Shown here: positions 1 to 64,000 of the stretch, one piece after another
Numbering within the stretch: the stretch's first letter is position 1
Layout of the letters: the number at the start of each line of letters is the position of its first letter
Assembly (NCBI GenBank): GCA_038316995.1
Contig: JBBQAZ010000001.1
Location: 1,281-65,280, forward strand
Direction of reading: 5' to 3'
From: Candidatus Saccharimonadales bacterium
Lineage (GTDB): Bacteria; Patescibacteriota; Saccharimonadia; Saccharimonadales; JAXHNE01
DNA length: 64,000 nucleotides
The notes under the pieces: model-generated
Told to the model about the DNA's origin: nothing
Seen by the model: only the letters and a program-made list of their open reading frames with translations
Databases searched by the model: none
Program-made: the position numbers and the translations under genes

Positions 1-135
1 AATCCGTCTCTCTTTCTTGATCAAGCCCTCATTCCTAGAGTGCAAATATACAGTCTGCTCCTTGTGCCTGTTGGGTAGCAGGTATATCTGGTGTCTAGTA
101 ACGAAGATTGCTTGTTTTAATGTGCACAAGCCTGT

Positions 136-149
136 CCGGCAACTGCCGG
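136..149 (-). terminator. GC palindrome CCGGCAACTGCCGG just downstream of rpsO
   Basis: The arms are a perfect 6 bp and the hairpin lies 16 nt past the rpsO stop. There is no clear U-tract. A near-identical copy (CCGGCAGCTGCCGGAT) occurs at 63636-63652. Confidence 0.3.
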
Positions 150-164
150 ATTGGTCTGAGCAAA

Positions 165-431
165 TTACTTACGTAAGCCGAGCTTTTTGATTAAAGCCAA
201 GTACGCTTCACCGTCTTTGCTAGCCAAGTACTTTAGTAGTCGCTTTCGCTTGCCTACTGCCTGGAGTAGTCCACGGCGGGCCATAAAATCATGCTTGTGT
301 GTCTTTAGGTGTCCAGTTAATTCTGTAATACGTTCTGTAAGGATTGCAACCTGCACCGCAGGGCTCCCTGTATCTGTTTTGCTGGTTTGGTTGTCAGCAA
401 CAATCTTAGTCTTCTTCTCTGTTGAAATCAT
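165..431 (-). CDS. rpsO: 30S ribosomal protein S15
   Basis: 88 aa. The S15-like core is LTERITELTGHLKTHKHDFMARRGLLQAVGKRKRLLKYL. Confidence 0.95.
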   Translation of the reverse strand: MISTEKKTKIVADNQTSKTDTGSPAVQVAILTERITELTGHLKTHKHDFMARRGLLQAVGKRKRLLKYLASKDGEAYLALIKKLGLRK

Positions 432-517
432 TAATCTTCCTTGTTTACTTAATAAGAGATGATGGCGTTACCCAAGAATATACCACACCCACCCCAGTTA
501 TGCAACTATTACAAACT

Positions 518-946
518 TCAACTTCGTTTTACTAGCATACCCTTAAGCTCATGGAGTTCACAAAGTAAAGTTTGAGCTTGCTCATTATCAAGTTCAACAG
601 CTTCTGTCATACTCGTAAAGCTACCCCTCATTGCCCTCACTCCTTCTACATCTACAAAAACACTAATATTATCATATGGATTTGTTTGTCTGCCAACCTG
701 TATGTAAGCGCGTTCACCCTTAAGAGTTGACTCGCCAAGTTCTACGGACGTATATAGCATAGGACAGTCAAAAGATGTGGCATAGGCATCAGGATCAATC
801 GCATATAATCCTTCAAGTCTAGAAAACGGACGCGAGAGGTATACTTCGCTTGGATCTTCAAGATGATCGTCAAGAATAGTGTAAGCTAATTCAATAATCT
901 CTTCACTCACAGACAGAGTAGCAATTTTTTCAATACTTTCGCTCAT
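518..946 (-). CDS. hypothetical acidic protein
   Basis: 142-aa ORF that fills the gap between rpsO and the ABC-F gene. I recognised no motif. Confidence 0.55.
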   Translation of the reverse strand: MSESIEKIATLSVSEEIIELAYTILDDHLEDPSEVYLSRPFSRLEGLYAIDPDAYATSFDCPMLYTSVELGESTLKGERAYIQVGRQTNPYDNISVFVDVEGVRAMRGSFTSMTEAVELDNEQAQTLLCELHELKGMLVKRS

Positions 947-958
947 TTAGATTTTATT

Positions 959-2632
959 TTATACTTTTAATACTTTTTTGTCAATGTTTATTTGTTCTCC
1001 ACCGATGTTTTTGGTGAAGTAGCTGTCGTGGGAAATGTAGATAATGGCGCCGTGATATTGCTTGAGAGCATGCTCAAGCTCTTCTATGCTAGGCAAATCC
1101 AAGTGGTTTGTTGGTTCGTCCAAAATCAGTACCATTGGGTCGTCTGCCAACATGCTCATCAGCTGGAACCGAGCTTTTTGACCACCACTTAACTTTGAAA
1201 CTACCATTTCTCCGTCACTTTCTGGCCTGAAAAGATAATCTCCAAGCATCTGGCGAATCTTTTGATCGCTGGCATTTACTTCCTTGGCCAGCAAAACGTG
1301 TTCAACTGCGTCTTTCAGCTTCATCTTTAGATATTTTGGACCAATTTCTTGCTCATAGTTGCCAATTTTTAGCTGCTTTTCTGTAGAAATGTGCCCGTTC
1401 AGCAATTTACTCTCTGTTTTATCGTTACGGCTTTCTGCCAAGATTGCATTAACCAAAGTAGTCTTTCCTGCCCCGTTACGGCCATGCAAACGTAATCGCT
1501 CGCCTTCTCGCAGCTGAAAAGACACCTCATTAAACAGGGGTTCATCTGTGTATCCAAGCACTAGCTTGTGTGCCTCTATTAGTAGTCTATTGGATTTTGT
1601 CTCACTTGTTCTGGCCCGAATCCGGATATTCCGTGCCTTGTGTTCATCATATGCGTCTGCCAGCTTATTATTTAGTCCCTGCACTGATTCTTTGTCTATC
1701 CAAAAACTTGGCTTAGTCATTTTTTGCAAATCTGCAAGTTCCTTACGGGCTCGTTGCTCTTGGCTTTTAAATCGAGCAATCGTCCCTGGATTGCGAGCTT
1801 TTTCTTTGAGTCGCTGAAACCGCACTACATCATCTTTGAGATTTATTATGCGTCGTTGCGTTACTTCATACTCATTGACTTCACTTGTAACTTTGCTAGT
1901 GTTTGTTCGCAAATAATCATCGTAATTTCCCCTGAAACTATAACTTTTGCCGTCCCGAATCTCTATAATCCTATCAATTGCCTTCAGAACATCTCGGTCG
2001 TGAGTAATTACAACTACTGCCGCTTTTTCACGGTTTAACCATTGCAAAAATAGTTCTTTGGCGGCGTAATCCATGTGGTTAGTTGGTTCGTCTATCAAAA
2101 TTAAATCTGCTTTGCTGTGTTGCAGTTTTGCAAGCTCCACAAAGCGTTTTTGGCCACCAGAAAGCTGCCCAATCTTGCCATCAATGTGGTTGTCTTGAAG
2201 TCCGTAGGCCTGCAGACTGCGCCTTATTTCTTCTTCTACTTGATAGTATCCAAGTGAACTAAATTGTTCCAAAGCATCACCGAACACATCCATCTTTTTG
2301 GAATTACTTCCCATGTGTTCGGGGTATGTATCAATAATGTCTTTAAGCTGTTTGTACTGCGGTAAATCCTCCAAAATAAACGGTAAGACAGAAGCTTCCT
2401 CAAACCCTTGATGCTCCTGCCTTGAACTAACAACTACCAAGTTACGCTGAAAATCTATGTCACCAGCAAAGTCTGAATCTTCCCCTGTTAGCATATGGAA
2501 AAGAGTGGTTTTTCCTGTACCGTTGCGTCCTATAAACCCAAGTTTTTCACCAGCTTGAATTTTGAGCGACAGATCTTCATATAAGATCTTGTCACCAAAA
2601 GACTTTTCTTCGATATTTATATTGGCAATCAT
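959..2632 (-). CDS. ABC-F family ATPase (two nucleotide-binding domains, no TM domain)
   Basis: Walker A motifs GRNGTGKTT and GRNGAGKTT. Signatures LSGGQKRF and LSGGQKAR. Walker B motifs LILIDEPTNHMD and VLILDEPTNHLD. A charged inter-domain linker is present. Confidence 0.9.
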   Translation of the reverse strand: MIANINIEEKSFGDKILYEDLSLKIQAGEKLGFIGRNGTGKTTLFHMLTGEDSDFAGDIDFQRNLVVVSSRQEHQGFEEASVLPFILEDLPQYKQLKDIIDTYPEHMGSNSKKMDVFGDALEQFSSLGYYQVEEEIRRSLQAYGLQDNHIDGKIGQLSGGQKRFVELAKLQHSKADLILIDEPTNHMDYAAKELFLQWLNREKAAVVVITHDRDVLKAIDRIIEIRDGKSYSFRGNYDDYLRTNTSKVTSEVNEYEVTQRRIINLKDDVVRFQRLKEKARNPGTIARFKSQEQRARKELADLQKMTKPSFWIDKESVQGLNNKLADAYDEHKARNIRIRARTSETKSNRLLIEAHKLVLGYTDEPLFNEVSFQLREGERLRLHGRNGAGKTTLVNAILAESRNDKTESKLLNGHISTEKQLKIGNYEQEIGPKYLKMKLKDAVEHVLLAKEVNASDQKIRQMLGDYLFRPESDGEMVVSKLSGGQKARFQLMSMLADDPMVLILDEPTNHLDLPSIEELEHALKQYHGAIIYISHDSYFTKNIGGEQINIDKKVLKV

Positions 2633-3330
2633 ACGACCTGCTTTAAAACTTCAGCTACCGGCTGATCTTGCAACTGGTCAATCGTGTAGGCGTTTATTAA
2701 ATTAAATTCACCGACTGATACGCGCCGTAAATCACTCATATACGCCCCTGTTCCAAGTTTTTCACCAATATCGCCCACCAGGCTACGAATATACGTACCA
2801 GAAGACACGTGGACCATAAATGTAATGTCTGGATAGGCGTACTTCATGTCTGTAATTGAACTTATTTTAACTTTGCGTGGTTCTATTTTCACTTCTTTGC
2901 CTTCGCGGGCTAGTTCATAGGCCCGCTTACCGTTCACTTTTATTGCACTAAAAGCTGGCGGTGTTTGTGTGACCACGCCAATAAATTGTTCAAGTACGCT
3001 CTGGACTTCCTCTACAAACGGCTCGTGTTCACTTTTTTTGGTCAATTCGCCTTCTGCATCACCTGTTTCAGAGGTAGTTCCGAGCTTCATACTAACTTCG
3101 TAAACTTTATCAAGCTTAGAAAATTCCTGCGCCCGCTTACAATAACTACCGACAACTACAATCATAAGACCAGTTGCGAGAGGATCTAGTGTCCCTGTAT
3201 GCCCTACTTTAACCTTGTGTCCAGCTTCATTTTTAAGCATGCCCCGAACTTTTGCCACTACATCGTGACTTGTCCAAGTTTTTAGCTTATCTACTAATAA
3301 TATTCCGTCCATAAGGACCGTATTATACAC
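2629..3330 (-). CDS. truB: tRNA pseudouridine(55) synthase TruB
   Basis: Catalytic motif GHTGTLDPLATGLM. Has a 4-nt overlap with the downstream ABC-F gene. Confidence 0.9.
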   Translation of the reverse strand: MYNTVLMDGILLVDKLKTWTSHDVVAKVRGMLKNEAGHKVKVGHTGTLDPLATGLMIVVVGSYCKRAQEFSKLDKVYEVSMKLGTTSETGDAEGELTKKSEHEPFVEEVQSVLEQFIGVVTQTPPAFSAIKVNGKRAYELAREGKEVKIEPRKVKISSITDMKYAYPDITFMVHVSSGTYIRSLVGDIGEKLGTGAYMSDLRRVSVGEFNLINAYTIDQLQDQPVAEVLKQVV

Positions 3331-3333
3331 GCT

Positions 3334-5160
3334 TTAAAGAGGTGGTACAGGGGGTAGTGTCTGGTGACCGTCGTCGTCTTTTGGATATAGTGGCATTGGT
3401 GGCGGAACTGGTGGTGGCGGAGAAGCTGGGCTTACGGCGTCGGTAGAGGCTGAGGGAATAGGGTCCGGCGGGAATTTAGGCTTACTTGGCTCTTGTCCTG
3501 TCACGGCGTCATTATTCTGCAAACCCGATTCAATATCTAACTTTGTAACATCCAAATAATCATCGTCATCATCTGAACTTGTAACCTCTTGAAGATTTGG
3601 AGTCGCCTGTTCAGCGTGGCTAAGATTTAAATCAATTGGGTTCGCGTTTAGAGCCGCAATCGGCTCAAGGGGTGGTTGATTGCCAGATATTGCCAAAGCT
3701 TGATCGACATTATTCTGTAACTCATCAAGATCAGGAACATTGGGCGCAGCCTCATTACTAACTGGCGGCAAGCCTTCGCTACTTAGCGCGTCTTGTTGAT
3801 GAGGGCTGTCTACTGATTTTTCAAGATAATCTAACGTTTGGTCTACGTTATCTTCAGAGGTACTCCCCTCTGTTTGCCTTGGAATACTTGAGTTGTCATT
3901 GTCTATAAACTCCGGGGCTGGAACTTCTATTTCTAACTCCTGGTTACCGTCTTCTGCTACTTGTTTAGTTTCTTCGTTATCATTTTCTTTTTGGGCTGAA
4001 TCATCATGGCTTAATATTCTCCCTTTTTCTTCAGTTGGGTTTAAGGGGTTAGCAAACTCGTTGTCTTCATCATTTGCGCTTGCTGTCAACGTGCCTGAAT
4101 TTGAAGGTGGTTCTAAAATCATTCTAGCATGTCCCTCTTCGCTGTCTCCAGAGAGTGGTTCTTCTAGTTTTGGCCTTGCTTTTTTGTGAATCTTTGGCAG
4201 TTCATCTAAATGAGATGACTTGAAGTTACCGTCATCATCTACGTGAATTGCATGTGTGTCATCTTCTTGTGGGGCATGAGATTCTTGGGGCTGCACTGGT
4301 ACTTCGTGCTTAATTTCTAGCGATCCATCATTATGCTTTACAGAATCTTCAGACTCTACCACCCCTGTTTCTGTTGGTTCTTCAGCCTCTTTCATCGACG
4401 CAACAGGTTCTGGCTCGGGTTTGACTTGTAGCTGCGTTGCTACAAGCTGCTGGTTCGCGCCGGCCGCCATTAATTTTGCGCTGATATTCATGGTCTCTGG
4501 TTTTGTCTTTTCGTTACTAAAACGTTCTGTTTCGGCAACAATACCGGTCAAGAATGCCGTCGCAATTTGACTATCAAAAACATCATTCTTTAGCGTTAAG
4601 CTCATCTGGGCTACGACCTCTGACAGGCTACTAGTTCCCTGTTCATTTAAGTTTGTTCCGCCCAGTTCGCCTGGTTTATCGACATTAATTGAAACAATCT
4701 TCGCGTCGTGCAATATTCTGCCGTGCGCCGTAATTGCTTGATCTAATTGACCTTGGTCGTGCACTCCAAGCGCGAGGACTACGTCAACGTTAAAATCACC
4801 ATGACTAAAAATTAGATCTTCCTGGCCGATTGTAGTTTTGTAAGGAGTAATGAAGATTTTTACGTGTTGATCTTCTACTTTATATCGAAGCTTATCTGCT
4901 TTGGATTTATCGAGTGAAATAATAAAATCACGGAGACTGTCTGTATTTTTCTCTAGCGTCTCTTCTGGTTTTAGAAACTCAATTGTAGATGGTGAGCTAC
5001 CGCTAAATACGGCTGTTCCGTGCTTACCTAGCTTATTTAGCACCAATGTCATCCCGATTGCAGCAGAAAGCTGGTCAATCGTAGGGTTTTGACTCACGGT
5101 TACAAGAACGTTTTGTGCGTCCTTGATTGTTTGTAATACTTCTGTTTTTGGATTTTCCAT
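3334..5160 (-). CDS. DHH/NrnA-like domain protein with a long acidic/Pro-rich disordered C-terminal tail
   Basis: The N-terminal ~245 aa resemble the NrnA/DHH fold, and the gene sits in the usual truB-adjacent position. The DHH motif is not recognisable (GVHDQ in its place). The C-terminal ~360 aa are low complexity (D/E/P/S/Q), ending in PPPPVPPPMP. Confidence 0.6.
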   Translation of the reverse strand: MENPKTEVLQTIKDAQNVLVTVSQNPTIDQLSAAIGMTLVLNKLGKHGTAVFSGSSPSTIEFLKPEETLEKNTDSLRDFIISLDKSKADKLRYKVEDQHVKIFITPYKTTIGQEDLIFSHGDFNVDVVLALGVHDQGQLDQAITAHGRILHDAKIVSINVDKPGELGGTNLNEQGTSSLSEVVAQMSLTLKNDVFDSQIATAFLTGIVAETERFSNEKTKPETMNISAKLMAAGANQQLVATQLQVKPEPEPVASMKEAEEPTETGVVESEDSVKHNDGSLEIKHEVPVQPQESHAPQEDDTHAIHVDDDGNFKSSHLDELPKIHKKARPKLEEPLSGDSEEGHARMILEPPSNSGTLTASANDEDNEFANPLNPTEEKGRILSHDDSAQKENDNEETKQVAEDGNQELEIEVPAPEFIDNDNSSIPRQTEGSTSEDNVDQTLDYLEKSVDSPHQQDALSSEGLPPVSNEAAPNVPDLDELQNNVDQALAISGNQPPLEPIAALNANPIDLNLSHAEQATPNLQEVTSSDDDDDYLDVTKLDIESGLQNNDAVTGQEPSKPKFPPDPIPSASTDAVSPASPPPPVPPPMPLYPKDDDGHQTLPPVPPL

Positions 5161-5184
5161 TTTTGTTTTTTAATCCTTATGAAA

Positions 5185-5193
5185 ATCGTAGCA
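5185..5193 (-). promoter_or_regulatory. extended -10 (TGCTACGAT on the minus strand) for the DHH-like gene
   Basis: The reverse complement of ATCGTAGCA is TGCTACGAT. A 24-nt leader with an AAGGA Shine-Dalgarno precedes the ATG at 5160. Confidence 0.4.
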
Positions 5194-5321
5194 TAAAAAC
5201 ACAAGCGTGTCTACAGAGAAGCTGATTGTTGATGCTCAACTCTTTACAAACAGAGAGGATAATGCTACAGTCAAATCCGACTTTAAATTATCTTTTAAGT
5301 TCAATCACTAAAGGAGCATAG

Positions 5322-5726
5322 ATGCCAATTATCAAATCTGCGCGAAAGCGCGTTAAAACTGCTAACAAAGCTGCAATACGAAATAGTAAGACTAAGCGCA
5401 CATTAAAAGAAGCCTTAAAAAACTTCCAAAGCGCAGTCACAAGTGGCAAAAAAATAAACGAAGCGCATGATGCAGCACAAAGCGCATTAGACACGGCCGT
5501 CAAGAAGAACATCCTACACAAGAACAAAGTAGCTCGTAAAAAAGCTCAACTTTCAAAAGCTGCGAAAGCTGCTGGATCAAAACCAGTTAAAAATGCTGCC
5601 AAAACCGCAACTCCTGCCAAGAAAGTCGTAGCGAAAAAGCCTGCTGCGAAAACGGCTCCTAAAAAGCCTGCTGCGAAAAAGCCAGTAGCCAAAAAAGCTC
5701 CTGCCAAAAAAACTACAAAGAAATAA
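5322..5726 (+). CDS. rpsT: 30S ribosomal protein S20 with a Lys/Ala-rich C-terminal extension
   Basis: N-terminus MPIIKSARKRVKTANKAAIRNSKTKRTLKEALK is S20-like, and an AAAGGAG Shine-Dalgarno lies upstream. The tail has AKKPAAK-type repeats. Confidence 0.9.
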   Translation: MPIIKSARKRVKTANKAAIRNSKTKRTLKEALKNFQSAVTSGKKINEAHDAAQSALDTAVKKNILHKNKVARKKAQLSKAAKAAGSKPVKNAAKTATPAKKVVAKKPAAKTAPKKPAAKKPVAKKAPAKKTTKK

Positions 5727-6627
5727 TAAAGGCCTTTAAGGCATCGTCAGCATCAATTTTTGTAGACTTCATTTTTTCATCTATAGAACGGAGTCTACTT
5801 ACGGCTTCTTTTAGTTCTGGAAACGCGACTTGGCGTGCAATACGATGGGTTTTTTGTATGACGTATGGGTTTACTTTTGCATTACTGGCAATTTCATTTG
5901 CGTCTGTTGTGTTTGCGGTTTTAACCAATGCTAAAATATGAAGCTGCCATACAAACATAGCAACAATCTGTATAGGTTCAACCTGCAGGGCTCGCTGCTC
6001 TTCATAAAGTTGTAACGCTCGTTCTTTATTACCAGAGAACCCTGCATCGATAAGTTCAAATATCGTGCTTGAAGGAGTTTGTAGTGTTAATTCTTTTACG
6101 GCCGCTATTGTTATATTTTTATCATACATGCTCAGTTTATCAAGTTCATTGGCGAGTCTAAGCTGATCCGTTCCAGCTCTTCTAACAAGTTCCTGGGCAG
6201 CTGCAGGTTCAATGGTTGCTTCCCATTTTTTCACATACTCCTGTGCCCAGCGAACAACTGCGCTCGGCTCAAGCTCTCTAAATTCTTCGTATTCGTCTAA
6301 TTTTTTTAAACTTTTATAGTACGATGAACGCTTATCAAACTTTGGTTCATTTATTATAACTTCTGTAGTATCTGGCAAATTTTTTAATAATAATTCGTAC
6401 TTTTCTTGAAATTCCTTGTTACTACTTGGTTCATCTAAGACTACTAGTTTTTTTGCTGCAAGAAATGGTAGACTTTCTAGTGACTCGCGAATCCTATCAA
6501 TATCAGCCTCTTGCCCATCTATGACTTCAAGCGAAAAATTCCCATACTCCTTAACGAAACTGGCTATTATGCTACGCTTCTTTGCGCCGCGCATAAAATC
6601 ATTTGGACCGGTCAAAATATAAATCAT
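5713..6627 (-). CDS. holA: DNA polymerase III delta subunit
   Basis: 304 aa. N-terminus MIYILTGPNDFM...LPFLAAKKLVVLDEPS is typical of HolA. Has a 4-nt overlap with mutM. Confidence 0.75.
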   Translation of the reverse strand: MIYILTGPNDFMRGAKKRSIIASFVKEYGNFSLEVIDGQEADIDRIRESLESLPFLAAKKLVVLDEPSSNKEFQEKYELLLKNLPDTTEVIINEPKFDKRSSYYKSLKKLDEYEEFRELEPSAVVRWAQEYVKKWEATIEPAAAQELVRRAGTDQLRLANELDKLSMYDKNITIAAVKELTLQTPSSTIFELIDAGFSGNKERALQLYEEQRALQVEPIQIVAMFVWQLHILALVKTANTTDANEIASNAKVNPYVIQKTHRIARQVAFPELKEAVSRLRSIDEKMKSTKIDADDALKAFIISL

Positions 6628-7505
6628 TTTTTCATATCCTTTTTCTGGCAGTTAGGACACGTATGAGTTCCTCGCCCTGCAACTCGAGTTTTTATAATTA
6701 CCAAGTCACATCTTTCGCAACTCTCACCTTCTCTCCTAAAAACTTTTGCAAAGTTTAGATAAGTTCCTTTATTTCCTTTAGCATTCACGTAGTTTCTATC
6801 GGTGCTGCCACCTTTTTCAATTGCCAAGTGCAAGATCCTCTGTAGTTCAGTAAATAATAGCTTTAATGACTTTTTTGGAATGTTTTTCACGAGTGTTTCA
6901 GGATGAATTTTCGCGGCCCAAAGTGACTCATCCGCATAAATATTTCCCACACCAGCAACCACTGTTTGATCCAGTAAAACGGCTTTAATACCACTGTTAT
7001 AACGTCTTTGCAGGCGTTGCATAAATTTTGTGTTCGTGAAATCCGCGGCTAATGGTTCTGGGCCAAGTTTTTTAAAAAAATCCAGGTTTTCAACTTCAAT
7101 TGTTGGCATTAGTCTTACCCAGCCAAACTTTCGCTGATCGTTAAAATAAAGCTTGGAATCATCTTTGAAAATAAACGTCACACGCGTGCTTTTATCTGGA
7201 AGCTCGCCAATCAGCGAGTCGTTTGGATGGCCTGCACCAAATACTGCATTTTCACCACGAAAAACGAGCTGTCCAGTCATCTTCAAATGAATGACCAGCG
7301 AGTAATTGGTATGCAGGTCAATTATCAATGCCTTACCTCTACGTCGTAATCTTAGGACACTAGCATTAATTAAAAAACTGTCGACATCAGTTGTGGCATT
7401 TGGGAAGCCTTTTGGCCAATCAAATGTAACACTCGCAACTACTTTGCCAATTATTAGCTGGTCAAGCCCTCGCTTCACAGTCTCAACTTCTGGTAATTCA
7501 GGCAT
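6624..7505 (-). CDS. mutM: formamidopyrimidine-DNA glycosylase
   Basis: N-terminal MPELPEVETV. C-terminal zinc finger CERC...CPNCQ. Confidence 0.9.
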   Translation of the reverse strand: MPELPEVETVKRGLDQLIIGKVVASVTFDWPKGFPNATTDVDSFLINASVLRLRRRGKALIIDLHTNYSLVIHLKMTGQLVFRGENAVFGAGHPNDSLIGELPDKSTRVTFIFKDDSKLYFNDQRKFGWVRLMPTIEVENLDFFKKLGPEPLAADFTNTKFMQRLQRRYNSGIKAVLLDQTVVAGVGNIYADESLWAAKIHPETLVKNIPKKSLKLLFTELQRILHLAIEKGGSTDRNYVNAKGNKGTYLNFAKVFRREGESCERCDLVIIKTRVAGRGTHTCPNCQKKDMKK

Positions 7506-7542
7506 ATCGTCTATTCTAGCAGTCTGTTACCATTGAAGCACT

Positions 7543-7782
7543 ATGAGTAATTCTATGGCTGATATTTTGGGTAATCGTGAATTTCACGAACCAAAAGAAA
7601 TTCAAATAATAAAATCTTTTGTGCGCAAAGAATTTAGTGTTGATTGCAACGTAAAAATGAGCGACCGAGCGATAACTATTATCGTGGACAGCGCTTCCCT
7701 TGCTGGAAGCCTGCGCATGCACCTACACACACTGGCAAAGCAGTGTGAGACTACAAAGCGTCTAATGATTAGGATTAATTAA
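7543..7782 (+). CDS. small DUF721/DciA-like protein (tentative)
   Basis: 79 aa. The pattern DRAITIIVDSASLAGSLRMHLHTLAKQ...LMIRI resembles DUF721. Unverified. Confidence 0.4.
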   Translation: MSNSMADILGNREFHEPKEIQIIKSFVRKEFSVDCNVKMSDRAITIIVDSASLAGSLRMHLHTLAKQCETTKRLMIRIN

Positions 7783-8017
7783 CCAAAGCTAGTTGAGCGG
7801 CAGCTCTAAGAAGCTGATGTTCTCTGTGCGTCATAACCGGGACGGCTGCTTCACCAACTACAATTGTTGCTTCATCGACTTCACCATGCAAACGCATCAA
7901 TTCATCCCCTATCGCATCGCCAATTGTTGTGTTGCAGGGCGTATAATCTACTCTGGTCAAGTTTTCTACTTCAAAGCTCTCTTCGAGATTTGAATATCCT
8001 AGTTCTGTGAGTGTCAT
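7775..8017 (-). CDS. hypothetical protein
   Basis: 80-aa acidic ORF that overlaps the 3' end of the convergent ORF by 8 nt. No motif recognised. Confidence 0.4.
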   Translation of the reverse strand: MTLTELGYSNLEESFEVENLTRVDYTPCNTTIGDAIGDELMRLHGEVDEATIVVGEAAVPVMTHREHQLLRAAAQLALVN

Positions 8018-8121
8018 TTTTGTTTTGCCTTTCTGTTTTTGAAAAACTTATCTCATTACACTCCAATTCTCAGGAATGTCAATAAGCTTTTTAGCTAAAA
8101 GCTTAAGCTAGTAAATTTATA

Positions 8122-8700
8122 TCATTCCTGATTTAAAATATGCTCTAAATCAGTTTTTAATTGAGGAAGATTTTGATAATGGATACTTGTTATGCCAATC
8201 GATTCTGCCGCTATACAATAATCTTCTATATCATCAGTAAATACCACCTCATATGGTTCTAACCCTAATTTCTCGCAAGCAACTTTATATATATCTGGAC
8301 TGGGCTTTGTCACTCCTACCTCAAACGAAAAAACAAAAGTATCAAAAAGATCTTGCTCTTCCTTGTCCAAGAACTCATCTGTAATCCAGTTTGAACCTAT
8401 ATTGCTCAATATACCTAGCTTGTAGTTTCTATTCTTTAAATTTCTAATATATTCAACTAACTGGGTATTCTTTAGGCCTTCTACACCACTCAGAGACTCA
8501 ACATCTTTTAAGTGTTTACCTGTGACCCCGTAAACTCCTGCAAAGAAATCTTCACGCGAAATTGCTCCTGCATCACATTGTTGATTTAATTCTTTTACTT
8601 TGTTTATTTGAAGATCGTCAGTTAATTCAGCAAGAAATTTGTGCCAAAGATTTGCATGCGCAAGGACTCCAAAACAGTCAAATAGTATCGCTTTTATCAT
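8122..8700 (-). CDS. HAD-superfamily hydrolase
   Basis: Motif I is ILFDCFGVL. Later HAD motifs are LSNIGS and FTDDIEDY. Confidence 0.8.
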   Translation of the reverse strand: MIKAILFDCFGVLAHANLWHKFLAELTDDLQINKVKELNQQCDAGAISREDFFAGVYGVTGKHLKDVESLSGVEGLKNTQLVEYIRNLKNRNYKLGILSNIGSNWITDEFLDKEEQDLFDTFVFSFEVGVTKPSPDIYKVACEKLGLEPYEVVFTDDIEDYCIAAESIGITSIHYQNLPQLKTDLEHILNQE

Positions 8701-8718
8701 CCGTCCTAGTGTAACAGC

Positions 8719-9279
8719 TTACAGTTCTACGTCGCGGACTAAATCGCGGTATTTGGGAATTTGGGCTTCAAACAACCCTTTTACGGTTCTACTATTACCG
8801 TCAAAAGAACCGGCAGTTTTGCTACAAGAACCGCTCCAAAGTCTAGAAATCTCACTTCCATGATCAGATAATTTATAGATTGTGATATTACCCCTTGGGC
8901 AAACACCCTTTTCGCTATCAAAACGTGCAGTTTGTTTGGATATAAATCCTGCGCGGGACAGTCCATACACAAATTCTTCAAAAGCTGCAGAATTATTTGT
9001 GAACGACTTTGTACTGACGACATTCTGATTGTAGCTATCTAACACCTCAAAGGTACGTTGATTTCTATCAACGGTAATCCTCACGGCTTGTCGCTGTTCA
9101 TTTGCAACCAGTTCACCATGAAGTTCATAGATTGCCTTTGCAGATGAGTCTGCATACTCTGTAAGCACAGTCGCCTTTTCTACAGGCTTTACAGCATCAT
9201 TACTGCCTCTGTTAACAACCCAAAATATAGATGCGATTAACACAAATACCGTTGCGAAAACTCCCAATAAATACTTCAT
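8719..9279 (-). CDS. membrane-anchored hypothetical protein
   Basis: I chose the start at MKYLLGVFATVFVLIASIF (an N-terminal TM helix) because TGCTATAAT lies 7 nt upstream of it. The ORF track extends to 9315. Confidence 0.6.
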   Translation of the reverse strand: MKYLLGVFATVFVLIASIFWVVNRGSNDAVKPVEKATVLTEYADSSAKAIYELHGELVANEQRQAVRITVDRNQRTFEVLDSYNQNVVSTKSFTNNSAAFEEFVYGLSRAGFISKQTARFDSEKGVCPRGNITIYKLSDHGSEISRLWSGSCSKTAGSFDGNSRTVKGLFEAQIPKYRDLVRDVEL

Positions 9280-9286
9280 AGCTACT

Positions 9287-9295
9287 ATTATAGCA
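9287..9295 (-). promoter_or_regulatory. extended -10 TGCTATAAT, 7 nt from ATG 9279 (leaderless)
   Basis: Read directly on the minus strand. No Shine-Dalgarno is possible in a 7-nt spacer. Confidence 0.55.
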
Positions 9296-9469
9296 TAATC
9301 ATTAACCTTTTGCAATACTTAGGAATCATTTAATTCTAGAGCTACACTCGTTAATTTTTTACTATCTTCAAAGTGACTGCAAGAATCATTAATTACTATC
9401 TGTTCGGCTAGTTACGAGTATCTTTGGATGCCTCTTCATACTGTAAATGAAACGAATTAAATGGACTGA

Positions 9470-10879
9470 TTACTTACGCCATACGCCAGATAATGGCTGA
9501 TCGCTAGAACGTCCGAAGTTGAACTGATAATGAGTAGCCCCACCTGTCGTATTATTCGTTAAGTAGAATGTTGCTCCACGTTGAACACCAACAGTATCCT
9601 TGCCATTGTTATTCCAGTCTCCTGTAATCGGCTCATCGCCCGTTGTCTGGCCGTATAAGAATGTATATTTTGACGTACTTGATCCATACGAGCTAAATTC
9701 ATTCGTCAAGTACCATCTTCCACCTTCTTTTGGACGATAAACGCCAACCGTATCTTTGCCATCTCCATTCCAGTCACCTATAACTGGAATGTCTGTAGTG
9801 CCTCTTCCGAAAGTAAATGTACGTTTAGAGGTGCTGGCACCGTATGATGTGAAGTTGTCGGTTAAGTAGAACCTGCTTTCCCCTGGCCTGTAAACACCTA
9901 CCGTGTCAATGCCGTCACCGTTCCAGTCTCCGCAAACAGGTATATCGCCTAAGCCACCGTTCCCAAATGAAAATTGTTTTTTGGACGAATCGCTAGCACC
10001 AAAAGATGTAAATTGATTGCTTATGTAAAAGTTGCTGTTACTCCTTCGGTAAACTCCAGGGGTATCGATTCCATCACCGTTCCAATCACAGAACACCGGA
10101 ATGTCACTAGAATCTCCAAATCCGAAGCTTTTATACGTGCCTCCGCTATGTCCAGCAGAAAGATAATATGTGTTCCCGCGCTTTACTGCAGCGTGGTCGG
10201 CACCTGCGGGAGTAGCTGTCGAAGTAGTGCTACTGGACGGCTCGCCCGCATTAGTAGGCACACTCTTCCATTTACCTCCACAATTTGTACAAGTGACATA
10301 GATGTGTACTGTCCAAAGCTCACCGTAGCTGTTTTGGTAGCCTGCAGTTCCGACAAAATTGAATCTATAGTTAGAAGAATCGTCAATGTTGGCATGATGG
10401 CCTGAGCTATTTAAGTAAGCTTGGAACACTGATGCTGAAGAAGCTGAGAGACCTCCTGAGCCTACATAAGATTTTCCAACGTTTTCTGCCATTGCTGTCC
10501 AGTTAGAACCGTCAGAACAGGCATAAGAAACACCCGGTCCGTAATTAGAGTGATGGAGATTGCGTTGATCACCCATTTTCTTTGCATGCACACGTGCGAA
10601 ATCTGTTATACAGCCTGAGCGGTATAGGGCACCTTTACCGTGCGATGCTCTGTGGTTATTGATTCTATTGTATTGGTCTACCTCAACCGAATTACTAAGT
10701 CCGGAGCTTGATGCCTGTGAAAAAACTAGTGTTAATGCGCCGATGTTTGCGAAGACTAGAGCAAAGATAACCAAAGTAGATCTCTTATACTTAGATGCGA
10801 AATTAATCTTTTTGTTCTTATTCGATGATTTTGTTGAGCGCGCTGAGCGACTTTTTGCTGTTGTCTTTCTTTTTGCCAT
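9470..10879 (-). CDS. secreted CAP/SCP (PR-1-like) domain protein with FG-GAP/VCBS-like tandem repeats
   Basis: N-terminal Lys-rich segment followed by a TM/signal anchor. The CAP-like region runs ~aa 70-200 (HHSNYG...GHHANI). The C-terminal half carries repeats with core GDWNGDG(I/K)DTVGVYR. Confidence 0.8.
   Translation of the reverse strand: MAKRKTTAKSRSARSTKSSNKNKKINFASKYKRSTLVIFALVFANIGALTLVFSQASSSGLSNSVEVDQYNRINNHRASHGKGALYRSGCITDFARVHAKKMGDQRNLHHSNYGPGVSYACSDGSNWTAMAENVGKSYVGSGGLSASSASVFQAYLNSSGHHANIDDSSNYRFNFVGTAGYQNSYGELWTVHIYVTCTNCGGKWKSVPTNAGEPSSSTTSTATPAGADHAAVKRGNTYYLSAGHSGGTYKSFGFGDSSDIPVFCDWNGDGIDTPGVYRRSNSNFYISNQFTSFGASDSSKKQFSFGNGGLGDIPVCGDWNGDGIDTVGVYRPGESRFYLTDNFTSYGASTSKRTFTFGRGTTDIPVIGDWNGDGKDTVGVYRPKEGGRWYLTNEFSSYGSSTSKYTFLYGQTTGDEPITGDWNNNGKDTVGVQRGATFYLTNNTTGGATHYQFNFGRSSDQPLSGVWRK
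9473..10183 (-). repeat. 4.5 tandem ~50-aa coding repeats (FxFG..DIPV.GDWNGDG.DT.GVYR...FYLT)
   Basis: Repeat units cover roughly aa 252-302, 303-354, 355-406 and 407-452, followed by a partial unit. Confidence 0.8.
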
Positions 10880-10880
10880 T

Positions 10881-11132
10881 TTAGTTTTCCTCCCCTATAT
10901 CCAAATCTGTATTGTTTTCTACGCTGTCAGGTGCAGCTTGAGTTTCTGATGGCTGATCGTCGACAAACTCATCATTAATTTTATTGGCTGCTCCTTCCTC
11001 TGGGGTTTGCGATGTTTCTGATGAATCTATTAGACCTGGTGCTGAATCATTCGAACGATCGAATAAAACGTACCCACTAACGAACAGCATTACCGTAAGG
11101 ATGGCAATGACTAACTTTTCTAGTTTTGACAT
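10881..11132 (-). CDS. small membrane-anchored acidic protein
   Basis: 83 aa with one N-terminal TM helix. It ends 2 nt before the start codon of the CAP-repeat gene, consistent with an operon. Confidence 0.5.
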   Translation of the reverse strand: MSKLEKLVIAILTVMLFVSGYVLFDRSNDSAPGLIDSSETSQTPEEGAANKINDEFVDDQPSETQAAPDSVENNTDLDIGEEN

Positions 11133-11289
11133 GGGATTGTCCCTGTTTAATTAATTATATTAATGAGTATAACACTTATGTTTTTATTGCACAGTAAGTA
11201 GCTCTGTTCTTTGCCCCTGCTAGGTTTGCATTATTTATAGAATATTCTAAGCTGGGTAACCGTTAGTAGCATGGTTTAGTGGTGTCGCA

Positions 11290-11295
11290 TATAAT
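11290..11295 (+). promoter_or_regulatory. -10 TATAAT, 6 nt upstream of the folP ATG (leaderless)
   Basis: Sequence reads TATAAT-ttatgt-ATG. No Shine-Dalgarno. Confidence 0.45.
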
Positions 11296-11301
11296 TTATG
11301 T

Positions 11302-12144
11302 ATGAACCATGGCACAGAGTTAGTTGGAATCGTAAATGTCACGCCGGACAGCTTTAGCGATGGCGGCAACTACCTAGAAGAGAATGCTGCTGTTGCGCAT
11401 ACAAATGAACTATTTAATCAGGGCTGTAGCATGGTCGATATAGGTGGCGAGTCAACGCGCCCAGACGCTACTCCGATATCCCATGAGAAAGAATGGTCGC
11501 GTATTGCCGGAGTACTAGGCCAAACAATTCCTGTATACGGTGAAAGTATTTCTGTTGATTCCTATCACCCCACTGTTATTCGTAGAGCATTCCAATTTGG
11601 TAATTTTGTCGTCAATGACGTGACGGGGTTTAATAACCCAGAGATGCAAGACGTTGTGGCGGAACTAGGACTACCTTGTATTGTCAGTCACCTTCCTGCA
11701 TCTGCAGGACAAGACATCCAATTAGCACACAAAACAAAAGAAGTAGATAGTGTTGATCAAGTTGTTGATGAGCTAGAGATACGAGTATGCGAGCTTATTA
11801 CTCGCGGCGTACACAAAAGTAAAATAACAGTTGATCCTGGCATAGGATTCTCAAAAACAATGAAAGCAAACTGGAAGTTGCTAGGAATTGCAGAGCACAC
11901 AGATTGGCCAGTCATGATTGGGGCATCAAACAAATCGTTTTTGCGCACCGACCCAGGTACCGGACTTATTTATCCTGGCTACGAAAAACCTGACGCTTCG
12001 GCTGAGGCAATAATTATTGAACTGGATCAGATATGGATGAACGGTCGTAATAGATATGCTGCAAATCTTGCTATGTCTGAGCACATAAAACCAAAATACC
12101 TACGCGTTCACGACCCAATCATTTATAAAGACCTTGTCCACTAA
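11302..12144 (+). CDS. folP: dihydropteroate synthase
   Basis: Motifs GIVNVTPDSFSDGG and DIGGESTRP. Confidence 0.9.
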   Translation: MNHGTELVGIVNVTPDSFSDGGNYLEENAAVAHTNELFNQGCSMVDIGGESTRPDATPISHEKEWSRIAGVLGQTIPVYGESISVDSYHPTVIRRAFQFGNFVVNDVTGFNNPEMQDVVAELGLPCIVSHLPASAGQDIQLAHKTKEVDSVDQVVDELEIRVCELITRGVHKSKITVDPGIGFSKTMKANWKLLGIAEHTDWPVMIGASNKSFLRTDPGTGLIYPGYEKPDASAEAIIIELDQIWMNGRNRYAANLAMSEHIKPKYLRVHDPIIYKDLVH

Positions 12145-12157
12145 TCTACGTAGATTA

Positions 12158-12898
12158 TTATTCTCCTTGAGAAGTAAGTGATTTACGTAGTGAGTATCTG
12201 TCTCTTTTGTTATTTACGGGCACATTATCATAATCTGATGCGTTCACGTTCATTCTATATTGAATTGTAAACCTGGGTTCAATGTCACCAATATTTGATA
12301 CACAATGTGTTGGATTAATATTCACACCTTCTTCGTGTTCATACAGCCCAGTGGAACGGAAAAAAACAACGTCCAGTGGTTTAACGTGCATGCCTGCATC
12401 AGTCGCATCATCCAGCGAAACCTCCTTAGCATTCTTGGGTGTTCTTGTGCTGAACCTGATATTAGCTGAACCCGTTAAACTGGCAGATATAACTATAAGA
12501 TCATCTTTAGGGTGGTCTCTATGCCAACCTAACCCTAGTTCAGTGTCTGGAGGATATATTTGCACGGCCGCTTCGTCAATTGAATAGCGTTTCATGATTG
12601 GGAATTTTTCAAACAGGCTCCCTACAGCAAATCCACCAAGTCTTAGTCCAAGCTCTTCAGTTCTGGGAAAATCATTTTCTTTTGTTAAATCAATAATCAT
12701 TCTATTAAATACTTGCTGAACCTTACTGTTGGTCTCCCTGATTGGCTCTATATCGCCTAATCTGTGAATCTCTGTGCAGACCTGCTCTGCAAGCTCATCG
12801 TCAATCAACTTAGGTTCCAACCACACCCCAGGCCCATCAGGACCAAGCGATTCCTCGATGCCTTTCAGCTTTTCAGCGTGAGTATCTAGAAATTTCAT
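12158..12898 (-). CDS. AlkB-like 2OG-Fe(II) dioxygenase (tentative)
   Basis: HxD in GWHRDHP, a distal His in NPTHCV, and RFTIQYR resembling the AlkB RxxxTxR motif. Last gene of the polA operon. Confidence 0.45.
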   Translation of the reverse strand: MKFLDTHAEKLKGIEESLGPDGPGVWLEPKLIDDELAEQVCTEIHRLGDIEPIRETNSKVQQVFNRMIIDLTKENDFPRTEELGLRLGGFAVGSLFEKFPIMKRYSIDEAAVQIYPPDTELGLGWHRDHPKDDLIVISASLTGSANIRFSTRTPKNAKEVSLDDATDAGMHVKPLDVVFFRSTGLYEHEEGVNINPTHCVSNIGDIEPRFTIQYRMNVNASDYDNVPVNNKRDRYSLRKSLTSQGE

Positions 12899-13437
12899 AG
12901 TTCGTAATTTTTTCCCTTACTAGTCTCTTCCTTGATAATATCCACAAGTGGCCTATCGTTTAGCTTTAGTTCAAATCCTTCATCGCAAATTATTATTTCG
13001 TCAATGCACTGGTGAGCTGGGTTATCATCTGGTAAGTTAAACTCTATTCCGCGTTTTCCTAAAACGTAAGTTGCCCCAGCAAACTCATCATAGGTAAACT
13101 CCATGTGTTCAAAGCCAATCAAGCCTACCCCAGCTTTTTCTGGTCGAGGTTCCATGACTTCTATGATATTTACTTCGCCAAAACTGCCCACCATAATAGA
13201 TGCGGCAAGTTCTACCGTGCCGAGTGTTCGTCCATGCATGTCTTTGCCCATAATCGACACATCAGTAAATGGCCGAAGTAGTTCTATTTGCTCATCAAAA
13301 TCTGCTCTGTCGCTACACTTAACCGCGATATGGTCCGGCATGCCAAACCATTCTTCTGGCAAACGATAGTGTTCTACGAAAGCAGCAAGCCGCTGTCCAT
13401 ACAAATCTGCCCCCGCCTCAATTTCTTTATAGGTCAT
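12895..13437 (-). CDS. VOC-family (YecM-like) protein
   Basis: 180 aa with PDHIAVKC...FEHMEF in a YecM-like arrangement. Has 4-nt overlaps on both sides. Confidence 0.55.
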   Translation of the reverse strand: MTYKEIEAGADLYGQRLAAFVEHYRLPEEWFGMPDHIAVKCSDRADFDEQIELLRPFTDVSIMGKDMHGRTLGTVELAASIMVGSFGEVNIIEVMEPRPEKAGVGLIGFEHMEFTYDEFAGATYVLGKRGIEFNLPDDNPAHQCIDEIIICDEGFELKLNDRPLVDIIKEETSKGKNYEL

Positions 13438-13847
13438 ACTACTTCTCCCATTAACATATGTAATGATGACTTTAAACCATCTTCAACTTTTTCTAGTGCT
13501 TCTTCATAGTTAAACCAATGAGCCTCAATGTGTTCATCACTTAAAACAATTTCACTTGGTAAAACGGCGGTAACTCTAAAAAATAATAGCATTAGACTTA
13601 CGTTGCCTTCAATATCTTCAGGAAGTCGATGCGCATGGAGCATTTCATGCATTTGAAATGACTCTATGTTAGGCAGCTCCTCGTGCAATTCACGATCAAG
13701 AGCTTGTTCAATCGTTTCTTCGCCATCAATCCTGCCACCTGGAAATTCCCAACGATTACCTCTGCCGTTTTCTGCATTCGTGTGCAAAAGCAACACTTGT
13801 TTATTGCTTATAATGACGCCTTTTATACCTACATAAAATTTTTTCAC
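13434..13847 (-). CDS. NUDIX hydrolase
   Basis: Nudix box GGRIDGEETIEQALDRELHEEL. The GTG start overlaps the polA stop (GTGA). Confidence 0.85.
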   Translation of the reverse strand: MKKFYVGIKGVIISNKQVLLLHTNAENGRGNRWEFPGGRIDGEETIEQALDRELHEELPNIESFQMHEMLHAHRLPEDIEGNVSLMLLFFRVTAVLPSEIVLSDEHIEAHWFNYEEALEKVEDGLKSSLHMLMGEVV

Positions 13848-16489
13848 AGTTCGCCCCAGTTTCTTCCGATGCTTGTGTCTACGGTGAGTTTTACGGGCAG
13901 TTTATAAACTGCTTCCATAGTTTCTTTTAGCATTTTGGCTACTTCTTCTGCATGCTCATCAGGGCATTCTACAAGGATTGAATCATGAATTTGCAGCAAT
14001 TGTTTTGCGTCATACTGTTCAAGCTTTTCATTTACAGTCACCATCGCCATTTTCATAAGATCAGCTTCTGTCCCTTGGATTGGCATGTTGATTGCTGCGC
14101 GTTCGGCGCCTTGGCGAACCATGAAATTGCTGGAATGAATATCGGGCATTGGACGACGTCGACCGAACAATGTTTCTACGTAACCATCCTTGCGAGCGCT
14201 TTCCTTCAGATGGTTCATATAGTCAAGGATTGGTTTTCTGATTTCAAAATACTTATCAATAAACGTTTTTGCTGCGTCATAGGTCATGCCGGTTGCCTGC
14301 ACCAAACCATGCGGACTCATGCCGTACAAAACACCAAAGTTAATTACTTTTGCATCGCGTCGCATTGTTTTGGTAACATCTTCTGGTTTTCTACCGTACA
14401 CTTGAGCTGCAGTTGCGTTATGGATATCTGCACCGTCGTTAAACATTTTTATAAGTTCTGTGTCGTTAGCTAAATGCGCAGCAAGGCGCAGTTCGAACTG
14501 GGAATAGTCAGCGCTTACCAACATATGCTGAGGACGCGCAATAAATGCAGTCCGAATCCGCTTACCAAGCTCTGTTCGGACTGGAATATTTTGTAAGTTC
14601 GGATCATTTGAACTTAGTCGACCAGTTTGGGCCACTGTTAAGGCAAATGTTGTGTGTAGGCGTGAGTCTTCATCTACTTGCTTTGGCAACGTGTCCACGT
14701 AAGTACTCTTAAGCTTGGTTACTTCACGGAATTTGGTAATTAAATCAATGATAGGATGCTGAGAGCGCAGCTTATCTAGTTCTTTGGCTGCGGTAGAGTA
14801 CGCCGTCTTTCCTTTTTTAATTCCAGCAGTCGGCAAACCTAGTTCCTCGAACAAAATCTCCGACAACTGATTCGGAGATGCGATGTTAAATTCACGGTTG
14901 GCGTGGCCATAAATTTCTTGTTCAAGATCACTAACTTGATCAGTTAATTCAACATTAAACACTTCCAAATAACCTGTATCGAGCTTTATCCCTTCGTGCT
15001 CCATTTCTGCTAATACTGAAATAACCGGCCATTCAATCTCTGCAGCCAATTTTGCAACTTTTGGCATGTCTTTAAGCTCTTCTTCCTGGCCTAGGTGCAA
15101 CGCTTTTATTATGGCAATGATTTCTGTAGCTCGATGAATTAAGTCATCGTCTGACAGCTCTTCCAATGGCGATCCATCGTACCCAATATCTGCACTCGCA
15201 AGCTCGCTTAAATCTTGTTCGCGGCGTAAACAATTAATCAAGAAAGAACCGATTAATACGTCGTGAGCAACCTTCGGCAGTGCCACGCCAAGCTCTATGA
15301 AAATCTCTAAAACTGCTTTTACATCATAGCCAATGACACTTTTTATACTTCCCAAAAAACTAACGAGTTCTTTTTTGCTGAGTTTTTTAAAATTCAGTGC
15401 GTAAGTTGTTTTTCCACCATCAGAAACAAACAACCAGCTTGGCTTTCTCCCATGCTTACCCGCGCTACGGCCATAGACGTAAACATTTCCTTTTAAATCT
15501 TTAATTTGATTCAGATCTTTGTTCGCTTCAATCACAATTGTTTTGGCTTTGGGATCATGAACAAATTCTGTTGCGTCGTTGTGGTGCGCCTCTACTTGCA
15601 TGACTTCCGGAAGCTGCCGAACCAAGCTCTTAAACTCTAGTTTCTGTAACAAATCACGAAGCTTTACAGGATTACACTTACTACCGTCAACTTCTTTGAG
15701 ATTTAGGGTTATTGGCGCATCAATCCAGATTGATGCTAACTTTTTACTCAAGCTCACCATGTCTTTGCTCGCTTCTAATTTCTTGGCTACACTGTCTTTT
15801 ATTAATGCTAGGTTTTCATAAATTCCGTCGATTGTTTCGTACTCATTGAGTAAACCTGTTGCTGTCTTCTTTCCAATTCCGGCTGCACCAGGAATATTAT
15901 CTGAACTGTCTCCCATTAAGGCTTTTAGTTCAAGGAATTGATCAACTCTTACTTCATACTTTGCCTGGAAACTTTCCGGGCTAAACAATTCGATGTTGCT
16001 CAGGCCTTTTTTGAGCGCAAAAACCTTGGTGTGCTCATTTACAACTTGCAACATATCCATGTCAGATGTGACCAACAATGTTTCTATACCCTCTTTACCT
16101 GCCTGATGGGCTAATGTTCCCATAATGTCATCAGCTTCATAATCATCTAATTCATAAAGTGGCCAGCCAAATGCATCAAGCACTTCATGTAGTATTGGAA
16201 TTTGTTCATAAAAATCTGGTGGCGGCGGCTTACGTCCAGCTTTGTATTCAGGATACAGTTCAAGCCGTTTTCGGATATTGGTTTTAGGTTTATCCCACGC
16301 AACACAAACGTAATCTGGTTTTAGTTTTCGGATTACCTCAAGTGCCATTGTCGCAAATCCAAACACACCGCCTGTAGGTTTACCTTCGCGTGTAGAAAGA
16401 TTAGGCATAGCGTAATATCCACGGTAAAACACACTCTTTCCGTCAATAATTACAAACTTCTTAGGTTGCTTTGCCTCTCCCATATGCAT
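13844..16489 (-). CDS. polA: DNA polymerase I
   Basis: 5'-nuclease N-terminus. Pol motifs A (LVSADYSQFELR), B (RRDAKVINFGVLYGMS) and C (LLQIHDSILVE). The true start may be the second ATG at 16483, which lies 8 nt after a TATAAT box. Confidence 0.95.
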   Translation of the reverse strand: MHMGEAKQPKKFVIIDGKSVFYRGYYAMPNLSTREGKPTGGVFGFATMALEVIRKLKPDYVCVAWDKPKTNIRKRLELYPEYKAGRKPPPPDFYEQIPILHEVLDAFGWPLYELDDYEADDIMGTLAHQAGKEGIETLLVTSDMDMLQVVNEHTKVFALKKGLSNIELFSPESFQAKYEVRVDQFLELKALMGDSSDNIPGAAGIGKKTATGLLNEYETIDGIYENLALIKDSVAKKLEASKDMVSLSKKLASIWIDAPITLNLKEVDGSKCNPVKLRDLLQKLEFKSLVRQLPEVMQVEAHHNDATEFVHDPKAKTIVIEANKDLNQIKDLKGNVYVYGRSAGKHGRKPSWLFVSDGGKTTYALNFKKLSKKELVSFLGSIKSVIGYDVKAVLEIFIELGVALPKVAHDVLIGSFLINCLRREQDLSELASADIGYDGSPLEELSDDDLIHRATEIIAIIKALHLGQEEELKDMPKVAKLAAEIEWPVISVLAEMEHEGIKLDTGYLEVFNVELTDQVSDLEQEIYGHANREFNIASPNQLSEILFEELGLPTAGIKKGKTAYSTAAKELDKLRSQHPIIDLITKFREVTKLKSTYVDTLPKQVDEDSRLHTTFALTVAQTGRLSSNDPNLQNIPVRTELGKRIRTAFIARPQHMLVSADYSQFELRLAAHLANDTELIKMFNDGADIHNATAAQVYGRKPEDVTKTMRRDAKVINFGVLYGMSPHGLVQATGMTYDAAKTFIDKYFEIRKPILDYMNHLKESARKDGYVETLFGRRRPMPDIHSSNFMVRQGAERAAINMPIQGTEADLMKMAMVTVNEKLEQYDAKQLLQIHDSILVECPDEHAEEVAKMLKETMEAVYKLPVKLTVDTSIGRNWGEL

Positions 16490-16517
16490 TTATTATACAC
16501 CCCTGTAGTGAAGTCCG

Positions 16518-17513
16518 TTAAGACTCAGGTGTAGGCTCTTGATCATTAAGCTCAAGTTGTAACAGACTTGCTAGTTCGTGTACATGCTTTGAGTGTCTTA
16601 AAACACTTAGTGCGTTAAATTCAATTTGTCTGATGCGCTCTCTGGTGAGTCCATATTCTGTTCCCAATGCAAGTAAAGAGACAGTGTCTACGGAAAAGTG
16701 TCTACGCAGGACTATGTCTGCAGACCGGTGATCCAGTGATTTGCGGATTATATTTTTGACACGTTCATGGTTTATCTTTTCATCGATTTCATCGTATTGA
16801 TTTTCGATTTTTATATCTGGTATAAGAAAACCTCTCTCTGTTGTAGTACCAGATTGATCATTGTCGTTTAGCCCGTCATTAAGACTTAGTATATTAACAA
16901 AATTTTTAACAAGCTGTTCGCACTTTTCTATATCATCTACAGAAATATTCGTAAGCTCGGATATTTGTTCACGAGTAGCAAATTGACCACCTTCCTGAAG
17001 TAGCATCGACTTTGCCTTTTTGATTGCAGCTATCTGATCATGGCGCTGGCTTGGAATCTTAATAGATTCACTGTAGCTCATTTTTCCGCGTGAAATTGCT
17101 TGCTTAATCCACCATGTACCATAGGTAGAAAATTTAAATCCTTGGTACGGATCAAATTTTTTAACTGCCGTTATTAAACCTTCGTTACCAAATTGAATCG
17201 CATCCAGAAGCTCAATATCCCCTTGTCTTGTGTACCTCTTGGCAATAGACACAACCAGACGAAGATTAGACTGAACCATATCTTTTTCAGCAAGCTTACC
17301 ACTGTTAATAGTTGTCTTAAGCTTCAATACATCCTTGTCTGTAAACCCTTGACTTGCTTCATCAATGGCTTCTAGTCTGCTTGCAGCCTCAAGACCCTCC
17401 TGAATACTTACGCCAAGTTCAAATTCCTGCGCTCTATCAAGCAATTCATAACGAGCCGCTTCATTTAGATACATGCTTACATAATCAACGTTATAAGTAG
17501 GTTCTTTTTCCAT
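16518..17513 (-). CDS. sigma-70 family RNA polymerase sigma factor (second paralog)
   Basis: Region 2 is IQFGNEGLITAVKKFDPYQGFKFSTYGTWWIKQAI. Region 4 is [14 protein letters not shown]. Confidence 0.85.
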   Translation of the reverse strand: MEKEPTYNVDYVSMYLNEAARYELLDRAQEFELGVSIQEGLEAASRLEAIDEASQGFTDKDVLKLKTTINSGKLAEKDMVQSNLRLVVSIAKRYTRQGDIELLDAIQFGNEGLITAVKKFDPYQGFKFSTYGTWWIKQAISRGKMSYSESIKIPSQRHDQIAAIKKAKSMLLQEGGQFATREQISELTNISVDDIEKCEQLVKNFVNILSLNDGLNDNDQSGTTTERGFLIPDIKIENQYDEIDEKINHERVKNIIRKSLDHRSADIVLRRHFSVDTVSLLALGTEYGLTRERIRQIEFNALSVLRHSKHVHELASLLQLELNDQEPTPES

Positions 17514-17559
17514 TTAATACAGTATTTCACAGATGAAGGCGCGTTAAAATTGCTTACTC

Positions 17560-18468
17560 TTATTTTTTTACTGCAGATTTTTCTTGTGATGCTAGTAATT
17601 TTGCGGCCTTGTTCGTAACCCTCTTAGTGCCGCTCCACATTAAACGGATTTTACGAGGTTTAACTTTTTTATCAAATACTATCAGCGACTTCTTCTCAAT
17701 TACTTTAGCCGTCCAATTATACATTTCTATGGCAGTCTTTAGCGCACTCCTTAGGCGACTAGGTATAAATTCCATGCCATAGTCGGCTTCTTCCTGCCAC
17801 TTGTAGTACCGCTTCAGCTGAAACTGCATAAACCGATTAAAATCTGCCTGTTGAGCCAAAACTGTTTCACGGTTTAAGTCTTTCAAGTTGTAATTTCTTA
17901 GGTCGTTACGTGGAAAATATATCCGACCAAGCTGGTTGTCTTCATCTATATCACGGATAAAATTAATCCACTGCATGGCGCGTCCTTGGGCTTTGGCAGA
18001 TTCAAAAGACTCCTCCGGAAGTCCCATGATTTTAGCCATCATCAGACCAATTACCTCAGCTGATCCATACACATATTTTAATACCTCGTCAATATTGGCA
18101 TACCCTTGGTTATCTATGTCTTGTTTCATGGCGTCAAAAAACGCCTGAACCCACTCCGGGTCAAATTTATACTTATGCGTTAGACGAACGATGTGTTTTA
18201 TTACTAGCTCATCAAGTTCATCCCAACTGTGAGCAATTTGTTCAAAAGCTGGGTCGGCGATTGCTTTCTGCCAAGCTTTTTCTAGATTGAGTAGTTTTTT
18301 TGGTTGAGCTGGTTGCTCATCTACATAATCATCAGCTGTTCGAACAAAACTATACAGTGCAAAAATATCGTCCCTATATTTTTTAGGAAACAAACGACTA
18401 CTCCAATAATAAGTAGTACTACCTTTCTTGAAAATCTGCTTCTCGATTTTACCAGTAGTACGTGCCAT
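17560..18468 (-). CDS. phytoene/squalene synthase family protein
   Basis: Asp-rich motifs YSFVRTADDYVDE and FIRDIDEDNQLGRIYFP. Confidence 0.8.
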   Translation of the reverse strand: MARTTGKIEKQIFKKGSTTYYWSSRLFPKKYRDDIFALYSFVRTADDYVDEQPAQPKKLLNLEKAWQKAIADPAFEQIAHSWDELDELVIKHIVRLTHKYKFDPEWVQAFFDAMKQDIDNQGYANIDEVLKYVYGSAEVIGLMMAKIMGLPEESFESAKAQGRAMQWINFIRDIDEDNQLGRIYFPRNDLRNYNLKDLNRETVLAQQADFNRFMQFQLKRYYKWQEEADYGMEFIPSRLRSALKTAIEMYNWTAKVIEKKSLIVFDKKVKPRKIRLMWSGTKRVTNKAAKLLASQEKSAVKK

Positions 18469-19574
18469 TAACTTGTCCTTTTTAGTAAATACTGAGCCAA
18501 ACCAGTCAAAAAAGCCACGCCATCATTTGACCAAAGTTTTTTGTGGGGCTCAAGCGCTGATATTGCTTGTGCAGCGTGCTGTTTCGCCTGTTGTCGTGAA
18601 TATTCTAGCGCTCCTGACTCTTCGATAATTCTTTTGCACTGTTCGAATTCTACAGGGGAAATATTTTGATTTCCAAGAACCTGGATTAAAAAGTTTTTAT
18701 CAGCTTTACTGGCATGCTCAAGTGCGTACACGGTAAGAAGAGTCCTCTTTCCTTCGCGAATATCGTCCATCGGACTTTTGCCACTCTCTTGTTCAGTTCC
18801 AAATATTCCAAGAATATCGTCTGTAATTTGAAAAGCTTTACCAGCATGCATCGCATAATCGGTGATTGCGTCGGTCGCATGACAATCCGCGTTGGCAAGC
18901 ACCATGCCAACATGTAACGGATTAAGAAATGTATAGTGCGCGGTTTTCCATTCTAGTACGCGGTTGACTGCTGCTTCATCCACATCGGCCACGAGTTCAT
19001 TAACAATGTCATTGGTCTGCCCGTGCGCAGTTATTAACATTGTCTGGTTCATGATACTGAGTAGTTTGATCCGAATTTCTTCGCTACAGTCTAAATTAGC
19101 TAGGATAACTTCTGCCGCGTGTGCACCACCAAGCGCAGAATTAAGAGCTACAGCAATCCCAAAGTGTTCAGCGTCACCAGCCATGTGTTGTTCTTCGTGG
19201 TAGCGTTCTAATAATTTATGCGCAGCTGGACCACCGCGGCGAACAGCAGACCTGTCTTGAATGTCATCAATAATAAGTATGTAAGCTTGCATCATTTCAA
19301 GCGCTCTTGCAGCTTTAAGTGCAAGTTCCATATTTTGGCCGCCAGACATCTCATATCCAAGCATCACAAGTGCTCCACGAATACGCTTGCCACCCCGCGA
19401 TAAAATTTCAAAGTAGGCATCAGATGCAACGCGTGAATACTTCCCGTATTGTTGTAGCGTTGTTTTTGCAACATTTTTTGAATAGTCCGCTATGTCTGCG
19501 TCTATTGCCTCTTTGTATTCACCTAGCTTTGTATTAAAAACAAGCATTTGCAGGTCCTGTGTCATCTGAGTCAT
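18468..19574 (-). CDS. polyprenyl (GGPP/FPP-type) diphosphate synthase
   Basis: FARM is LIIDDIQD and SARM is ITDDILG. Has a 1-nt overlap with the downstream synthase gene. Confidence 0.85.
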   Translation of the reverse strand: MTQMTQDLQMLVFNTKLGEYKEAIDADIADYSKNVAKTTLQQYGKYSRVASDAYFEILSRGGKRIRGALVMLGYEMSGGQNMELALKAARALEMMQAYILIIDDIQDRSAVRRGGPAAHKLLERYHEEQHMAGDAEHFGIAVALNSALGGAHAAEVILANLDCSEEIRIKLLSIMNQTMLITAHGQTNDIVNELVADVDEAAVNRVLEWKTAHYTFLNPLHVGMVLANADCHATDAITDYAMHAGKAFQITDDILGIFGTEQESGKSPMDDIREGKRTLLTVYALEHASKADKNFLIQVLGNQNISPVEFEQCKRIIEESGALEYSRQQAKQHAAQAISALEPHKKLWSNDGVAFLTGLAQYLLKRTS

Positions 19575-19600
19575 TGTTTATCAAGTATACAGTACTACTT

Positions 19601-20164
19601 TTAGTTTATTTCCCTTATTAGCTCACGCAAAGACTCTTTGTATTTATTTAATGATGAGTGATTATTCATAATAAATTTATCAGCTTTTTCTTTTACTGCT
19701 ATAAGGTGTAGACCTCCACCTTGTTTACTTGGAGTCATCTCAGCATCCTGCTGTTTCATGAATTCACTAAAAGAAATCGTGTCAGTGTGTTGATCCCGCG
19801 CTCTACCGGCAATTCTGGAATATCTAATCTTAGGGTCAGCATCAACCCACACCACAACGCCGCCGTACTCGTGAATTTTATCAACCTCGCCAGGTGCGCG
19901 GACGCTCGTTATGCATAGATTGCTTTCTTTTTCTCGGTGCTCACTTATCACTTTACTTACTAGTGCGCCATCACCATCTTTATCACGAATTAACTTACTG
20001 TGATTGCTTAAATTCTCTCGCGTATGCGGTTTGTCTAGTTTGGTTAATTCGCTGCGCAAAAAATCGCTCAGGCTAACTGTTTTAAACCCAAACTCTTGCT
20101 CTAGAACATCTCCCAGAGTATCTTTACCAGAACCATTGGTCCCCGCAACTCCAACAATCTTCAT
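19601..20164 (-). CDS. P-loop nucleoside/nucleotide kinase-like protein
   Basis: Walker A GVAGTNGSGKDT at the N-terminus. 187 aa. Confidence 0.6.
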   Translation of the reverse strand: MKIVGVAGTNGSGKDTLGDVLEQEFGFKTVSLSDFLRSELTKLDKPHTRENLSNHSKLIRDKDGDGALVSKVISEHREKESNLCITSVRAPGEVDKIHEYGGVVVWVDADPKIRYSRIAGRARDQHTDTISFSEFMKQQDAEMTPSKQGGGLHLIAVKEKADKFIMNNHSSLNKYKESLRELIREIN

Positions 20165-20279
20165 CTGTTAATCATATCATGACGACTTAAATTCAGGCTC
20201 TGAAAAACAGAAAGAAATAAACTGAAAGCTAGCAAGTTAAGTCGCAACTCTGCCCCGATCGAGCATAATTCAAAGCTGG

Positions 20280-20311
20280 AGACACCTTGGCGACGCTGCA
20301 GCGCGGTGTCT
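20280..20311 (-). terminator. hairpin downstream of rpoD (AGACACC..GGTGTCT)
   Basis: 7-bp GC-rich stem, about 85 nt past the rpoD stop. The U-tract is weak. Confidence 0.3.
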
Positions 20312-20394
20312 TTAGCTTATTTCTGCTCCGATTTTTCAACTGCCTGACGGCTTTTGGCTTCCGTTTTGCTGGACCAAAATGGAAGAAAGATTAT

Positions 20395-21534
20395 TTACTT
20401 AATATAGTCGTGGAGTTTTTTGCTATCACGGTGCTTGCGTAACTTTGTAAGTGCCTTTGCTTCAATTTGGCGAATGCGCTCACGGGTTACACTAAATTCC
20501 TGCCCTACTTCTTCAAGTGTGTGGCTTTTACCGTCTTCCAGTCCAAAGCGTAGTTTTAGAATTTTTTGTTCACGTTCAGTTAGGCTTCCTAGCATTTCTT
20601 TGACATGTTCTTTTAATAGCTGACCAGTTGCAGATTCTTCTGGAGTTACGGTGTCTTCGTCTTCGATAAAATCACCAAGTACCGAGTCTTCTTCGTCGTC
20701 ACGCACACTTGCATCAAGACTAGAAATATCTTGCTTGATTTTCATAATATGCACAACTTTTTCAACTTCGATTTCCATCTCTTTAGCGATCTCTTCGTTA
20801 GTTGGTTCGCGGTTCATTTCTTGAGTAAGTCGACGCTGCGTACGGAGCAATTTGTTGATTGTCTCTACCATGTGCACAGGAATACGAATGGTCCGGGCTT
20901 GGTCGGCAATCGCTCTGGTAATCGCCTGTCGAATCCACCATGTTGCGTAGGTAGAGAATTTAAATCCTTTGTCAGGATCAAATTTTTCAACTGCGCGTAG
21001 TAACCCAGTATTCCCTTCTTGGATCAAATCTAGCAAATCAAGTCCACGCCCAACGTACCGTTTTGCGATAGACACAACTAGACGCATGTTGGCTTCTGCC
21101 ATTTCATCTTTTGCTTTTCTATCACCGGCTACAACACGTTGTGCAAGCGCCAATTCCTCTGGTGCCGTAAGTAGTGGAATCTTGCCGATTTCACGCAGGT
21201 ATAATCTTACTGAATCATCAGAAATATCATCCAAATAAGCTTTTTTAGCTGACTTTTCATCAACATCATCTTCGTCGTCATCGCCTTCCCAGCCGTCTTT
21301 GATATCTTTTTCTTTGCCACTCGTTATGTCTATATTTTGCTCTGAAAGAAGTGTATATAGCTCGTCTAATATCTCAACGTTTGACGGGGTGTCAGGAATA
21401 ACATTAAAGATATCCTTTTGATCAATTGCTCCGTCTTTTTTTGCTTTTTTAAATAAATCGTCTTTGATTTGCTGCAAAGTAACTTCGGTCTGTTCAACCT
21501 TAACTTTACTCGTTGATTTCTTCGCTTTTGCCAC
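20395..21534 (-). CDS. rpoD: primary sigma factor RpoD
   Basis: Region 2.4 is [16 protein letters not shown]. Region 4.2 is [24 protein letters not shown]. The N-terminal region is acidic. Confidence 0.9.
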
Positions 21535-21545
21535 TCGTAACTCCT

Positions 21546-23300
21546 CTATTGATTGATTCGCATTTGGTCAAGTCGCCGAGCTTCCTCTAGCAACTCTTTC
21601 GTTCGTTCTTCGTTTGCATCTCCCAATTCCTTGGTGATTACAATTTTTTTAGTTTTCACATACTGTGATGTCAAACGAAGTTTCAGGCGAGCGACTTCAT
21701 TTCGAAGTTCAAGAAGCTCTAGTCCCTGGTATAGCTCTTCGTATTGCAATCCTAAGATTTTAACATAATCTGTGAGTTCCTTCAATCCTTTAGCCTCTTT
21801 AGGATCACCCTTAAACTCTTTATTTTCCTTCAGAAATGCATGAAGCTGTTTGGCGCTATCAGTTGCAAGTATGTCTGCAGTGAACTCGTCAATAACATAA
21901 CGCAGTGCTGGCTGCAACAATATAAGTGCCAGCAAATGATCCTGTATTTTTAGTAATTCTATCTGTTCTTTAACTATCTGTTGGTCTTTTGGTTGATTAG
22001 ATTTTTTAAGTCTTACTGGCTTTTCTGGATTCTCTTCAAACTTAGTCCTGAGCGCCTCTGCGCTCACTTTAATTTCTTCTGCCAAGACCTGAATGTAATG
22101 ATCCTGTTCTACCGGATCTTTGAGCCCCCTGATGGTAGTCATGAGCGAATCTGTAAACCGTCGCTTACCCTCTGCGTTGTTCACATCAAACTGAGCCTTT
22201 TTGCGTTCTATCAGCCAGTCAAGTGCATACTCATTTTGTTCAATCGTTTTTTCCCACAATTTTGGGTCTTTTTTAATTAGTTCATCTGGGTCTTTGCCGG
22301 ATGGGACGGTAATAATACTTAGGTTTACTTTAGCCTCGCTTGCCAGTGGAATAGTTCGCTCTGCAGCGCGTAATCCGGCATCGTCTTGGTCAAAAGCTAT
22401 GCGTACATCGTCTGTAAAACGACCGATGGTTTTCAGATGCATTGGTGTCATTGCAGTTCCCGCTGTGGCCACAACTTCTGCAATACCAGCCTGGTGACTA
22501 GCTATAACGTCTAGGTTTCCCTCTACCATCACCACTCGCTTCTTTTTTCGAATCGCTTCCTTTGCAAGGTGTAAGCCGTAGACATGGCGTCCCTTATCAT
22601 AAAGCAAAGTCTGGGGCGTGTTTAGGTATTTTGGGGCATTTGGTGCATCTTCTAAAAGTCTAGCCGTAAAGCCAATAACTTTACCAACAGAATCCATGAG
22701 AGGGATCATAATCCTTCCCCGAAACATATCACTTGGTGTTTTAAATCGCGTGCTCACAAGTCCACTTTTTGCTATCTCTTCATCTGTAAAATTCTTTTTG
22801 TGCAAATAATCTGCTAGTGCTCGTCCGTTATTTGGCGCGTAGCCAATCTTGAACTGCAAAACTACCTCTTTGGTAAATTTTCGTTGCTTAAAAATATAAT
22901 CTATTGCCGCTTCGTGCTTAGAAAACTGTACTTGATAAAACTTAGTCGCGACTTCATTTGCTTCAAGTAGTCGATCTTTTAGTTTGCTGGTGTCTTTATA
23001 GGTATTACTTCTGTACTGCGCCATATCAATCCCGGCTTTGCGGGCAAGAAGTTCCAGCGCACCTTTAAAATCAAGTCCTTCCATTTCCATGACAAAGCTG
23101 AACATGTTCCCACCTTTATTAGAGCTAAAATCGTGCCAAATCTGTTTTTCTGGGCTCACCATAAAACTAGCAGTCTTTTCTGCACTAAACGGACTCAGGC
23201 CTTTAAAGTTTCGGCCAGAACGTTTTAGTTGCACGTACTCACCAAGGACGTCTTCTATCGCCAAGCGATCTTTAATGTCATCCACAGCACTGTTATTCAT
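21546..23300 (-). CDS. dnaG: DNA primase
   Basis: TOPRIM motifs VMVEGNLDV and FDQDDAG. Sits in the usual dnaG-rpoD operon order. The zinc-ribbon ligands are substituted (see findings). Confidence 0.9.
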
Positions 23301-23523
23301 CAGAACTTCGCGCCGCAGTACTAGCTACAAAGCAAAGCTTTGCATCTTGCACTTCTTTTTGTGCATTGCTGCGTCAAAATGCTGCGCTACTCCCTTCACT
23401 GTATTTAAATACACCTCGGTGCGTTGCTCGCAGTTTCCTTGCACTGCTTCAAAACGCGAAGGCTCTAAGGTATATTGTACGCTACTCTGTTAGTCTTGTG
23501 CTGCTTGTGGTTAAATAGAGGTT

Positions 23524-24102
23524 ATGCAGCCAAATCAACCTAACCCTGACTACTCATTCTTGAACAACGCCCCTACCCAAGCTGGACCAAGCAAGAGAAA
23601 GCGAATCATGATTGTTGCTGGTGGAGCTGCAGTGCTGCTTATCATTATATTTATTGGAATTTTCGTTTTATTCGGTGGTGGCGACTCCTCAAGTACTTCT
23701 CTCAACATTGCCCAGAAGCACACCGAACTCATACGAGTGTCTGAACTAGGGCAAAAAACAGCCCGCGGTCAAGCTGCTAAAAATATTGCCACAACCACAA
23801 ACCTCACCCTTCTATCTTCGCAGGCACAAATAAACGCAATCGCAAGTAAAGATCAAAAAGTTGCCACAAAATTACTAAAAGCTGGCCAAGATGCAAAAAC
23901 AGATACTACTCTTACTGAAGCAGAGCAGCGCAGCCAGTTTGACGAAGTATTTATTGACCTACTGGTTGGTGAAATCAAAGAATACCAGATTGAATTAAAA
24001 AAGGCTTATGAATCATCAAACTCTAAAAAGAATAAAGAAACTTACAGCACCCTCTACGATAATCTTAATAAAATTGTAAGCGCCACAGAACTCAGCCAAT
24101 AA
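23524..24102 (+). CDS. membrane-anchored hypothetical protein
   Basis: 192 aa with one TM helix (IMIVAGGAAVLLIIIFIGIFVLF). An AGAGG Shine-Dalgarno lies upstream. Confidence 0.6.
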   Translation: MQPNQPNPDYSFLNNAPTQAGPSKRKRIMIVAGGAAVLLIIIFIGIFVLFGGGDSSSTSLNIAQKHTELIRVSELGQKTARGQAAKNIATTTNLTLLSSQAQINAIASKDQKVATKLLKAGQDAKTDTTLTEAEQRSQFDEVFIDLLVGEIKEYQIELKKAYESSNSKKNKETYSTLYDNLNKIVSATELSQ

Positions 24103-24195
24103 TCTATTCTTAGAATCTGCCCGCGCTTATGAGTCTTTTCAGGAACACGATTTCTTCATTGCCTCTTACTTAGTCAACACAAGAAAGAAGATTAA

Positions 24196-24540
24196 TCAGC
24201 CTATTTCTGGAATATCCCCACCGGTTTTTGCCACCAAATCATAGCTATGTCGAATCAATCCCTGAACTTCCTCCCATGGCAATTGTCCTGTAAGAATAAT
24301 GGTGTTCCAGTGTTTTTTATTCAGATGATAGCCTTCCATGACTGTCTCGTACTTTTCACGCAATATCAAAGAAAGCTGCGGGTCACATTTAAGACTAATA
24401 CTCACCGGATCCTTGCCTTCAGCAATGAGCGCAAACATTTTGCCATCAGATTTATATACAGCGACTTCCTCGCCAAACGGATAATCCAACTCCGCATTTG
24501 GCATGGATAATACATACTGCTCTACTTCTTTATGCTTCAT
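24196..24540 (-). CDS. MmcQ/YjbR family protein
   Basis: YjbR-like DYPFGEEVAVYKSDGKMFALI. I preferred the ATG at 24540 over the TTG at 24549. Confidence 0.65.
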   Translation of the reverse strand: MKHKEVEQYVLSMPNAELDYPFGEEVAVYKSDGKMFALIAEGKDPVSISLKCDPQLSLILREKYETVMEGYHLNKKHWNTIILTGQLPWEEVQGLIRHSYDLVAKTGGDIPEIG

Positions 24541-24541
24541 A

Positions 24542-25099
24542 CTAATCAACTTTTTTCATAAATTCTATGTAGTGTTCTAACTCGGCTATCGAAGCTTGAA
24601 TATCATCATAGGCGCGGTGTGGATTGGCTTTTTCAAACACTTCCCCATATTTGCCCTGCACCAACAACTTAAAGCTACTTACGTCTAGCATTCGGTAATG
24701 CAACTTTAAATCGAGTGACGGCCACCATTTTTTAATAAAACCACGATCAGAATGAATTGAGTTCCCTGCCAATATCGCTGGCTCATTGCCAAAATGCCTT
24801 TTTAGCAGTACGATCAGCTCGTCTTCTACCACACCAAGCGGCAGTGCATCGTCTAGTCCATCAAGAAACGTATCACGATTATGCGGATAATCTGCCCACC
24901 AAGTATTAGCCTGGAATCGCTTAACTACAGTTTGGCGATTTCCGCCGCGTACCATTGCCTCGTAACTCTCTAGTGTCTTAAAATTAAAGTCTGTTACTTC
25001 TACGGCAACTTCTAAAATCACATCCTTTTCTGGATCCAATCCCGTCATCTCTAAATCTACCCAAAATAATTTCTCTGGTATCTTCTCAAGTTTTGCCAC
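24542..25099 (-). CDS. orn: oligoribonuclease
   Basis: DEDDh motifs WVDLEMTGLDP and NSIHSDRGFI. Confidence 0.9.
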   Translation of the reverse strand: MAKLEKIPEKLFWVDLEMTGLDPEKDVILEVAVEVTDFNFKTLESYEAMVRGGNRQTVVKRFQANTWWADYPHNRDTFLDGLDDALPLGVVEDELIVLLKRHFGNEPAILAGNSIHSDRGFIKKWWPSLDLKLHYRMLDVSSFKLLVQGKYGEVFEKANPHRAYDDIQASIAELEHYIEFMKKVD

Positions 25100-25766
25100 G
25101 TGTTTTGCCTCCTGAAACTTTCGGGTTTAGTTTAACAAACTTATTAGTCCACCGCGATACTAGCCCCTGGTTATTGCCAAATATTTTTTGTGCTCCAATT
25201 ACCGCAATAATCACCGCACCTATACTATCAACAACCAGGTCCCACATGGTATCTTGTAGACTACCTTTCTGTAAATCCCCACCTGCAAGCCCATCTACGG
25301 CAAATTCAAATATCTCCCATAATGCGCCCATCGCTACGGCAAAACTCACAATAGCAAGACCAACGAATAATTTTGAAGCTTGCAGTCGGTTGTCTTTAAC
25401 CATGATGTACAAAATTAAAAAAGCAACGAACCCTAAGATAAATCCTGAGCTTGTGTGCAGTGCGGCATCCCACCACCAAAAACGCTCGTAAGCCTCACCT
25501 ACTTTGCCCAAAAATACACTCGCAAACATAAAAACTACAAGTACAAACTCATACTCTATTGGTAGTTTTATATTTGCCTGAGATCTAATAATTCTAGGAA
25601 TAAACATCAGTAATAATGCCAACATGCTATATAGAACTGCACCGTATTCCTGAAAATAAAGCGCAAAACCAATTGCTATAAACACGGAAATTTTTAGAAT
25701 TTTTAAGATAAAATACTGTACTTTATCGTCTAGCGTGACAACCGCAGGATTTGAATTGTTTCCCAT
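25086..25766 (-). CDS. polytopic membrane protein (family not assigned)
   Basis: 226 aa with about 6 predicted hydrophobic helices. Confidence 0.6.
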   Translation of the reverse strand: MGNNSNPAVVTLDDKVQYFILKILKISVFIAIGFALYFQEYGAVLYSMLALLLMFIPRIIRSQANIKLPIEYEFVLVVFMFASVFLGKVGEAYERFWWWDAALHTSSGFILGFVAFLILYIMVKDNRLQASKLFVGLAIVSFAVAMGALWEIFEFAVDGLAGGDLQKGSLQDTMWDLVVDSIGAVIIAVIGAQKIFGNNQGLVSRWTNKFVKLNPKVSGGKTRGKT

Positions 25767-25809
25767 GATTTAATCAGTATAGATGATTTTAACTATAGAT
25801 GTTGTCAAT

Positions 25810-27030
25810 CTATTCTAGATTTTTTAAGGTTTCTTGCCAGCGAGCACGAGTTTCTATTGCGGCTTTAAGGTCTGGCGTGGCTTTTTGAGTCAGCTCGCGG
25901 TAACCCGTGCTACTCCCAACGGCTTGGTAGCTAAGTGTGATATCAACCTTTTTCAGTTCTAGATCTTTGGCAAGTTCAAGACAATTATCTCCTCGCACTT
26001 CGCAGGTTCTACCTAAATCAAGCCAGGCTTGTACATTTTTATCGTAGTTTATCGTCATCTCGGCATCTATACTCAGTCCTCTGTTTGTCTCCGAATCAAG
26101 TTGGTCAAAAATAAAATTACCGGTTGAATAGACTACTAACTTTCCTTTGTAAGATTCGGTATTTTGTACCCAGTGAGCACTGTTTTCTATCACAAATTCT
26201 GGATCGTGATCGTCTATTAAATCATGGGCAATTGCGATTTGCTTAGGGTCGGCATTTGGACGATATTCTACCCCAACCTGAGAAAACGCAAACACAGGCA
26301 TAATTTCTGCATACTTGTCCATTTCTGCTAGCTCTCCTGGAGCTGGATCTTTTTCAAAATAGTGCCATGCGCAAAACGCAATTGGAAGCGTTCCGTCTTC
26401 TTCGGTTCCGTCCTTTTTTTGCAAGCGAACTTTCATGGCAATGACTTCACAGATTTCATCTGTTTCGCGTGGGTCCCAGTGACCGACAGTTTGGATTCCT
26501 GCTGATTCTAAGAATCGCACCGTATCTGTGTAGCCTTCATCGCCCTGGTCACGAGTATGATTGTTTGCAACATTTGCCACAGTAAAATGTTTTGCGAGTT
26601 CAGGCGCGAACTCATCCGGACAATTGAAGACAGTGTTTTGGACCTGTGTTTGATATGGAATATCATTCTGGGTCATTGGGCATTCAAAATCGACCATCCA
26701 GCCATCATATTGATCTGGATTAAAAGTATCAAGCTTGCTAAATGGCTGTGCATAATCAACACTTCCATCTGCACGACGTGCTTCGTTTTCAACTGCTCGC
26801 GCCGGCACAATTGTTCCACTAAACAAATACCTGCCTTTTACAGATACGATGTCTGATTCAGCAGTGGTATTCTGTTGGTTGTTTGCATGCGTTTGTTCTG
26901 GCTCAGTTGTGCCGCGATTTTGCCACGAAAACAGGCCAATACCAATCGCAACAATTAACACTCCAATTATTGCTGCTTTGAGCCGCTCAGGATGCGAACT
27001 ATCACCATGTGCATATTTTTTCGCCCTCAT
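25810..27030 (-). CDS. CapA-like (metallophosphatase-fold) envelope protein, membrane anchored
   Basis: CapA-like VANNHTRDQG and ENSAHW, with an N-terminal TM helix. I chose the start at MRAKKY (27030) because a TATACT box lies 8 nt upstream. The ORF track extends to 27105. Confidence 0.7.
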   Translation of the reverse strand: MRAKKYAHGDSSHPERLKAAIIGVLIVAIGIGLFSWQNRGTTEPEQTHANNQQNTTAESDIVSVKGRYLFSGTIVPARAVENEARRADGSVDYAQPFSKLDTFNPDQYDGWMVDFECPMTQNDIPYQTQVQNTVFNCPDEFAPELAKHFTVANVANNHTRDQGDEGYTDTVRFLESAGIQTVGHWDPRETDEICEVIAMKVRLQKKDGTEEDGTLPIAFCAWHYFEKDPAPGELAEMDKYAEIMPVFAFSQVGVEYRPNADPKQIAIAHDLIDDHDPEFVIENSAHWVQNTESYKGKLVVYSTGNFIFDQLDSETNRGLSIDAEMTINYDKNVQAWLDLGRTCEVRGDNCLELAKDLELKKVDITLSYQAVGSSTGYRELTQKATPDLKAAIETRARWQETLKNLE

Positions 27031-27038
27031 ATCTATGT

Positions 27039-27046
27039 AGTATAGT
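27039..27046. promoter_or_regulatory. overlapping divergent -10 boxes in a 23-bp intergenic spacer
   Basis: Plus-strand TATAGT (27041-27046) lies 7 nt before ATG 27054. Minus-strand TATACT (27039-27044) lies 8 nt before ATG 27030. Confidence 0.45.
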
Positions 27047-27053
27047 AGCAGAT

Positions 27054-27902
27054 ATGAGACGAAGAGTTTTAATTTTATTAGGGGTGATAGCATTGGCAAC
27101 TGCAATTTTTATTGCCTATATTTTATTAAAACCGCACAAAGTAACTAGCCCGTCATTACAAACACAAACATTAGAAGAAGTGACGCAACCCTCTATACCA
27201 GAAAAACCAGCCCTGGTTGATGTTCAGCCGATCATTGATACCTGGGCAGCAAAACAAACCGGAGATTATTCAGTTGTGGTCTACGACTTAGAAAACGATC
27301 AAACAATTGGTGCTGTAAATCAGGATCAAATATATTTTGCAGCCAGCATTTATAAATTATACGTAGCATACGAAGGCTACTTGGCTGCACAGCGCGGAGA
27401 CTACGATTTGCAAGAAATATATCTGAACGGCCAAAGTCGTGGGGAATGTTTATTTAAAATGATCCACGAATCAGATAGCCCCTGTGCTGAAAAACTCTGG
27501 GTTGAGCTTGGAAAATCTGAGCTGACTGCAAAACTAGAAACTTACGGCATCAAGAACACCTCAATGACCGCAATTAACACCACGGCTCAAGATGCTGCGC
27601 TGCAGCTTATTCGTCTCTGGAATAACGACGAATTAAATGAAGCAAATAAGGCTACAATGCTCAAATCTATGGCAACGCAAATTTACCGCGACTCACTTGC
27701 CAAAGGCTTTAGCAGTGTTACATTTTATGACAAAGTTGGCTTTAATGGTTTCGAAGAATATCATGATGTTGGTATATTAGAGCTTCCAAATGGACGACAT
27801 TACGTCGTGAGCGTATTAACAAGCGAAGTCGGCACGGCTGCAATGACTGAACTCGGTACAAAATTATTAGCAGCGCTGACAGATGAATCAACGACTGAAT
27901 AA
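27054..27902 (+). CDS. class A beta-lactamase-like serine hydrolase, membrane anchored
   Basis: SxxK in AASIYK, an SDN-like SDS, and a KTG-like KVG. N-terminal TM helix. I chose the start at MRRRVLILLG. Confidence 0.7.
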   Translation: MRRRVLILLGVIALATAIFIAYILLKPHKVTSPSLQTQTLEEVTQPSIPEKPALVDVQPIIDTWAAKQTGDYSVVVYDLENDQTIGAVNQDQIYFAASIYKLYVAYEGYLAAQRGDYDLQEIYLNGQSRGECLFKMIHESDSPCAEKLWVELGKSELTAKLETYGIKNTSMTAINTTAQDAALQLIRLWNNDELNEANKATMLKSMATQIYRDSLAKGFSSVTFYDKVGFNGFEEYHDVGILELPNGRHYVVSVLTSEVGTAAMTELGTKLLAALTDESTTE

Positions 27903-28656
27903 AAAAACTTTAACTCTCGGGGCGATTGTAATCGTTATTTTGGTTGTTACTTTTTTTGTACTCACTTCTAGAAAGAAAAGTATTAAGCCAAGTCCAGTGA
28001 ACACACAACAAGCAACCTTAGACAAGCCAGAAGAGGTAGTTGAACAAGAACCAAATACAGCCCAAATACCCTCTTATGACCTGACTACACCAAGCAGTAT
28101 TACTTTCATTGCCAACAAGACACGCCCCTTGCCTGCAAGCTACGAACCCACAGATCTGATAACTCCAGATGTAAAATTGCGTCTTGGTGCTGGTGCAGAA
28201 CAAATGCAGTTTAGGAACGTTGCACATGCAGATATAAAGGAGATGTTTACAGCTGCAAAGAATGACGGGGTAACATTAGTATTTGGAAGTGGTTACCGAT
28301 CATACTCGTTGCAGAAACAATTTTATGACGGATATGTAGCACGTGACGGCGTTGCAGCTGCAGACAGTTACAGTGCTAGGCCTGGGACCAGCGAACATCA
28401 AACTGGATTATCGTTTGACGCGACCTCCGTTTCACAAACCTGCCACTTAGAAATCTGTTTTGAAAACACGACCGAAGGCAAATGGCTAGCTGCCAATGCC
28501 CACGAATACGGCTTTGTGCTTCGCTACCCCAACGGCAAAGAAGCTATCACCGGCTACCAATACGAACCTTGGCACTTCCGTTACCTAGGTCTAGAACTAG
28601 CATCAAAAATTAATACATCAGAAAAAACAGTCGAAGAATTTTTTGAATTAAATTAA
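27883..28656 (+). CDS. VanY/M15B D-alanyl-D-alanine carboxypeptidase
   Basis: Motifs SEHQTGLSFD and EPWHFRY. N-terminal TM helix. Confidence 0.85.
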   Translation: MNQRLNKKTLTLGAIVIVILVVTFFVLTSRKKSIKPSPVNTQQATLDKPEEVVEQEPNTAQIPSYDLTTPSSITFIANKTRPLPASYEPTDLITPDVKLRLGAGAEQMQFRNVAHADIKEMFTAAKNDGVTLVFGSGYRSYSLQKQFYDGYVARDGVAAADSYSARPGTSEHQTGLSFDATSVSQTCHLEICFENTTEGKWLAANAHEYGFVLRYPNGKEAITGYQYEPWHFRYLGLELASKINTSEKTVEEFFELN

Positions 28657-29873
28657 AATTCAGTTGAAGCGATTATGGGAATGGATGTGTGAGTGTTGAG
28701 TAGTTTTGTGACTCGGTCCATTTGGGCTTCTACTGTTGTACCTAGTTGCGACTTTGCAAGAAGTTCGGCAGATTGATCAAGTGGTACCATCTTAAAGTTT
28801 TTACGAGCCAGTAAATTGTTTGCTGCTTTTTCTGCTGCCGTCCATTCATAATGTTGGTACACGGGCATAAAGCCAATACTCTCTACCTTTTTTGTACTTG
28901 GGCTAATTTCCATAGAGGCGAATCCGCCAATTAAGGTCCCTGCATCAATCTGAGAGTTCAAGAAGTTTCCGAGACTATACCACACGTATACGTTGCGATC
29001 CTGACTGCCTTTAAGTACCTTTACGGGTTGCATAGCATGTGGTCCATGCCCAAAAATTACGTCAGCGCCATAACTGGCCAGTTTTTGAGCAACTTCGTCT
29101 TGACGAGTATTAATGCTTGGTGAATATTCTGTTCCCCACCGCATGCTCACTATCACAAAGTCAACTTGGTCTCTAATAGCAACGATTTGCTGTTCAGCAA
29201 AAGCGTCACTATACCTATTTACTCCGTACTCGTTCGCAAGTGGGCTGTTTGTATAGTCTGTGTAAGCAACAAAACCAAACTTCATTCCTTTTACCTGAAC
29301 TAATCGCGGCTTGTCCTGTTCCTCTTTCGATCTATTGGCACCCGCAACCAACACCTTACGCTCATCCCAAGCTGCAACCGTAGCATCGATTAACGCCTGG
29401 CCTTTGTCATTGGTGTGATTGGTGCCAATATTCACGACATTACACCCAACGTCTTCAATGCCACGTGGAAACGCAACTGGCGCATTGAAAACAGGATAGC
29501 CAGTAATTCCAAAAGATTCACCACCAGCAGGAGTTGATTGATTGCAAAAGTTTAAATCACCTTTTGCAAAATACGGTTTCATGTCGGTCATGAGTGAAGA
29601 ATAGTCGTAACTTCCGTCAGCCTTTTTGGCGTTTTCATTTATTGAATCGTGGGCAATCATGTCCCCTGTTGCGAGTAGTCGAACATTGGAAAAATCTTGT
29701 GATGCATCTGTAGATTGCTGTTGAGAATTTGCTGCCGGGGCTGGCGCACCACCGGGTTGATTCCTACTAAGTGGTTTGTTTTTTACATAATAAATCCCGC
29801 CAAGCACTCCAGCTGACACTAAAAGTAGCACAATCGTTATTAAGACTACTTGTTTTTTAGAAAACTCTATCAT
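28653..29873 (-). CDS. CapA-like (metallophosphatase-fold) envelope protein, membrane anchored
   Basis: Motifs GDMIAHD, GTNHTND and GHGPH. N-terminal TM helix. Confidence 0.75.
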   Translation of the reverse strand: MIEFSKKQVVLITIVLLLVSAGVLGGIYYVKNKPLSRNQPGGAPAPAANSQQQSTDASQDFSNVRLLATGDMIAHDSINENAKKADGSYDYSSLMTDMKPYFAKGDLNFCNQSTPAGGESFGITGYPVFNAPVAFPRGIEDVGCNVVNIGTNHTNDKGQALIDATVAAWDERKVLVAGANRSKEEQDKPRLVQVKGMKFGFVAYTDYTNSPLANEYGVNRYSDAFAEQQIVAIRDQVDFVIVSMRWGTEYSPSINTRQDEVAQKLASYGADVIFGHGPHAMQPVKVLKGSQDRNVYVWYSLGNFLNSQIDAGTLIGGFASMEISPSTKKVESIGFMPVYQHYEWTAAEKAANNLLARKNFKMVPLDQSAELLAKSQLGTTVEAQMDRVTKLLNTHTSIPIIASTEF

Positions 29874-30274
29874 TGTGATTTCTTTTTTGGCGTAAATCCT
29901 AAGCTAAGTGAGTTAATGCAATAATGCTGGCCGTTTGGTGAACTGTCATCAGAGAATAAATGGCCCAGATGACCACCACAATTTGCACATACCGCCTCTG
30001 TTCGTTTCGTGAACATAGAATTATCATCACGAAGCTCTACGGCACCAGATTTTGACATATCACTAAAACTTGGCCAGCCAATAAGCCCAGGAATCGTCGA
30101 CTCATATTTTGCGTCCGAGCTAAAAAGCTCCGCTCCACAATTTACGCAAGTGTATGCGCCGTCTTCATTGTGATTTAGATACTCACCTGTTCCTGGTGTT
30201 TCAGTGCCTCGTTCAAACAATACACGTTTTTGAGCATCAGAAAGGTTGGGATTTTGTTTATAACTGTCAGCCAA
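29870..30274 (-). CDS. msrB: peptide-methionine (R)-S-oxide reductase
   Basis: Two CxxC pairs (CVNCG, CANCG) and HYCINS. Confidence 0.9.
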   Translation of the reverse strand: MADSYKQNPNLSDAQKRVLFERGTETPGTGEYLNHNEDGAYTCVNCGAELFSSDAKYESTIPGLIGWPSFSDMSKSGAVELRDDNSMFTKRTEAVCANCGGHLGHLFSDDSSPNGQHYCINSLSLGFTPKKKSQ

Positions 30275-30276
30275 AA

Positions 30277-30618
30277 CTACTCCTTCTTTTTGTCTAGTCT
30301 ATCGAGTCTAAATCCTTTAATGAAATAAAACACAACTGCAGCAACTGCCATAAGCGTGATTATTGCACTCATAATCATACCCCATTCAAAAACCAGATCC
30401 ACGCCACCCCGACTCAGGCCAGTATTCCAAGTCAATTTACTAAGGTCTGCTCCACCCAGCATGAATCCAACCAATGGATCGATAAATCCACTAACAATGG
30501 CATCTACTGCTTCTTTGGCTGCAACACCAACAGCTAAACCAACTGCAAGTCCAACGACACCTTGTTCGCGGATAAAATCAAGAAACTGTTTTACTTGAGA
30601 TGTCACTCTTTTTGGCAC
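30277..30618 (-). CDS. mscL: large-conductance mechanosensitive channel
   Basis: 113 aa. FIREQGVVGLAVGLAVGVAAKEAVDAIVSGFIDPLVG. Confidence 0.85.
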   Translation of the reverse strand: MPKRVTSQVKQFLDFIREQGVVGLAVGLAVGVAAKEAVDAIVSGFIDPLVGFMLGGADLSKLTWNTGLSRGGVDLVFEWGMIMSAIITLMAVAAVVFYFIKGFRLDRLDKKKE

Positions 30619-31832
30619 TAGTCCTCCTCGGAATTTCTTGCTTCTAATATGCGTCGAATTGCAAGTTTTGTCGCTGCATCTTTTAATGACACATTTGATA
30701 CTTTACTCTCTGAAACCACGTCAGATGTCGCTTTTTCTAAATATGTTTGTAGTTCTTCTCTGACTTTTTCAAGCGGCCAATGTTCACCACTTTTATTCTG
30801 TATCCATTCAAAGTAGCTGACAATAACTCCGCCTGCGTTTGCAATAATATCCGGAACAATTGAGATGCCTTTTTTAGTAAGTGAATCGTGGGCGACATCA
30901 CTTACGGGGCCGTTTGCTAGCTCTAATAATATTTGAGCATTAACCAAATCCATGTTTGCTTCTGTCACTACGTCCCCAAGAGCGGCCAACACGAGAACAC
31001 CAACCTCCTGAGACAGGACTGCATCCGCAGGAAACACTTCGGCATCGCCAGTATAATCTTCAAAAGAACCGCCGTCCTCTTTAAACTGCGATAAATCACT
31101 GACATCTAATCCATTTGTATTTACTAAAGTCGCTCGGCTATCTGATGCAGCGATAAGCTTTGCCTCTGGAATAAACTCAGTGATGGACTTAGCAAAATAA
31201 CTTCCAACATTGCCAAACCCTTGAACGGCGTAGCTCTTGTCTGAATCAATTTGTTTTAAAACGCTTGCAAGAACTATAGCTCCACCCCGCCCAGTTGCTT
31301 CAACGCGGCCCTCTGAGCCACCATTTTCCAGTGTCTTTCCGGTAAAACTTGCGTGCGTGCTGTCTCCGGAGAGTTTTTCATATTCATCAACCATCCAGTC
31401 AATTGTTTGTCCGTTTGTGTTTACATCTGGTGCTGGGACGTCTTTGTCGGGGCCAATTGATTGCCACAATCCTTGGACATATTTCCGTGATAATTCCTCA
31501 AGCTGGGATTCAGAAAGTTTCCGGGGATTAACCGTAACTCCGCCTTTTCCACCACCAAGTGGAAGTCCAACAACAGCGGTTTTAAGCGACATTAGTAAGG
31601 CCAGGGCACGAACTTCATCGATATCAACTTCTGGATGATAACGAATACCCCCTTTGTATGGTCCGAGCGTATTATTGTGCTGAATTCGGAAAGCAGGATA
31701 GGTCTCGCCGCCTTCAAGTTGTATATTAAAGCTGTGTTCAGCCATTGGCGTAAGTATAAAATCTAATTCATCTTTGGATAGTCCAAGCTCAGTAGCCACC
31801 TCTTGAATAACTTTTTTAGCACTTTCTAACAT
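30618..31832 (-). CDS. Glu/Leu/Phe/Val-family (glutamate) dehydrogenase
   Basis: Catalytic Lys box PLGGGKGGV and Rossmann motif GFGNVG. I chose the start at MLESAKK, which follows a GGAGGAA Shine-Dalgarno. Confidence 0.85.
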   Translation of the reverse strand: MLESAKKVIQEVATELGLSKDELDFILTPMAEHSFNIQLEGGETYPAFRIQHNNTLGPYKGGIRYHPEVDIDEVRALALLMSLKTAVVGLPLGGGKGGVTVNPRKLSESQLEELSRKYVQGLWQSIGPDKDVPAPDVNTNGQTIDWMVDEYEKLSGDSTHASFTGKTLENGGSEGRVEATGRGGAIVLASVLKQIDSDKSYAVQGFGNVGSYFAKSITEFIPEAKLIAASDSRATLVNTNGLDVSDLSQFKEDGGSFEDYTGDAEVFPADAVLSQEVGVLVLAALGDVVTEANMDLVNAQILLELANGPVSDVAHDSLTKKGISIVPDIIANAGGVIVSYFEWIQNKSGEHWPLEKVREELQTYLEKATSDVVSESKVSNVSLKDAATKLAIRRILEARNSEED

Positions 31833-31850
31833 AGTTCCTCCATGCAAGAA

Positions 31851-33341
31851 CTATAGCAGGGTGTACTGTTTGAGGAAATCTTCTGCTCTGTAACCAATAA
31901 TCCTACGGTGGTCGGCGTCAAGGCGCTCTAAGCGCTGGGCAATAAGCCTCGTGCTTGGGTTATTAAGCAGTGTGCTCTTGTGTTTCTCTACAAAACGCCA
32001 GTACAGCCCATCCCATAAATCGCACCAAAGTCCTCTTTCATAATTACTCTGCTTTAAAAGCTGGCTACTGGCGGTGATAATCGGCACGTCATTAATCGCC
32101 TGTCCATCTATGTTTACACCGCTACCAAAAGCGTTGGGAACAACAATCCATTCCTGTGAATCGACAAACAACCCATTAAAGAAACTATAGATGTCTTCTG
32201 GATGAATTTCTGCCAAAATCATTAAGTTTTGCAGGACTGTTAAGCGCTCTGCTTGGTGTGCGTACCCGTGCTGTTTTACTTTTTTGAGTATATCGTCGTA
32301 TGGCGGAATGCCAAGATCGCCGCTGTACCAAGATGCAGTAAGTCGGCGATGCTGTTTAAACGGATTGCTGCTTTTTAATTTTGTGTGGTTGGTAACGTAA
32401 AATCCGCGCATAAATTCGCGCCAGCCTAATACATTACGAACAAATACCTCGACACTCTCTAGCGGTAAATCATGTTTGCCGTAGTGTGCTACCGCCGCAT
32501 CAATAACTTGCTGCGGACTGAGTAGTCCAGTGTTAATACAAGAACTGAGTGCGCTGTGATAAAGCCATGGTGCAACCGGAGTAAAAGTATCGTGATATGC
32601 ACCGTACTGAGCTAATCGCTTTGTAACAAAGTCGTCCAACCAAAGCGCCGCTTCTTCGTGGTTTGTAGGCCAAATAAAGTCGCTACTACCTGGGTTGTCA
32701 CCAAAACGTTCTTCTGTAAATCTGGTTGCTTCCTTCACAAATTCGTTGTTTCCAAATGACTGAAAGCTGGGAAGTGTGTGGTTTTCTTGTAGTTTTGTAG
32801 CGTGTGGTTGATGCGCCCATTTATCGCCTTCAGGCTTGTAGTCTTTTGTAATCAACACGTTAAATCTTTCACGTTGCCATTTATAAAAATCGTCAAAAAC
32901 TCCATTATGCGATTTCTGAAAATACTCTCTAACCTCTTGGTCTTTAAGTAAAAATTGCGGACTAGGCAAAAACTCTAACTCTGGAGCGTTACTACTTGTT
33001 CTGCGCGCCTCAAGAAGACGTTTTGTGAGAATTTCATGAACTGGATCAAACACAAATAGCTTTCCAAACTTATGAGCTCTGTCAAAGACCTCTGCACTAG
33101 AAAACAAACTTCCAGATTCAATGTATTCAACATCGATATCATTTGCCCATAACTGCTCTTTGACATATCGGCGCATGCTGGCGCGATGCAAAATAATCTT
33201 CTGTTTATGAAATTTAGTTGGAAATTCTTGATCGTTGCCAAAAAATAACGGGTCTTCAATCATAATGACCGCATCAACTTGCGGCAATAAAGACAGTGGA
33301 TACAACTGATGAGGATAAAGTAATACGGCAGTTTTCATCAC
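31851..33341 (-). CDS. cryptochrome/photolyase-family protein (COG3046, FeS-BCP-like)
   Basis: Motifs YHSALSSCINTGLLSP, HQAERLTVLQNLMILAE and FVDSQEWIVVPNAFG. The start is GTG 33341 or ATG 33338. Confidence 0.7.
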   Translation of the reverse strand: MMKTAVLLYPHQLYPLSLLPQVDAVIMIEDPLFFGNDQEFPTKFHKQKIILHRASMRRYVKEQLWANDIDVEYIESGSLFSSAEVFDRAHKFGKLFVFDPVHEILTKRLLEARRTSSNAPELEFLPSPQFLLKDQEVREYFQKSHNGVFDDFYKWQRERFNVLITKDYKPEGDKWAHQPHATKLQENHTLPSFQSFGNNEFVKEATRFTEERFGDNPGSSDFIWPTNHEEAALWLDDFVTKRLAQYGAYHDTFTPVAPWLYHSALSSCINTGLLSPQQVIDAAVAHYGKHDLPLESVEVFVRNVLGWREFMRGFYVTNHTKLKSSNPFKQHRRLTASWYSGDLGIPPYDDILKKVKQHGYAHQAERLTVLQNLMILAEIHPEDIYSFFNGLFVDSQEWIVVPNAFGSGVNIDGQAINDVPIITASSQLLKQSNYERGLWCDLWDGLYWRFVEKHKSTLLNNPSTRLIAQRLERLDADHRRIIGYRAEDFLKQYTLL

Positions 33342-33487
33342 GTCAGAACCTCATGTTTATAACTCTGGCATTCACGAACTAAAACAATGTTACTGCTACT
33401 TAAATTAGTTTCAATTGTGTGTTGGGTTCCTACGGGATTCATAAAGCTTAAGCATATTGTACCCCACCCATCGCCGTAACTAAATAA

Positions 33488-35161
33488 TTACATTTTTTCT
33501 ATGACTGGAATACCGAGTGTTTCGAGACCGTCTTTGAGAACATTTGTGTATGCTTCTATGATTTTTAGACGTAGCGCCTCACGTTCATTATCTATAACGC
33601 GATTATTTTCATAAAAACGATTGAAGGCTTGAGCTAGTTCATACAGATAGGTGCATATATAGTGTGGTAGTCGCTCCTCCGTTGCATGTTCTAACACCTC
33701 TTCGTATTCACTGAGTTTGCGAACCAAGCTGCGTTCACCTGCTTCCAGTTCACCGACTTCTCCTTTGATGGCCGACTTTTTACGTAGAATACTCCTTGCG
33801 CGGGCGTAGGCATATTGGATATAGGGTCCCGAGTTGCCCTCCAGGCTCACTGATTCTTGCACATCAAACACGATATCTCCCCCAATTCGGTGTTTCAAAA
33901 AGGTGTATTTTAAGGCTGCAAGGTAAACATCGTGCTGAACTTCTGAATCTGGGAAGGCTTTTTGAACCTCCATGCGGGTTGCGTCCATCAAACTTTGTGC
34001 CCCGAACACATTTCCCGTTCGACTGCTCATCTTACCGGTTGTGAGGCCAAGATGGCCATGCGTTATATGTTCGGTTTTTACCGCTTGCTCTGGCTCAATG
34101 TGCCCGAGAGCGGCTAACATAACTTTAAAATATTCTTTCTGTTCGCTGCCTGTAATAATGATCGACTTTACTGCATTAGGATAATCACGTTTTTTGAGCT
34201 CGATTAGACCTAAATCTTTGGCTTCATAGGTTGGCAATCCTTGTGAATTCAAGAACACACGGGTATGGAGTCCGTCTTTTTCACCCTTGTAAACAATTGC
34301 GCCGTCACTTTCTTCAAACACGTTACCGATATTTTCTTTAACGACCTTAGTTCCTATTGGAGCTGTTTCGCTTTCTAGATAATGTCTTTCAAAACTCACT
34401 CCTAGTTCGTCGTAAATAGTATCAAAGTATTCTAGACTGCGCTTTACACATAAGTCATGGATTTTATTCACACCTTTGTGATCGCGGTCATACACTTGCC
34501 TGTTTACTTCTCTTATTTGCTCTGTTGCTTCTGGATCGGATTCGTAAGCTTCATTACCGTGCGCGTAATATGCACCAAATACTGTCTTAAGACTCTGCAT
34601 GCCTTCATCAGATTCACTACCACTCTTCAGCCCTTCGAGTTTTTCGGGGTCCCAATCAATATCTTTTCCAATTGCCCAAATTGCCTTGGCAATATGCATA
34701 CCTACGTCTCCGTGATAGCTAATTGGGTGCATGTTTGCCCCAGACCGCTCAAACAACCGTGCAATCGCACTCGATACGATTGTAGTATAGAGATGTCCAA
34801 GGTGAACTGTCTTAAGTGGATTAAAGTTACCGAATTCAACCAGTATTTCTTGTCCTGCGTTACTTCTGTGGAGAGAAATCGTGAAGCCTTCTTCTGCCAA
34901 AATCGCATCTGAAATAGTGACATTAATAAATCCAGGACCTGCCACAGAGACCGACACAACTCCTTCAGTGCTCTTTATTTGTTCAGACAACTTTACTGCA
35001 ATATCACGGGGGTTTTGATCTAATTGTTTTGCAAGTTGCAAGGCTACATTACAGGCATAGTCACCAAATTGTTCATCAGGACGCGATAAAACAGGTTCAA
35101 TATTGACCTTGAACACATCTTTGCACGCACGCTTTAGTGCATGAATAAGTTTGTCTTGCAT
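33488..35161 (-). CDS. argS: arginine--tRNA ligase
   Basis: HIGH-type PLKTVHLGHLY and KMSKS-like GKMSSRTG. Confidence 0.95.
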   Translation of the reverse strand: MQDKLIHALKRACKDVFKVNIEPVLSRPDEQFGDYACNVALQLAKQLDQNPRDIAVKLSEQIKSTEGVVSVSVAGPGFINVTISDAILAEEGFTISLHRSNAGQEILVEFGNFNPLKTVHLGHLYTTIVSSAIARLFERSGANMHPISYHGDVGMHIAKAIWAIGKDIDWDPEKLEGLKSGSESDEGMQSLKTVFGAYYAHGNEAYESDPEATEQIREVNRQVYDRDHKGVNKIHDLCVKRSLEYFDTIYDELGVSFERHYLESETAPIGTKVVKENIGNVFEESDGAIVYKGEKDGLHTRVFLNSQGLPTYEAKDLGLIELKKRDYPNAVKSIIITGSEQKEYFKVMLAALGHIEPEQAVKTEHITHGHLGLTTGKMSSRTGNVFGAQSLMDATRMEVQKAFPDSEVQHDVYLAALKYTFLKHRIGGDIVFDVQESVSLEGNSGPYIQYAYARARSILRKKSAIKGEVGELEAGERSLVRKLSEYEEVLEHATEERLPHYICTYLYELAQAFNRFYENNRVIDNEREALRLKIIEAYTNVLKDGLETLGIPVIEKM

Positions 35162-35182
35162 ATGTAGTTATTATAACAGAGG

Positions 35183-35881
35183 TTATCGTCTGTCTCTAGC
35201 AGCATGTGGGCGAGCATACATCGCCAAGTTCCAAACCACTCCGTAAGTGCTGGAAAGCAGAATGAAAAAACTTACGGTAGTAACGAATGCGCTCGGGGAC
35301 GAAGGGTCGATAAACTGATTACTGGCGTCAAACAAAATTCCAGCAGGATGCAGAAAAACGTCCCAACTATTCCAGCGCAAAAATCTTCCTAAAAATATTG
35401 CAAAACTTGTGACGAACAACACTGCAGCAATAACAAGATGTGCATCCCTGCGACGCACTCGGCGGGCAAGCTCTGCATGAACCAAGTACAAGCTGGCATA
35501 CCCCGTAAAGAAACCATTTACAATAAAGCTCATAAACATCACGACATCATAATAAATATTAACTTCAAAAGTCTGATGAAGGTGAATCAAATCTGTAATA
35601 AGATAAAAACTATTTGGTAAAAACAGTAGCCAGAATATCGTTAGTAACAAATTCTTCCATTCTAACCAAGAGCTTTTGGCCAGCTGATTACGAAGCCATA
35701 CACTCAAGACCAAAGGCAGAACAGCCAAAAGCATATTCCACACTAAAAAGTAATATCGAGGATTCCCTGCGTCTACTGTCCTCGCAATCAACAAAAGCAA
35801 GCTACTGAAGTGCGCCAAAATAAGAGAAACAACTATCCTCTTTATGTAATTACCACGAAGTTGCAACAACTTCTTTTTCAT
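35183..35881 (-). CDS. polytopic membrane protein (possibly DUF1361-like)
   Basis: I chose the start at MKKKLLQL because TGCTATAAT lies 6 nt upstream. The ORF track extends to 36076. Confidence 0.5.
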   Translation of the reverse strand: MKKKLLQLRGNYIKRIVVSLILAHFSSLLLLIARTVDAGNPRYYFLVWNMLLAVLPLVLSVWLRNQLAKSSWLEWKNLLLTIFWLLFLPNSFYLITDLIHLHQTFEVNIYYDVVMFMSFIVNGFFTGYASLYLVHAELARRVRRRDAHLVIAAVLFVTSFAIFLGRFLRWNSWDVFLHPAGILFDASNQFIDPSSPSAFVTTVSFFILLSSTYGVVWNLAMYARPHAARDRR

Positions 35882-35887
35882 AAGGCA

Positions 35888-35896
35888 ATTATAGCA
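35888..35896 (-). promoter_or_regulatory. extended -10 TGCTATAAT, 6 nt from ATG 35881 (leaderless)
   Basis: Read directly on the minus strand. Confidence 0.5.
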
Positions 35897-35921
35897 TCCG
35901 AAATAAAGTCTAACTAAAATC

Positions 35922-35954
35922 ATATTGACATATTTAAATGTATCAATATATACT
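35922..35954 (+). promoter_or_regulatory. ArsR-gene promoter (TTGACA-18-TATACT) with an overlapping inverted repeat ATATTGACA/TATCAATAT
   Basis: The -35 box is at 35925-35930 and the -10 box at 35949-35954, with ATG 35961 six nt later. The 9-bp inverted-repeat arms (1 mismatch) lie at 35922-35930 and 35941-35949. Confidence 0.5.
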
Positions 35955-35960
35955 GCATGC

Positions 35961-36230
35961 ATGTCTGATGCGCAAATTATCACTATTTTAAAAGCCTTAT
36001 CGGATACAACGCGACTAGATATTGTCCGTTCGCTTGCAAAAAAAGGTTGCGAAACTAGTTGTAACGACGCAAGCACCTGCTCTGACCTAAGCCAGCCAGC
36101 GCTAAGTCATCATTTTAAAAAACTAGTAGATGCTCAGGTTTTAACAGAAAGAAAGAAGGGTAAGCAAAAATACTACTGCATTAACGAGACCGCCCTGCTC
36201 CGCGCAGGAATTGATATAACAAAACTTTAA
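35961..36230 (+). CDS. ArsR/SmtB-family transcriptional regulator
   Basis: ILKALSDTTRLDIVRSL...LSQPALSHHFKKLVDAQVL (winged helix-turn-helix). Confidence 0.8.
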   Translation: MSDAQIITILKALSDTTRLDIVRSLAKKGCETSCNDASTCSDLSQPALSHHFKKLVDAQVLTERKKGKQKYYCINETALLRAGIDITKL

Positions 36231-36243
36231 AACAAGGAAAAAT

Positions 36244-36777
36244 ATGAAATTATTAGTAGTAATTGGAAGTGTAAGAGAAGGACGCGCCGGTGATGCCATT
36301 TCCCGTATGGTCACAAATCAGCTAGAAGAAAGTGGTGCTTCATTTAATGTGGCTGACTTAAAAGAACTTGACTTGCCATTTTTGAATCAAGAAATTGAAC
36401 CAAGCGATTCTGATAAAAAATACGACGATGCGAGAGTGCAAAAATGGTCAAATATGGTGGATGAAGCTGACGCTTTTATATTTGTAACACCAGAATATAA
36501 TCACGGCCCTCCAGCTTCACTTAAAAATGCACTCGATTGGCTCTACCCAGAATGGGAAAACAAGCCTGCTGCAATAGTTGCCTACGGCGGCATGGGCGGT
36601 GTTCGCGCAATTGAACAACTAAAACTAAATATGCTTACTTTGAAACTATTCCCTGTTGCAGATGTTCCAATACCTGGTTTTAAAAATTATATTAGTGATG
36701 GAGTGCTCGAAAATGATCGAGCAGAAAAAAATGTCTTAAGGTCTGTTGAGGCGCTTGCGAACTTCAAGCTTCGCTAA
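36244..36777 (+). CDS. NADPH-dependent FMN reductase
   Basis: Motifs LLVVIGSVREGR and FVTPEYNHGPPASLKNALDW. Confidence 0.8.
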   Translation: MKLLVVIGSVREGRAGDAISRMVTNQLEESGASFNVADLKELDLPFLNQEIEPSDSDKKYDDARVQKWSNMVDEADAFIFVTPEYNHGPPASLKNALDWLYPEWENKPAAIVAYGGMGGVRAIEQLKLNMLTLKLFPVADVPIPGFKNYISDGVLENDRAEKNVLRSVEALANFKLR

Positions 36778-36807
36778 AACTACTAGAAGCCGTTATACTG
36801 GTGCTTA

Positions 36808-37446
36808 ATGAGCGGAGTACTAGACGCGGTTCGTAATATCATACGCAATAGAATGCGGGCAATTGCTCGTGGAGTTAATCAACTGTCTGGCGGAAAAATC
36901 ACTCCAAACATGGTTACAATAACCAGTTTGATTGCGCATATTCCAATTACCTATGCAATAGCTACTGATAAATTATTATTATCGGCGATATTGCTTGTTA
37001 TTTTTGGCCTTATGGACGCGCTAGACGGTGAACTTGCGCGGCTTCAGGGCAAAGCATCGGCGGCTGGCATGCTACTCGACGCCAGTACCGACAGAATGAA
37101 AGAAGTGCTTATATATATTGGTGTGGCTTTTACGCTAAGTGTAAATGGCTCGAGTATTTTTGCGACAGAATATTTGGTGTCATTTGTAGTTGCGGCGTGT
37201 GGTGGATCGCTATTAGTGAGCTATGTGAAAGCAAAGGGCGAAACTGCGGTGCGCGACAGCACACTTACTGCAAATGAAATAAACCGACTATTCCAAGACG
37301 GGCTCATGCGCTACGAAATACGAATGATGGTGATTATTATTGGACTTGTATTTAATGCCTTAGATATAACGATTCTTCTTATAGCAATTCTGGCGTGGCA
37401 AACAGCTTTAAAGCGACTATTCACTATTCATCGGAGACTTAGCTAA
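36808..37446 (+). CDS. CDP-alcohol phosphatidyltransferase
   Basis: Signature DALDGELARLQGKASAAGMLLDASTDR, matching D-x2-D-G-x2-A-R...G-x3-D-x3-D. Multiple TM helices. Confidence 0.85.
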   Translation: MSGVLDAVRNIIRNRMRAIARGVNQLSGGKITPNMVTITSLIAHIPITYAIATDKLLLSAILLVIFGLMDALDGELARLQGKASAAGMLLDASTDRMKEVLIYIGVAFTLSVNGSSIFATEYLVSFVVAACGGSLLVSYVKAKGETAVRDSTLTANEINRLFQDGLMRYEIRMMVIIIGLVFNALDITILLIAILAWQTALKRLFTIHRRLS

Positions 37447-38099
37447 TGTTTAAGGTTGATTTACATACGCACTCCGAAGCCTCGCCCGACGGGGGCATAT
37501 CGCTTGCAGACTACAAAAAAATTCTTGAGAAAAAAACCCTCGACGTCGTGGCTATTACCGATCACAACCGCGTTGCATTTGCACAAGAAGCCCAAAAAGA
37601 GCTTGGTGAAAAAATTATAGTGGGCGAAGAGATTATGACAAGTGATGGCGAGATTATCGGACTATATTTAACTGATTTAGTACCGCCAAATCTGACCGCT
37701 ACAGCTACGATAAAAGCTATAAAAGACCAAGGTGGGCTTGTATATATTCCTCATCCTTTTGAATCAGTCAGAAAAGGTATTCATCCAAAAATTTTAGAGA
37801 AGTTGCAGGATCGAATTGACATTATAGAAGTATGTAACGGTAGAGCATTCCTGCAAAATCGGGGCAAGCAAGCGCTTGTCTGGTCACGCATAAACAATAT
37901 TCCAGGTTCGGCGAGTAGCGATGCTCACGGGGTCAAAGGTCTCGGCAAGACGTACTGTGATTTCGAGAAACTACCCACTAAAGAGTCGTTAATTCAGCAA
38001 CTCAAAACTGCAAAATTAATAACTGACAGGCCGTCCGTCCGTGCCCTGCTCTATCCTAAATTTCATCGCACTCGCAAAAAACTAAGAGGCGTAAAATAA
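37446..38099 (+). CDS. PHP-domain phosphoesterase
   Basis: N-terminal DLHTHSEASPDG. TAATG overlaps on both sides. Confidence 0.75.
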   Translation: MFKVDLHTHSEASPDGGISLADYKKILEKKTLDVVAITDHNRVAFAQEAQKELGEKIIVGEEIMTSDGEIIGLYLTDLVPPNLTATATIKAIKDQGGLVYIPHPFESVRKGIHPKILEKLQDRIDIIEVCNGRAFLQNRGKQALVWSRINNIPGSASSDAHGVKGLGKTYCDFEKLPTKESLIQQLKTAKLITDRPSVRALLYPKFHRTRKKLRGVK

Positions 38100-38608
38100 T
38101 GAGCTGGTTCGCGGCGTTTTTATTTTTCCTGCCAGCCGGTATCGCCAACACTACTCCGGTATTTGTTAACAAAATACCTACACTAAACAGATGGAAGACA
38201 CCGCTTGATTTTGGAAAGTCTTGGAAAGGTGTTCGAATTTTTGGGGAAAATAAAACATGGCGAGGGCTTGTTTGCGGAATGCTCGTTGCGGCTATTACTG
38301 GTTGGATTATAGGACAAACTGCATCATCAGTTATTATGTCTCCGCTAATTGGAGCTGCGCTTGGTGCCGGCGCTTTGATAGGCGATGCGCTTGAAAGCTT
38401 CTTAAAAAGGCGACACGGCATAGATTCTGGAAAAAAATGGTTCCCTTTTGATCAAACAGATTACATTATCGGAGGATTACTGTTTGTTTTGCCACTTACA
38501 AGTCTAACTCTCCAGTTAGTTCTGCGCATTTTTATACTATATTTTGGACTGCACTTGCTGGTTGCTTTTCTTGCTTTCAAAGTTGGTTTAAAAGACTCCC
38601 CTATTTAA
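38099..38608 (+). CDS. carS: CDP-archaeol synthase (CarS/DUF46) homolog
   Basis: PLDFGKSWKGVRIFGENKTWRGLVCG and GALIGDALESFLKRRHGI align by eye with archaeal CarS (PIDFGK...LGDGKTWRGF, GDLCGSFIKRRFG). 169 aa with about 5 TM helices. Confidence 0.8.
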   Translation: MSWFAAFLFFLPAGIANTTPVFVNKIPTLNRWKTPLDFGKSWKGVRIFGENKTWRGLVCGMLVAAITGWIIGQTASSVIMSPLIGAALGAGALIGDALESFLKRRHGIDSGKKWFPFDQTDYIIGGLLFVLPLTSLTLQLVLRIFILYFGLHLLVAFLAFKVGLKDSPI

Positions 38609-38629
38609 TCACGTCAAGATTTGGCAGTA

Positions 38630-39340
38630 TTACTTTGCCCTAACAAATGCTTCTATTTTCTGCATCTGTTTTAGCTTTTCCTCGCCCAAGGCAAATAGTC
38701 TCTCTGTTTGGGAGGGCATTACTTTTAGCGCCTGACACTTTTTTTCTAACGTCTCTTCGTCTAATGTAATACATAAATCGCAGGATGAAACTGGAACAAT
38801 CGGCGGTGAATCAATGTTAAAAAACATATTGAATTTAGCATCAGCTTCTTTGTTGGCTTCGAATTCTTCTGGAGTCATTACTACGTGATACACCTTGATT
38901 CCTCGGGCTTGGCCAATTTTAGTTGCCCATTTTGAAACTGCCTTATGATCTGGGTGGCCTGTCATCCCATCTGGACCAAAGGTAATAATACTGTCTGGAT
39001 TACATTCGTCAATACATTGCTCTATCATCTTGAATCCCTGCTTGTCAGGAACTGCCGTGAGTCCTCCGTCCGGATAATCAAACCAGCAATGTCTTAAAAC
39101 GCCTAGCTTTTCATATGCAGCCTCGAGTTCATTAGAGCGTATCTTGCCAAGTCTTGCAGCCGGCCATCTAGCTTCGTCTTGAACTCCTGCTTCCCCGCGG
39201 GTGGCTGTCATACACATAACCTGTTGACCATTTGCAGCGGCCAGCGCCATGACACCTCCACAAGTAAAAACTTCGTCGTCTGGATGAGCCCAAACACCCA
39301 ATATAGTCCCAAGTTTTTGAACGTGCGAAGCAACGTCCAT
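38630..39340 (-). CDS. PIG-L/LmbE-family deacetylase
   Basis: Motif ILGVWAHPDDEVF. Confidence 0.8.
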   Translation of the reverse strand: MDVASHVQKLGTILGVWAHPDDEVFTCGGVMALAAANGQQVMCMTATRGEAGVQDEARWPAARLGKIRSNELEAAYEKLGVLRHCWFDYPDGGLTAVPDKQGFKMIEQCIDECNPDSIITFGPDGMTGHPDHKAVSKWATKIGQARGIKVYHVVMTPEEFEANKEADAKFNMFFNIDSPPIVPVSSCDLCITLDEETLEKKCQALKVMPSQTERLFALGEEKLKQMQKIEAFVRAK

Positions 39341-39346
39341 GATTTC

Positions 39347-40381
39347 CTACTTACCGAGCTCTTGTTTAAATTTCTCTATTAATCCAACTGGGGATGGGTC
39401 CAATCCGTTTAGCAGTGCTACGTAAATACTCACGAAATCGCCAAAAGCCACAGCCCAAAGTAATTGTTGCAGAATTGTCTCTCCTTGCACATTCACAATC
39501 TCAGGTGCTGGTCGTTTACCCGAAAGAAGTCTCTCGGTCACTTCAAAGCGTTTTTGAATACGCTCGTGTTCTAAATTACTCCGAAGATCAATTATTTTGT
39601 ACGGCTTTTCTACTGGATGCGACGTCCAACCCATAAACTCATTGTGGTTAAATTCGGGGTACTGGTTACACCATGCGACGTTTTTAGCGTTCTCGTTAAA
39701 GCTAATTTTCCACTTGTAGGCCGCTGGGAAAAGTTTTGGCCCAGCATAAATTACTGGTGAAGCACCTGCAAGCTCAATTGCTAGTTGCTTGGCCGGATTT
39801 TTACTCACTGGCGTATCGGCTCCCCAGCTTTGCATAGATTGAGCCAAAAATGTGCTCGCATCTGCCATTTCTTTTTCTGCTGATTCTTTATTTATGAGTT
39901 GCGCGTGCTCTAAAATAGTGACATAAGCTTTTAGGGCATAAAAAACTGCAAACCTAGGCTGCTCAACCTTGGGTATAACTTCATATGGATAGTTTTTTAC
40001 CCGGGCAAGCTCAATCAACTTTCCGCCACCGGCAAGTATGACAATTTGGGCCCCTGTATTTTCTGCTGCCGCAAGTGCTGAAACGGTTTCTTCGGTGTTT
40101 CCAGAATAACTAGAAGCTATAAACAAGGTGTTTTCGTTTACGTAGGCTGGAATTTCATACTCACGAACAATCTCAAATGGCACATGATAATCTGGCCAAG
40201 TAGTGCTGAGTAGTCCAGCAAGCGCTGAACCGCCCATACCTGCCAAAGCGACATTTTTGATTTCTGCGGTTGGTTGCCAATCTAATGAAAACTGATGTGT
40301 TAATTGATCTGCTTGGCGTCCTGCAATACCCAGCGCGTCGCTTCCGTCTTTTTGATGAATATACTTTAAATCGTCAAGCAT
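39347..40381 (-). CDS. bifunctional phosphoglucose/phosphomannose isomerase (SIS domain)
   Basis: Motifs GMGGSALAG and IASSYSGNTEETV. Confidence 0.8.
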   Translation of the reverse strand: MLDDLKYIHQKDGSDALGIAGRQADQLTHQFSLDWQPTAEIKNVALAGMGGSALAGLLSTTWPDYHVPFEIVREYEIPAYVNENTLFIASSYSGNTEETVSALAAAENTGAQIVILAGGGKLIELARVKNYPYEVIPKVEQPRFAVFYALKAYVTILEHAQLINKESAEKEMADASTFLAQSMQSWGADTPVSKNPAKQLAIELAGASPVIYAGPKLFPAAYKWKISFNENAKNVAWCNQYPEFNHNEFMGWTSHPVEKPYKIIDLRSNLEHERIQKRFEVTERLLSGKRPAPEIVNVQGETILQQLLWAVAFGDFVSIYVALLNGLDPSPVGLIEKFKQELGK

Positions 40382-40500
40382 GCAGTCCTCTCTTTAAAAT
40401 GCTTTTGTTTACGTCAGATATTTGCTACTCTTAAACTGTACATCGAATAATCGAAAATGTCAGCTCTAGTAAGAGCTATACAACTAAAAAGGGGTGGGAA

Positions 40501-41091
40501 ATGTTTGGTCATACAAGCCAGAATTCAGATAATCAATCAGAAAATGCGCAAACCTTTGGAGATAATCCAGTTGGACCTGCTCCAACTGCGCCAAGTCTAC
40601 CAACAATGGGGGGACAAGCTTCTCCATTTAGTCCAGCACCTACTCAACCGCAAGCAGCGCCACTGACAGATCCAGTTGTGCAGCCGGATCCACAAGTAGT
40701 ACCTCAATCAGAGGAAGAGCACTTTCCACATAATGAAGACACATCGCATATGATGACAGACCATGGTTCACCAGACCCAATAGACAGTAATCAAGACTTT
40801 GACAGCGATAGCATGAACGACTCTGTATCGAGTCCTACCCTACCATCCGGCGACCTCGTAGATATTAAGCAAAGTGCTTTGCAGCAATTATCTCCACTTG
40901 TTTCACACCTTGATCAGTCCGCAGAAGAAAAATTCCGAACAACTATGATGATGATCCAGGCAACAGACGACCAATCACTCCTAAAGCAAGCTTATGAGTC
41001 CGCACAGAAAATAGAGGACGACAAAGCTCGTGCTCAAGCATTACTAGACGTTATAAACGAAATAAATTACTTCACCCAACAAGGTAAATAA
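40501..41091 (+). CDS. hypothetical low-complexity (Pro/Gln/Asp-rich) protein
   Basis: 196 aa. A GGGGTGGG Shine-Dalgarno lies upstream. Confidence 0.55.
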   Translation: MFGHTSQNSDNQSENAQTFGDNPVGPAPTAPSLPTMGGQASPFSPAPTQPQAAPLTDPVVQPDPQVVPQSEEEHFPHNEDTSHMMTDHGSPDPIDSNQDFDSDSMNDSVSSPTLPSGDLVDIKQSALQQLSPLVSHLDQSAEEKFRTTMMMIQATDDQSLLKQAYESAQKIEDDKARAQALLDVINEINYFTQQGK

Positions 41092-41157
41092 ACTCTCAAA
41101 AACTTAAAAAGCCACCTTTTACAGTGGCTTTTTAAGTGCTCAGACCTTACTTTATCT

Positions 41158-41529
41158 TTACGATTCTTGTGCGAAACGGTAATTTCGTCGATTACTGATG
41201 GCTTCCTGAACTCTTGGAATCACCACACTAGTTTGCTTTTGAGCGATGTTTGAAATAAGTTGGTGTGAACTTTTAATTTCCTGCTCCAGTGAGTGTATTC
41301 TGTTTTCAAGATTTGTAACTTGTGTCTTTTGAATCCTGGCACGATCATCAAGTTGCCGGATGAACTGTTGCTGATTTTGTTGAAGATAGTCATGCATATA
41401 GCTAATCATTCTATCCCTTGCACCATCTGCAGCACGCTGAACGTCTTGCCGAGTGGCAATCTGATCTTGTAGCCGTCTACACGTTTGGTCGAGCATTGTT
41501 TGCATGTCTTGGCGAGAAACTGAACTCAT
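41158..41529 (-). CDS. hypothetical coiled-coil protein
   Basis: 123 aa. Strong AAGGAGGTG Shine-Dalgarno. A TGCTACAAT box lies about 100 nt upstream, near 41633. Confidence 0.6.
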   Translation of the reverse strand: MSSVSRQDMQTMLDQTCRRLQDQIATRQDVQRAADGARDRMISYMHDYLQQNQQQFIRQLDDRARIQKTQVTNLENRIHSLEQEIKSSHQLISNIAQKQTSVVIPRVQEAISNRRNYRFAQES

Positions 41530-41684
41530 ACTACACCTCCTTTTATTATCAAAAAGTTTGTGTTTATGTCTGTTTACTCGACCTCAATGCCTCCGTTTAA
41601 GTTGCTCGCATCTCTCAAATGCTATTACACTTATTGTAGCATGCAAATATACTGCTAATTGTAATTTTCGTTACAAAAATAATG

Positions 41685-42131
41685 CTAACGGAGTTCTTCA
41701 GGACCGCTTGGACCCGTACTTGGGAGTTCGGTCGTAGGACCACTTGAAGGAATGTTCTCGTTGCTAGCTGATTGACTTGCTCCATTAGAGTTTGTGTTGC
41801 TAGATTCTGATTCCACTGGATTATCATTGGAATCACCTGGTAGAGTGCCGTCTATCGTAAGATCATTTAAGAAACTACCGGAGTCATCGTCGGATGAATT
41901 GTCTTGATTTTTATTGTCGTTTTCACCCTGCTGAACTGTTGCTGGCTCGTCACTAAAAATAGTTCGGTATACCCAGCGGCCACCAAAAAACAATCCAAGT
42001 GCCAAAAGTACAGTTATGAATAACGTTGCAATACCAAGTAACCATGCAACACCAACTCGTTGGCGCCTTTCACTGGCATAATATTCATTAATATCGTCGT
42101 TTGCAGATTTTCTTCGATTAAATAGTCCCAT
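41685..42131 (-). CDS. membrane-anchored hypothetical protein
   Basis: 148 aa with one TM helix and an acidic, Ser/Asn-rich tail. Confidence 0.55.
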   Translation of the reverse strand: MGLFNRRKSANDDINEYYASERRQRVGVAWLLGIATLFITVLLALGLFFGGRWVYRTIFSDEPATVQQGENDNKNQDNSSDDDSGSFLNDLTIDGTLPGDSNDNPVESESSNTNSNGASQSASNENIPSSGPTTELPSTGPSGPEELR

Positions 42132-42224
42132 AGATCTCCTTATCTATCGCAGATTATACGATATATTCGCAGATAATACAACACTAGTATCCGCTTAAGC
42201 CTATATAGCTGTCTATTTTAGATC

Positions 42225-42268
42225 AAAAACTCCAGCCGCTCATTGCTGGAGTTTTTAAAGTTTTTTTT
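42225..42268 (-). terminator. rho-independent terminator downstream of groEL
   Basis: AAAAACTCCAGC-8 nt-GCTGGAGTTTTT. A/T runs lie on both sides. Confidence 0.75.
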
Positions 42269-42384
42269 CATTGAACCGAAGTTCTTACGGATTTATTCCG
42301 AAAAAACCGCCATAATTCATGAAGGACCAATTTATGATTTCACTACGTGACGAGGGAGCCTATTCCGATTCTCTCATGAAAGCC

Positions 42385-44037
42385 CTACATCATTGCGCCC
42401 ATGCCACCCATGCCAGGGGCGCCGCCACCAGCTGGAGCTTCTTCTGGAACATCCACCACTAAAGCACCCATGGTCATGCTGGTTCCAGCAATACTGGCTG
42501 CATTTTGAATTGCCTCTTTTGTAACACGCGCTGGGTCAATCACACCAGCAGATTTCATATCTACTAACTTGTTTGGAGAATTTACATCAACGCCCTGCCC
42601 TGGCTTAGCCTGTTTTACGAGCGGTAGCCACTCGTCAGCATTGAGCCCTGCATTTTCCAGTAGTACTCTAAACGGCTGTTCTAGGGCCTTTTTAAGTAGT
42701 CCCCGTCCGGCTGCAACTGCGTCATCATCTGATTTATCGCTAGAAATGCTACTAATCAAATTAATTAGTGTTACGCCTCCACCTGGCACAATTCCTTCGT
42801 CCAAAGCTGCTTTTACTGCTGCAACTGCGTCATCTACGCGAAACTTCTTTTCTTCTATCTCTGTTTCTGTAGCACCGCCAACTTTAATTACGGCAACTTT
42901 GCCTTCAAGCGCTGCACGGCGCTTTTCTAGGTTTTCCTTGTCATATTCGCTGGTTGCGGCCTTAATCTGCTCATTAATTTGTTCAATTCGAGCTTTAACA
43001 TCACTAACACTTCCAGCACCTTCGATAATTGTCGTCTCGTCTTTAGTAACAATCACCTTGCGGGCACTTCCAACTACATCTATTTCTACATTTTCAAAGC
43101 TCATACCTTGGTCTTCGGAAATAACCGTTGCACCAGTCAAAATTGCAATGTCCTGGAGTATTTCCTTGCGGCGATCACCAAATGCCGGGGCCTTCACCGC
43201 CACGGTGTTAAATACACCTTTTAGTCGGTTTAAAATAAGTGTTCCGAGTGCTTCACCTTCAACATCTTCTGCAATCAAAACTAACTCTTTCTTGCCAGTT
43301 TGGGCAAGCTTTTCAAGTAGCGGCAAGAACTCCTGCAAGCTACTAATCTTCATGTCGGTTACGACAATTGCTGGTTTTTCCTGAATTGCTTCCATTCTAG
43401 ACGTGTCGGTCGCCATATATGGGCTTACAAAGCCTCGATCAAAGGTAAAACCTTCAACGACTTCACTCTCTAACTCTAAGCTTTGTCCTTCTTCAACCGT
43501 TACCACTCCATCTTTGCCAACTTGGTCAATTACATCGGCAATCAACGCACCAATTTCTTTGTCGCCTGCAGAAATTGTAGCCACTTCTGCCACTCGCTGC
43601 TTATTGGCTTTAATGTCTTCCGCCATGCCAGTCAGCTTTGTAATAACGTCATGCGCTGCTGATTCCAGGCCTTTGCGTAGCAACATTGGATTATGTCCGG
43701 CTGCTATCAACTTGTTTGCTTCGTTCAATATATTGTAAGTAAGCACCGTTACGGTTGTTGTTCCGTCACCCGCAACGTCGTTCATTTTGCTAGCTGCTTG
43801 CTTGATAAGCTCGGCACCAACTTTGTAGCCCAAAGTTTCATCGTCTACATCTGCTAGTTCTACGCCTTTGGCTACAGTCACACCGTCATGAGTAACTGTT
43901 GGGCCACCGTAACTTTTGCTAATAACCACATTACGACCTTTTGGCCCCATCGTTGTTTTCACTGCGTTATATAAAACTTCTGCTCCGGCCAATACTCGGC
44001 GCCTTGCGTCGTCATCATAAAATACTTTCTTAGCCAT
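42385..44037 (-). CDS. groL: chaperonin GroEL
   Basis: Motif DEGIVPGGGV and C-terminal GGMGGMGAMM. I chose the start at MAKKVFYDD, which follows a GGAGAG Shine-Dalgarno. Confidence 0.95.
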   Translation of the reverse strand: MAKKVFYDDDARRRVLAGAEVLYNAVKTTMGPKGRNVVISKSYGGPTVTHDGVTVAKGVELADVDDETLGYKVGAELIKQAASKMNDVAGDGTTTVTVLTYNILNEANKLIAAGHNPMLLRKGLESAAHDVITKLTGMAEDIKANKQRVAEVATISAGDKEIGALIADVIDQVGKDGVVTVEEGQSLELESEVVEGFTFDRGFVSPYMATDTSRMEAIQEKPAIVVTDMKISSLQEFLPLLEKLAQTGKKELVLIAEDVEGEALGTLILNRLKGVFNTVAVKAPAFGDRRKEILQDIAILTGATVISEDQGMSFENVEIDVVGSARKVIVTKDETTIIEGAGSVSDVKARIEQINEQIKAATSEYDKENLEKRRAALEGKVAVIKVGGATETEIEEKKFRVDDAVAAVKAALDEGIVPGGGVTLINLISSISSDKSDDDAVAAGRGLLKKALEQPFRVLLENAGLNADEWLPLVKQAKPGQGVDVNSPNKLVDMKSAGVIDPARVTKEAIQNAASIAGTSMTMGALVVDVPEEAPAGGGAPGMGGMGAMM

Positions 44038-44120
44038 AATCGTTCTCTCCATTCACTTTAGGTTATAGGTGCTAGGTTTTAGGGTTTTAGTTCTAGTCAC
44101 TAGCCACTAGAACCTGTCCA

Positions 44121-44414
44121 CTATTTCACTACTGCGTAAATGTTTTCTTCTTTAATAAGCATGTAATCATCCCCATCGTGCTTGATGTCAGTATTACTGT
44201 AGCCACCATAAATAATACGGTCGCCCACTTTCACCCCAATCGGAATATGCTCATTGTCGTCACCAACTCTACCTGGTCCTACAGCCACGACTTTGGCTAT
44301 TTTTGGCTTTTCCTGTGATTTTTCTGGAATGTATAGACCGCTTGCAGTTTTGGATGCTGCCTCTTCGGTTTGCGCGACAACGTAGTCGGCTAAGGGCTGA
44401 ATTTTTGAAGCCAT
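44121..44414 (-). CDS. groS: co-chaperonin GroES
   Basis: MASKIQPLADYVV...; 97 aa. AGGAGGAG Shine-Dalgarno upstream. Confidence 0.95.
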   Translation of the reverse strand: MASKIQPLADYVVAQTEEAASKTASGLYIPEKSQEKPKIAKVVAVGPGRVGDDNEHIPIGVKVGDRIIYGGYSNTDIKHDGDDYMLIKEENIYAVVK

Positions 44415-44481
44415 GCTTCTCCTCCTGTTAATAACTTTTTCTAGAACTAGGATCGATGATTCTCGCAAATAACATCGACCA

Positions 44482-44508
44482 CTAGCACTCTATTATCGCG
44501 AGTGCTAA
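44482..44508 (-). promoter_or_regulatory. CIRCE operator (HrcA binding site)
   Basis: CTAGCACTC-N9-GAGTGCTAA against the consensus TTAGCACTC-N9-GAGTGCTAA. Confidence 0.9.
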
Positions 44509-44520
44509 TTCTATTGTCAA
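44492..44520 (-). promoter_or_regulatory. groES promoter TTGACA-17-GATAAT, with the -10 inside the CIRCE spacer
   Basis: The minus strand reads TTGACA atagaattagcactcgc GATAAT. Confidence 0.7.
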
Positions 44521-44606
44521 GTTTTGCTTTTTATCAGATGTAATTAAAGTTATCGAAAGGGTGGAATGGTGAGATTAGGGAGGGGGGTTAGTAGTTAGAA
44601 ATGAGG

Positions 44607-44677
44607 GGGTCTCGGGAGGTGTTCGCCACTTGGGCGACACGCGGCGGCTACTACGCCGGCACACTCTCCCGAGACCC
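44607..44677. repeat. 71-nt GC-rich imperfect palindrome (GGGTCTCGGGAGGTGT ... ACACTCTCCCGAGACCC)
   Basis: The arms are 16-17 nt with one mismatch. The interior holds two smaller GC hairpins. It lies in the 3' region of the 96-aa GC-rich ORF. Confidence 0.7.
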
Positions 44678-44688
44678 TGTCCTCACCT

Positions 44689-44718
44689 GTTACCTGCTTC
44701 CCCCTAGTCGCAGGTAAC
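44689..44718. repeat. hairpin GTTACCTGC-12 nt-GCAGGTAAC
   Basis: Perfect 9-bp stem, 19 nt past the stop of the 96-aa ORF. Confidence 0.6.
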
Positions 44719-44736
44719 GATCATGCAACCTGTTGG

Positions 44737-45027
44737 TCAGGCCGACACACGGAGGCGAACCTCATTGTGGTCGATCATATCGGACAGATCGAGGACGGCG
44801 TCCTGATCAGCAGTTTTAGCACGGCAGTCGTACTTGCACCGACAATCCGATGTGGGCTTAAGTGCCGGAAAATCATCGATTTGATGCGTCAGAGCATCAA
44901 TCTGCTCTTGCAGTTCTGCTTCTCGTCGCCTGCGTTCTGCCAACTTGCGTTGCTTCCTGATTGCTCCGGACATCCCCTTGCGGAATCGCTTGGCACCAAC
45001 AGTCTCTTTTGTACTGACATGTGTCAT
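44737..45027 (-). CDS. GC-rich orphan ORF: basic/coiled-coil N-terminus with a Cys cluster (CRCKYDC)
   Basis: 96 aa with a GGGGAGAA Shine-Dalgarno. Its ATG overlaps the upstream ORF's stop (ATGA). Local GC is 52-65% against a 35-48% background. Confidence 0.5.
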   Translation of the reverse strand: MTHVSTKETVGAKRFRKGMSGAIRKQRKLAERRRREAELQEQIDALTHQIDDFPALKPTSDCRCKYDCRAKTADQDAVLDLSDMIDHNEVRLRVSA

Positions 45028-45326
45028 GATTCTCCCCTAGCAATATATTTCATCGGCGTACCGATATAGCTACCCCCTATGGAAGCAAAAAACGTCCTAA
45101 ACTTACGTTTAAAGGCGCCCATTGCTTCCATAGGATAAACTTCCATAATCTCAACGTACAAGACCTGTTTACTAACAGATCTCAAAAATTGTTTAATGAG
45201 CGTCGGTGCACCAAATACTATAGCGCAGAGCTCTAAATTAAACTTGTAAGCTACTGTACTCTCTCTTTTGTCAAGAATCAAGTCGCTTTGGTTTACAAAA
45301 CCATAAGAATATATTGCAAAATACAC
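45024..45326 (-). CDS. hypothetical protein (low-GC, uncertain)
   Basis: 100-aa ORF translationally coupled (ATGA) to the GC-rich ORF. No motif recognised. Confidence 0.35.
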   Translation of the reverse strand: MYFAIYSYGFVNQSDLILDKRESTVAYKFNLELCAIVFGAPTLIKQFLRSVSKQVLYVEIMEVYPMEAMGAFKRKFRTFFASIGGSYIGTPMKYIARGES

Positions 45327-45342
45327 GTTTTTAGTGTATAAT
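45314..45342 (+). promoter_or_regulatory. promoter TTGCAA-17-TATAAT, 8 nt from ATG 45351 (leaderless)
   Basis: Read directly. No Shine-Dalgarno is present. Confidence 0.55.
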
Positions 45343-45350
45343 CAACGCTG

Positions 45351-48113
45351 ATGCCACAAAATATCACCCCTGAAGGCACTGTACTACTCCTCCAGGTGCC
45401 GCGAACAAACGAAAAAAAAGAGCTTGCCGCAGAGCAAATGCTTGCTTCCTTGCACGGCTTGCTTTACAGGGGTAAAAACGGATTATTTAGCAAAAGCAAC
45501 CGCGAACACATTAGTTTTGAAATAGCGGTCAAAAACAAACGAATCGGCTTTTATGTATGGGTGCCATCATCACTTAAAAACTTTGTTATTGAACAAATAT
45601 ACGCTCAGTACCCAACCGTGCACATTTCAGAGGTAGAGGATTATGCGGACTTAAGCGTCAACACTTCCCCAACTCGTATGACAGCCGAACTTAAGCTCAC
45701 CTCCCCACAACAGCTCCCAATCAAGACTTTCCCTAGCTTTGAGGTAGATCCACTTGCAGCAATTACCGCTACGTTGGCCCAGTTTACAGAGCACGAAGAA
45801 GCTTGGATTCAGGTAATTGTACGCCCGGCCGGGGACAGTTGGCACAAAGCTAGCGAACGCTACATTGCAACCATGAAAGGTAGTGGCAGTGGCGGACTAA
45901 CAAAGGCTCTTTGGACGCCTCCAGAAGGGTCAACACAGCCAAAACTAGCCGAACACCAGACAGCTCGTATTTCTGCGGCAGAAACAAAAGCCCAAAAACT
46001 TGGTTACGATGTTTGTGTACGCATAGTTTACGCTGGGCAATCGTCCGAGGCCGAGGCAAAAATGCGTCTGCAATCAATCATTGCTAGTTATAAACAGTTT
46101 AATTCAACGTACCTAAACGGCTTTGCCTCGCGCTTCATAGACACGAAACCGGCGCATATTGAGGCTTTTTCAGAAAGAAAACTCACAAACAGCTACGTGT
46201 GTAACATCGAAGAAGTCGCCAGCTTATTCCACCTGCCGCACACCAATGTAGAAACCCCAAACATTCTTTGGGCAAACGCCGCAACAGCCGAACCACCAGC
46301 CAATCTACCGCTGGTTGAAGGCGCAATAAAAGACACAATTAGCCCTATGGCCGTAACTAACTTCCGCGGCCACAACACCCCGTTTGGAATCAACCGCAGC
46401 GACCGTAGCAGACACATGTACATCATCGGTCAAACTGGTGTTGGTAAATCCGCCTTGCTTGAAATCCTGACAATCGCAGACATCCACAGCCCATACGGTT
46501 TTGCCGTAATCGATCCGCACGGTGATTACGCAGTTAATATCCTAAAACGTATTCCACGAGAGCGCGTCAAGGACGTTATTTATTTCAACCCTGCCGATAC
46601 TGACTTCCCGATTGCCTTTAATCCTATGGAAGTTACCGACCCCAAACTAAAAACCCACACCGCATCAGAGCTGATTGGCGTATTAAAGCGCATGTTTGAG
46701 TCATGGGGACCACGTCTTGAATATATTTTGCGCTACAGCTTGCTAGCATTACTTGATTATCCAGACTCAACTATGTTGGACATTACCCGAATTTTGACGG
46801 ATAAAAAGTTCCGCGACGAAGTCCTCACCTATGTTGAAGACCCAGTTGTACGCAACTTCTGGGAAGTTGAATTTGCCAGCTGGAACGCTAAATTCCAGGC
46901 AGAAGCCGTAGCACCGGTACTCAACAAAGTTGGTGCATTTACCGCAAACCCAGTGGTCAGAAACGTTATTGGACAACCAAAAAGTAGCTTTAACATCCGC
47001 AAAATAATGGATGACCGCAAAATTTTGATAGTAAACCTTACTCGTGGATTAATTGGTGAAGACAATGCCAGCCTACTTGGAGCGCTTTTGGTAACCAAAA
47101 TACAGATGGCCGCCATGAGCCGTGCCGACATGGAACTAGAAGAGCGCGTACCGTTTTATCTCTATGTGGACGAATTCCAAAACTTTGCCACCGACAGCTT
47201 TGCAACAATTTTATCCGAAGCACGTAAATATGCACTAAATTTAACAGTTGCCAACCAGTACACCGCCCAGATGAGCCAAGAAGTTAAAGATGCAGTCTTT
47301 GGCAACGTAGGATCAATCGTCACTTTCCGCACCAGCGCCGACGATGCCCGCACAATGACCAAATACTTTGAACCGCATTTTACAGATCATGACATTGTTC
47401 ACATGCATAACCGCGACACGGCTATAAGTATGATTATCGAGGGCGAAAAAGTTCCTGCTTTTTCTGCCGCTACCCTGCCGCTGCCAGAATTTGGAGAAAA
47501 CTTTTCCAAAACAATCATTGATAACACTCGGGAGCAATTTGCAGCCAACCGCTCCGACATTGAAGCCTATATGAACGATCGCTACGGCAAGGAAATAAAA
47601 AAGCTCAGTGGCGATAAAAACTCCTTCCCAAAACTAAAGCTTGAGCCAAAAACAGAAGTTGAGAATAATACTGATAAAAACCCGGTTAAAATCAGTAAAG
47701 AATCTGAAACCACGGCTTCCACTACTCCAGAAAATAAGCATGAAAAAGAGCCTCAAACCACGCCAGCTGCCAATACCGATCCAAAAACTAGTGCAAAAGG
47801 TTTGATTAGGCTTGCAACCAAGACAGATTCAACAGATAAGATAGTGGAATCTCAGCCATCAGCTGAAAGCGCAGAAGAAAAGCCAAAGAAAAAACGCCGC
47901 AGACGACGACGCAAGTCTAAATCAGTGGAAACGCCTCAAGAAGTTTCTAATATATCAGCAGAGAAAAAACCCGAACCAAATAAGCAAAAACCTACCAAGA
48001 AGGCAGAAGCTCAATTAAAAACCCCAATTGCCTTACCAAAACCAAAAACCGACACCATGGTTGTCCCTAAAAACGGCGAACAATCCGACGAAACAATCAT
48101 TGACCTCCGCTAG
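45351..48113 (+). CDS. soluble type IV coupling protein-like (TraD/VirD4/DUF87-type) P-loop ATPase with an N-terminal ~340-aa unknown domain and a Lys/Arg-rich tail
   Basis: Walker A GQTGVGKS, then VIDPHGDY, Walker B FYLYVDEFQNF, and LTVANQYTAQM. The C-terminal ~170 aa are disordered and include KKPKKKRRRRRRKSKS. Confidence 0.8.
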   Translation: MPQNITPEGTVLLLQVPRTNEKKELAAEQMLASLHGLLYRGKNGLFSKSNREHISFEIAVKNKRIGFYVWVPSSLKNFVIEQIYAQYPTVHISEVEDYADLSVNTSPTRMTAELKLTSPQQLPIKTFPSFEVDPLAAITATLAQFTEHEEAWIQVIVRPAGDSWHKASERYIATMKGSGSGGLTKALWTPPEGSTQPKLAEHQTARISAAETKAQKLGYDVCVRIVYAGQSSEAEAKMRLQSIIASYKQFNSTYLNGFASRFIDTKPAHIEAFSERKLTNSYVCNIEEVASLFHLPHTNVETPNILWANAATAEPPANLPLVEGAIKDTISPMAVTNFRGHNTPFGINRSDRSRHMYIIGQTGVGKSALLEILTIADIHSPYGFAVIDPHGDYAVNILKRIPRERVKDVIYFNPADTDFPIAFNPMEVTDPKLKTHTASELIGVLKRMFESWGPRLEYILRYSLLALLDYPDSTMLDITRILTDKKFRDEVLTYVEDPVVRNFWEVEFASWNAKFQAEAVAPVLNKVGAFTANPVVRNVIGQPKSSFNIRKIMDDRKILIVNLTRGLIGEDNASLLGALLVTKIQMAAMSRADMELEERVPFYLYVDEFQNFATDSFATILSEARKYALNLTVANQYTAQMSQEVKDAVFGNVGSIVTFRTSADDARTMTKYFEPHFTDHDIVHMHNRDTAISMIIEGEKVPAFSAATLPLPEFGENFSKTIIDNTREQFAANRSDIEAYMNDRYGKEIKKLSGDKNSFPKLKLEPKTEVENNTDKNPVKISKESETTASTTPENKHEKEPQTTPAANTDPKTSAKGLIRLATKTDSTDKIVESQPSAESAEEKPKKKRRRRRRKSKSVETPQEVSNISAEKKPEPNKQKPTKKAEAQLKTPIALPKPKTDTMVVPKNGEQSDETIIDLR

Positions 48114-48133
48114 CGAAGGTCAATAGCCCTGAC

Positions 48134-48162
48134 AGGTTGTTACTTATATAGCAACCTATTTT
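48134..48162 (+). terminator. weak terminator hairpin after the ATPase gene
   Basis: AGGTTG-12 nt-CAACCT followed by ATTTT. Confidence 0.4.
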
Positions 48163-48264
48163 GATAATAGTTTTCTAATGAAAACTTTGTCGATGTAAGC
48201 ATTTAGTACACCAGTTAAAGACAGTCTATTTAAACTTATGCAAACCGACTAATACAGGCTGCTT

Positions 48265-48861
48265 TTAAGCGGCCTCTGTTGATTCGCCGTTTAGTTGGCG
48301 CCGAAGTTCAAACATTTCAAGCTCTGCTACAAAGTATTCTGGGTTAAAGTCTGCTTCGTGCTGTAGTCCCACAATACCTGTGACTCTGTCGGCAGTAACA
48401 ATAGGATCAACATCATCTGTATACCATCCAAATACATTATTGCTAAGAATGAAATCCCCTATCAGCTCACCCTCTTCATTAAAGTCAGATATGAATACAT
48501 AATTTGAGTCAACGCTCTCAAGATTGTCATCTATAGAGGCGAAACGCAGTTCACGTTTTGCCACAAATGACTGCTCAAGACGTTTTGGAACTAGAATAAC
48601 TCTGTCATGGATAAACTTGTACGCGTCGTTTCCATGTGAACGCATCACAAATTTTCTGGTGCGAGCGTGAATATCTCCTACTCCATTTAGAGCGGCATCA
48701 GAATCAACAGCTTCTTGTAGTTTTTCTAAAGTTGCTTGAAGCGCCACAGATAGGTTAACTGGCTCGCTATCTAATAAACTACGAAAATCTGCTTCATCGG
48801 ATTGATTAAAGCGTTCAAAGTCACCGTTAGATGGATGTGTTTCTCGAGGCATAATGTCCAT
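48265..48861 (-). CDS. hypothetical acidic protein
   Basis: 198 aa, convergent with the ATPase gene. No motif recognised. Confidence 0.55.
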   Translation of the reverse strand: MDIMPRETHPSNGDFERFNQSDEADFRSLLDSEPVNLSVALQATLEKLQEAVDSDAALNGVGDIHARTRKFVMRSHGNDAYKFIHDRVILVPKRLEQSFVAKRELRFASIDDNLESVDSNYVFISDFNEEGELIGDFILSNNVFGWYTDDVDPIVTADRVTGIVGLQHEADFNPEYFVAELEMFELRRQLNGESTEAA

Positions 48862-48967
48862 ATTCTAACATTTTGCACAACACTTAGTCAACTTAAAAAA
48901 CATTTGACACTCTTTGTCAAAAGGAGTATCTTCAAATAGTCCATAATGGCAATCAAAAGGGGTAACG

Positions 48968-49372
48968 GTGGAATCGAGCTCGAAAGAGATCGACACAGAA
49001 ACACTCATTGTTGGGAACAACGGTGAATGCGTGTCCGAGACTGGGCACACGCGCATCAAGATCTGGTGTGAGGCCGAGCCCACGCTTACCTTCACCAACT
49101 TTCTCGGCGCTGTCACTGACGGCATCGAGAATCTGGAGACAGTGCTCAAAAGCAAGCTCCCGGGAGCGCGCTACGAACTGGTCTTCCCTCCACACTTGGA
49201 GGATTTGCACCGCATGCACGGTATCGCCTCGCAGTTCATCCTTGAGGTGAACAGTCGACTTCGTGTCCAGAATGACACGATGTTGAGAAGATTTCTTTAC
49301 CCAGGCGAAGACAGCGGGATGGCCGAACCCTCCGAAGTCGGTGCATATGGCAACTACGACCGCGATCGCTGA
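48968..49372 (+). CDS. GC-rich orphan ORF
   Basis: 134 aa with a GTG start preceded by AAAAGGGG. Third-codon positions are strongly G/C-rich in this frame. Local GC reaches about 63%. Confidence 0.55.
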   Translation: MESSSKEIDTETLIVGNNGECVSETGHTRIKIWCEAEPTLTFTNFLGAVTDGIENLETVLKSKLPGARYELVFPPHLEDLHRMHGIASQFILEVNSRLRVQNDTMLRRFLYPGEDSGMAEPSEVGAYGNYDRDR

Positions 49373-49384
49373 TTAACCAGGACG

Positions 49385-49429
49385 CCCGGACGGGAGATGC
49401 ACAACTACGTTGCAACATCCCCGTCCGGG
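49385..49429 (+). terminator. long GC hairpin after the GC-rich ORF (CCCGGACGGG.GATG / CATCCCCGTCCGGG)
   Basis: 14-bp stem with one bulge and a 16-nt loop. No U-tract. Confidence 0.45.
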
Positions 49430-49526
49430 TTCTGGGCAAGGTTTAGTAACCAACAAGAATGTTGTAGGCACATTTGCCTCCATTACTTAACTAATTACTA
49501 AACCTCGCCCTTCAACCACGTAAACT

Positions 49527-49554
49527 AAAACACCCCATTCCAGGGGTGTTTTTT
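49527..49554. terminator. bidirectional rho-independent terminator
   Basis: AAAACACCCC-attcca-GGGGTGTTTT(TT). Confidence 0.75.
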
Positions 49555-49579
49555 AATGGACTTGAATTGGAGAAAATAT

Positions 49580-49849
49580 TTAGCGTTGGCCACCATCATA
49601 GGGGCCGGAAGGCTCTTCACCATTTTCTTGAGATTTCTCAATCTCTTCTTTAGATGCAAAAGTGCCATCAGGAAGCTCCTGGGTCTCAATTGGTGTCGAG
49701 CCAAGTAATTCTGCACGTTCTGCATCTATTTCTGCTTTCCACTCTTCTACTGTTGTTTGATCTTCTGCCGAAGTAGCAACCGCACCTAGCTCATCAACTA
49801 TCTTTGACGCTTCTGGCTTGTCTTCAATTGTTGGAATTATACTTTCCAT
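49580..49849 (-). CDS. small acidic hypothetical protein
   Basis: I chose the start at MESIIPTIEDK, which follows an AAGGA Shine-Dalgarno. 89 aa. Confidence 0.5.
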   Translation of the reverse strand: MESIIPTIEDKPEASKIVDELGAVATSAEDQTTVEEWKAEIDAERAELLGSTPIETQELPDGTFASKEEIEKSQENGEEPSGPYDGGQR

Positions 49850-49937
49850 TTCTTTATCCTTTTGTTTACTTTTTATTTTATTTATTAAACAATACAATAA
49901 TAGCAAATATTGTACATTTTGTCAATATTGTTTATGT

Positions 49938-50207
49938 TTATTCTTCTGTAAGAAACGCTTCTATATCTGCGTCACTCAGCTCGCGTGTTGCAGCAATGTG
50001 CGCATGAAGTGCGCTGGTGGCCATATCATACCCAATCACTTTGCCTTGCAGATAGTTAACCCGCGGGTCTTCCATAAGCTCATCAACGCCGCGATCAGCT
50101 TTTGCTTGCTCAAGCTGAACTTTTGCTTCGTTTGCCTCACGAGCAAGCTCATTATGAACATGTAGTAGCGCATCGTGTTCGTTTGGTGAGTGGTTTCTAT
50201 CTGTCAT
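49938..50207 (-). CDS. small hypothetical protein
   Basis: 89 aa. TGCTACAAT lies 9 nt upstream of the ATG. Confidence 0.5.
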   Translation of the reverse strand: MTDRNHSPNEHDALLHVHNELAREANEAKVQLEQAKADRGVDELMEDPRVNYLQGKVIGYDMATSALHAHIAATRELSDADIEAFLTEE

Positions 50208-50253
50208 TGACTTATTATTGTAGCATAAATACGCATAATGTACAACCTTATAT

Positions 50254-51540
50254 TTATTTTGTCAACACTTGCTCAATGATACGCCTTTCGTTCCACGGCA
50301 TGTCTTTTCCGCCCATGTTTCTGGCGTTTTGGTGACCAATGCCCGTGATTATCACCACGTCGTCTTTTCCCGCGGCTTTCAGTGCCGCACCAATTGCCTT
50401 TTTGCGGTCGGCTATCTCTGTAGTTTTGCTCTTTCCCCTGCCTGCTTCTATGCCTTTCATTACCGCCTTTCGGATAGCATCACCGTCTTCTGTGTAGGTT
50501 TCGTCGTCTGTTAAATAAATTCTGTCGGCGTGATTGGCTGCAACTTCTCCCATTTTTGGACGTTTGTTTTTGTCCCTGTCTCCTGTTGCTCCGAACACAA
50601 TTAATACCCTGCCCTTGTTTCCTACTGCGCCGCGACCGGCTTGTAGTACTTTCTCCAATGCATCCCCCGTCACTGCGTAATCAATCCAGATTTTAAACGC
50701 CTGCCCTACTTCCACGGATTCCATACGGCCCGGAATGGTTCCAAGCGCAGCAAGTCCTTTTGCAATGTGTTTTGGGCGAATTCTTAGTGCCAACGCGACT
50801 GTGGCTGCGGCAGAAGCATTGGCGACGTTAAACACACCGGCTTGTTGAATATGAAGCTCAATGGCTTTGTCTCCATTCATAAGCTGCCAACTCATGCCGT
50901 TATTTGTAGCTTTTATTCCTTTAATTCGCTCTGATGCATCGCCACTTTCGCCGTAACTAACCGCTTGGCCAACAGATTGGCCAAGGAAATAGTCATAGCG
51001 TTCATCGTCTGCATTTAATACGCAAAACTTTGGATCCATATATCTGTTAAAAAGACGTGCTTTGGCTTTGGCATATCTATTCATCGTTCCATGATAATCC
51101 AGGTGATCTTGGGTGAGGTTGGTCAGCACCGCAACTTCTATCGGGATACCTAATAATTTGTGCTGATCAAGTGCCTGACTGGTAACTTCTAAAATCAAAA
51201 AATCTACGTCTGCTTTTCTGGCTTTTTTAAGAAAAGACAGCAGTTTGCCGGTAAGAGGCAGCGTGCGATGCGTGTGATTCGGTTCGGATTTACCAGCTAG
51301 TTCAATCAGTGCAGTCGTGTACATAGCGGTTTTGTAGCCACTGGCTTTTAAGATTTCGTTTATGTAACAGCAAGTTGTGGTTTTACCATTTGTGCCCGTC
51401 ACTGCAATAATGCGCAGTTTTCGTGCTGGAAAGCGGTAGCGGGCTTGGAGTGCATACATGCGTCCGCGACGATATGATTCTTCTGCAATCTTTACCCCTG
51501 TTTTTGGGACTACTTTTCTGACAAGTTTCTTTGGCTCCAT
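50254..51540 (-). CDS. murE: Mur ligase (MurE-like UDP-MurNAc-tripeptide synthetase)
   Basis: P-loop VTGTNGKTTT and the Mur ligase middle and C-terminal domains. The N-terminal domain is short. Confidence 0.75.
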   Translation of the reverse strand: MEPKKLVRKVVPKTGVKIAEESYRRGRMYALQARYRFPARKLRIIAVTGTNGKTTTCCYINEILKASGYKTAMYTTALIELAGKSEPNHTHRTLPLTGKLLSFLKKARKADVDFLILEVTSQALDQHKLLGIPIEVAVLTNLTQDHLDYHGTMNRYAKAKARLFNRYMDPKFCVLNADDERYDYFLGQSVGQAVSYGESGDASERIKGIKATNNGMSWQLMNGDKAIELHIQQAGVFNVANASAAATVALALRIRPKHIAKGLAALGTIPGRMESVEVGQAFKIWIDYAVTGDALEKVLQAGRGAVGNKGRVLIVFGATGDRDKNKRPKMGEVAANHADRIYLTDDETYTEDGDAIRKAVMKGIEAGRGKSKTTEIADRKKAIGAALKAAGKDDVVIITGIGHQNARNMGGKDMPWNERRIIEQVLTK

Positions 51541-51547
51541 ACCTTAC

Positions 51548-51555
51548 AGTATACT
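51548..51555. promoter_or_regulatory. palindromic AGTATACT supplying a -10 box on both strands (murE / tsaD)
   Basis: Minus-strand TATACT lies 7 nt from murE ATG 51540. Plus-strand TATACT lies 12 nt from tsaD ATG 51568. Confidence 0.45.
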
Positions 51556-51567
51556 TGGTAACCGAAC

Positions 51568-52674
51568 ATGAAAATACTAGGAATTGAAACAAGTTGTGAC
51601 GAAACTGCTGCTGCGGTCGTAGAAAATGGGCAGAAGCTACTATCTAACGCCGTTTTATCCAGCATGGATCTGCACGCGGCTTATGGTGGCGTGGTTCCGG
51701 AAATTGCCGCCCGCAGCCACATAGAAGCCATCACCCCGGTCATCAACCAAGCACTCCTAGAAGCCTACTACAACACATTCCCAAGTTTCCGCGGTCAAAC
51801 CGTGGAATCAGAAGCACTGTGGGGGGAGATCGATGGGATTGCGGTCACTTATGGGGCGGGGCTGGGTGGTTCTCTTTTGGTTGGCGTGATGAGCGCAAGA
51901 ACCTACGCCATTACTAAAAACAAGCCACTTTACGCTATCAACCACGTTGAAGGCCATATTTATGCCAACTTTTTGACCGAGACTTCCCTTCCCGGCTATG
52001 CATTACGCCAAAAACAGCCAGAGTTCCCTATGCTGGGGCTGATAGTAAGTGGTGGACATTCGCAGATTGTCGTTTGGAAAGATCACTTTGATTATCAGTT
52101 ACTTGGGCAGACCACCGACGACGCCATTGGCGAGGCGTTTGATAAAGTCGCCAAACTGCTAGGACTCCCCTACCCTGGCGGCCCAAGCGTGGGTAAACTT
52201 GCTATGATCGGTGACGCGTTTGCCTACAAACTGCCTAAGGCTCAGCTGAAAGAAAAATACAACTACAGCTTTTCTGGTGTTAAAACAGCTGTTCTGCGCC
52301 TCGCCCAGAGTGAGATTGGTGAAGATCACCGCTTCCCATCTTTTAAGATTGCAGAAAGGCTCTCTGAAGCTCAGAAGGCCAACATTGCAGCCAGTTTCCA
52401 GCGCGTCGCCATAGAGACGGTAGTAGATAAGGTCGTCACGGCGTATGAAGAGTATCAACCAAAATCAGTAGTTATTGGCGGTGGCGTAGCGGCTAGCCCA
52501 GAACTCCGCAAGCAATTATCTGACCGACTCCCCCTGCCTATCGAATATAACGATCCAAAACTAATGACCGACAACGGCGCAATGATTGCTACATTAGGCT
52601 GTTTCCACGCAATGAACGATAAACCAACAGCTGACCCTTACTCCCTAGAAATCGCCCCAAACCTGTCTATGTAA
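51568..52674 (+). CDS. tsaD: tRNA N6-adenosine threonylcarbamoyltransferase
   Basis: N-terminal MKILGIETSCDETAAAVV. Confidence 0.95.
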   Translation: MKILGIETSCDETAAAVVENGQKLLSNAVLSSMDLHAAYGGVVPEIAARSHIEAITPVINQALLEAYYNTFPSFRGQTVESEALWGEIDGIAVTYGAGLGGSLLVGVMSARTYAITKNKPLYAINHVEGHIYANFLTETSLPGYALRQKQPEFPMLGLIVSGGHSQIVVWKDHFDYQLLGQTTDDAIGEAFDKVAKLLGLPYPGGPSVGKLAMIGDAFAYKLPKAQLKEKYNYSFSGVKTAVLRLAQSEIGEDHRFPSFKIAERLSEAQKANIAASFQRVAIETVVDKVVTAYEEYQPKSVVIGGGVAASPELRKQLSDRLPLPIEYNDPKLMTDNGAMIATLGCFHAMNDKPTADPYSLEIAPNLSM

Positions 52675-52920
52675 TTAAAAATCTTTGTAGGTTTGATCAT
52701 CACGCCTACCAACAGACAGAACCTTTATTTTTCCTTTTTCTACCGAAAAAATAATTCTTATTCTGCCTTTTCGCGCCCGATAGATATCTTTTTGCCCTTT
52801 TAGGGGTTTTATGTCTAGATGATCTATTTCGTTATTTACAATATCAAGTAGCAAGGCTTGTACATTATCTAACTCTCTATTTGAAAGTTTAGCGAGAAAC
52901 TTTTTTATCTTGTCGGCCAC
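52675..52920 (-). CDS. RelE/ParE-family type II toxin
   Basis: PLKGQKDIYRARKGRIRIIFSVEKGKIKVLSVGRRDDQTY. GTG start. Confidence 0.65.
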   Translation of the reverse strand: MADKIKKFLAKLSNRELDNVQALLLDIVNNEIDHLDIKPLKGQKDIYRARKGRIRIIFSVEKGKIKVLSVGRRDDQTYKDF

Positions 52921-53182
52921 GTTTTGTTTGCTCGGCTTTTAGTTCATCTATTGAATTAAGTACATCTTCGATAGGCACACCCTCTGGTGTAATAGTCGTA
53001 AAATCAATCACGGTATTCCAAATAGGTTCGTTCATTGGGACAATCCGAAATAAAGCCTTGGAATGACGCTTTACCACATATGACTTTCCTTTGTTAACGC
53101 CCTGAATAACACTATCTGCATTCTCGCGTAGTTCACGAAACCCGATGTCTTCAGTGTGCATGTTAGATTCGATGTATTTCAT
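52889..53182 (-). CDS. Phd/YefM-like antitoxin
   Basis: GFRELRENADSVIQGVNKGKSYVVKRHSKALFRIVP. Overlaps the toxin ORF by 32 nt. Confidence 0.55.
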   Translation of the reverse strand: MKYIESNMHTEDIGFRELRENADSVIQGVNKGKSYVVKRHSKALFRIVPMNEPIWNTVIDFTTITPEGVPIEDVLNSIDELKAEQTKRGRQDKKVSR

Positions 53183-53251
53183 GCTTAAAGTTTAACAAAT
53201 GTTTAACAAATGTCAATGATTGGTCATCATGTAAATAATGCACCCCTGTTG

Positions 53252-53260
53252 TGGTATAAT
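53252..53260 (+). promoter_or_regulatory. extended -10 TGGTATAAT, about 260 nt upstream of valS
   Basis: Read directly. Confidence 0.5.
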
Positions 53261-53264
53261 GGTT

Positions 53265-53492
53265 ATGAAAACAAAAATGTGGGAACTGCCAGAGCTAGCC
53301 ACTCCGGTTGAACATTTGGAACAAAATATCAGTTTGGCGTTTGAAGTGAGGGGTTATCCGGCAATTGACGGAAAAACCTTTGAGTTCTATTGCCAAATTT
53401 CACGTGAAAAACAAGCTATTTGCACAGACTTAACAGACATATTCTTTGTACTTTTTTGTCTATTCTATCAGGGGTGGTATGATGAAGTCTGA
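53265..53492 (+). CDS. possible small ORF within the valS upstream region (very uncertain)
   Basis: 75-codon open frame (MKTKMWELPELATPVEHLEQ...) with no Shine-Dalgarno. It starts only 4 nt after the -10 box. Confidence 0.25.
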   Translation: MKTKMWELPELATPVEHLEQNISLAFEVRGYPAIDGKTFEFYCQISREKQAICTDLTDIFFVLFCLFYQGWYDEV

Positions 53493-53518
53493 AATTTAGG
53501 TGAAAAGGGAACTACAAC

Positions 53519-56146
53519 GTGAAATTACCGAAGGTTTACGAACCAAAATTATATGAAAAGGATATTTACGCGCTCTGGGAAAAGAGTGAGGTATTCTTAG
53601 CTGACCCCAAGAGTAAAAAAGAACACTTTAGTATCAGTATGCCACCACCGAATGAAACAGGGACTCTGAGCCTTGGCCACGCTATGTACAGCCTCCAGGA
53701 CATCATGGCACGCTACCAACGATTACAGGGGAAAGATGTGCTCTGGCTACCTGGAACAGATCACGCAGCGCTTGCGGTAAACTCGCTTATCGAAAAACAG
53801 CTAGCTGATGAAGGAACAGATAAACACGCTATTGGCAGAGATGAGTTCCTCCGTCGTACCAAAGAATTTGTGGCAAGTAGCCGTGGAACGATGATTGAAC
53901 AAATGCGCTCAATGGGCTTTAGCGCAGACTGGACGCGTCAACGCTATACCCTAGACGATTCGCTTAACCGTGCAGTCAACGAAACGTTTGTTAGTATGCA
54001 CTCTGACGGACTAATTTACAGAGGTAACCGGATTGTAAACTGGGATCCAAACTTAGAGACAAATGTGTCTGATGACGAGGTTGAGCGAGTAGAAGAAACC
54101 GCCAAATTCTACACCTTCAAATACGGCCCGTTTGAAATCAGTACTGCCCGCCCAGAAACCAAGTTTGGCGATAAATACGTGGTGATGCACCCTGACGACA
54201 AACGCTACAGTAAGTACAAGCACGGCGATACCTTTGAAGCTGAGTGGATTAATGGAAAAGTAACCGCTACGGTTATCAAAGATAAAGCAGTCGATCCAAA
54301 GTTTGGAACAGGAGTCATGACCATTACACCGTGGCATGATATGACCGACTTTGAGATTGCCGAGCGTCACAATTTAGACAAGCAACAAATTATCGATTTC
54401 CACGGCAATCTACTGCCAGTTGCAAAGGAATTTGCCGGCATGTCGATTGCGGATGCCCGCCCTAAAATTGTTGAAAAGCTGGATAAAAAGGGACTATTGG
54501 TCAAGATTGACGAAAATTATGTACACAGTATAGCGGTGAACGAACGAGGTAAAGGGATTATCGAGCCGCAAATCCGCCTGCAGTGGTTTGTGGATGTAAA
54601 TAAAAAAGCCGTGGAGTGGAAGGGTAAAAAACATTCTCTGAAAGAAATTATGCAAAATGTTGTCAGAAATGGTGATATTGAAATTTTACCTAAGCGTTTC
54701 GAGAAAATTTACTTCCATTGGGTGGATAATTTGCACGATTGGTGCCTAAGTCGACAAATTTGGTGGGGGCACCGTATCCCAGCCTGGTACCGCACTAATG
54801 CCGAAGGGGAGACAGAGACATATGTTGGCATGCAGCCACCGCTTGATGACGGGGCAGAAGGATTTCATACCTGGGAACAAGACGCCGATACCCTCGATAC
54901 GTGGTTTAGCTCTTCGCTGTGGACTTGGAGCACACTCTTTGATCCTGAACTGGCTACTAACCAAGACATGACATTCGAAGAACTACTCGAGAAAAGTCCG
55001 GATTTTCAAGCCTATCACCCAACGAGCGTTATGGAGACGGGATGGGACATTCTTCCAATTTGGGTGGCAAAAATGATACTTTCGACGACCTACATGACCA
55101 AGCAAATTCCATTCAAAACGGTGTATTTACACGGTATGGTCAGGGCGGAAGACGGCAAAAAAATGAGCAAAAGCCGCCCAGAATCCATCGTTAATCCGCT
55201 CGATGTCATAGAAGAGTACGGCACCGATGCACTGCGCATGGGATTGATTGCAGGCGTTGCTGCCGGGCAAGACATGAACTGGAGCAGGGGACGAATAGAA
55301 GCCGCGAGGAACTTCTGTAATAAACTCTGGAACATTGCACGGTATATAGAAGGTAAGCTTGAAGATCACACTCCAGGTACGCCAGAAGCCAAATCATTGG
55401 CAGATCATTGGATACTTCAGAATATGAACTATTGTATAGATTCTGTGACTGACGCTTTGGAAAACTATCGGTTTGCGGAAGCCTACGACACGTTGTACCA
55501 CTTTGTGTGGGACGATGTAGCCGATTGGTACATAGAGGCGAGTAAAACGGATGAAAACCTCGACATGATGAGCTACGTGCTTGATACGTGCCTGAAACTG
55601 CTGCATCCTTTTGCGCCATTTGTGACAGAAACCATTTGGCAAACGCTTCACCCGGAAAAAGTACTACTAGCAGTTTCGCCGTGGCCAAAGAAAAAAAAGG
55701 CCGATAAAGAACAGGCAAAAACTTTTGAAGACCTCAGGGTAATAATTTCTGAAATTCGCTACATAAAGAATGAGCTTAAGGTGCAAGACGTCAGTCTGTA
55801 TCATAACGGGGAAGAGTTCATAGATAATAATGCAAACCTAGTTAAGGCGTTTGCTAGGTTGGAAGAAGTAAAATCTGTGCGTGACGGCAGCGGGCTGAAC
55901 CTTACACAAACACCCTACAACGTTTGGCTAAATATCGACAAGAAAGCTGTCCAACAATTTTTGACAACCCTTAAAGAAAAACAGACTAACTATCATGCAA
56001 CGATAAAACAGCTTGAAGGACGATTAAGCAATAAATCCTACGTAGCTAACGCTCCCAAAAAGATTGTTGAACAAACAAAAGAACAATTAGAGGAAAACAA
56101 AGCCCTGCTTGAGAAGCTAGAATCAGAGATTAAACGGTTTAATTAA
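53519..56146 (+). CDS. valS: valine--tRNA ligase
   Basis: PPPNETGTLSLGHA (HIGH variant), KMSKS, and a C-terminal coiled coil. GTG start after AAAGGGA. Confidence 0.95.
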   Translation: MKLPKVYEPKLYEKDIYALWEKSEVFLADPKSKKEHFSISMPPPNETGTLSLGHAMYSLQDIMARYQRLQGKDVLWLPGTDHAALAVNSLIEKQLADEGTDKHAIGRDEFLRRTKEFVASSRGTMIEQMRSMGFSADWTRQRYTLDDSLNRAVNETFVSMHSDGLIYRGNRIVNWDPNLETNVSDDEVERVEETAKFYTFKYGPFEISTARPETKFGDKYVVMHPDDKRYSKYKHGDTFEAEWINGKVTATVIKDKAVDPKFGTGVMTITPWHDMTDFEIAERHNLDKQQIIDFHGNLLPVAKEFAGMSIADARPKIVEKLDKKGLLVKIDENYVHSIAVNERGKGIIEPQIRLQWFVDVNKKAVEWKGKKHSLKEIMQNVVRNGDIEILPKRFEKIYFHWVDNLHDWCLSRQIWWGHRIPAWYRTNAEGETETYVGMQPPLDDGAEGFHTWEQDADTLDTWFSSSLWTWSTLFDPELATNQDMTFEELLEKSPDFQAYHPTSVMETGWDILPIWVAKMILSTTYMTKQIPFKTVYLHGMVRAEDGKKMSKSRPESIVNPLDVIEEYGTDALRMGLIAGVAAGQDMNWSRGRIEAARNFCNKLWNIARYIEGKLEDHTPGTPEAKSLADHWILQNMNYCIDSVTDALENYRFAEAYDTLYHFVWDDVADWYIEASKTDENLDMMSYVLDTCLKLLHPFAPFVTETIWQTLHPEKVLLAVSPWPKKKKADKEQAKTFEDLRVIISEIRYIKNELKVQDVSLYHNGEEFIDNNANLVKAFARLEEVKSVRDGSGLNLTQTPYNVWLNIDKKAVQQFLTTLKEKQTNYHATIKQLEGRLSNKSYVANAPKKIVEQTKEQLEENKALLEKLESEIKRFN

Positions 56147-56991
56147 AATTCTAAGGCTTCGCGGACTCGATCGGCAGATTCGTCTGGGCGATAATCGTCA
56201 AACCATAACACCTTCCAACCACTGCGTTCTGCAGTCATGATATTTGTTCGGGAATCGTCTACAAATAAAATCTCTTCTGGTGATACCCCAGAGCGTTCCT
56301 GGGCTACATTAAATATTTCTTGTTCTGGTTTTATGGACCTTACCTCTGAGGAGTCAATAATTGCGTCATAATTTACCCGTGGAAGCATGTTTTGTTCGAT
56401 CATGGCAGAGATAAACCCTGGCATGATGTTGCTAAGTAACCCGACTTTATAGTGTTGCACCGCCCACTCAACTAGAGTGGACATCTCTGATATTGGCTCG
56501 ACTGATTCAAGATAATGCTTGCGCCAATCAAGACCTTCGCAATGAAGTTTTTCATTCAAAATTGTGTTGAATTCATCGATGCTCATTTCGCCACGACACA
56601 CTGCGTCGTTGTAGTGCCAAAAAATAGACTCAATTACATCGGCTTGGGCACCGCTTTGGGTAGCAATAGATGCGAATGCACGGTGAAAAAACCGTACCAA
56701 ACAGCCGTTTATATCAAAATACACGAACTTCACACCGCTTTTTGCTTGTTTCTTTTCTATCACTGTAGGAGTTAGGTGACTAATAGATGAGCCGACTAAC
56801 TCGTCCATAGATAGCCCGAGCACTCCAGCAATTTGGGCAATAGTAAAAATAGAAGGGGATTTGATAGCGCCACGCTCAATCTTGGCAAGTGTTGAATAAC
56901 TCAAATCAGCACGCTGACACAACTCTTGTTGCGTCAATCCTGCATTTTTACGAGCACTTTTTAGTGCCGTGGCTAACCCCACCTCATCCAT
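56143..56991 (-). CDS. XRE-family HTH domain fused to a HAD-like hydrolase domain
   Basis: The N-terminus LKSARKNAGLTQQELCQRADLSYSTLAKIERG is an XRE helix-turn-helix. The C-terminal ~200 aa are HAD-like (FVYFDINGCL ... LFVDDSRTNI). Confidence 0.8.
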   Translation of the reverse strand: MDEVGLATALKSARKNAGLTQQELCQRADLSYSTLAKIERGAIKSPSIFTIAQIAGVLGLSMDELVGSSISHLTPTVIEKKQAKSGVKFVYFDINGCLVRFFHRAFASIATQSGAQADVIESIFWHYNDAVCRGEMSIDEFNTILNEKLHCEGLDWRKHYLESVEPISEMSTLVEWAVQHYKVGLLSNIMPGFISAMIEQNMLPRVNYDAIIDSSEVRSIKPEQEIFNVAQERSGVSPEEILFVDDSRTNIMTAERSGWKVLWFDDYRPDESADRVREALEF

Positions 56992-57046
56992 AGCACAATA
57001 ATATCCTTTTTAGAGGGAAAAACCAAGCAAAACTAGCACTAAATGG

Positions 57047-57226
57047 CTAGTTTCTTGAAATAAAACTAAGTAAGGTGACGGTAATTAAGAAGGCTGTGGC
57101 AGCAGCCACGAAAGCGACAGTGGCTGCTTGTGACATATTTTTACCAGTTTTGTTCATAAGTTTCGAGTATACCCAGGTACCAAACCCGATAGCTATCAAG
57201 AATCCGATAAATGAATTACTAAACAT
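57047..57226 (-). CDS. small two-TM membrane protein
   Basis: I chose the start at MFSNSFIGF because TGCTACAAT lies 6 nt upstream. The ORF track extends to 57250. Confidence 0.45.
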   Translation of the reverse strand: MFSNSFIGFLIAIGFGTWVYSKLMNKTGKNMSQAATVAFVAAATAFLITVTLLSFISRN

Positions 57227-57232
57227 GACTGA

Positions 57233-57241
57233 ATTGTAGCA
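57233..57241 (-). promoter_or_regulatory. extended -10 TGCTACAAT, 6 nt from ATG 57226 (leaderless)
   Basis: Read directly on the minus strand. Confidence 0.5.
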
Positions 57242-57310
57242 CCAATTCAAGCGGGGCAGACCCTAAAATGTAAGACCAACGTTTTTTGTTCTAGAAAAAA
57301 ACCAAAGAGT

Positions 57311-57319
57311 TGCCATACT
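57311..57319 (+). promoter_or_regulatory. extended -10 TGCCATACT, 8 nt from ATG 57328 (leaderless)
   Basis: Read directly. Confidence 0.45.
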
Positions 57320-57327
57320 AGAGTGCA

Positions 57328-58827
57328 ATGATGGAACAAGAAGCTCAAGTTGAAATAGGCACGCTCCAGCCAGCAACGCGTTTTGAACGTTACGCCAAGG
57401 TAATGGGGAAGATTGCTGGACTTGGGGTTTTAGCTACTTCTGGTGTTGTGATAGGCGCCATTCACGATCCTGTGGAAGCCCGGCTTGGACCGCACCGTAT
57501 TGAGGCTACAGCTACGTTTGATTCACAGCAAACTGTTGACTTTGGGCCATTCGATAGTCTTGATAAGCCAGCTGATTTTCCGTTTGGGGCAGGGGTAGAT
57601 CTCACTGTAAAAGGCAATGTAAAAGACGATATCTACATGGAAGATTACGCCAGGTTTCTAAGTAATCCGTCTAACGATATCAGGGCCCTACAAAACGGCT
57701 TTCGTGAACAAGCATTAAAGCACGCTGGACTAACAACTGCTGCCGCTCTCGGTGGTTATCTGCTGCTAGGTAAACGCAGAAGAGAAGAACACTGGAATAA
57801 TCTTGAAAAATTTCACGCTTCTAAGCTCGTAGCAGTTCTAATAATTGGTTCAACGGTAGCATTCGCTACAACCTCTTCAGCAGGTTCTGACTACAGCACG
57901 CCAGTTTCGGATGTATTTGACGGGACGGTTCTTGAAGGAGCGCGAGCGAAGGGGCCAATTATGAACAAGCTTGTGAACGAGTTCGCGCCGGAAGTCCTTG
58001 AGCTATTGGAAGACAACAACGATTTCTACAACAAGGTGGTAGAAAATTTGGAAACAGCCACCTATAAAAAATACATTTTGCGCAGCAATGAAACATTGCA
58101 AACGGCGCTATTTTACACAGACAACCACTGTAATTTGGGCATGGCGCGAGCAATTGGAGTGCTTGAAAAAGCCTCTGGGTCTGAGCTTATTTTTGACGGC
58201 GGTGACACAACTATGGGCGGCACAGAATTTGAGGCACAGTGTTTTGCAGTTATTGCAGACGCCACTCAGGCACCGGTGGTATTTGCTGCCGGAAACCACG
58301 ATGGAAAAATTACTGAAGACCAAGCTAAACGCAAAGGCTTTAGGGTGCTAAATGGGGAGCTGAAGCAGGTGAACGGGATCACGGTGCTTGGCGATAATGA
58401 TCCTAGGCGCAGTGAATTCGCCCAGGAAATTGCGCTAAATGGCAATGAGGATGAAGCGGCAATGTCTAAAAGACTCGCTGAAGTCGCCTGTGACTCAAAG
58501 AATCAAGTAGACGTGCTATTAGTTCATGACGCCTCTACCGCTCGTGAAAGTCTGGAAAACGGCTGTGTTGATTTAGCATTAAGCGGACATACCCATAAAT
58601 ACAGCGTTGAAGAACATGAGTCTGGCTCTGTGCAAATTGTGGGCGGAACTGCCGGAGGAAAATCAGGAGGCGGCTCAACGTTTGGACCGCTTAGGGCAAA
58701 CGCAGAGCTATATTTACTTCAGTTTGACAGGAGTAACGGAAGTTATATAAGACACCAGCAAATCACAATTCATAAAGATGCAAATGTAACGATTGGCGAA
58801 GCATCGTTTGCAGGACCACAAAGCTAA
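57328..58827 (+). CDS. membrane-anchored calcineurin-like metallophosphoesterase
   Basis: Motifs DNHCN, GGDTTMGG, AAGNHDG, LLVHD and SGHTHK. TM segments are present in the N-terminal half. Confidence 0.8.
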   Translation: MMEQEAQVEIGTLQPATRFERYAKVMGKIAGLGVLATSGVVIGAIHDPVEARLGPHRIEATATFDSQQTVDFGPFDSLDKPADFPFGAGVDLTVKGNVKDDIYMEDYARFLSNPSNDIRALQNGFREQALKHAGLTTAAALGGYLLLGKRRREEHWNNLEKFHASKLVAVLIIGSTVAFATTSSAGSDYSTPVSDVFDGTVLEGARAKGPIMNKLVNEFAPEVLELLEDNNDFYNKVVENLETATYKKYILRSNETLQTALFYTDNHCNLGMARAIGVLEKASGSELIFDGGDTTMGGTEFEAQCFAVIADATQAPVVFAAGNHDGKITEDQAKRKGFRVLNGELKQVNGITVLGDNDPRRSEFAQEIALNGNEDEAAMSKRLAEVACDSKNQVDVLLVHDASTARESLENGCVDLALSGHTHKYSVEEHESGSVQIVGGTAGGKSGGGSTFGPLRANAELYLLQFDRSNGSYIRHQQITIHKDANVTIGEASFAGPQS

Positions 58828-58841
58828 GTTACAATAAACAC

Positions 58842-59852
58842 ATGCATATTTTTAAAAAGATTGTCCGCGGGCTGTCCGCGTACGCGTTTCGTGTTTCATT
58901 ATTTGGATTTGCATTGATATTGGGATTTGTACTTACTTTTGGTAGTTCCGATTCACTTAAGACTGCAGTTTCTGAATCCGGTCTTTACGAATCCCCTTTA
59001 ACAAACCTTATGAATTTGGGTGAGATAACCGATCAAGAAAATAAACCCGAGCAAGCAGAGATATCAATTGACGACCCGATCGTTCAAAACGCGATTGCAA
59101 CAGCATTTCCAGGCACAAAAAAACAAATGATTGTTGAAGAAATTATTGACGGATCTTACGTTTGGCTTAATGGGAGAAGTGAGTACCCAGCTTTTTCGAT
59201 TGATATATCTGAAGAAAAGTCGCTAATTATTCAAACTCTTGCGGACGATACCTACTCAAGAATTGAAACCCTGCCAAATTGTACAATTGCACAGCTTCAA
59301 GAGCTCAATAAAGAATTTGACCCTTTTACTATTCCTTGTAGGCCGCCTATAAACCTTGAAGGTGAAAAGCAAAAACTTATTGATGAATACTCAACAAATG
59401 AAGCAATTTTAAGCGACACTACATTTGATGGCGAAGAACTTTTTAAAGAAGGGGAGCGACACGACTCTACGAACAACGCTAAGTATATACCGGTTGTATT
59501 TGGGGCCGTCATGAGAAGCCCTTACTTCTTTGCTGGAGTTGCTATCGTGTCGATAATTGGTGTGCTTCTGCTGGCCGACACGCGAACCAAGGGAATTCAC
59601 AAGCTCGGAAAATTGTTCATTGAAACTGCTGTGTCTCTGATAATTGTAGGGGTGGGGTTGTACTTAATTCTTAGCGGGGCAAAAGCAAATCTTGGATCAG
59701 TTGGAACTCCAGAACTTCAAGCGGCTATAGGCAAGATTTTTGACTCACTTAGAGCTGAAATACTACTACCAAGTTTGTTGTGCCTTATTGCGTACATAGT
59801 TATTGGGGCATTGCTTCTGATTATTTATAACAAAAGAAAAAGTCTGCAATAG
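58842..59852 (+). CDS. polytopic membrane protein
   Basis: 336 aa with an N-terminal TM helix and three C-terminal TM helices. Lies 14 nt downstream of the phosphoesterase gene. Confidence 0.6.
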   Translation: MHIFKKIVRGLSAYAFRVSLFGFALILGFVLTFGSSDSLKTAVSESGLYESPLTNLMNLGEITDQENKPEQAEISIDDPIVQNAIATAFPGTKKQMIVEEIIDGSYVWLNGRSEYPAFSIDISEEKSLIIQTLADDTYSRIETLPNCTIAQLQELNKEFDPFTIPCRPPINLEGEKQKLIDEYSTNEAILSDTTFDGEELFKEGERHDSTNNAKYIPVVFGAVMRSPYFFAGVAIVSIIGVLLLADTRTKGIHKLGKLFIETAVSLIIVGVGLYLILSGAKANLGSVGTPELQAAIGKIFDSLRAEILLPSLLCLIAYIVIGALLLIIYNKRKSLQ

Positions 59853-59972
59853 CAGAACCGCAAACGCTGGCAGAGACCTTTAGTTTAGGCCAAAATACTC
59901 ACAAATCGTAAATGATAAAAACGGCACAGGGGCTTAATTACAACGCCCTGGTGCAATAGTTACTTTGAATAA

Positions 59973-61439
59973 CTAAACTGTGATGGATACGGGGATATCA
60001 GTAGGGTAGACCCCTGTGGAGCATCCAACACATAAACTGCCTAACTGTCGTTGAGCTGCTCGGTGAACACCGTCTGGGCTCAAAAACTCCAATGAATCTG
60101 CGCCTATAAACGAAACCATTTCATCGTGAGTTCGGCCTCTTGTAAGTAGCTCCTCTACGCGACCGGTGTCCATGCCGTAATAACACGGATTCTTATAAGG
60201 TGGGGCAGGTACGCGAACGTGCACTTTTGCAGCTCCGGCGACTCTTAGCATCTCGATAACAGCCCTGGTTACTGTGCCGCGAATCACCGAATCATCGATA
60301 ATAGCCACCGATTTTCCTAGCACCACGTCTTCTTCAATATAAAACTTAGCTCTGGCAATTGCTTCACGCTCGTTCTGATTGTTGGCAATAAATGTTCGCA
60401 TATCACTTTGTTTGTTCTTGTTCTTCAAAATAACTTGTTCATAAGATAATCCAAGCGTTTTCGCGTAAGCTTCTGCCGATACAATACCCGAGTTCGGCAC
60501 ACCAACTACCAGATCAACGTCTTCAACCGGGTGTTCTTTGGCTAATTCTTGCCCGAGCCGCCAACGAACATCACCAACATTTTGTTCATGAAAAATGTTA
60601 TCCTCTTTTGAAAAATAGAAATACTCGTAAGAACATGGGGTGTGAGTTGCTTCACTATAGCTAATTATATCTACGCCATCATTGTCAATTGCCATGATAG
60701 TTCCTGGTTCTATTTCGTTGGTAAATACCGCACCTACTTCTTCGAGTGCACGAACCTCAGATGCCACCACATGCCCGCCAGTTGGTGTTTTGCCATACAC
60801 AAATGGTCTGAACCCATTGACGTCCCGGGCGGCAATAAGTCTTTCGCCATCGGTAAATACTCCCGAAAAAGCACCTTGAAGTTGGGGTAGCACGTCCTGA
60901 AGTGCCAAAACAAGGTCTGGTTGCTCATGGACAACCATATAACTATCAAGCAGCTGCATGACTGCCTCTGTGTCGCTTACGTAAGCATCGGGCTCTATAT
61001 CGTGTTGTTTCATAACTTCATGAATATTGGCTACGTCGCCGTTGTAGGCTCCGGCAAACCGAAAGCCATTTTCTTCAATCAAAATTGGCTGAGCGGCATG
61101 CCAGCGCTTTTTAATATCTACTTTGTTCATGGTTCCGTAACGATTGTGCCCAATCGCCAGCCTACCTAAAGTTGGAAGCACAAAAGGAAGAGCTACTCCC
61201 TCATCAAACACGTCAATAACGCTTCCTAAATCTTTGTGTAGATGCAGGTCACCGAACTCATTTACTACTACTTGCCCAGAAGCATCTTGGCCACGATGCT
61301 TTAATGTTACTAGTCCTCGGTAGGTTGTCTCTGCCACGTTTGTTCCGGGTTCAAAAACACCAAAAACACCACACTCTTCACCGAAGTTCTCGATTTCGTG
61401 CTTCTCTATGTTTGCTTCGAACGCTACAGTCTCCGCCAT
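59973..61439 (-). CDS. purF: amidophosphoribosyltransferase
   Basis: Propeptide followed by CGVFGV (Ntn Cys). PRTase loop VAIIDDSVIRGT. C-terminal Cys ligands (CYYG..., CVGC). Confidence 0.9.
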   Translation of the reverse strand: MAETVAFEANIEKHEIENFGEECGVFGVFEPGTNVAETTYRGLVTLKHRGQDASGQVVVNEFGDLHLHKDLGSVIDVFDEGVALPFVLPTLGRLAIGHNRYGTMNKVDIKKRWHAAQPILIEENGFRFAGAYNGDVANIHEVMKQHDIEPDAYVSDTEAVMQLLDSYMVVHEQPDLVLALQDVLPQLQGAFSGVFTDGERLIAARDVNGFRPFVYGKTPTGGHVVASEVRALEEVGAVFTNEIEPGTIMAIDNDGVDIISYSEATHTPCSYEYFYFSKEDNIFHEQNVGDVRWRLGQELAKEHPVEDVDLVVGVPNSGIVSAEAYAKTLGLSYEQVILKNKNKQSDMRTFIANNQNEREAIARAKFYIEEDVVLGKSVAIIDDSVIRGTVTRAVIEMLRVAGAAKVHVRVPAPPYKNPCYYGMDTGRVEELLTRGRTHDEMVSFIGADSLEFLSPDGVHRAAQRQLGSLCVGCSTGVYPTDIPVSITV

Positions 61440-61484
61440 TCAAGCATAAGTGTAGCAATAAAAGGCCAGAACCAAAAAACGTTC

Positions 61485-61525
61485 GGCCGAGCAAGGAAAA
61501 CGCCAACAGGCACAGGTTATTGACG
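61485..61525 (+). repeat. motif copy A: GGCCGAGCAAGGAAAACG plus imperfect hairpin
   Basis: Aligns with copy C over about 41 nt, including one compensatory stem change. Confidence 0.55.
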
Positions 61526-61677
61526 CCTGCGGTCGTAAATTCAATCAAACAAATGTGCCACGTAAAAAACACGTAAAAATGTGGGCCTCTTGCTTTGTTC
61601 AGCATTGTTTGAAGAGGTTAGAGTCGTGCTTAAAGCCCAGCATTACAAATTAATTATAGGTGGTGTATCATTGACTT

Positions 61678-62052
61678 ATGCATAAACTCTTTAAAACTTT
61701 AACGGTTCTTGCTTTTGTAGTAGGGCTATTTTTATTTCTAAGTGGCGATGAAGCCTACTTTAGTAAATCTGGCGGTACTGGCTTGGTAATGCTGACAATC
61801 GGGACACCGCTTTTTGCTATCATGACCAATATTTTTAGAGGTGGGGGCAATAACCAGAGTGGGGATACGTCAGAGCATCGCCCCAGCAAACTTTTTAGGA
61901 ACGGTTTAATCATGCTGGTTGTGGGCTTTTTGATTTATCTTTCGGCATTTGTGGGCGATCAGGGTCTTGATGCTATTAGTGTAGTAGCACTTGGGACACT
62001 TGTTGGTCTTGCTGGAATAATTACTCTCTTTGTTAGTGCGCTGAAACACTAA
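61678..62052 (+). CDS. small polytopic membrane protein
   Basis: 124 aa with about 4 TM helices. Confidence 0.6.
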   Translation: MHKLFKTLTVLAFVVGLFLFLSGDEAYFSKSGGTGLVMLTIGTPLFAIMTNIFRGGGNNQSGDTSEHRPSKLFRNGLIMLVVGFLIYLSAFVGDQGLDAISVVALGTLVGLAGIITLFVSALKH

Positions 62053-62061
62053 TCAGCTTAT

Positions 62062-62082
62062 ATTTCTATGTTTCATAGAAAT
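62062..62082 (+). terminator. hairpin ATTTCTATG-ttt-CATAGAAAT after the membrane-protein gene
   Basis: Perfect 9-bp AT-rich stem. No U-tract. Confidence 0.35.
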
Positions 62083-62104
62083 TGGTACACCCGGCAGGAT
62101 TTGA
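62083..62104 (-). repeat. 22-nt duplicate of the tRNA-Arg 3' end (21/22 identical)
   Basis: TGGTACACCCGGCAGGATTTGA here against TGGTGCACCCGGCAGGATTTGA at 62248-62269. Confidence 0.85.
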
Positions 62105-62140
62105 CATATCTGCTCTCGCTTTAGCTAAAGCTGCGCTCAA

Positions 62141-62178
62141 GGCCAAGCAGGGAAAACTCAAACACTCACTGAGTGTTT
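62141..62178 (+). repeat. motif copy B: GGCCAAGCAGGGAAAACT plus perfect 9-bp hairpin AAACACTCA/TGAGTGTTT
   Basis: Shares its 17-nt head with copies A and C. Confidence 0.5.
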
Positions 62179-62200
62179 TCGCCTATCGGTTCAAATCAAC

Positions 62201-62246
62201 AGTAAATAAAATGGGTCTACCGATATCTAAAGATACCACCAGACCC
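62201..62246 (-). terminator. terminator-like hairpin and T-run immediately 3' of tRNA-Arg
   Basis: The minus strand reads GGGTCT...AGACCC followed by ATTTTATTT. Confidence 0.5.
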
Positions 62247-62247
62247 A

Positions 62248-62324
62248 TGGTGCACCCGGCAGGATTTGAACCTGCGACCTCTTGTACCGCAAACAAACGC
62301 TCTATCCAGCTGAGCTACGGGTGC
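62248..62324 (-). tRNA. tRNA-Arg (anticodon GCG), CCA encoded
   Basis: Hand-folded cloverleaf: acceptor GCACCCG/CGGGTGC, D-arm GCTC/GAGC with A20, anticodon loop TTGCGGT, T-arm GCAGG-TTCAAAT-CCTGC, discriminator A. Confidence 0.9.
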
Positions 62325-62488
62325 ATACTTGTGTCTAAAAATCTTTCAGACGTGAATTGTTAAGTTGCTCCGGTTCAAGCTGGTAGTGCGAAGTGATAAA
62401 TTCAATTATTGACCAAAAGTCGCCAGCAGGGTTACGGATGCATATCAACAGAGACAAATTTTAACATAAAACAGGGGTGAATGCCAGC

Positions 62489-63202
62489 CTAAAACCGTAC
62501 GCGTTTCATGAGACGATCTACAGCATCTGGTTCACGGTCTTCATGTGGCAAGTACAGCGCAATCGTGTCGATAATCTCATCTGCCTGGTCGGGGGAGAAG
62601 TAGACTGTAAGCCCTGGAGCAAAACGTTTAGTGGGCAAAAAGAGAACCGATGGAACGGCTCCATCATCATGTACGGTGAATGACTTGAACTCTTCGAAAG
62701 AGAAGTGCTTATGTGCAACGTCTATGCCACTATTGGTCACTTTGTATTCCAGGACGTCAGGCTTTCGTGCTGCAAACACACCAAATAGGACAGCAACTAT
62801 TGGAAATACAACCGCTGTTACAGTGTCCCTAGTAACTAAATAGATAACTGCTGTTATAACAACGGTAGCGGCGCCCAGTCCTGCAAACCAACTAGTATCT
62901 TTGTGGTGCGCAATGTATTCTGACGCAGTCCAAGAAGCTTCAGCTCGTACCTGTGTTTCAGTTTCTGGATATTCTTCGCTTACTGGTTGTACTGATTGTT
63001 CTGTATTTTCATCAAATCCTGCAGCGCGAAAGGTGTCCTGGCTTGAGGGTTCTGTTGCTGGCTCGGCTTCTGACTTGTTGCTTACTTGTTCTTGATTGGT
63101 AGCTTGGGGAAGCTCGGATTCTGTCACTGTTGGAGGGGCGGCCTGAACTTCTGTTTTTTGTTCATCGCCCTGGCCTGGTGTTATAACGCTACCTGGTTGC
63201 AT
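62489..63202 (-). CDS. membrane protein with an acidic N-terminal region, two TM helices and a PH-like C-terminal domain (tentative)
   Basis: 237-aa ORF. No specific family recognised. Confidence 0.6.
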   Translation of the reverse strand: MQPGSVITPGQGDEQKTEVQAAPPTVTESELPQATNQEQVSNKSEAEPATEPSSQDTFRAAGFDENTEQSVQPVSEEYPETETQVRAEASWTASEYIAHHKDTSWFAGLGAATVVITAVIYLVTRDTVTAVVFPIVAVLFGVFAARKPDVLEYKVTNSGIDVAHKHFSFEEFKSFTVHDDGAVPSVLFLPTKRFAPGLTVYFSPDQADEIIDTIALYLPHEDREPDAVDRLMKRVRF

Positions 63203-63207
63203 GCCTA

Positions 63208-63486
63208 TCAGTAGCCTTTCTGTAGCTCAAAATCGCTACTTAATTGAACTCTTAGTATTCTTTTTAATGACTGACGCCCGTTTGAAGTCTTTAGATACTT
63301 TTCGCGTCTTCGTGCATCAACTTCACTTCTGTGTGCTTCGTAATACAGTAGGCTCCAGGGCAAGTAGGCTTTGGTTGAGCGATTTTGACCTTTGTTATGT
63401 TCTATGAACCGCCGTTTTAAATCTGCCGTAAATCCGACATAAAAACTTTTATTAACTTCGGATTGAAGCAAGTAGACATAGAACAT
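63208..63486 (-). CDS. GIY-YIG nuclease family protein
   Basis: MFYVYLLQSEVNKSFYVGFTADLKRRFIEHN. I chose the start at 63486. Confidence 0.85.
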   Translation of the reverse strand: MFYVYLLQSEVNKSFYVGFTADLKRRFIEHNKGQNRSTKAYLPWSLLYYEAHRSEVDARRREKYLKTSNGRQSLKRILRVQLSSDFELQKGY

Positions 63487-63574
63487 TACAGAAAGCTCAC
63501 TGCTGGGCATGAACGTATTGTAGCTTATGCTTGAACGCTAATAAAGCTTTCACTCTGGAATGCAAGAGAATATC

Positions 63575-63583
63575 TGCTATAAT
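63575..63583 (+). promoter_or_regulatory. extended -10 TGCTATAAT upstream of the tRNA-Ser region
   Basis: Read directly. It would drive the leader that contains the tRNA-like minihelix and motif copy C. Confidence 0.5.
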
Positions 63584-63604
63584 TCACCACTGTTGTAGCA
63601 CTTT

Positions 63605-63638
63605 TATTCAACATGGAGAGGTACCCGCCTCATACCGT
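63605..63638 (+). pseudogene. tRNA-Ser-derived minihelix or remnant
   Basis: The first 12 nt (GGAGAGGTACCC) match the 5' end of the tRNA-Ser at 63793. It ends CTCTCTCCG, matching that tRNA's 3' acceptor strand plus discriminator. The internal arms are missing. Confidence 0.45.
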
Positions 63639-63654
63639 GCTCTCTCCGGCAGCT

Positions 63655-63695
63655 GCCGGATCGAGGCCAAGCAAGGAAAACGTTAACAGCCACTG
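63655..63695 (+). repeat. motif copy C: GGCCAAGCAAGGAAAACG plus hairpin CGTTAACAGCC-act-GGCTATTAACG
   Basis: 11-bp stem with a single C.A mismatch. Homologous to copy A. Confidence 0.55.
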
Positions 63696-63792
63696 GCTAT
63701 TAACGGGCGTGAAGGGTTTCCCATAAACCACAGAGAAACTATTGTAGTTTACAAATAGTGGCACGAGATTCGCGCCACTATCCGAAAACTAT

Positions 63793-63885
63793 GGAGAGGT
63801 ACCCAAGTGGCTTAAGGGGATGGTTTGCTAAATCATTAGTGGGGCGCAAGTTCCAGCGAGGGTTCGAATCCCTCTCTCTCCGCCA
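63793..63885 (+). tRNA. tRNA-Ser (anticodon GCT), long variable arm, CCA encoded
   Basis: Hand-folded: acceptor GGAGAGG/TCTCTCC, anticodon loop TTGCTAA, T-arm GAGGG-TTCGAAT-CCCTC, discriminator G. Confidence 0.9.
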
Positions 63886-63889
63886 TATT

Positions 63890-63916
63890 ATCTTAATGAC
63901 CGTCGGTCATTAAGAT
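63890..63916. terminator. perfect 13-bp palindrome ATCTTAATGACCG-t-CGGTCATTAAGAT after tRNA-Ser
   Basis: Read directly. No clear U-tract. Confidence 0.45.
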
Positions 63917-63970
63917 AAATCGAAGTGTTAGGTAATTCGAACGACAATATATTTTTTACAATTTAGCTAT

Positions 63971-64000
63971 GGAGAGGTGACCGAGTGGTTTAAGGTACCG
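63971..64000 (+). tRNA. 5' part of a second class II tRNA (probably tRNA-Ser), truncated by the window end
   Basis: GGAGAGGTGACCGAGTGGTTTAAGGTACCG is an acceptor plus D-arm typical of tRNA-Ser. A TACAAT box lies 8 nt upstream. Confidence 0.7.

Follow-up and report, generated by a model that had tools for sequence, protein, structure and literature searches.

In textbooks, the divide between archaeal and bacterial lipids is marked by CarS on one side and CdsA on the other. Characterized archaeal CarS enzymes strongly prefer DGGGP over phosphatidate, and an E. coli cdsA mutant is not rescued by AfCarS (PMC9385802). Bacterial PI synthesis requires a PIP phosphatase. For Actinobacteria and Archaea, this enzyme was called “as-yet-unidentified” (PMC4634129; PMC9385802); it is known only from Bacteroides, where it belongs to the PgpA family (PMC9246714). 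That enzyme, BT_1525, is encoded in the BT_1522-1526 cluster together with a PIP synthase and MIPS and without a CDP-lipid synthase (Heaver et al. 2022, PMC9246714). The class I transferase signature, D1xxD2G1xxAR...G2xxxD3xxxD4, and the roles of individual residues in the PIP synthase MtPIPS, including R155 and R195, an arginine pair that holds inositol phosphate by its phosphate, have been established (PMC4634129). For T. rhizospherense, Starr et al. (2018) predicted the route PA -> CDP-DAG -> PI (-> PIMs) from scavenged lipid, via orthologs of the three genes described here (PMC6031116). The polar lipids of a CPR-enriched size fraction were acylglycerols only (PMC7242380). A literature search found no paper treating CarS in Saccharibacteria or the CPR.

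Here, we analyzed a 64-kb stretch of Saccharibacterial (CPR) DNA, referred to as the window, in which an earlier note, made from the letters alone, had singled out a CarS-like gene translationally coupled to a CDP-alcohol phosphatidyltransferase and a PHP phosphoesterase. The organism is a bacterium of an uncultivated type. The three plus-strand open reading frames were confirmed in the ORF list of the window (Table 1), and all of the peptide strings that the note had quoted were found in their translations. TAATG occurs at both junctions (37444-37448 and 38097-38101), where one base is common to stop and start, in agreement with the 1-nt overlaps that had been placed at 37446 and 38099, and Shine-Dalgarno-like GGAG/AGAGG sequences can be read ∼11 to 14 nt 5′ of the second and third ATG. 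On balance, we favor the interpretation that the trio is an operon, conserved among Saccharibacteria, that (re)synthesizes phospholipid head groups on scavenged lipid and is not an archaeal-lipid pathway.

Table 1. Features of the window discussed in the text, with positions counted from its first nucleotide
Feature	Positions	Strand	Product length	Family or evidence	Remark
Squalene/phytoene synthase, HpnD/HpnC/CrtB-like	17560-18468				Boundary base common with polyprenyl synthase; translationally coupled
Polyprenyl synthase	18468-19574	-		PF00348, 181.9 bits
DUF1361 integral membrane protein	35183-36076	-		PF07099, 134 bits	Divergent; ORF as listed probably over-extended at 5′ end
Promoter-like site, near consensus	35925-35954	+		TTGACA-18-TATACT	11/12 positions
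ArsR-type regulator	35925-36230	+		HTH_5/HTH_20	Likely start ATG 35961
NADPH-dependent FMN reductase	36244-36777	+		FMN_red
CDP-alcohol phosphatidyltransferase, class I, PIP/AIP-synthase-like	36808-37446	+	212 aa	PF01066
PHP-family (COG0613/TrpH-like) metal-dependent phosphoesterase	37446-38099	+	217 aa	PF02811 + PF13263
CarS-family CTP:lipid-phosphate cytidylyltransferase	38099-38608	+	169 aa	PF01864
PIG-L/LmbE-family de-N-acetylase	38630-39340	-		PF02585, 112 bits	Convergent
Bifunctional phosphoglucose/phosphomannose isomerase	39347-40381	-		bact-PGI_C, 153 bits	Convergent

The arrangement is widely kept. A non-redundant set of 81 loci was drawn from GTDB species representatives, almost all of which are Saccharibacteria. 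The trio is contiguous in 72 of these loci, with junctions that mostly overlap by 1 to 14 nt and with variable flanking genes; a close relative of the CarS-like protein is encoded by 425 species representatives. The PHP gene adjoins the CarS gene in 78 of the 81 loci, three species have this pair without the transferase at the locus, and two have transferase and CarS without PHP. In the Ca. Nomurabacteria protein USN53187.1 (1.08-Mb contig CP060223.1), CDP-OH transferase and CarS-like domains occur in a single polypeptide, as they do in one further protein (330 to 336 aa for the fused forms), and this fusion links the two activities, with the CarS product serving as donor for the transferase.

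Genes around the trio are less constant. An ArsR-type regulator and an FMN reductase, separated from each other by 13 nt and from the transferase by 30 nt, are probably co-transcribed with the trio in this lineage; a scan from the promoter-like site on the regulator side to the end of the operon at 38608 found no further plus-strand promoter-like site. The pair precedes the trio in just 6 to 14 of the 81 relatives and is therefore not a core component of the operon. The DUF1361 gene is present in 67 of the 81 loci and adjoins the operon in 51, and the isomerase gene, whose product exceeds the TIGR02128 cut-off (215.6 versus 213.9 bits), is present in 76. The PIG-L protein resembles BshB and MshB only weakly, at scores below threshold, and 44 of the 81 relatives have its gene within the locus. 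A tie between this gene and a glycosylated inositol lipid is possible but unproven; we did not adopt such a link for the convergent PIG-L and isomerase genes, given the broad synteny of these genomes and the fact that PIG-L directly adjoins the operon in only 27 of the 81 loci.

The 169-aa protein is a member of the CarS family (PF01864) with an intact polar core. It matches PF01864 over profile positions 7 to 174 of 175 (E = 3.1e-26; 92.8 bits, cut-off 22), which bears out the earlier reading of homology along the whole length, and it scores slightly below the cut-off of the NCBIfam model PRK04032 (CDP-2,3-bis-(O-geranylgeranyl)-sn-glycerol synthase; 134.4 bits, cut-off 148). Among PDB sequences, ApCarS (5guf) is matched at E = 1.8e-14 and TmCdsA (4q2g) at E = 0.054. 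The AF2 model (pLDDT 94) is predicted to contain five long helices, giving the five-transmembrane-helix CarS fold, and superposes on 5guf in Foldseek with TM scores of 0.77/0.82 and an rmsd of 2.2 Å over 156 columns at 31% identity, versus TM scores of 0.36 to 0.45 for CdsA. Residues N17, D37, K52, G95-D96, S100, K103-R104, D118-Q119, and D121, a conserved polar set in the region of the CTP/metal site, are invariant in an alignment of 31 orthologs and identical in ApCarS. The protein thus resembles archaeal CarS (ApCarS 5GUF; AfCarS) in family, length, and fold, shares with ApCarS the GD...S.KR and DQ.D motifs, and occupies the equivalent pathway position, immediately before a CDP-alcohol phosphatidyltransferase. 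It differs in carrying GDAxES, with an E-S pair as in TmCdsA, where ApCarS has GDMAGS.

The note's “not bacterial CdsA” likewise stands, since neither a full-length CdsA match nor a CdsA fold was found. The CdsA family (PF01148; TmCdsA 4Q2E/4Q2G) belongs to the same superfamily, and the chemistry that we propose is common to both (CTP + lipid phosphate -> CDP-lipid + PPi), yet only the C-terminal catalytic segment finds a match (PF01148, residues 51 to 112, 31 bits), and the protein has 169 aa versus 261 to 290 residues in the TmCdsA PDB chains. The physiological role is probably the same. The complete genome of T. rhizospherense has a published KO table, whose listed entries reach at least gene_1467 at 1.386 Mb and in which the same trio appears as gene_1167 (210 aa, K17884), gene_1166 (215 aa, K07053/COG0613), and gene_1165 (186 aa). 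The last is called cdsA at only 31.7 bits, and “cytidylyltransferase” appears once among the entries listed, so that this is apparently the only such enzyme there. Starr et al. (2018; PMC6031116) treated the 186-aa protein as cdsA without remarking on its archaeal-type family, gave the PHP gene no role, and did not remark on operon conservation or fusion. The three-gene organization that the note called uncharacterized had thus been described in part, its genes having already been used to predict PA -> CDP-DAG -> PI.

We propose the following scheme. The CarS-family membrane enzyme would first react CTP with a diradyl-glycerol phosphate, for which host-derived diacyl phosphatidate is the likeliest candidate, to give the CDP-activated form and PPi, and would thus make the lipid donor of the operon. 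The transferase would then move the phosphatidyl group from the CDP-lipid onto a phosphorylated alcohol, releasing CMP, and the PHP phosphoesterase would strip the head group of its terminal phosphate (PIP -> PI), a role assigned purely from the logic of the operon. The separate PgsA and the cardiolipin synthase of Saccharibacteria would draw on the same CDP-lipid pool; in the T. rhizospherense table, pgsA (K00995) is a bona fide gene of its own, and a cardiolipin synthase is also listed. Because one pool would serve the trio, PgsA, and cardiolipin synthase, we propose, from this one published annotation table and the entries listed in it, that the CarS-type enzyme stands in for the absent CdsA in these bacteria. 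Against a diacyl substrate is the preference of characterized CarS enzymes for DGGGP and their poor handling of diacyl phosphatidate (PMC9385802), and under the scheme the specificity would have changed within the family.

The third step could be assigned differently. The PHP protein is soluble and exceeds the cut-offs for PHP (PF02811, 34.1 bits) and PHP_C (PF13263, 28.5 bits). All 28 orthologs compared keep its candidate metal ligands (H7, H9, D15, H40, E61/E62, H103, C130/N131, D159, and H161) and its tail, RALLYPKYHRLRKKL, unchanged. The AF2 model (pLDDT 86) matches PHP structures with a Foldseek probability of 1.0, the top matches being the RNase AM PHP, BVU_3505, TM0559, and Cv1693 (TM 0.57 to 0.71), none of which is lipid related. 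An anti-phage defense role was rejected, as the PADLOC matches are trivial and confined to the N-terminal PHP motifs. The closest structural relatives of the PHP protein, the pAp phosphatase Cv1693 and RNase AM, are nucleotide/RNA enzymes, and it could be a merely co-transcribed phosphoesterase of that kind. Alternatively, it could support the CarS reaction, for example by hydrolyzing scavenged phospholipids at the head group, or lipid pyrophosphates, so as to yield phosphatidate, or through PPi removal. The KOfam assignment of the ortholog (K07053), the three species that keep PHP with CarS where the transferase is missing, and the conservation of this protein above that of its partners (mean identity to the proteins of the window of 57%, versus 53% and 51%) fit such roles.

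We nonetheless consider it unlikely that the PHP protein acts elsewhere than on the head group. It is tightly coupled in translation between two membrane lipid enzymes at 72 of 81 loci, and its conserved basic, amphipathic C-terminal helix (predicted at residues 198 to 214) suggests action at the membrane surface, where it would hold the enzyme. The operon encodes no other phosphatase, and a two-step PIP or PGP route would otherwise be left without one. The note's idea of a head group added and then dephosphorylated is reasonable, and we retain the protein as a candidate head-group (PIP/PGP-type) phosphatase, although IMPase-family proteins in T. rhizospherense are conceivable alternatives as PIP phosphatases. 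The Bacteroides cluster similarly joins a PIP synthase with a phosphatase, which is here the candidate PHP enzyme and there a PgpA-family protein.

The acceptor of the second step is most likely L-myo-inositol-1-phosphate, as judged by family resemblance and active-site residues. The transferase matches PF01066 (CDP-OH_P_transf) at 48.4 bits (cut-off 22), and its four top NCBIfam models (archaetidylinositol-P synthase, 99.3 bits; PIP synthase, 72.3; BT1523-type, 48; and DIPP synthase, 41.6) all describe enzymes that use inositol-1-phosphate. Mycobacterium and Renibacterium PIP synthases rank first in sequence/profile comparison with the PDB. The complete D70xxD73G74xxA77R78...G87xxxD91xxxD95 motif is present, and its eight defining residues are invariant or nearly so in 24 orthologs. 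S138 and K141 align with S132 and K135 of MtPIPS and R203 with R195, while R172, in an RxxxR stretch, corresponds to R155 only indirectly, through an alignment with the RxxR of AF2299. R172 and R203 are invariant in the same 24 orthologs, whereas position 141 is K or N, with N in about half. The eight-residue signature and the arginine pair are thus held in common with the actinobacterial and archaeal PI pathway (PgsA1/MtPIPS, RsPIPS, and AIP synthase), and its two-step logic with a need for a phosphatase is implied here too; the differences are that the synthase is operon linked to a CDP-lipid synthase and a PHP gene and that MIPS was not detected in the window.

Neither the window nor the T. 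rhizospherense table entries listed (K01858) contain an inositol-1-phosphate synthase; the proposed acceptor would need to be scavenged, or be something else. Glycerol-3-phosphate or another phosphorylated alcohol or sugar could take its place, with PHP as the matching phosphatase (for example, of PGP), and several observations agree with this: no NCBIfam equivalog cut-off is reached by the transferase (NF040950 AIP synthase, 99.3 versus 180; NF045883 PIP synthase, 72.3 versus 170), the arginine pair binds the phosphate of the acceptor and so suits any phosphorylated acceptor, and sugar-phosphate enzymes and a de-N-acetylase are neighbors. We judge a different acceptor to be distinctly unlikely, however, since the PgsA model scores only 17.9 bits where the AIP synthase model reaches 99 and the PIP synthase model 72, T. 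rhizospherense has a separate pgsA, and PIP synthases rank first among PDB profile matches.

The earlier note went further and saw in the trio the heart of an isoprenoid-lipid route of archaeal style with CDP activation, pointing to a GGPP-type synthase elsewhere in the window. That synthase is real, and a short-chain (GGPP/FPP-type) enzyme would suit a pathway in which the CarS homolog activates an ether lipid of isoprenoid type (DGGGP/archaetidic acid or a similar prenyl-glycerol phosphate, made or scavenged) toward an archaetidyl-inositol-type product; so would the closeness of the protein to archaeal CarS over CdsA in sequence and fold, the DGGGP preference of characterized CarS, and the archaeal AIP synthase model as the single top NCBIfam match of the transferase. 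The remaining evidence does not support the claim. The synthase is translationally coupled to a squalene/phytoene-synthase homolog and not to glycerol prenyltransferases, and these two are the only isoprenoid genes in the window. Pfam/NCBIfam annotation of essentially every window ORF of at least 100 aa found no GGGPS, DGGGPS/UbiA, G1PDH, GGR, PlsX/Y/C, CdsA, or MIPS in the 64 kb; of a complete archaeal ether-lipid pathway (G1PDH, GGGPS, DGGGPS, CarS, and GGR), only the CarS homolog was found, along with the short-chain prenyl diphosphate synthase.

This protein, unlike archaeal CarS, therefore occurs in a bacterium in whose window no DGGGP-producing enzymes were found. Nor are GGGPS, DGGGPS, G1PDH, or PlsX/Y/C (K17104, K17105, K00096, K08591, K00655, and K03621), the mevalonate pathway, or acyltransferases among the KO table entries listed for the T. 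rhizospherense genome. Cultivated Saccharibacteria, moreover, are known from actinobacterial and not from archaeal hosts, and the acylglycerol polar lipids of CPR-enriched fractions (PMC7242380) point the same way. The genomic context argues against DGGGP/archaetidic acid specificity of the CarS-like protein, and a genuine archaeal-type pathway is very unlikely.

Returning to head-group synthesis on scavenged lipid, we tentatively consider a milder claim, about which we remain less than evenly convinced: that CarS has replaced CdsA across the CPR with a switch to diacyl phosphatidate and that the PHP enzyme represents a new, non-PgpA class of PIP/PGP phosphatase. This is considerably more likely than the version in which the CarS-type enzyme handles isoprenoid/ether glycerolipids in Saccharibacteria and other CPR bacteria and mixed or archaeal-like membranes are built or remodeled, which we regard as highly doubtful.

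If Saccharibacteria, Dojkabacteria, Nomurabacteria, and others depend on a CarS-type enzyme as their sole CDP-lipid synthase, the substrate range of the family would be broader than supposed, and the evolution of this step, whether by ancient sharing or by transfer between CPR and Archaea, would have to be revisited. The PHP gene offers a concrete candidate for the PIP (or PGP) phosphatase, the step called unidentified in Actinobacteria and Archaea (PMC4634129; PMC9385802). The operon would be where lipid-auxotrophic epibionts turn stolen host lipid into head-group classes of their own; it would then plausibly be essential and may provide a handle on host dependence.

A CDP-alcohol phosphotransferase, a PHP phosphoesterase and a homologue of archaeal CDP-archaeol synthase (CarS) follow one another as a trio, and TAATG at both junctions (37444-37448 and 38097-38101) gives each TAA stop and the next ATG one base in common. 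GGAG/AGAGG motifs lie approximately 11 to 14 nt 5′ of the PHP and CarS-like start codons. The observation in the earlier note is confirmed: its 1-nt overlaps were read from the window, every peptide string it quoted occurs in the translations, and Pfam profiles recovered the three families it had named. Its interpretation is partly supported; the archaeal-style CDP-activated isoprenoid-lipid route that it proposed is not.

Features of the window discussed in the text
Feature	Position	Strand	Remarks
SQS/PSY-family squalene/phytoene synthase, 302 aa	17560-18468	-	best models HpnD, HpnC, CrtB, all sub-threshold
Short-chain polyprenyl diphosphate synthase ("GGPP-type"), 368 aa	18468-19574	-	
PGA_cap (CapA-like)	25810-27105	-	
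Beta-lactamase family	27009-27902		between PGA_cap genes
VanY D-Ala-D-Ala carboxypeptidase	27883-28656		between PGA_cap genes
PGA_cap (CapA-like)	28653-29873	-	
DUF1361 ORF as listed, 297 aa	35183-36076	-	GTG start
Sigma-70-like near-consensus promoter	35925-35954	+	TTGACA-18-TATACT
arsR ORF	35925-36230	+	likely start ATG 35961
ArsR-type regulator and NADPH-dependent FMN reductase	35925-36777	+	5′ of trio; gaps 13 and 30 nt
CDP-OH_P_transf protein, 212 aa	36808-37446	+	PF01066, 48.4 bits
PHP protein, 217 aa	37446-38099	+	PF02811 PHP, 34.1 bits; PF13263 PHP_C, 28.5 bits
CarS-like protein, 169 aa	38099-38608	+	PF01864, 92.8 bits, E 3e-26, near full-length
PIG-L/LmbE-family de-N-acetylase and bifunctional phosphoglucose/phosphomannose isomerase	38630-40381	-	convergent on trio
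920-aa protein	45351-48113	+	TrwB/type-IV coupling-protein and HerA/DUF87 ATPase domains

That the third protein is not bacterial CdsA, as first proposed by eye, is borne out. The CdsA family PF01148 covers residues 51-112 alone, the catalytic segment (31 bits, Pfam); in PDB sequence comparison Aeropyrum pernix CarS (ApCarS, 5guf) matches at E 1.8e-14 and Thermotoga CdsA (TmCdsA) barely, at E 0.054; and an AlphaFold model from 31 orthologues (pLDDT 94) superposes on 5guf with TM 0.77/0.82, rmsd 2.2 Å and 31% identity, versus just TM 0.36-0.45 on CdsA. The NCBIfam CDP-archaeol synthase equivalog gives 134.4, narrowly short of its cut-off of 148. Because its orthologue-invariant polar residues N17, D37, K52, GD96, S100, K103-R104, D118-Q119 and D121 are common to ApCarS, the enzyme looks catalytically intact; a small difference is its GDAxES motif, as in TmCdsA, where ApCarS has GDMAGS.

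At NCBI its nearest homologues, 50-72% identical, bear the name "CDP-archaeol synthase," under Candidatus Saccharibacteria / Saccharimonadales; the window's own copy is on an NCBI contig of 65.8 kb. Scanning one genome per GTDB species found a close relative in 425 species, the best 80 of which are almost all Saccharibacteria. Among 81 non-redundant loci, the PHP gene adjoins CarS in 78, a transferase gene occurs in 75, and 72 have all three genes in this order, with overlaps mostly of 1 to 14 nt. Flanking genes (ArgRS, DUF1361, PIG-L, PGI/PMI) are frequently syntenic, yet their distance and presence vary, and "T. rhizospherense," a Saccharibacterium with a complete genome and published KO table, has wholly different flanks around an intact trio: gene_1167 (210 aa, K17884), gene_1166 (215 aa, K07053/COG0613) and gene_1165 (186 aa) (Starr et al. 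2018, PMC6031116). In one Saccharibacterium (L004 9828-10004, on a contig of 978 kb) there sits between PHP and CarS a called ORF of 58 aa that matches no family and overlaps both.

At E<=0.001, remote CarS relatives number 1,897 cluster representatives, and two of these are fusions of 330-336 aa (P0378, P0354), with an N-terminal CDP-alcohol transferase and a C-terminal CarS domain. One transferase-CarS fusion belongs to a Ca. Nomurabacteria genome of 1.08 Mb (CP060223.1, L085 8001-8993), where it lies between gyrB and secE-nusG-rplK. Such fusion independently points to the CarS product as the donor substrate for the transferase. The fusion's transferase domain is only ~150 aa, so that some of the customary six-helix acceptor module may be absent. 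In Dojkabacteria loci (L081 5055-5987; L087/L088/L089 7067-7990) the CarS-like gene is beside neither partner; directly 5′, overlapping or after a 10-nt gap, is a conserved protein of 307-310 aa that matches no Pfam family (37% identity between two copies compared) and could be an alternative functional partner of CarS.

We infer, at somewhat better than even chances, a scheme operating on scavenged lipid. The CarS-type enzyme would be the cell's CDP-lipid synthase, using a diradyl-glycerol phosphate, most likely diacyl phosphatidate; the PIP/AIP-synthase-like transferase would pass the phosphatidyl group to a phosphorylated alcohol, most likely inositol-1-phosphate; and the PHP enzyme, which a basic helix would keep at the membrane, would take off the terminal phosphate. 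Behind the scheme stand observed family memberships, intact active-site motifs, the conserved operon and the fusion; the lipid substrate, the acceptor and the PHP substrate are its inferred parts. Counting against the scheme, one partner is occasionally missing from the operon: at this locus three species have PHP-CarS only and two have transferase-CarS only. A WS6/Dojkabacteria genome has CarS alone.

The PHP protein is soluble, retains the full invariant set of candidate metal ligands (H7, H9, D15, H40, E61/E62, H103, D159, H161) and ends in a conserved basic segment, RALLYPKYHRLRKKL, predicted to be helical. Its structural neighbours are of the TrpH/COG0613 kind (RNase AM, TM0559, BVU_3505 and the pAp phosphatase Cv1693; TM 0.57-0.71). 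No lipid-acting enzyme is among them, so its own substrate does not follow from similarity; that its relatives are nucleotide or RNA enzymes weighs against the scheme. We consider a role other than head-group dephosphorylation unlikely. A defence-system role was rejected, as no meaningful match to defence-system models was found. In the literature examined a single PIP phosphatase has been identified, BT_1525, and it is of the PgpA family rather than PHP (PMC9246714); the actinobacterial and archaeal enzyme was called unidentified by Clarke 2015 (PMC4634129) and de Kok 2022 (PMC9385802).

The transferase carries all eight residues in the signature for class-I CDP-alcohol phosphotransferases (D70, D73, G74, A77, R78, G87, D91, D95). 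Its top four NCBIfam models, AIP synthase (99 bits), PIP synthase (72), BT1523-type (48) and DIPP synthase (42), all have L-myo-inositol-1-phosphate as acceptor; PgsA gives 18 bits, and none reaches its equivalog cut-off. With a 24-orthologue profile the best PDB matches are PIP synthases of mycobacteria and Renibacterium. In the mycobacterial enzyme (MtPIPS), the inositol phosphate is bound through its phosphate by R155 and R195, with contributions from S132 and K135 (Clarke et al., PMC4634129). S138/K141 align with S132/K135 and R203 with R195; R172, within an RxxxR stretch aligning with the AF2299 RxxR motif, is indirectly the R155 counterpart. R172 and R203 are invariant among orthologues, and position 141 is K or N. 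We consider a different phosphorylated acceptor improbable. A point against the scheme is that MIPS is absent from the window annotation and from the "T. rhizospherense" KO rows examined (K01858).

That the CarS-type enzyme uses a true isoprenoid or ether substrate is very doubtful. Two points nevertheless count against our scheme, the preference of characterised CarS enzymes for DGGGP and the failure of AfCarS to complement E. coli cdsA (PMC9385802). Besides MIPS, the window lacks GGGPS, UbiA-type DGGGPS, G1PDH, PlsX/Y/C and CdsA, as judged by annotating practically every ORF in it. The prenyl diphosphate synthase that it enlisted shares boundary base 18468 with the HpnD/HpnC/CrtB-like gene (HpnD and HpnC are presqualene and squalene synthase), so its product goes elsewhere. 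Besides K01858, the KO rows examined, reaching at least 1.386 Mb, hold no K17104, K17105, K00096, K08591, K00655 or K03621, and no mevalonate enzymes, acyltransferases or diacylglycerol kinase; GGGPS, DGGGPS and G1PDH are missing there too, and the isoprenoid route is not supported. The table includes separate pgsA, cardiolipin synthase, phospholipase D, GGPP synthase, uppS and two IMPase-family genes, and the sole "cytidylyltransferase" among the rows examined is gene_1165, labelled "cdsA" on a 31.7-bit match (PMC6031116). A CPR-enriched size fraction contained acylglycerol polar lipids only, and Probst et al. concluded that CPR get fatty-acid lipids from other cells (PMC7242380); scavenged PA to CDP-DAG to PG/CL/PI was already proposed by Starr et al. 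(PMC6031116). A squalene/phytoene-type synthase is unexpected in a reduced Saccharibacteria genome; "T. rhizospherense" lists a "questionable" squalene-hopene cyclase besides GGPP synthase (PMC6031116).

Around the trio, the ArsR/FMN-reductase pair is inserted in a minority of relatives only. The sigma-70-like promoter ends 6 nt before the likely arsR ATG, which suggests a leaderless transcript. The DUF1361 ORF overlaps arsR and this promoter on the opposite strand; since its homologues have 179-253 aa and its Pfam match begins at residue 113, translation probably begins far downstream of the listed start. To the convergent PIG-L and isomerase genes a cupin mannose-6-phosphate isomerase is added in some relatives (L001 11249-11683). 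As deacetylases of GlcNAc-PI and of GlcNAc-inositol belong to the PIG-L enzymes, a link to a glycosylated inositol lipid is conceivable from synteny. Elsewhere, the genes of 25810-29873 resemble a small cluster for remodelling the cell wall or capsule, and small ORFs without family matches surround the TrwB/HerA protein.

In its working the trio resembles the bacterial/archaeal PI (or PG) route, whose two steps are supplied by a CDP-lipid synthase. Three things set it apart: this synthase, in a bacterium, is of the archaeal CarS family and apparently replaces CdsA; three steps share one translationally coupled operon, with fusion in Nomurabacteria; and the candidate phosphatase is a PHP-family protein. 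The genes themselves are not new: "CDP-archaeol synthase" is already their database name for the CarS-like one, and the operon figures in the metabolic model of Starr et al. (PMC6031116), so that "uncharacterised" was too strong for the three-gene organisation. The CarS family identity, operon conservation, fusion and PHP hypothesis were discussed in no paper found. A bench test is worthwhile, for simple assays would inform on both the lipid divide and CPR host dependence.

Follow-up and report, generated by a model that had tools for sequence, protein, structure and literature searches.

A putative fold-back-closed small-gene transcript beside the groES-groEL operon in Saccharibacteria

Upstream of groES in the window (the whole stretch of 64,000 nucleotides from a Candidatus Saccharimonadales bacterium analysed here), a minus-strand module of ~640 bp (about 44530-45175) combines a small gene with conserved RNA structure. 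We read it, with a probability slightly above one half (about 0.55), as belonging to a new family of transcripts, each carrying a small gene and closed by fold-back, whose architecture is similar to that of type I toxin mRNAs. Comparison among relatives established the anatomy, conservation and covariation of the module and its presence or absence in their genomes. The proposed transcript would encode a small arginine-rich helical protein and fold back on itself: the 5' arm and an adjacent G-run would pair with a C-run and a 13-nt motif in the tail, and this pairing, with the leader hairpin beside the closing helix, would enclose the Shine-Dalgarno sequence (SD), the open reading frame (ORF) and two 3' hairpins (H1 and H2) in one closed domain. 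The fold-back may control the fate of the mRNA, which would be compact, nuclease-resistant and poorly translated until opened or processed (compare type I toxin mRNAs), while H1 and H2 may serve as 3' stability or processing elements. The limits and ends of this transcript, its promoter, the co-transcription of both arms and the regulatory logic are proposed here from the sequence.

Layout, composition and origin of the module

From 5' to 3' the module is composed of a 5' arm of 13 nt, the long leader hairpin P2, a small hairpin (P3) with the SD, an ORF encoding a basic protein of 96 aa, H1 with its G-rich loop, the long GC hairpin H2 and a tail poor in G and rich in C, which contains the sequence complementary to the 5' arm. 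On one side it is flanked by a VirD4-like gene in divergent orientation, on the other by the groES promoter under CIRCE control, and the GC-rich region under study forms its 3' two-thirds. The boundaries drawn in the original prediction split this unit, leaving outside both the leader (45040-45160), its most conserved part, and the partner of the 3' tail. The layout VirD4-like gene, leader, small ORF, H1, H2, tail and CIRCE-groES-groEL is common to the window, L081 and L082/L083, a clade which amounts to only three independent sequences. The groEL genes of the window and L082 are saturated at synonymous sites (pS = 0.74), yet ~100 nt of the leader are nearly invariant, and the non-coding parts of the module are more conserved than the coding parts.

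The jump in GC reported for 44581-44760 was confirmed and is the highest among all 180-nt segments of the 64 kb; GC reaches 0.617-0.625 in 120-nt segments at 44580-44759, against ~0.43 for the whole window. In addition, positions 44601-44700 have the lowest 100-nt folding energy of the 64 kb on both strands (-52 and -53 kcal/mol, GC-corrected z about -4.7). On the minus strand a 231-nt segment folds with z = -3.9 and the 3' element of 150 nt with z = -5.5; the three whole modules of the window clade have z values of -5.2, -8.0 and -9.2. The sense strand folds more stably than the antisense strand in all three modules of the window clade, with a modest energy difference for L081 and the window. 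Of the origins first offered for the region, a structured RNA is the one that the comparison bears out: the structure is selected on the ORF strand, and H1, the leader hairpin and the basal part of H2 all show covariation that includes numerous G-U pairs.

Derivation from a high-GC donor was also proposed, and here the evidence points the other way. At the same locus in the saturated lineages the GC of the module is 0.51-0.55 versus 0.43, and protein searches returned homologues in Saccharibacteria context only. We attribute the raised GC to RNA structure and to Arg/Ala/Asp-rich coding, with no sign of foreign origin. Searches with protein and nucleotide queries for a donor, phage or plasmid source gave no donor-like hit, and a phage or plasmid origin was rejected since blastn found no match in phage and plasmid collections. 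A 19-nt block of the leader yielded eight hits in metagenomes, all of them unrelated chance matches, and a viral scan with a 15-mer gave nine chance hits, none of which had the rest of the leader. Since the relatives share the same GC and donor hits are lacking, the module is best regarded as a lineage-specific element. Conserved synteny in three assemblies makes a chimeric assembly unlikely.

The small gene and its neighbourhood

The 96-aa ORF (P0001, 44737-45027, minus strand) and its own SD (GGGGAGA, 45031-45037, minus strand) were found as predicted, the relatives carrying AAGGAGAA and AGGAGAA at the same place as the SD. Two homologues occur in the same context, P0004 (48% identity, E 1.6e-13) and P0005 (39%, E 2e-6). 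The reading frame is kept in three lineages saturated at synonymous sites, the conserved residues are encoded by different synonymous codons, and pN (0.35-0.46) is lower than pS (0.65-0.80); a real, fast-evolving gene is supported. The CRCKYDC cluster that had been singled out is not conserved, as the homologues have RRRKYEY and SRCKFET.

The proteins (96 aa in the window, 87-93 aa in the homologues) are basic and hydrophilic. AlphaFold predicts a largely helical, essentially featureless protein with a long helix at residues 10-51 (pLDDT 69.7, pTM 0.35); that this basic helix binds nucleic acid is a guess. The family has three members only in about 15 billion proteins, and a word-indexed search, run first on the protein itself and afterwards on a profile, returned only these three. 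No profile match above threshold was found in Pfam, PHROG, NCBIfam, PADLOC or PDB sequences. We also rejected a Pup-like protein, for which the best hit (E 0.056) fell below the cut-off, lay on the coiled-coil stretch and was accompanied by no C-terminal GGQ/E. Furthermore, no homologous protein was detected by tblastn or HMM near groEL in 80 other Saccharibacteria loci.

Upstream, an ORF of 100 aa had been called (45024-45326, minus strand). The start of the small gene does overlap the stop of this ORF (ATGA) as described; the upstream ORF itself is probably a spurious call and not a gene. It overlaps the nearly invariant non-coding leader, in L081 and L083 the corresponding frame is interrupted by stop codons or by indels that shift it, and it has no homologue and no Pfam match. 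A leader peptide within the leader was likewise rejected, given a 1-nt indel in L081 and a frame relation to the main ORF that differs between the window and L083.

A promoter-like site read from the sequence, P1 (TTGATT-17-TACAGT, 45253-45281, minus strand), is a weak candidate for the start of the module transcript. Its counterparts are TTGCAA-17-TATAGT, called in L001, and TTGCAA-17-TATGGT (L081) and TTGCAA-17-TATCGT (L083), both found by eye. The groES promoter (TTGACA-17-GATAAT, 44483-44520, minus strand) overlaps the CIRCE element TTAGCACTC-N9-GAGTGCTAA and is conserved in L001, L070, L080, L081 and L082. On the plus strand, opposite the leader, lies an antisense promoter-like site (GTGTCA-17-TATATT, 45021-45049) whose -10 element is not conserved in L081 or L083; neither a conserved antisense promoter nor an antitoxin RNA was found in the window, L081 or L083.

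Helices of the module and its distant relatives

Invariant in the window, L081 and L082, the arm GUUGAGAUUAUGG (45143-45155, minus strand) supplies the 5' side of the long-range closing helix and is complementary to a motif in the tail, with which it pairs in the MFE and centroid folds of every whole module. It is followed by the leader hairpin P2 (45076-45134, minus strand), built of 13 invariant basal pairs (CCUAUGGAAGCAA / UUGCUUCCAUAGG) and a variable distal stem; of its 22 pairs five changed on both sides, 98.5% of cells are paired and many pairs are G-U, which are frequent in the helices of the module generally. The G5 block AUAGGGGGUAGC and the small hairpin P3 (AUCGG-UACG-CCGAU), together at 45052-45075 on the minus strand, are invariant in three lineages, and the G-run of the block is predicted to pair with the C-run of the tail in 3/3 whole-module folds. 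The motif UAGGGGGA has two occurrences, one following P2 and one in the loop of H1.

Within the tail (44530-44598, minus strand) lie the C-run (44581-44589) and, at 44568-44580, the sequence CCCUAAUCUCACC, which serves as 3' arm of the closing helix; the tail motif CCAUAAUCUCAAC is kept in L081 and L082. In the window 3 G face 30 C in 86 nt (3-5 G and 27-30 C across copies), and the plus-strand GC skew at 44520-44639 is +0.60. In the window 11 of the 13 positions of the closing helix pair, the remaining two being U-C mismatches. The perfect 5'-3' complement measures 14 nt in L081 and 13 nt in L082, a length matched by none of 2000 shuffled tails; by the same perfect-match measure the helix of the window alone is not significant, as 465 of 2000 shuffled tails reach it. 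When the closing helix is compared over six copies of the module, both partners have changed at 8 pairs and in 13 cells, and 77.8% of cells are paired versus 26-43% with a slid partner, in an alignment (A6) that is anchored on the pairing itself and so leans towards pairing. The extended arm pairing is interrupted by a hairpin of 55-65 nt.

The 9-bp perfect hairpin of the original prediction is H1 (44689-44718, minus strand; arms 44689-97 and 44710-18), which has a G-rich loop, UAGGGGGAA. Seven of its 12 pairs changed on both sides, 94% are paired, and the loop motif GGGGGA is conserved. The palindrome described at 44607-44677 was likewise found; with an 8-bp outer extension it makes up H2 (44599-44688, minus strand), in which 12 perfect pairs (44607-18/44666-77) are followed by a 1-nt bulge and four further pairs. 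Its apical part is variable: the two inner hairpins are predicted, as reported, and are not conserved in the relatives, conservation being confined to the basal ~17 bp. The base GGGUC/GACCC is invariant, and a GGGUCU...GACCC base also occurs in L081, L082 and a candidate third module of L070. H1 and H2 are followed by C-rich and not U-rich sequence, and a terminator scan found no minus-strand intrinsic terminator in 44470-44740.

The suggested comparison of the groES-upstream locus revealed the module in relatives at the same place and gave no support to a donor; the nearest reference genome (L001) has no module. Two more distant genomes, L080 and L070, have modules of the same architecture upstream of groES with a recognisably related closing helix. 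L070 contains two in tandem (A and B) and the third candidate further upstream, about 3 kb from groES. The folding z of the L080 and L070 modules is -6.1, -7.4 and -6.8, and a covariance model built from the leader (R1) independently recovered the L080 module. The arms of the tandem L070 modules differ, each matching its own partner only, as do those of the third candidate, and this favours intramolecular RNA pairing over protein recognition; the arm pairing of module A includes a G-U pair. The ORFs of the distant modules have no significant similarity to the window protein, and the conserved function may lie elsewhere than in the protein; a search with the L080 ORF returned nothing. A generic scan of all loci for an inverted repeat plus hairpin, with 10-nt arms, was too noisy for counting further members. 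L053, L049 and L058 are candidate further module loci.

Alternative readings and known systems

The first alternative, which we consider unlikely, is a cis-acting leader of groESL. P1 would read into groES-groEL and the module would tune chaperonin expression, either with RNase III-type processing of the closing helix, of H2 and of the leader hairpin (perfect over ~20 bp), or with the tail serving as a Rho-loading site that the 5' arm masks or exposes. In the window, L081 and L083 the stretch from the ORF to the groES promoter is free of intrinsic terminators, so that the modules of the window clade may be part of a groESL leader and not an independent mRNA; by contrast, L080, L070 module B and the third L070 candidate have their own intrinsic terminators before that promoter. 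Conservation of the P1-like promoter extends to L001, a genome without the module, and every copy has a tail with extremely few G; against this, groES has its own strong promoter and CIRCE in every genome examined. Five of the six copies, counting the window clade as three, are directly upstream of groES, and L070 module A is separated from it only by module B, while the third candidate lies at its 3-kb distance. The genome sample is weighted to groEL-flanking DNA, so the association with groES may in part be a sampling artefact.

Distinctly improbable, in our view, is a trans-acting dual-function RNA similar to RNAIII, whose C-rich tail or G-rich loops would pair with target mRNAs and whose ORF would be secondary or lineage-specific cargo. 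RNA architecture is conserved across module types and the ORFs are not, a point in its favour, as are the repeated UAGGGGGA motif, the single-stranded C-rich tail and whole-module z values of -5 to -9, unusual for an mRNA. However, G5 motifs are confined to the window clade, and there the ORF is clearly maintained. RNAIII of S. aureus is ~500 nt long and has many hairpins, long-range 5'-3' helices that close the molecule, a small ORF (hld) and C-rich single-stranded segments. The module is similar in architecture and differs in having no sequence or Rfam relationship to it and an ORF much longer than hld.

Rfam 15 produced only chance matches at 43800-45600 (mir-657 and a snoRNA, E about 0.5), and the only gathering-score matches in the window are two tRNAs elsewhere. 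SRP RNA, tmRNA, RNase P, 6S RNA and a ribozyme (prompted by the GGGGGAAGCAGG loop) were rejected, with nothing in Rfam at E<=1 and no tmRNA found by ARAGORN.

At the level of DNA, a mobile or foreign element (a MITE-like insertion, a recombination site, an integron-like cassette or a recent high-GC fragment, e.g. from an actinobacterial host) could account for GC above background, the 13-nt inverted repeats that bracket the module, its absence from L001 and the several copies in one region of L070; we nevertheless regard it as very improbable. The locus and raised GC persist in saturated lineages where non-coding sequence outlasts coding sequence, no donor-like protein occurs in 1.8-5.8 billion sequences, and no phage or plasmid DNA matches. 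No target-site duplication or flanking direct repeat was found at any module copy; each copy has its own arm sequence, with the G-U pair in L070 A, and a hairpin interrupts the arm pairing. A MITE or DNA transposon was rejected, as inverted repeats exist but the arms are not shared between the L070 copies. The MITE with 17-bp terminal inverted repeats once proposed at 44607-44677 proved to be an internal 3'-UTR stem; the palindrome, like the module, occurs once in the 64 kb. Housekeeping genes surround the module, with no transposase, integrase or relaxase among them, which also speaks against the recombination site. Integron attC sites consist of R''/R' core sites (RYYYAAC...GTTRRRY) with an integron integrase nearby; comparison by eye shows no fit of the hairpin arms GTTACCTGC/GCAGGTAAC to RYYYAAC, and no integrase is among the neighbours. 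An oriT or relaxosome accessory protein beside the VirD4-like coupling protein was rejected too: no relaxase, other T4SS or integrase genes are nearby, and the G-U-rich covariation favours RNA.

The preferred reading, a fold-back-closed small-gene transcript, has its closest parallel in type I toxin mRNAs, for which T1TAdb uses as descriptors structure at the 5' end, stem-loops at the 3' end and a functional long-distance interaction between the two (PMC8594479; compare PMC5416894 and PMC9841398). Like hok/Sok and aapA1/IsoA1, the module would be a self-contained small-gene transcript with structured ends and a 5'-3' interaction, here predicted, and like type I systems it occurs in tandem copies (L070) and varies in presence between relatives (L070 versus L001). 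Type I toxins have 20-60 aa, are usually hydrophobic and are encoded by mRNAs of 150-400 nt (PMC8594479). In contrast, the module protein has 87-96 aa, is hydrophilic and basic with a long soluble helix predicted, and the RNA would measure about 500-730 nt. For an antisense partner, the window offers the promoter-like site opposite its leader, and neither a conserved promoter of this kind nor an antitoxin RNA was found. RNase III stems flank rRNA and phage transcripts, where a long-range duplex brackets a functional unit; with these the module shares, by analogy only and in a different context, a bracketing duplex and a perfect ~20-bp hairpin. In the GC-IGR/DIMPL approach (PMC6429828, PMC8723152), candidate structured non-coding RNAs are long GC-rich segments in AT-richer genomes. 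The module was likewise detected as a GC-rich segment, and differs in its conserved protein-coding ORF and in matching no Rfam 15 motif.

Going further, it is possible, though we put this forward tentatively, that such modules are RNA-controlled selfish or regulatory cassettes of a class hitherto unrecognised in Saccharibacteria: transcripts locked by fold-back, 500-730 nt long, for fast-evolving proteins that are rich in arginine and either toxin-like or RNA-binding. The modules would pile up, sometimes in tandem, in the variable region by groESL and act by a mechanism analogous to, and distinct from, type I toxin-antitoxin systems.

For annotation, the locus teaches that a GC spike is not evidence of horizontal gene transfer and that the neighbouring 100-aa gene call is probably wrong. 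To our knowledge, RNA-based regulation has scarcely been described in Saccharibacteria or other CPR bacteria. The module provides a candidate, backed by comparative evidence, for a large structured RNA that surrounds a small orphan gene beside the main chaperonin operon and whose 5'-3' closing helix covaries.

The groESL locus and its GC-rich module

The source genome of the window belongs to Saccharibacteria (TM7), and the module region lies within the 935-bp gap between the start codons of groES and of a VirD4-like gene. The GC jump of the original prediction was confirmed (0.62 at 44580-44759 versus 0.43 overall), and a scan of the whole window found no 180-nt segment richer in GC and, on either strand, no 100-nt fold that is more stable. 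The 96-aa ORF (44737-45027, minus strand) with its Shine-Dalgarno (SD) sequence and ATGA overlap, as well as the 9-bp hairpin (H1, 44689-44718) and the 12+4-bp palindrome enclosing two inner hairpins (44607-44677, within the long hairpin H2, 44599-44688), were located as predicted; no second copy of the palindrome arm was found elsewhere in the window.

The module is followed on the minus strand by a promoter, TTGACA-17-GATAAT (44483-44520), overlapping a canonical CIRCE operator (44483-44507, TTAGCACTC-N9-GAGTGCTAA), by groES (44121-44415, Cpn10 domain match) and by groEL (42385-44052), whose best matches (79-89% identity) come for the most part from MAGs under the labels Saccharibacteria, Saccharimonadales or Patescibacteria. 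This CIRCE-overlapped promoter is kept in all related loci inspected, and a second CIRCE-like repeat just downstream of the first is apparently carried by the comparison loci L082, L080 and L070. Divergent from the module is a gene for a 920-aa VirD4/TrwB-like ATPase (45351-48113, plus strand) with a long, low-complexity C-terminal tail rich in lysine and proline, a coupling-protein homologue isolated among housekeeping genes (PGI, Mur ligase, TsaD, ValRS). Since no integrase, relaxase or other T4SS gene was found over the part of the window covered (about 36.8-57 kb), the proposal that the palindrome is a recombination site was discarded.

Past the VirD4-like gene lies another GC-rich cassette with strong folding (48862-49560, plus strand; GC 0.55-0.60, fold z -6.5). 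It carries a promoter-like TTGACA-17-TATCTT and a 134-aa ORF (48968-49372, no Pfam match); two hairpins come after the stop codon, the first of them long and GC-rich (49378-49436), and these are followed by a G-poor tail with an intrinsic terminator at ~49531-49556. It shares 77% nucleotide identity over 425 nt with L001, the closest GTDB representative, despite saturated synonymous sites; neither an Rfam match nor a 5'-3' closing helix was seen in it. At 63614-63790 (plus strand), the 12 nt GGAGAGGTACCC opening tRNA-Ser (63793) are duplicated at 63614-63625, where the duplicate opens a strongly folding stretch of ~170 nt just upstream of this tRNA, with no Rfam match except the tRNA itself. 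An AT-rich region (41040-41180, GC 0.31-0.35), covering the 3' end of an ORF at 40501-41091 (plus strand) and the start of the gap to an ORF at 41685-42131 (minus strand), has an unusually stable minus-strand fold (GC-corrected z about -4 to -4.7).

The small gene and its relatives

Among 5.8 billion proteins, a word-indexed search retrieved solely the 96-aa protein itself (P0001). Exhaustive HMMER searching of 1.84 billion cluster representatives yielded two homologues, P0004 (93 aa, 48% identity, E 1.6e-13) and P0005 (87 aa, 39% identity, E 2e-6), and a profile search with this family gave no further members; comparison of P0001 with Pfam, PHROG, NCBIfam, PADLOC and PDB revealed no relationship. 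The three proteins keep an N-terminal MT.VS, a basic RRFR.GM.GA.RK and a C-terminal DL.DM..H.EVRL segment; the cysteine cluster noted as a motif is not kept in P0004 and P0005. In the AlphaFold model of P0001, a single long helix spans residues 10-51 and the C-terminal part is poorly defined. Frame, start and SD are retained in three lineages with saturated synonymous sites, reading of the sequences revealed differing synonymous codons at conserved residues, and pN (0.35-0.46) is below pS (0.65-0.80). These features argue that the ORF codes for protein, and on sequence evidence we regard it as a real gene, nearly an orphan.

The homologues are encoded on contigs L081, L082 and L083 (the latter two being the same sequence from two sources), which share the order divergent VirD4-like gene, leader, small ORF, two hairpins, C-rich tail, TTGACA with CIRCE, and groES-groEL. 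The conserved unit thus extends beyond the segment of the original prediction and keeps its position in these lineages. GroEL of the window is 92% identical to that of L082, and each of the two shares 88-89% identity with GroEL of L001, in which the VirD4-like gene adjoins groES (~120 bp versus ~650-770 bp in the window). As L001 lacks the module, either the ancestor of a small clade gained it or L001 lost it. GC is raised in each of the three module versions (0.51-0.55 versus 0.43) and no donor-like match was found; together these results exclude a recent acquisition from a high-GC genome, the origin initially suggested.

Conserved RNA structures and the closing helix

The ~100 nt 5' of the ORF are almost identical across the three lineages despite saturation of groEL synonymous sites (pS 0.74), and the comparison indicates that conservation within the module is highest in its non-coding parts, which are RNA structure. 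The leader opens with the block GUACGUUGAGAUUAUGGAA, followed by the long hairpin P2, whose 13 basal pairs are invariant and whose distal stem changes sequence yet remains paired (22 pairs in total, 98.5% of cells paired, 5 pairs changed on both sides, many G-U), and then by a G5 block, the small hairpin P3 and the SD. 3' of the stop codon, the H1 stem (9-12 bp) is maintained by 7 compensatory pairs and its loop GGGGGA is conserved; the H2 base GGGUC/GACCC is invariant, its 10-12-bp extension covaries and its apex is variable, forming a three-way junction in the window alone. The tail after H2 is extremely G-poor (3-5 G versus 27-30 C), which accounts for a +0.6 GC-skew spike. A 100-aa ORF (P0002, a predicted protein in a public collection; 45024-45326, minus strand) overlaps the invariant non-coding leader and the conserved upstream promoter-like region; its counterparts in relatives contain stops or frame-shifting indels and, because the frame is not open in L081 or L083, it is probably an annotation error.

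The leader block GUUGAGAUUAUGG (45143-45155, minus strand), 5' arm of the long-range closing helix P1, has its reverse complement in a conserved motif of the tail. In L081 and L082 this motif is CCAUAAUCUCAAC, matching perfectly over 14 and 13 nt, respectively, a length reached by none of 2000 shuffled tails, and the window motif CCCUAAUCUCACC (44568-44580) pairs at 11 of 13 positions. For each genome, folding predicts pairing between the leader G-run beside the arm and a C-run immediately 5' of the tail motif. P1 is present in the MFE and centroid structures of the three whole-module folds (z -5.2, -8.0 and -9.2), and antisense-strand folds score worse in all three (z -4.6, -7.4 and -5.0). 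In a six-copy arm alignment on the core RAGAUYRUGR, which was anchored on the pairing and leans towards structure, 8 of 13 core pairs (13 cells) changed on both sides, with one G-U; pairing fell from 78% to 26-43% when the partner was shifted by one to three columns. Each paralogue arm in L070 pairs with its own partner only and no target-site duplication was found at any module copy, therefore intramolecular RNA pairing is favoured over the transposon ends of a MITE. By sequence comparison, the small gene and helices P1, P2, P3, H1 and H2 are conserved on the coding strand; no Rfam family matches the module region. Of the readings in the original prediction, the structured RNA holds, as the helices are kept and covary across three lineages, and the MITE, recombination site, horizontal acquisition and cysteine motif do not.

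Distant modules and putative function

Searching 80 groEL-flanking loci with R1, a covariance model of the module leader, yielded one further locus, L080 (43 bits, E about 9e-8). Its module upstream of groES comprises the arm AAGAUUGUGAAAG, a perfect ~24-bp hairpin, directly after it a 23-aa upstream ORF (MPTIMRVAACVITIRRKTEGVVL, 5040-5111), a ~106-aa ORF, a stem resembling H2, a tail in which CUUUCACAAUCUU occurs, and an intrinsic terminator; because the stop of the upstream ORF and the GTG at which the main ORF starts overlap (GTGA), translational coupling of the two is suggested. L070, one 11.6-kb Saccharibacteria contig, carries two tandem modules directly upstream of groES (2598-3308 and 3444-3942, by inverted-repeat scan) and about 3 kb upstream a third candidate (371-1014), with a differently placed arm and the H2 base of the window (GGGUCU...GACCC); terminators are found at the ends of module B of this contig and of the third candidate. 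The arm sequence differs in each of the three copies, and their ORFs encode 83 + 52, about 47 and about 38 aa, respectively. The distant-module ORFs have no significant similarity to the window protein, and short colinear resemblances were seen (VSTK..RRF.RKM; QDA..DL). Further candidate modules with 11-13-nt complementary arms upstream of groES in other Saccharibacteria, on L053 (1312-1936), L049 (4400-5355) and L058 (4828-5278) could be due to chance; very strong hairpins follow the 5' arm in the first two, and a terminator follows the 3' arm in L058.

The main rival explanation is that the region serves as a groESL leader, acting via processing or Rho-dependent attenuation. The window clade (window, L081, L082/L083) is without a terminator, as this would expect, but the terminators in L080 and L070 speak against it. 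For a small-gene module closed by P1, a single transcript would span both arms and the closed fold would control mRNA stability and translation, with H1 and H2 as putative 3' protection or processing elements; more speculatively, the arginine-rich helix may bind the UAGGGGGA motif, present twice. In type I toxin mRNAs, a 5'-3' long-distance interaction governs stability and translation (PMC8594479; see also PMC5416894 and PMC9841398), and such pairing is likewise predicted in the module. Unlike in type I toxin-antitoxin systems, the protein differs in size and hydrophobicity from the toxins and no conserved antisense promoter was found in the window, L081 or L083, thus the likeness is an analogy, not a classification. 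No published description of fold-back-closed small-gene RNA modules was found in the literature searched, and the few sequences available indicate that the module is a member of an undescribed Saccharibacteria family of this kind.

Follow-up and report, generated by a model that had tools for sequence, protein, structure and literature searches.

The 3'-terminal stabilisers of bacterial mRNA include the 'positive retroregulator' stem-loop that follows cry1A in Bacillus thuringiensis and the REP hairpins of E. coli operons. The locus analysed here, which lies in a 64-kb stretch of DNA from a Candidatus Saccharimonadales bacterium (hereafter the window), would resemble these in having a GC-rich stem-loop right after a stop codon, at or before the transcript end of a single gene that presumably needs a long-lived mRNA. 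It differs from them in its structure, a two-domain element of about 150 nt that has a bulge in its inner hairpin and invariant nucleotides outside the helices, in its covariation across deep divergence, and in its separate terminator; stabilisation, moreover, is here putative. A second likeness is to the RNA motifs found by comparative genomics, of the Weinberg/Breaker type (PMC2864571; Rfam), with which the element shares conserved sequence, compensatory changes and a fixed gene association. Unlike those motifs, it follows its gene instead of preceding it, and none of six loci gave a match in Rfam 15 (4227 families): nothing was found over 49371-49520 of the window at E ≤ 10, the sole hits being terminator-like noise further downstream, and the orthologous elements of five other loci gave no match at E ≤ 1. 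Its distribution is also very narrow. A scan of genome contigs for the DNA pattern of the RNA returned 111 loci, of which 3 are Saccharibacteria (3 of 185,579 species representatives) and the remainder chance matches in high-GC genomes, and in a metagenome scan 1 of 8 matches was confirmed by the covariance model.

The locus also recalls two kinds of DNA feature. In its GC and codon usage, both atypical, and in the sharpness of its composition boundaries it looks like a horizontally acquired islet, but it is syntenic, vertically inherited and lineage-restricted, and the anomaly is common to all orthologues whatever the GC of their host. Likewise, a perfect 6-N5-6 palindrome over the -35 hexamer and spacer, placed between divergent genes and present once per genome segment, is what one finds in the promoter-overlapping operators of divergent regulator/target pairs; unlike in those pairs, however, neither flanking protein has a recognisable DNA-binding domain, and the operator role is putative. 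Literature on Saccharibacteria transcriptomes, codon usage, structured RNAs and the palindrome was searched, and nothing relevant was found.

At the centre of the locus is an open reading frame with a GTG start and a product of 134 aa (48968..49372, + strand; ORF134), as a first-pass annotation made from the sequence had reported. Its GC content is 0.553 against 0.427 for the 64-kb window, and it is the most GC-rich 405-bp stretch of the window, 3.7 sd above the mean of 405-bp windows, whose GC maximum is at 49036. By codon position the values are 0.57/0.41/0.68 (GC1/GC2/GC3), so that, in agreement with the annotation, the GC-rich position falls third only in the 48968..49372 frame; the GC3 of 0.681 is the highest among 70 non-overlapping ORFs of the window (mean 0.374, sd 0.068), and the G/C third positions are mostly C. 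GC3 is lower in codons 2-13 (0.56 vs 0.77), as is expected of an open initiation region. In 60-nt bins GC goes from 0.35 (48901-48960) to 0.63 (49021-49080), is 0.63 again at 49381-49440, and drops to 0.33 at 49441-49500. These bins bear out the reported rise at the GTG start and fall after 49440, and also the low-GC flank, though not its exact figure, which had been given as 33%. The GC-rich tract is contiguous over about 470 bp, with sharp boundaries at the ORF134 start codon and after the first stem (P1) of the RNA described below. Within it only synonymous sites and the arms of helices are enriched. An AT-rich composition is kept by the promoter, the 5'UTR and those loops of the 3'UTR that are unpaired, and the 60 nt 5' of the ORF have a GC of 0.33-0.50 in all loci.

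The same anomaly is found wherever the gene is found. GC3 of the family ORF is 0.60-0.90 in 12 of 12 loci, and whole-ORF GC of the homologues is 52-63% in surroundings of 43-54% GC; in the same 12-locus comparison the divergently transcribed partner gene has a GC3 of 0.30-0.57 and the host loci a GC of 0.43-0.54. Since GC3 holds to this range despite hosts of 43-54% GC, the comparison indicates that high GC3 is a maintained trait of the family and not a property of DNA that has yet to drift to host composition.

Codon-position differences and substitution rates agree with the annotation that the ORF is genuinely coding. Differences by codon position are 0.19-0.25 / 0.16-0.18 / 0.46 in the two closest pairs, and dN/dS in the family is 0.11-0.55 with dS saturated (dS > 1), a pattern that marks the family as coding and under purifying selection. 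The term 'orphan' that had been applied to the ORF needs qualification: its homologues are all unnamed, but 3 close and about 8 remote ones exist, forming a very small family confined to Saccharibacteria, with members in, for example, the genomes GCA_034520885.1 and GCA_029780855.1. The large repetitive proteins that also came up in the profile search (P0008, P0009, P0011, P0014, P0015) are spurious matches due to repeats or composition. The product is a small acidic protein, with a predicted beta-beta-alpha-beta-beta-alpha-alpha core and a disordered C-terminal tail (AF2 pLDDT 81.5). This confident model found no significant fold match with Foldseek (best E 0.1 against the PDB and 0.02 against BFVD); weak Rpb3/Rpb11-like matches recur and are no more than a lead. 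Nothing usable came from Pfam, PHROGs, NCBIfam and PADLOC for ORF134, the partner or two small downstream ORFs, and PDB sequence-profile searches with ORF134 and the partner gave no match. We also considered an antisense gene across ORF134 and rejected it. The fully overlapped antisense frame is open along the entire coding sequence in the window and in three other loci (L001, L005, L016) and broken in four (L003, L004, L007, L009); therefore the open frame is a by-product of the avoidance of TTA, CTA and TCA. The family is one of fast-evolving small cytoplasmic proteins of about 120-150 aa.

Upstream of the ORF stands the palindrome TTGACA-N5-TGTCAA (48904..48920, + strand, 17 bp, with ctctt as the spacer in the window), a consensus -35 hexamer with its inverted copy in the promoter spacer, which had been pointed out as a possible operator. 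Among the 11 distinct loci in which this stretch is present, 9 have it exactly, N5 and the flanks varying; it occurs once per locus, with no second copy in the 64-kb window even when 1 mismatch is allowed. A dyad symmetry so conserved at a fixed promoter position, and specific to one gene, fits an operator overlapping a consensus -35, and the palindrome is a candidate for one. No DNA-binding domain was recognised in ORF134 or the partner with Pfam, NCBIfam, PDB profiles or Foldseek (the partner model being unusable), nor was a DNA- or RNA-binding fold recognised in either protein, which weighs against the explanation that we favour below. A predicted -10 hexamer, TATCTT (48927..48932, + strand), follows 17 nt after the -35, with TAATAT, TATTTT and TACGCT in relatives, and an A-rich, UP-element-like stretch is predicted just upstream of the -35 (48893-48902).

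At the presumed transcript start there is a conserved 5'UTR box, GTCCATAATGGCAAT (48939..48953, + strand), which reads GTCCATATTGGCAAC, GTCC..GGAC and similar in relatives. The hairpin that the box could form is weak in the window, at a predicted -0.9 kcal/mol, and we count this lack of a stable hairpin against the explanation that we favour below. A Shine-Dalgarno-like AAGGGG (48957..48962, + strand) follows, and GGAG or GGGG is found at the same distance from the start in all relatives; the spacer from AAAAGGGG to the GTG is 5 nt, where 6 had been counted. Two sets of repeats around the cassette were set aside: the 10-nt TTAAAAAACA / TGTTTTTTAA, which might pass for terminal inverted repeats, are just the promoter's upstream A-tract and the terminator's T-run, and the direct repeat TCAAAAGGAGTA / TCAAAAGGGGTA is not conserved in relatives.

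The partner gene (48265..48852, - strand) encodes 195 aa from a conserved ATG at 48852, a start confirmed by a 100% identical 195-aa database entry (P0016). A homologue of about 180-204 aa stands head-to-head with the ORF in 10 loci. The partner has no Pfam, NCBIfam, PADLOC or PDB match, and its AF2 model, built on a 2-sequence alignment, is unusable (pLDDT 36). A consensus scan predicts a promoter-like site for it, TTGACT, 18 nt and TAGAAT with a TG (48862..48891, - strand), whose AGTCAA box proves conserved when the upstream regions are aligned; from such a site the transcript would have a very short leader, or none, before the ATG at 48852. Members of the ORF134 family always lie beside this divergent partner of about 190 aa, and usually between groESL and murE/tsaD. 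A VirD4/TrwB-like coupling ATPase adjoins the gene in the window and in L001, but does not adjoin it in the other loci.

Covariance modelling and covariation place a structured RNA of about 150 nt in the 3'UTR (49371..49520, + strand). On that strand it is made up of a first stem, P1 (49377-49435), a helix P2 (49434-49449 pairing with 49495-49510), and within the latter a bulged inner hairpin, P3/P4 (49458-49485), with the nearly invariant GUUGYAGGCA...GCCUCC. P1 contains the hairpin at 49385-49429 that the first-pass annotation had described, and its arms, CCCGGACGGG (49385-49394) and CCCGTCCGGG (49420-49429), are indeed 100% complementary; the hairpin, however, opens a larger, conserved RNA as its first stem, and is neither an isolated stem nor a terminator. 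The covariance model matches with 136 bits (E 8e-29), and in 11 loci the element is present once, on the strand of the ORF, beginning 0-10 nt from the stop codon, with antisense matches scoring far lower and no second copy in the 64-kb window. In L005 the same layout of the RNA can be made out by eye, and the covariance model does not detect it there. Of the alignment cells 93.6% are paired, and 18 of 39 pairs show double-sided changes; none of 500 shuffles reaches the observed value, and slid controls give 35-50%. The covariation was counted on a model-fitted alignment, although the raw sequences show the compensatory changes too. Folded as a single sequence, the element has z = -8.55. An intrinsic terminator follows, a AAAACACCCC / GGGGTGTTTT stem and then a T run (49527..49556, + strand), usable in both directions and flagged in its minus-strand version as well; relatives have an analogous hairpin and T run 3' of the RNA element.

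Because there is no space for a promoter between ORF and RNA, and because a terminator lies downstream, the two would be carried on one mRNA. The transcript as read from the sequence, then, comprises a coding sequence whose third positions are rich in G/C (mostly C) in every lineage, a two-domain RNA of about 150 nt from the stop codon on, and an intrinsic terminator, and the region as a whole is an expression unit, complete in itself and vertically inherited in one clade of Saccharibacteria.

What could keep such a unit GC-rich? The explanation that we favour, with about as much doubt as belief, is that the cassette specifies a repressor-controlled transcript that is very stable or protein-bound, and that its GC richness arises from selection on the RNA rather than from a foreign origin. 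We lean to selection on RNA because the GC enrichment is found nowhere but at synonymous sites and in helix arms. According to this proposal a near-consensus sigma-70 promoter would start transcription, its -35 being one half of the conserved palindrome, and the palindrome would serve as the operator of a dimeric repressor, for which the divergent partner or the ORF product itself would be the obvious candidates. The cassette would be built for an unusually stable and/or protein-bound mRNA, whose GC-rich body and 3' helices would resist endo- and exonucleases, and the fate of the mRNA would be decided by a protein that binds specifically to the invariant bulged hairpin. Two measurements bear on the coding part. 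Predicted folding of the coding sequence beats synonymous-codon shuffles in 12 of 12 loci, with a mean z of -1.53 (-3.1 in the window, and -0.06 for the partner genes), a modest signal given that z comes to -2.3 to -2.7 in some small genes of the window that are unrelated. Identity of synonymous codons exceeds expectation by +0.09 to +0.16 in ORF134 (74-97 codons per pair), compared with +0.03 to +0.08 in the housekeeping neighbours MurE, GroEL, ValRS and the ATPase and -0.03 to +0.06 in the partner.

Alternatively, the RNA may be the functional core of the locus, either as a small RNA that is processed out of the 3'UTR and acts in trans, or as a switch that senses a ligand or protein and controls the terminator and read-through, with the ORF as a carrier. 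The RNA is conserved better than the protein, and both the DNA pattern and the covariance model detect it where the ORF is 27-32% identical or shows no detectable homology: in L125 the RNA and the locus layout are kept with an ORF that has no detectable homology to ORF134, and therefore the RNA does not strictly depend on the ORF134 protein, a point that also tells against the explanation favoured above. Its invariant unpaired nucleotides and bulged hairpin, the terminator after it in every locus, and the co-directional DDAH-like gene downstream in 4 of 12 loci would all suit such a role. Yet the next gene is convergent in the other 8 of 12 loci, so that the element cannot generally be a leader and does not occupy the position of a riboswitch or attenuator; P1 starts 5 nt after the stop codon, which leaves no room for a promoter of its own; no antiterminator alternative is evident; and the GC3-rich coding sequence is left unexplained. 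We consider this unlikely.

Somewhat less likely still is translational selection, by which a protein among the cell's most abundant would use C-ending codons for speed and accuracy on the cell's own tRNAs and the 3' structure would be a generic stabiliser. In two-fold pyrimidine codons the share of NNC in ORF134 is 0.75 compared with about 0.36 typically, and ribosomal protein S20 comes second among recognised genes (0.63); the consensus -35, the UP-like A-tract and the good Shine-Dalgarno site of the cassette would also suit strong expression. However, ORF134 uses ATC, GAG and GTC, whereas S20, GroEL and GroES of the same genome favour ATT (38 to 5), GAA, AAA and GTA/GTT and have C in 19% of third positions, and the opposition extends to four-fold families and to Lys and Glu codons. 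Genome-wide translational selection therefore looks weak and points elsewhere.

The first-pass annotation had argued that the ORF evolved in a higher-GC genome. As a recent acquisition from such a donor, its composition not yet drifted to that of the host, the cassette would have the atypical GC and GC3, the sharp boundaries and the C-ending codon usage resembling that of high-GC bacteria, and the protein collection holds no 90-100% identical entry for ORF134 although it holds one for a neighbour on the same contig. This reading is largely refuted, and we regard it as very improbable. The gene is at a syntenic position in 12 Saccharibacteria loci and its divergence tracks that of MurE, GroEL and TsaD, with ORF identities of 74, 68, 30, 32 and 27% in relatives where MurE has 77, 77, 54, 36 and 34%. 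Since dS is saturated, a foreign composition inherited from an ancestor could not have survived without being maintained, and GC3 is high in all lineages whatever the host GC. Among 1.84 billion representatives we found no credible homologue outside Saccharibacteria, nor any relatives in phages, plasmids or IMG/VR, and the locus lacks flanking direct repeats, mobility genes and a nearby tRNA. Thus, among the marks of an islet, atypical composition is found here, and patchy presence, decoupled divergence and mobility signatures are not; the homologues are restricted to the same lineage, at the same site and with equally high GC, which is the outcome that the annotation itself had named as speaking against it. 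The GC-rich patch is, on the comparative evidence, not imported DNA; it is a small-protein gene that has long belonged to a clade of Saccharibacteria and is specific to that lineage.

A local neutral process (regional mutation bias or GC-biased gene conversion) is disfavoured to a similar degree, for although the tract is contiguous, its enrichment is specific to codon position (GC2 0.41, GC3 0.68), spares the adjacent promoter, 5'UTR and unpaired 3'UTR loops, and is repeated in the orthologues of the gene across genomes of 43-54% GC, beside an abutting partner whose GC3 stays at 0.30-0.57. The least probable idea, little more than a conjecture, is that of an exported 'effector message', a transcript or gene made for decoding in a host cell with the 3' RNA as its stability or export handle: known Saccharibacteria live on high-GC Actinobacteria, whose codon dialect is one of G/C-ending (mostly C) codons, and this codon set is foreign to the translation preference of Saccharibacteria, yet kept through the history of the family. 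The coupling ATPase next to the gene would go with this idea in the window and in L001, but not in the other loci.

Saccharibacteria are ultra-small, mostly uncultivated epibionts, and to our knowledge their lineage-specific gene content is very little understood and few structured RNAs have been described for the phylum. The locus offers two handles on this, a gene-specific palindromic candidate operator and a well-supported new structured RNA. It is also a rare case of one gene whose codon composition has stayed far from that of its genome across deep divergence; screens for horizontal transfer that rely on composition would misclassify a gene of this kind, and gene-finding programs may overlook it. 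Should GC3 bias and 3' element indeed set the life-time of the mRNA, as in the explanation by selection on RNA, the cassette would represent the investment of a slow-growing organism with a reduced genome in a single transcript.

Our analysis confirms that the window holds a short reading frame of deviant composition with sharp borders. The frame at 48968-49372 (+), hereafter ORF134, has the GTG start and the 134 aa that the first-pass annotation described, with 55.3% GC (0.57/0.41/0.68 by codon position) in a window of 42.8% GC overall. Among 405-bp stretches of the 64 kb, the richest in GC is the one that contains it (maximum at 49036, z = 3.7), and its GC3 of 0.681 is the highest of 70 non-overlapping window ORFs (mean 0.374, sd 0.068). 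GC is 0.35 at 48901-48960, 0.63 at 49021-49080, 0.63 at 49381-49440 and 0.33 at 49441-49500. As had been described, TTGACA-ctctt-TGTCAA forms a palindrome at 48904-48920, and downstream a hairpin has arms (49385-49394 and 49420-49429) that pair without a mismatch; a minor correction is that the spacer from AAAAGGGG to GTG measures 5 nt instead of 6.

Among 5.8 billion protein clusters, ORF134 has three homologues at 61-74% identity, all unnamed and one from a Candidatus Saccharibacteria MAG. Seven further small proteins of 121-155 aa came from 1.84 billion representatives searched with a profile; the remaining matches of that search, repetitive giant proteins, were rejected as spurious. The 12 loci compared here comprise nine distinct ones reached via homologous proteins and three traced with a DNA pattern based on the 3′ RNA. 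In the two closest pairs, differences at the three codon positions are 0.19-0.25, 0.16-0.18 and 0.46, and dN/dS in the family is 0.11-0.55, with dS above 1, at or near saturation, except for one pair (0.89). This third-position excess and these ratios bear out the claim of a genuine coding sequence and establish ORF134, at the level of sequence comparison, as protein-coding and under purifying selection. Its minus strand carries a fully overlapped antisense frame without a stop over all 135 codons, open also in three relatives (L001, L005 and L016) and broken in four others; we reject it as a gene and regard it as a side effect of TTA, CTA and TCA avoidance that could mislead gene finders.

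Every locus that reaches upstream of the ORF carries a divergent partner gene of ~180-204 aa head-to-head with it (in the window 48265..48852 (-), 195 aa). Because the protein collection holds an entry, P0016, from an NCBI contig of 65.8 kb, that is 100% identical to the partner and no 90-100% identical entry for ORF134, the latter was probably left uncalled in the source annotation. In most loci the family is flanked, as in the window, by groES-groEL and murE-tsaD-valS. The gene pair has been inherited vertically and is confined to one clade. The coding and operator parts of the earlier reading are supported, while its proposal of a foreign cassette fails: the gene is syntenic in Saccharibacteria, its identity to the window sequence declines in parallel with that of MurE, GroEL and TsaD, and neither direct repeats nor mobility genes were found in its flanks in the window. 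Phage, plasmid and IMG/VR collections yielded no relative of ORF134.

In the predicted ORF134 promoter, TTGACA and TATCTT stand 17 nt apart and match 10 of 12 consensus positions; an A-tract precedes them, and the inverted copy TGTCAA falls within the spacer. Of the 11 distinct loci that include this stretch, 9 carry TTGACA-N5-TGTCAA unchanged, with variable central 5 nt and flanks, and it occurs once per locus; elsewhere in the window there is no second copy, even with one mismatch allowed. A palindrome so conserved within a putative promoter, and present in a single copy, supports the operator idea, and we regard it as a candidate operator. Next, where the transcript presumably starts, comes a conserved box, GTCCATAATGGCAAT, and a Shine-Dalgarno sequence (GGAG or GGGG) with a GTG or ATG start is conserved across relatives. 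No DNA-binding domain is recognisable in either protein. The AF2 model of ORF134 (pLDDT 81.5) predicts a beta-beta-alpha-beta-beta-alpha-alpha core and a disordered tail with a conserved A-x-x-S-x-V-G-x-Y-G motif, and a Foldseek search with it found nothing significant; the partner has no family match and its AF2 model is unusable. The partner's conserved ATG (48852) lies only ~10 nt past a good -10 hexamer, TAGAAT (48867-48862, with TG), so its mRNA may have no leader or almost none; relatives do not share the upstream ATG (48861) chosen by the ORF finder. At L007, another related locus, the spacer 3′ of the partner's stop has a type III hammerhead ribozyme match at 1856-1914 (+) (36.6 bits against a gathering threshold of 48.5, E 1e-4), and no counterpart is reported in the window.

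The DNA 3′ of ORF134 is more conserved than the ORF's own synonymous sites, and helices occupy the region between the stop codon and an intrinsic terminator. In P1, a long GC-rich hairpin, CCAGG/UCUGG extends the core stem noted earlier at 49385-49429; long-range pairing of 49434-49449 with 49495-49510 gives P2 (GGGC..GGUUUAGUAA / UUACUAAACC..GCCC); P3/P4 form an inner bulged hairpin bearing the nearly invariant GUUGYAGGCA...GCCUCC. Compensatory changes are visible in the raw sequences: in P1, CCCGGACGGG/CCCGTCCGGG becomes CCCGAACGGG/CCCGTTCGGG in L004 and CCCGGGCGGG/CCCGCTCGGG in L001; P2 pairs as GTCGGGCTTGTATA/TATACAAGCCCGAC in L005 and CTGGACTTGTTCT/AGAACAAGTCCAG in L011; and in P4 of L014, AGGC/GCCT becomes GAGC/GCTC. 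A covariance model, built on five sequences and then rebuilt on nine, identifies the element in 11 loci, each time as a single copy on the strand of the ORF (window match 49371-49520, 136 bits, E 8e-29). The paired share of cells is 93.6% and double-sided changes occur in 18 of 39 pairs, counted on an alignment that is itself fitted to the model; none of 500 shuffles did as well and slid controls reached 35-50%. Folding the window sequence singly gives the same helices and terminator (z = -8.55). The predicted RNA is thus conserved and covarying, with a terminator after it. Rfam 15 gave no family match at E <= 1 to 10 for six loci. The element is rare. When 185,579 species representatives were scanned with a pattern of 20-plus bases covering P1 and P4, no more than three Saccharibacteria were hit; in metagenomes one JGI contig was confirmed, and viral contigs gave zero matches. 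In 8 of 12 loci the downstream neighbour is convergent, which makes the element a 3′UTR feature rather than a leader; in the more distant L005, L014, L016 and L132 a co-directional DDAH-like (PF19420) gene, missing from the window's clade, follows the terminator. RNA, terminator and partner-like gene are all retained in L125 beside a GC3-rich ORF with no detectable homology to the ORF134 family (hhalign probability 0.2%); the ORF of L132 belongs to the family (95.7%). A rival reading would centre the function on the RNA itself, either a small RNA produced by processing or a switch.

The ORF has a GC3 of 0.60-0.90 at all 12 loci, in surrounding DNA of 43-54% GC and beside partners with GC3 of 0.30-0.57; in L016, where ordinary genes have ~0.65, GC3 is 0.84 for the ORF against 0.43 for the partner. 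As synonymous sites are saturated between lineages, a donor's composition would have decayed, so the enrichment is a trait maintained throughout the family and not a foreign relic. Three weaker signs suggest selection acting on the RNA. At every one of the 12 loci the coding region has a more stable predicted fold than its synonymous-codon shuffles, with a mean z of -1.53 (-3.1 in the window), compared with -0.06 for partner genes, although some unrelated small genes likewise reach -2.3 to -2.7. Synonymous-codon identity exceeds expectation by about twice as much as in housekeeping neighbours, and GC3 is lower in the first dozen codons (0.56 versus 0.77). Translational selection for extreme abundance is another rival, but the codons of ORF134 (ATC, TTC, AAC, CTC, GTC, AAG, GAG; 42-47% C at third positions) differ from those of S20, GroEL and GroES, taken as this genome's presumably highly expressed genes, which prefer ATT over ATC (38 to 5), GAA, AAA and GTA/GTT, so that ordinary selection on the cell's own tRNAs fits poorly. 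That this actinobacterial-type codon dialect reflects decoding in a high-GC host we consider very improbable. Neutral local bias, by regional mutation or gene conversion, is disfavoured by the position-specific enrichment: GC1 and GC2 are ordinary, and the promoter and 5′UTR (0.33-0.50 GC) and unpaired 3′UTR loops are not enriched. Horizontal transfer is essentially refuted.

We propose instead that the unit is a repressor-controlled cassette whose transcript would be under RNA-level selection for stability, specific protein binding or both. The GC-rich body and 3′ helices would counter RNases, and the bulged hairpin would be a recognition site.

A similar layout, a GC-rich ORF with a structured tail, occurs at 44560-45030 (ORF GC 0.51-0.53, GC3 0.54-0.58), probably the first GC-rich cassette of the first-pass annotation. 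It contains a basic 96-aa ORF at 44737-45027 (-) followed by a long GC-rich structured 3′ region (44560-44740 (-), z = -4.26), without NCBIfam, PADLOC or phage matches or a match to R2, the 3′ RNA covariance model. It sits between groES and an ATPase gene, which in L001 are separated by just 276 bp of spacer. Upstream of the minus-strand groES-groEL operon, at 44483-44508, is a CIRCE-type inverted repeat (the HrcA operator consensus), cTAGCACTC-N9-GAGTGCTAA. The 920-aa ATPase (45351-48113) matches TrwB/VirD4-type coupling protein and HerA/DUF87 domains and has a long C-terminal tail rich in Lys/Pro/Glu; its L001 orthologue has DUF8128, and it adjoins the gene pair in the window and L001 only, not in more distant loci. 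Cumulative GC skew has its minimum near 52-53 kb and gene orientation turns from mostly minus to mostly plus over about 45000-53000, so a replication origin could be nearby. The very AT-rich 49840-49960 (21% GC) holds a near-consensus minus-strand promoter (49925-49897; TTGACA, 17 nt, TATTAT) overlapping the 5′ part of a listed 108-aa ORF (49580-49906), whose true start is therefore probably further downstream.

The analysis thus amounts to a modest yet genuine discovery, namely a candidate new structured RNA together with a putatively operator-controlled, compositionally deviant gene of Saccharibacteria.
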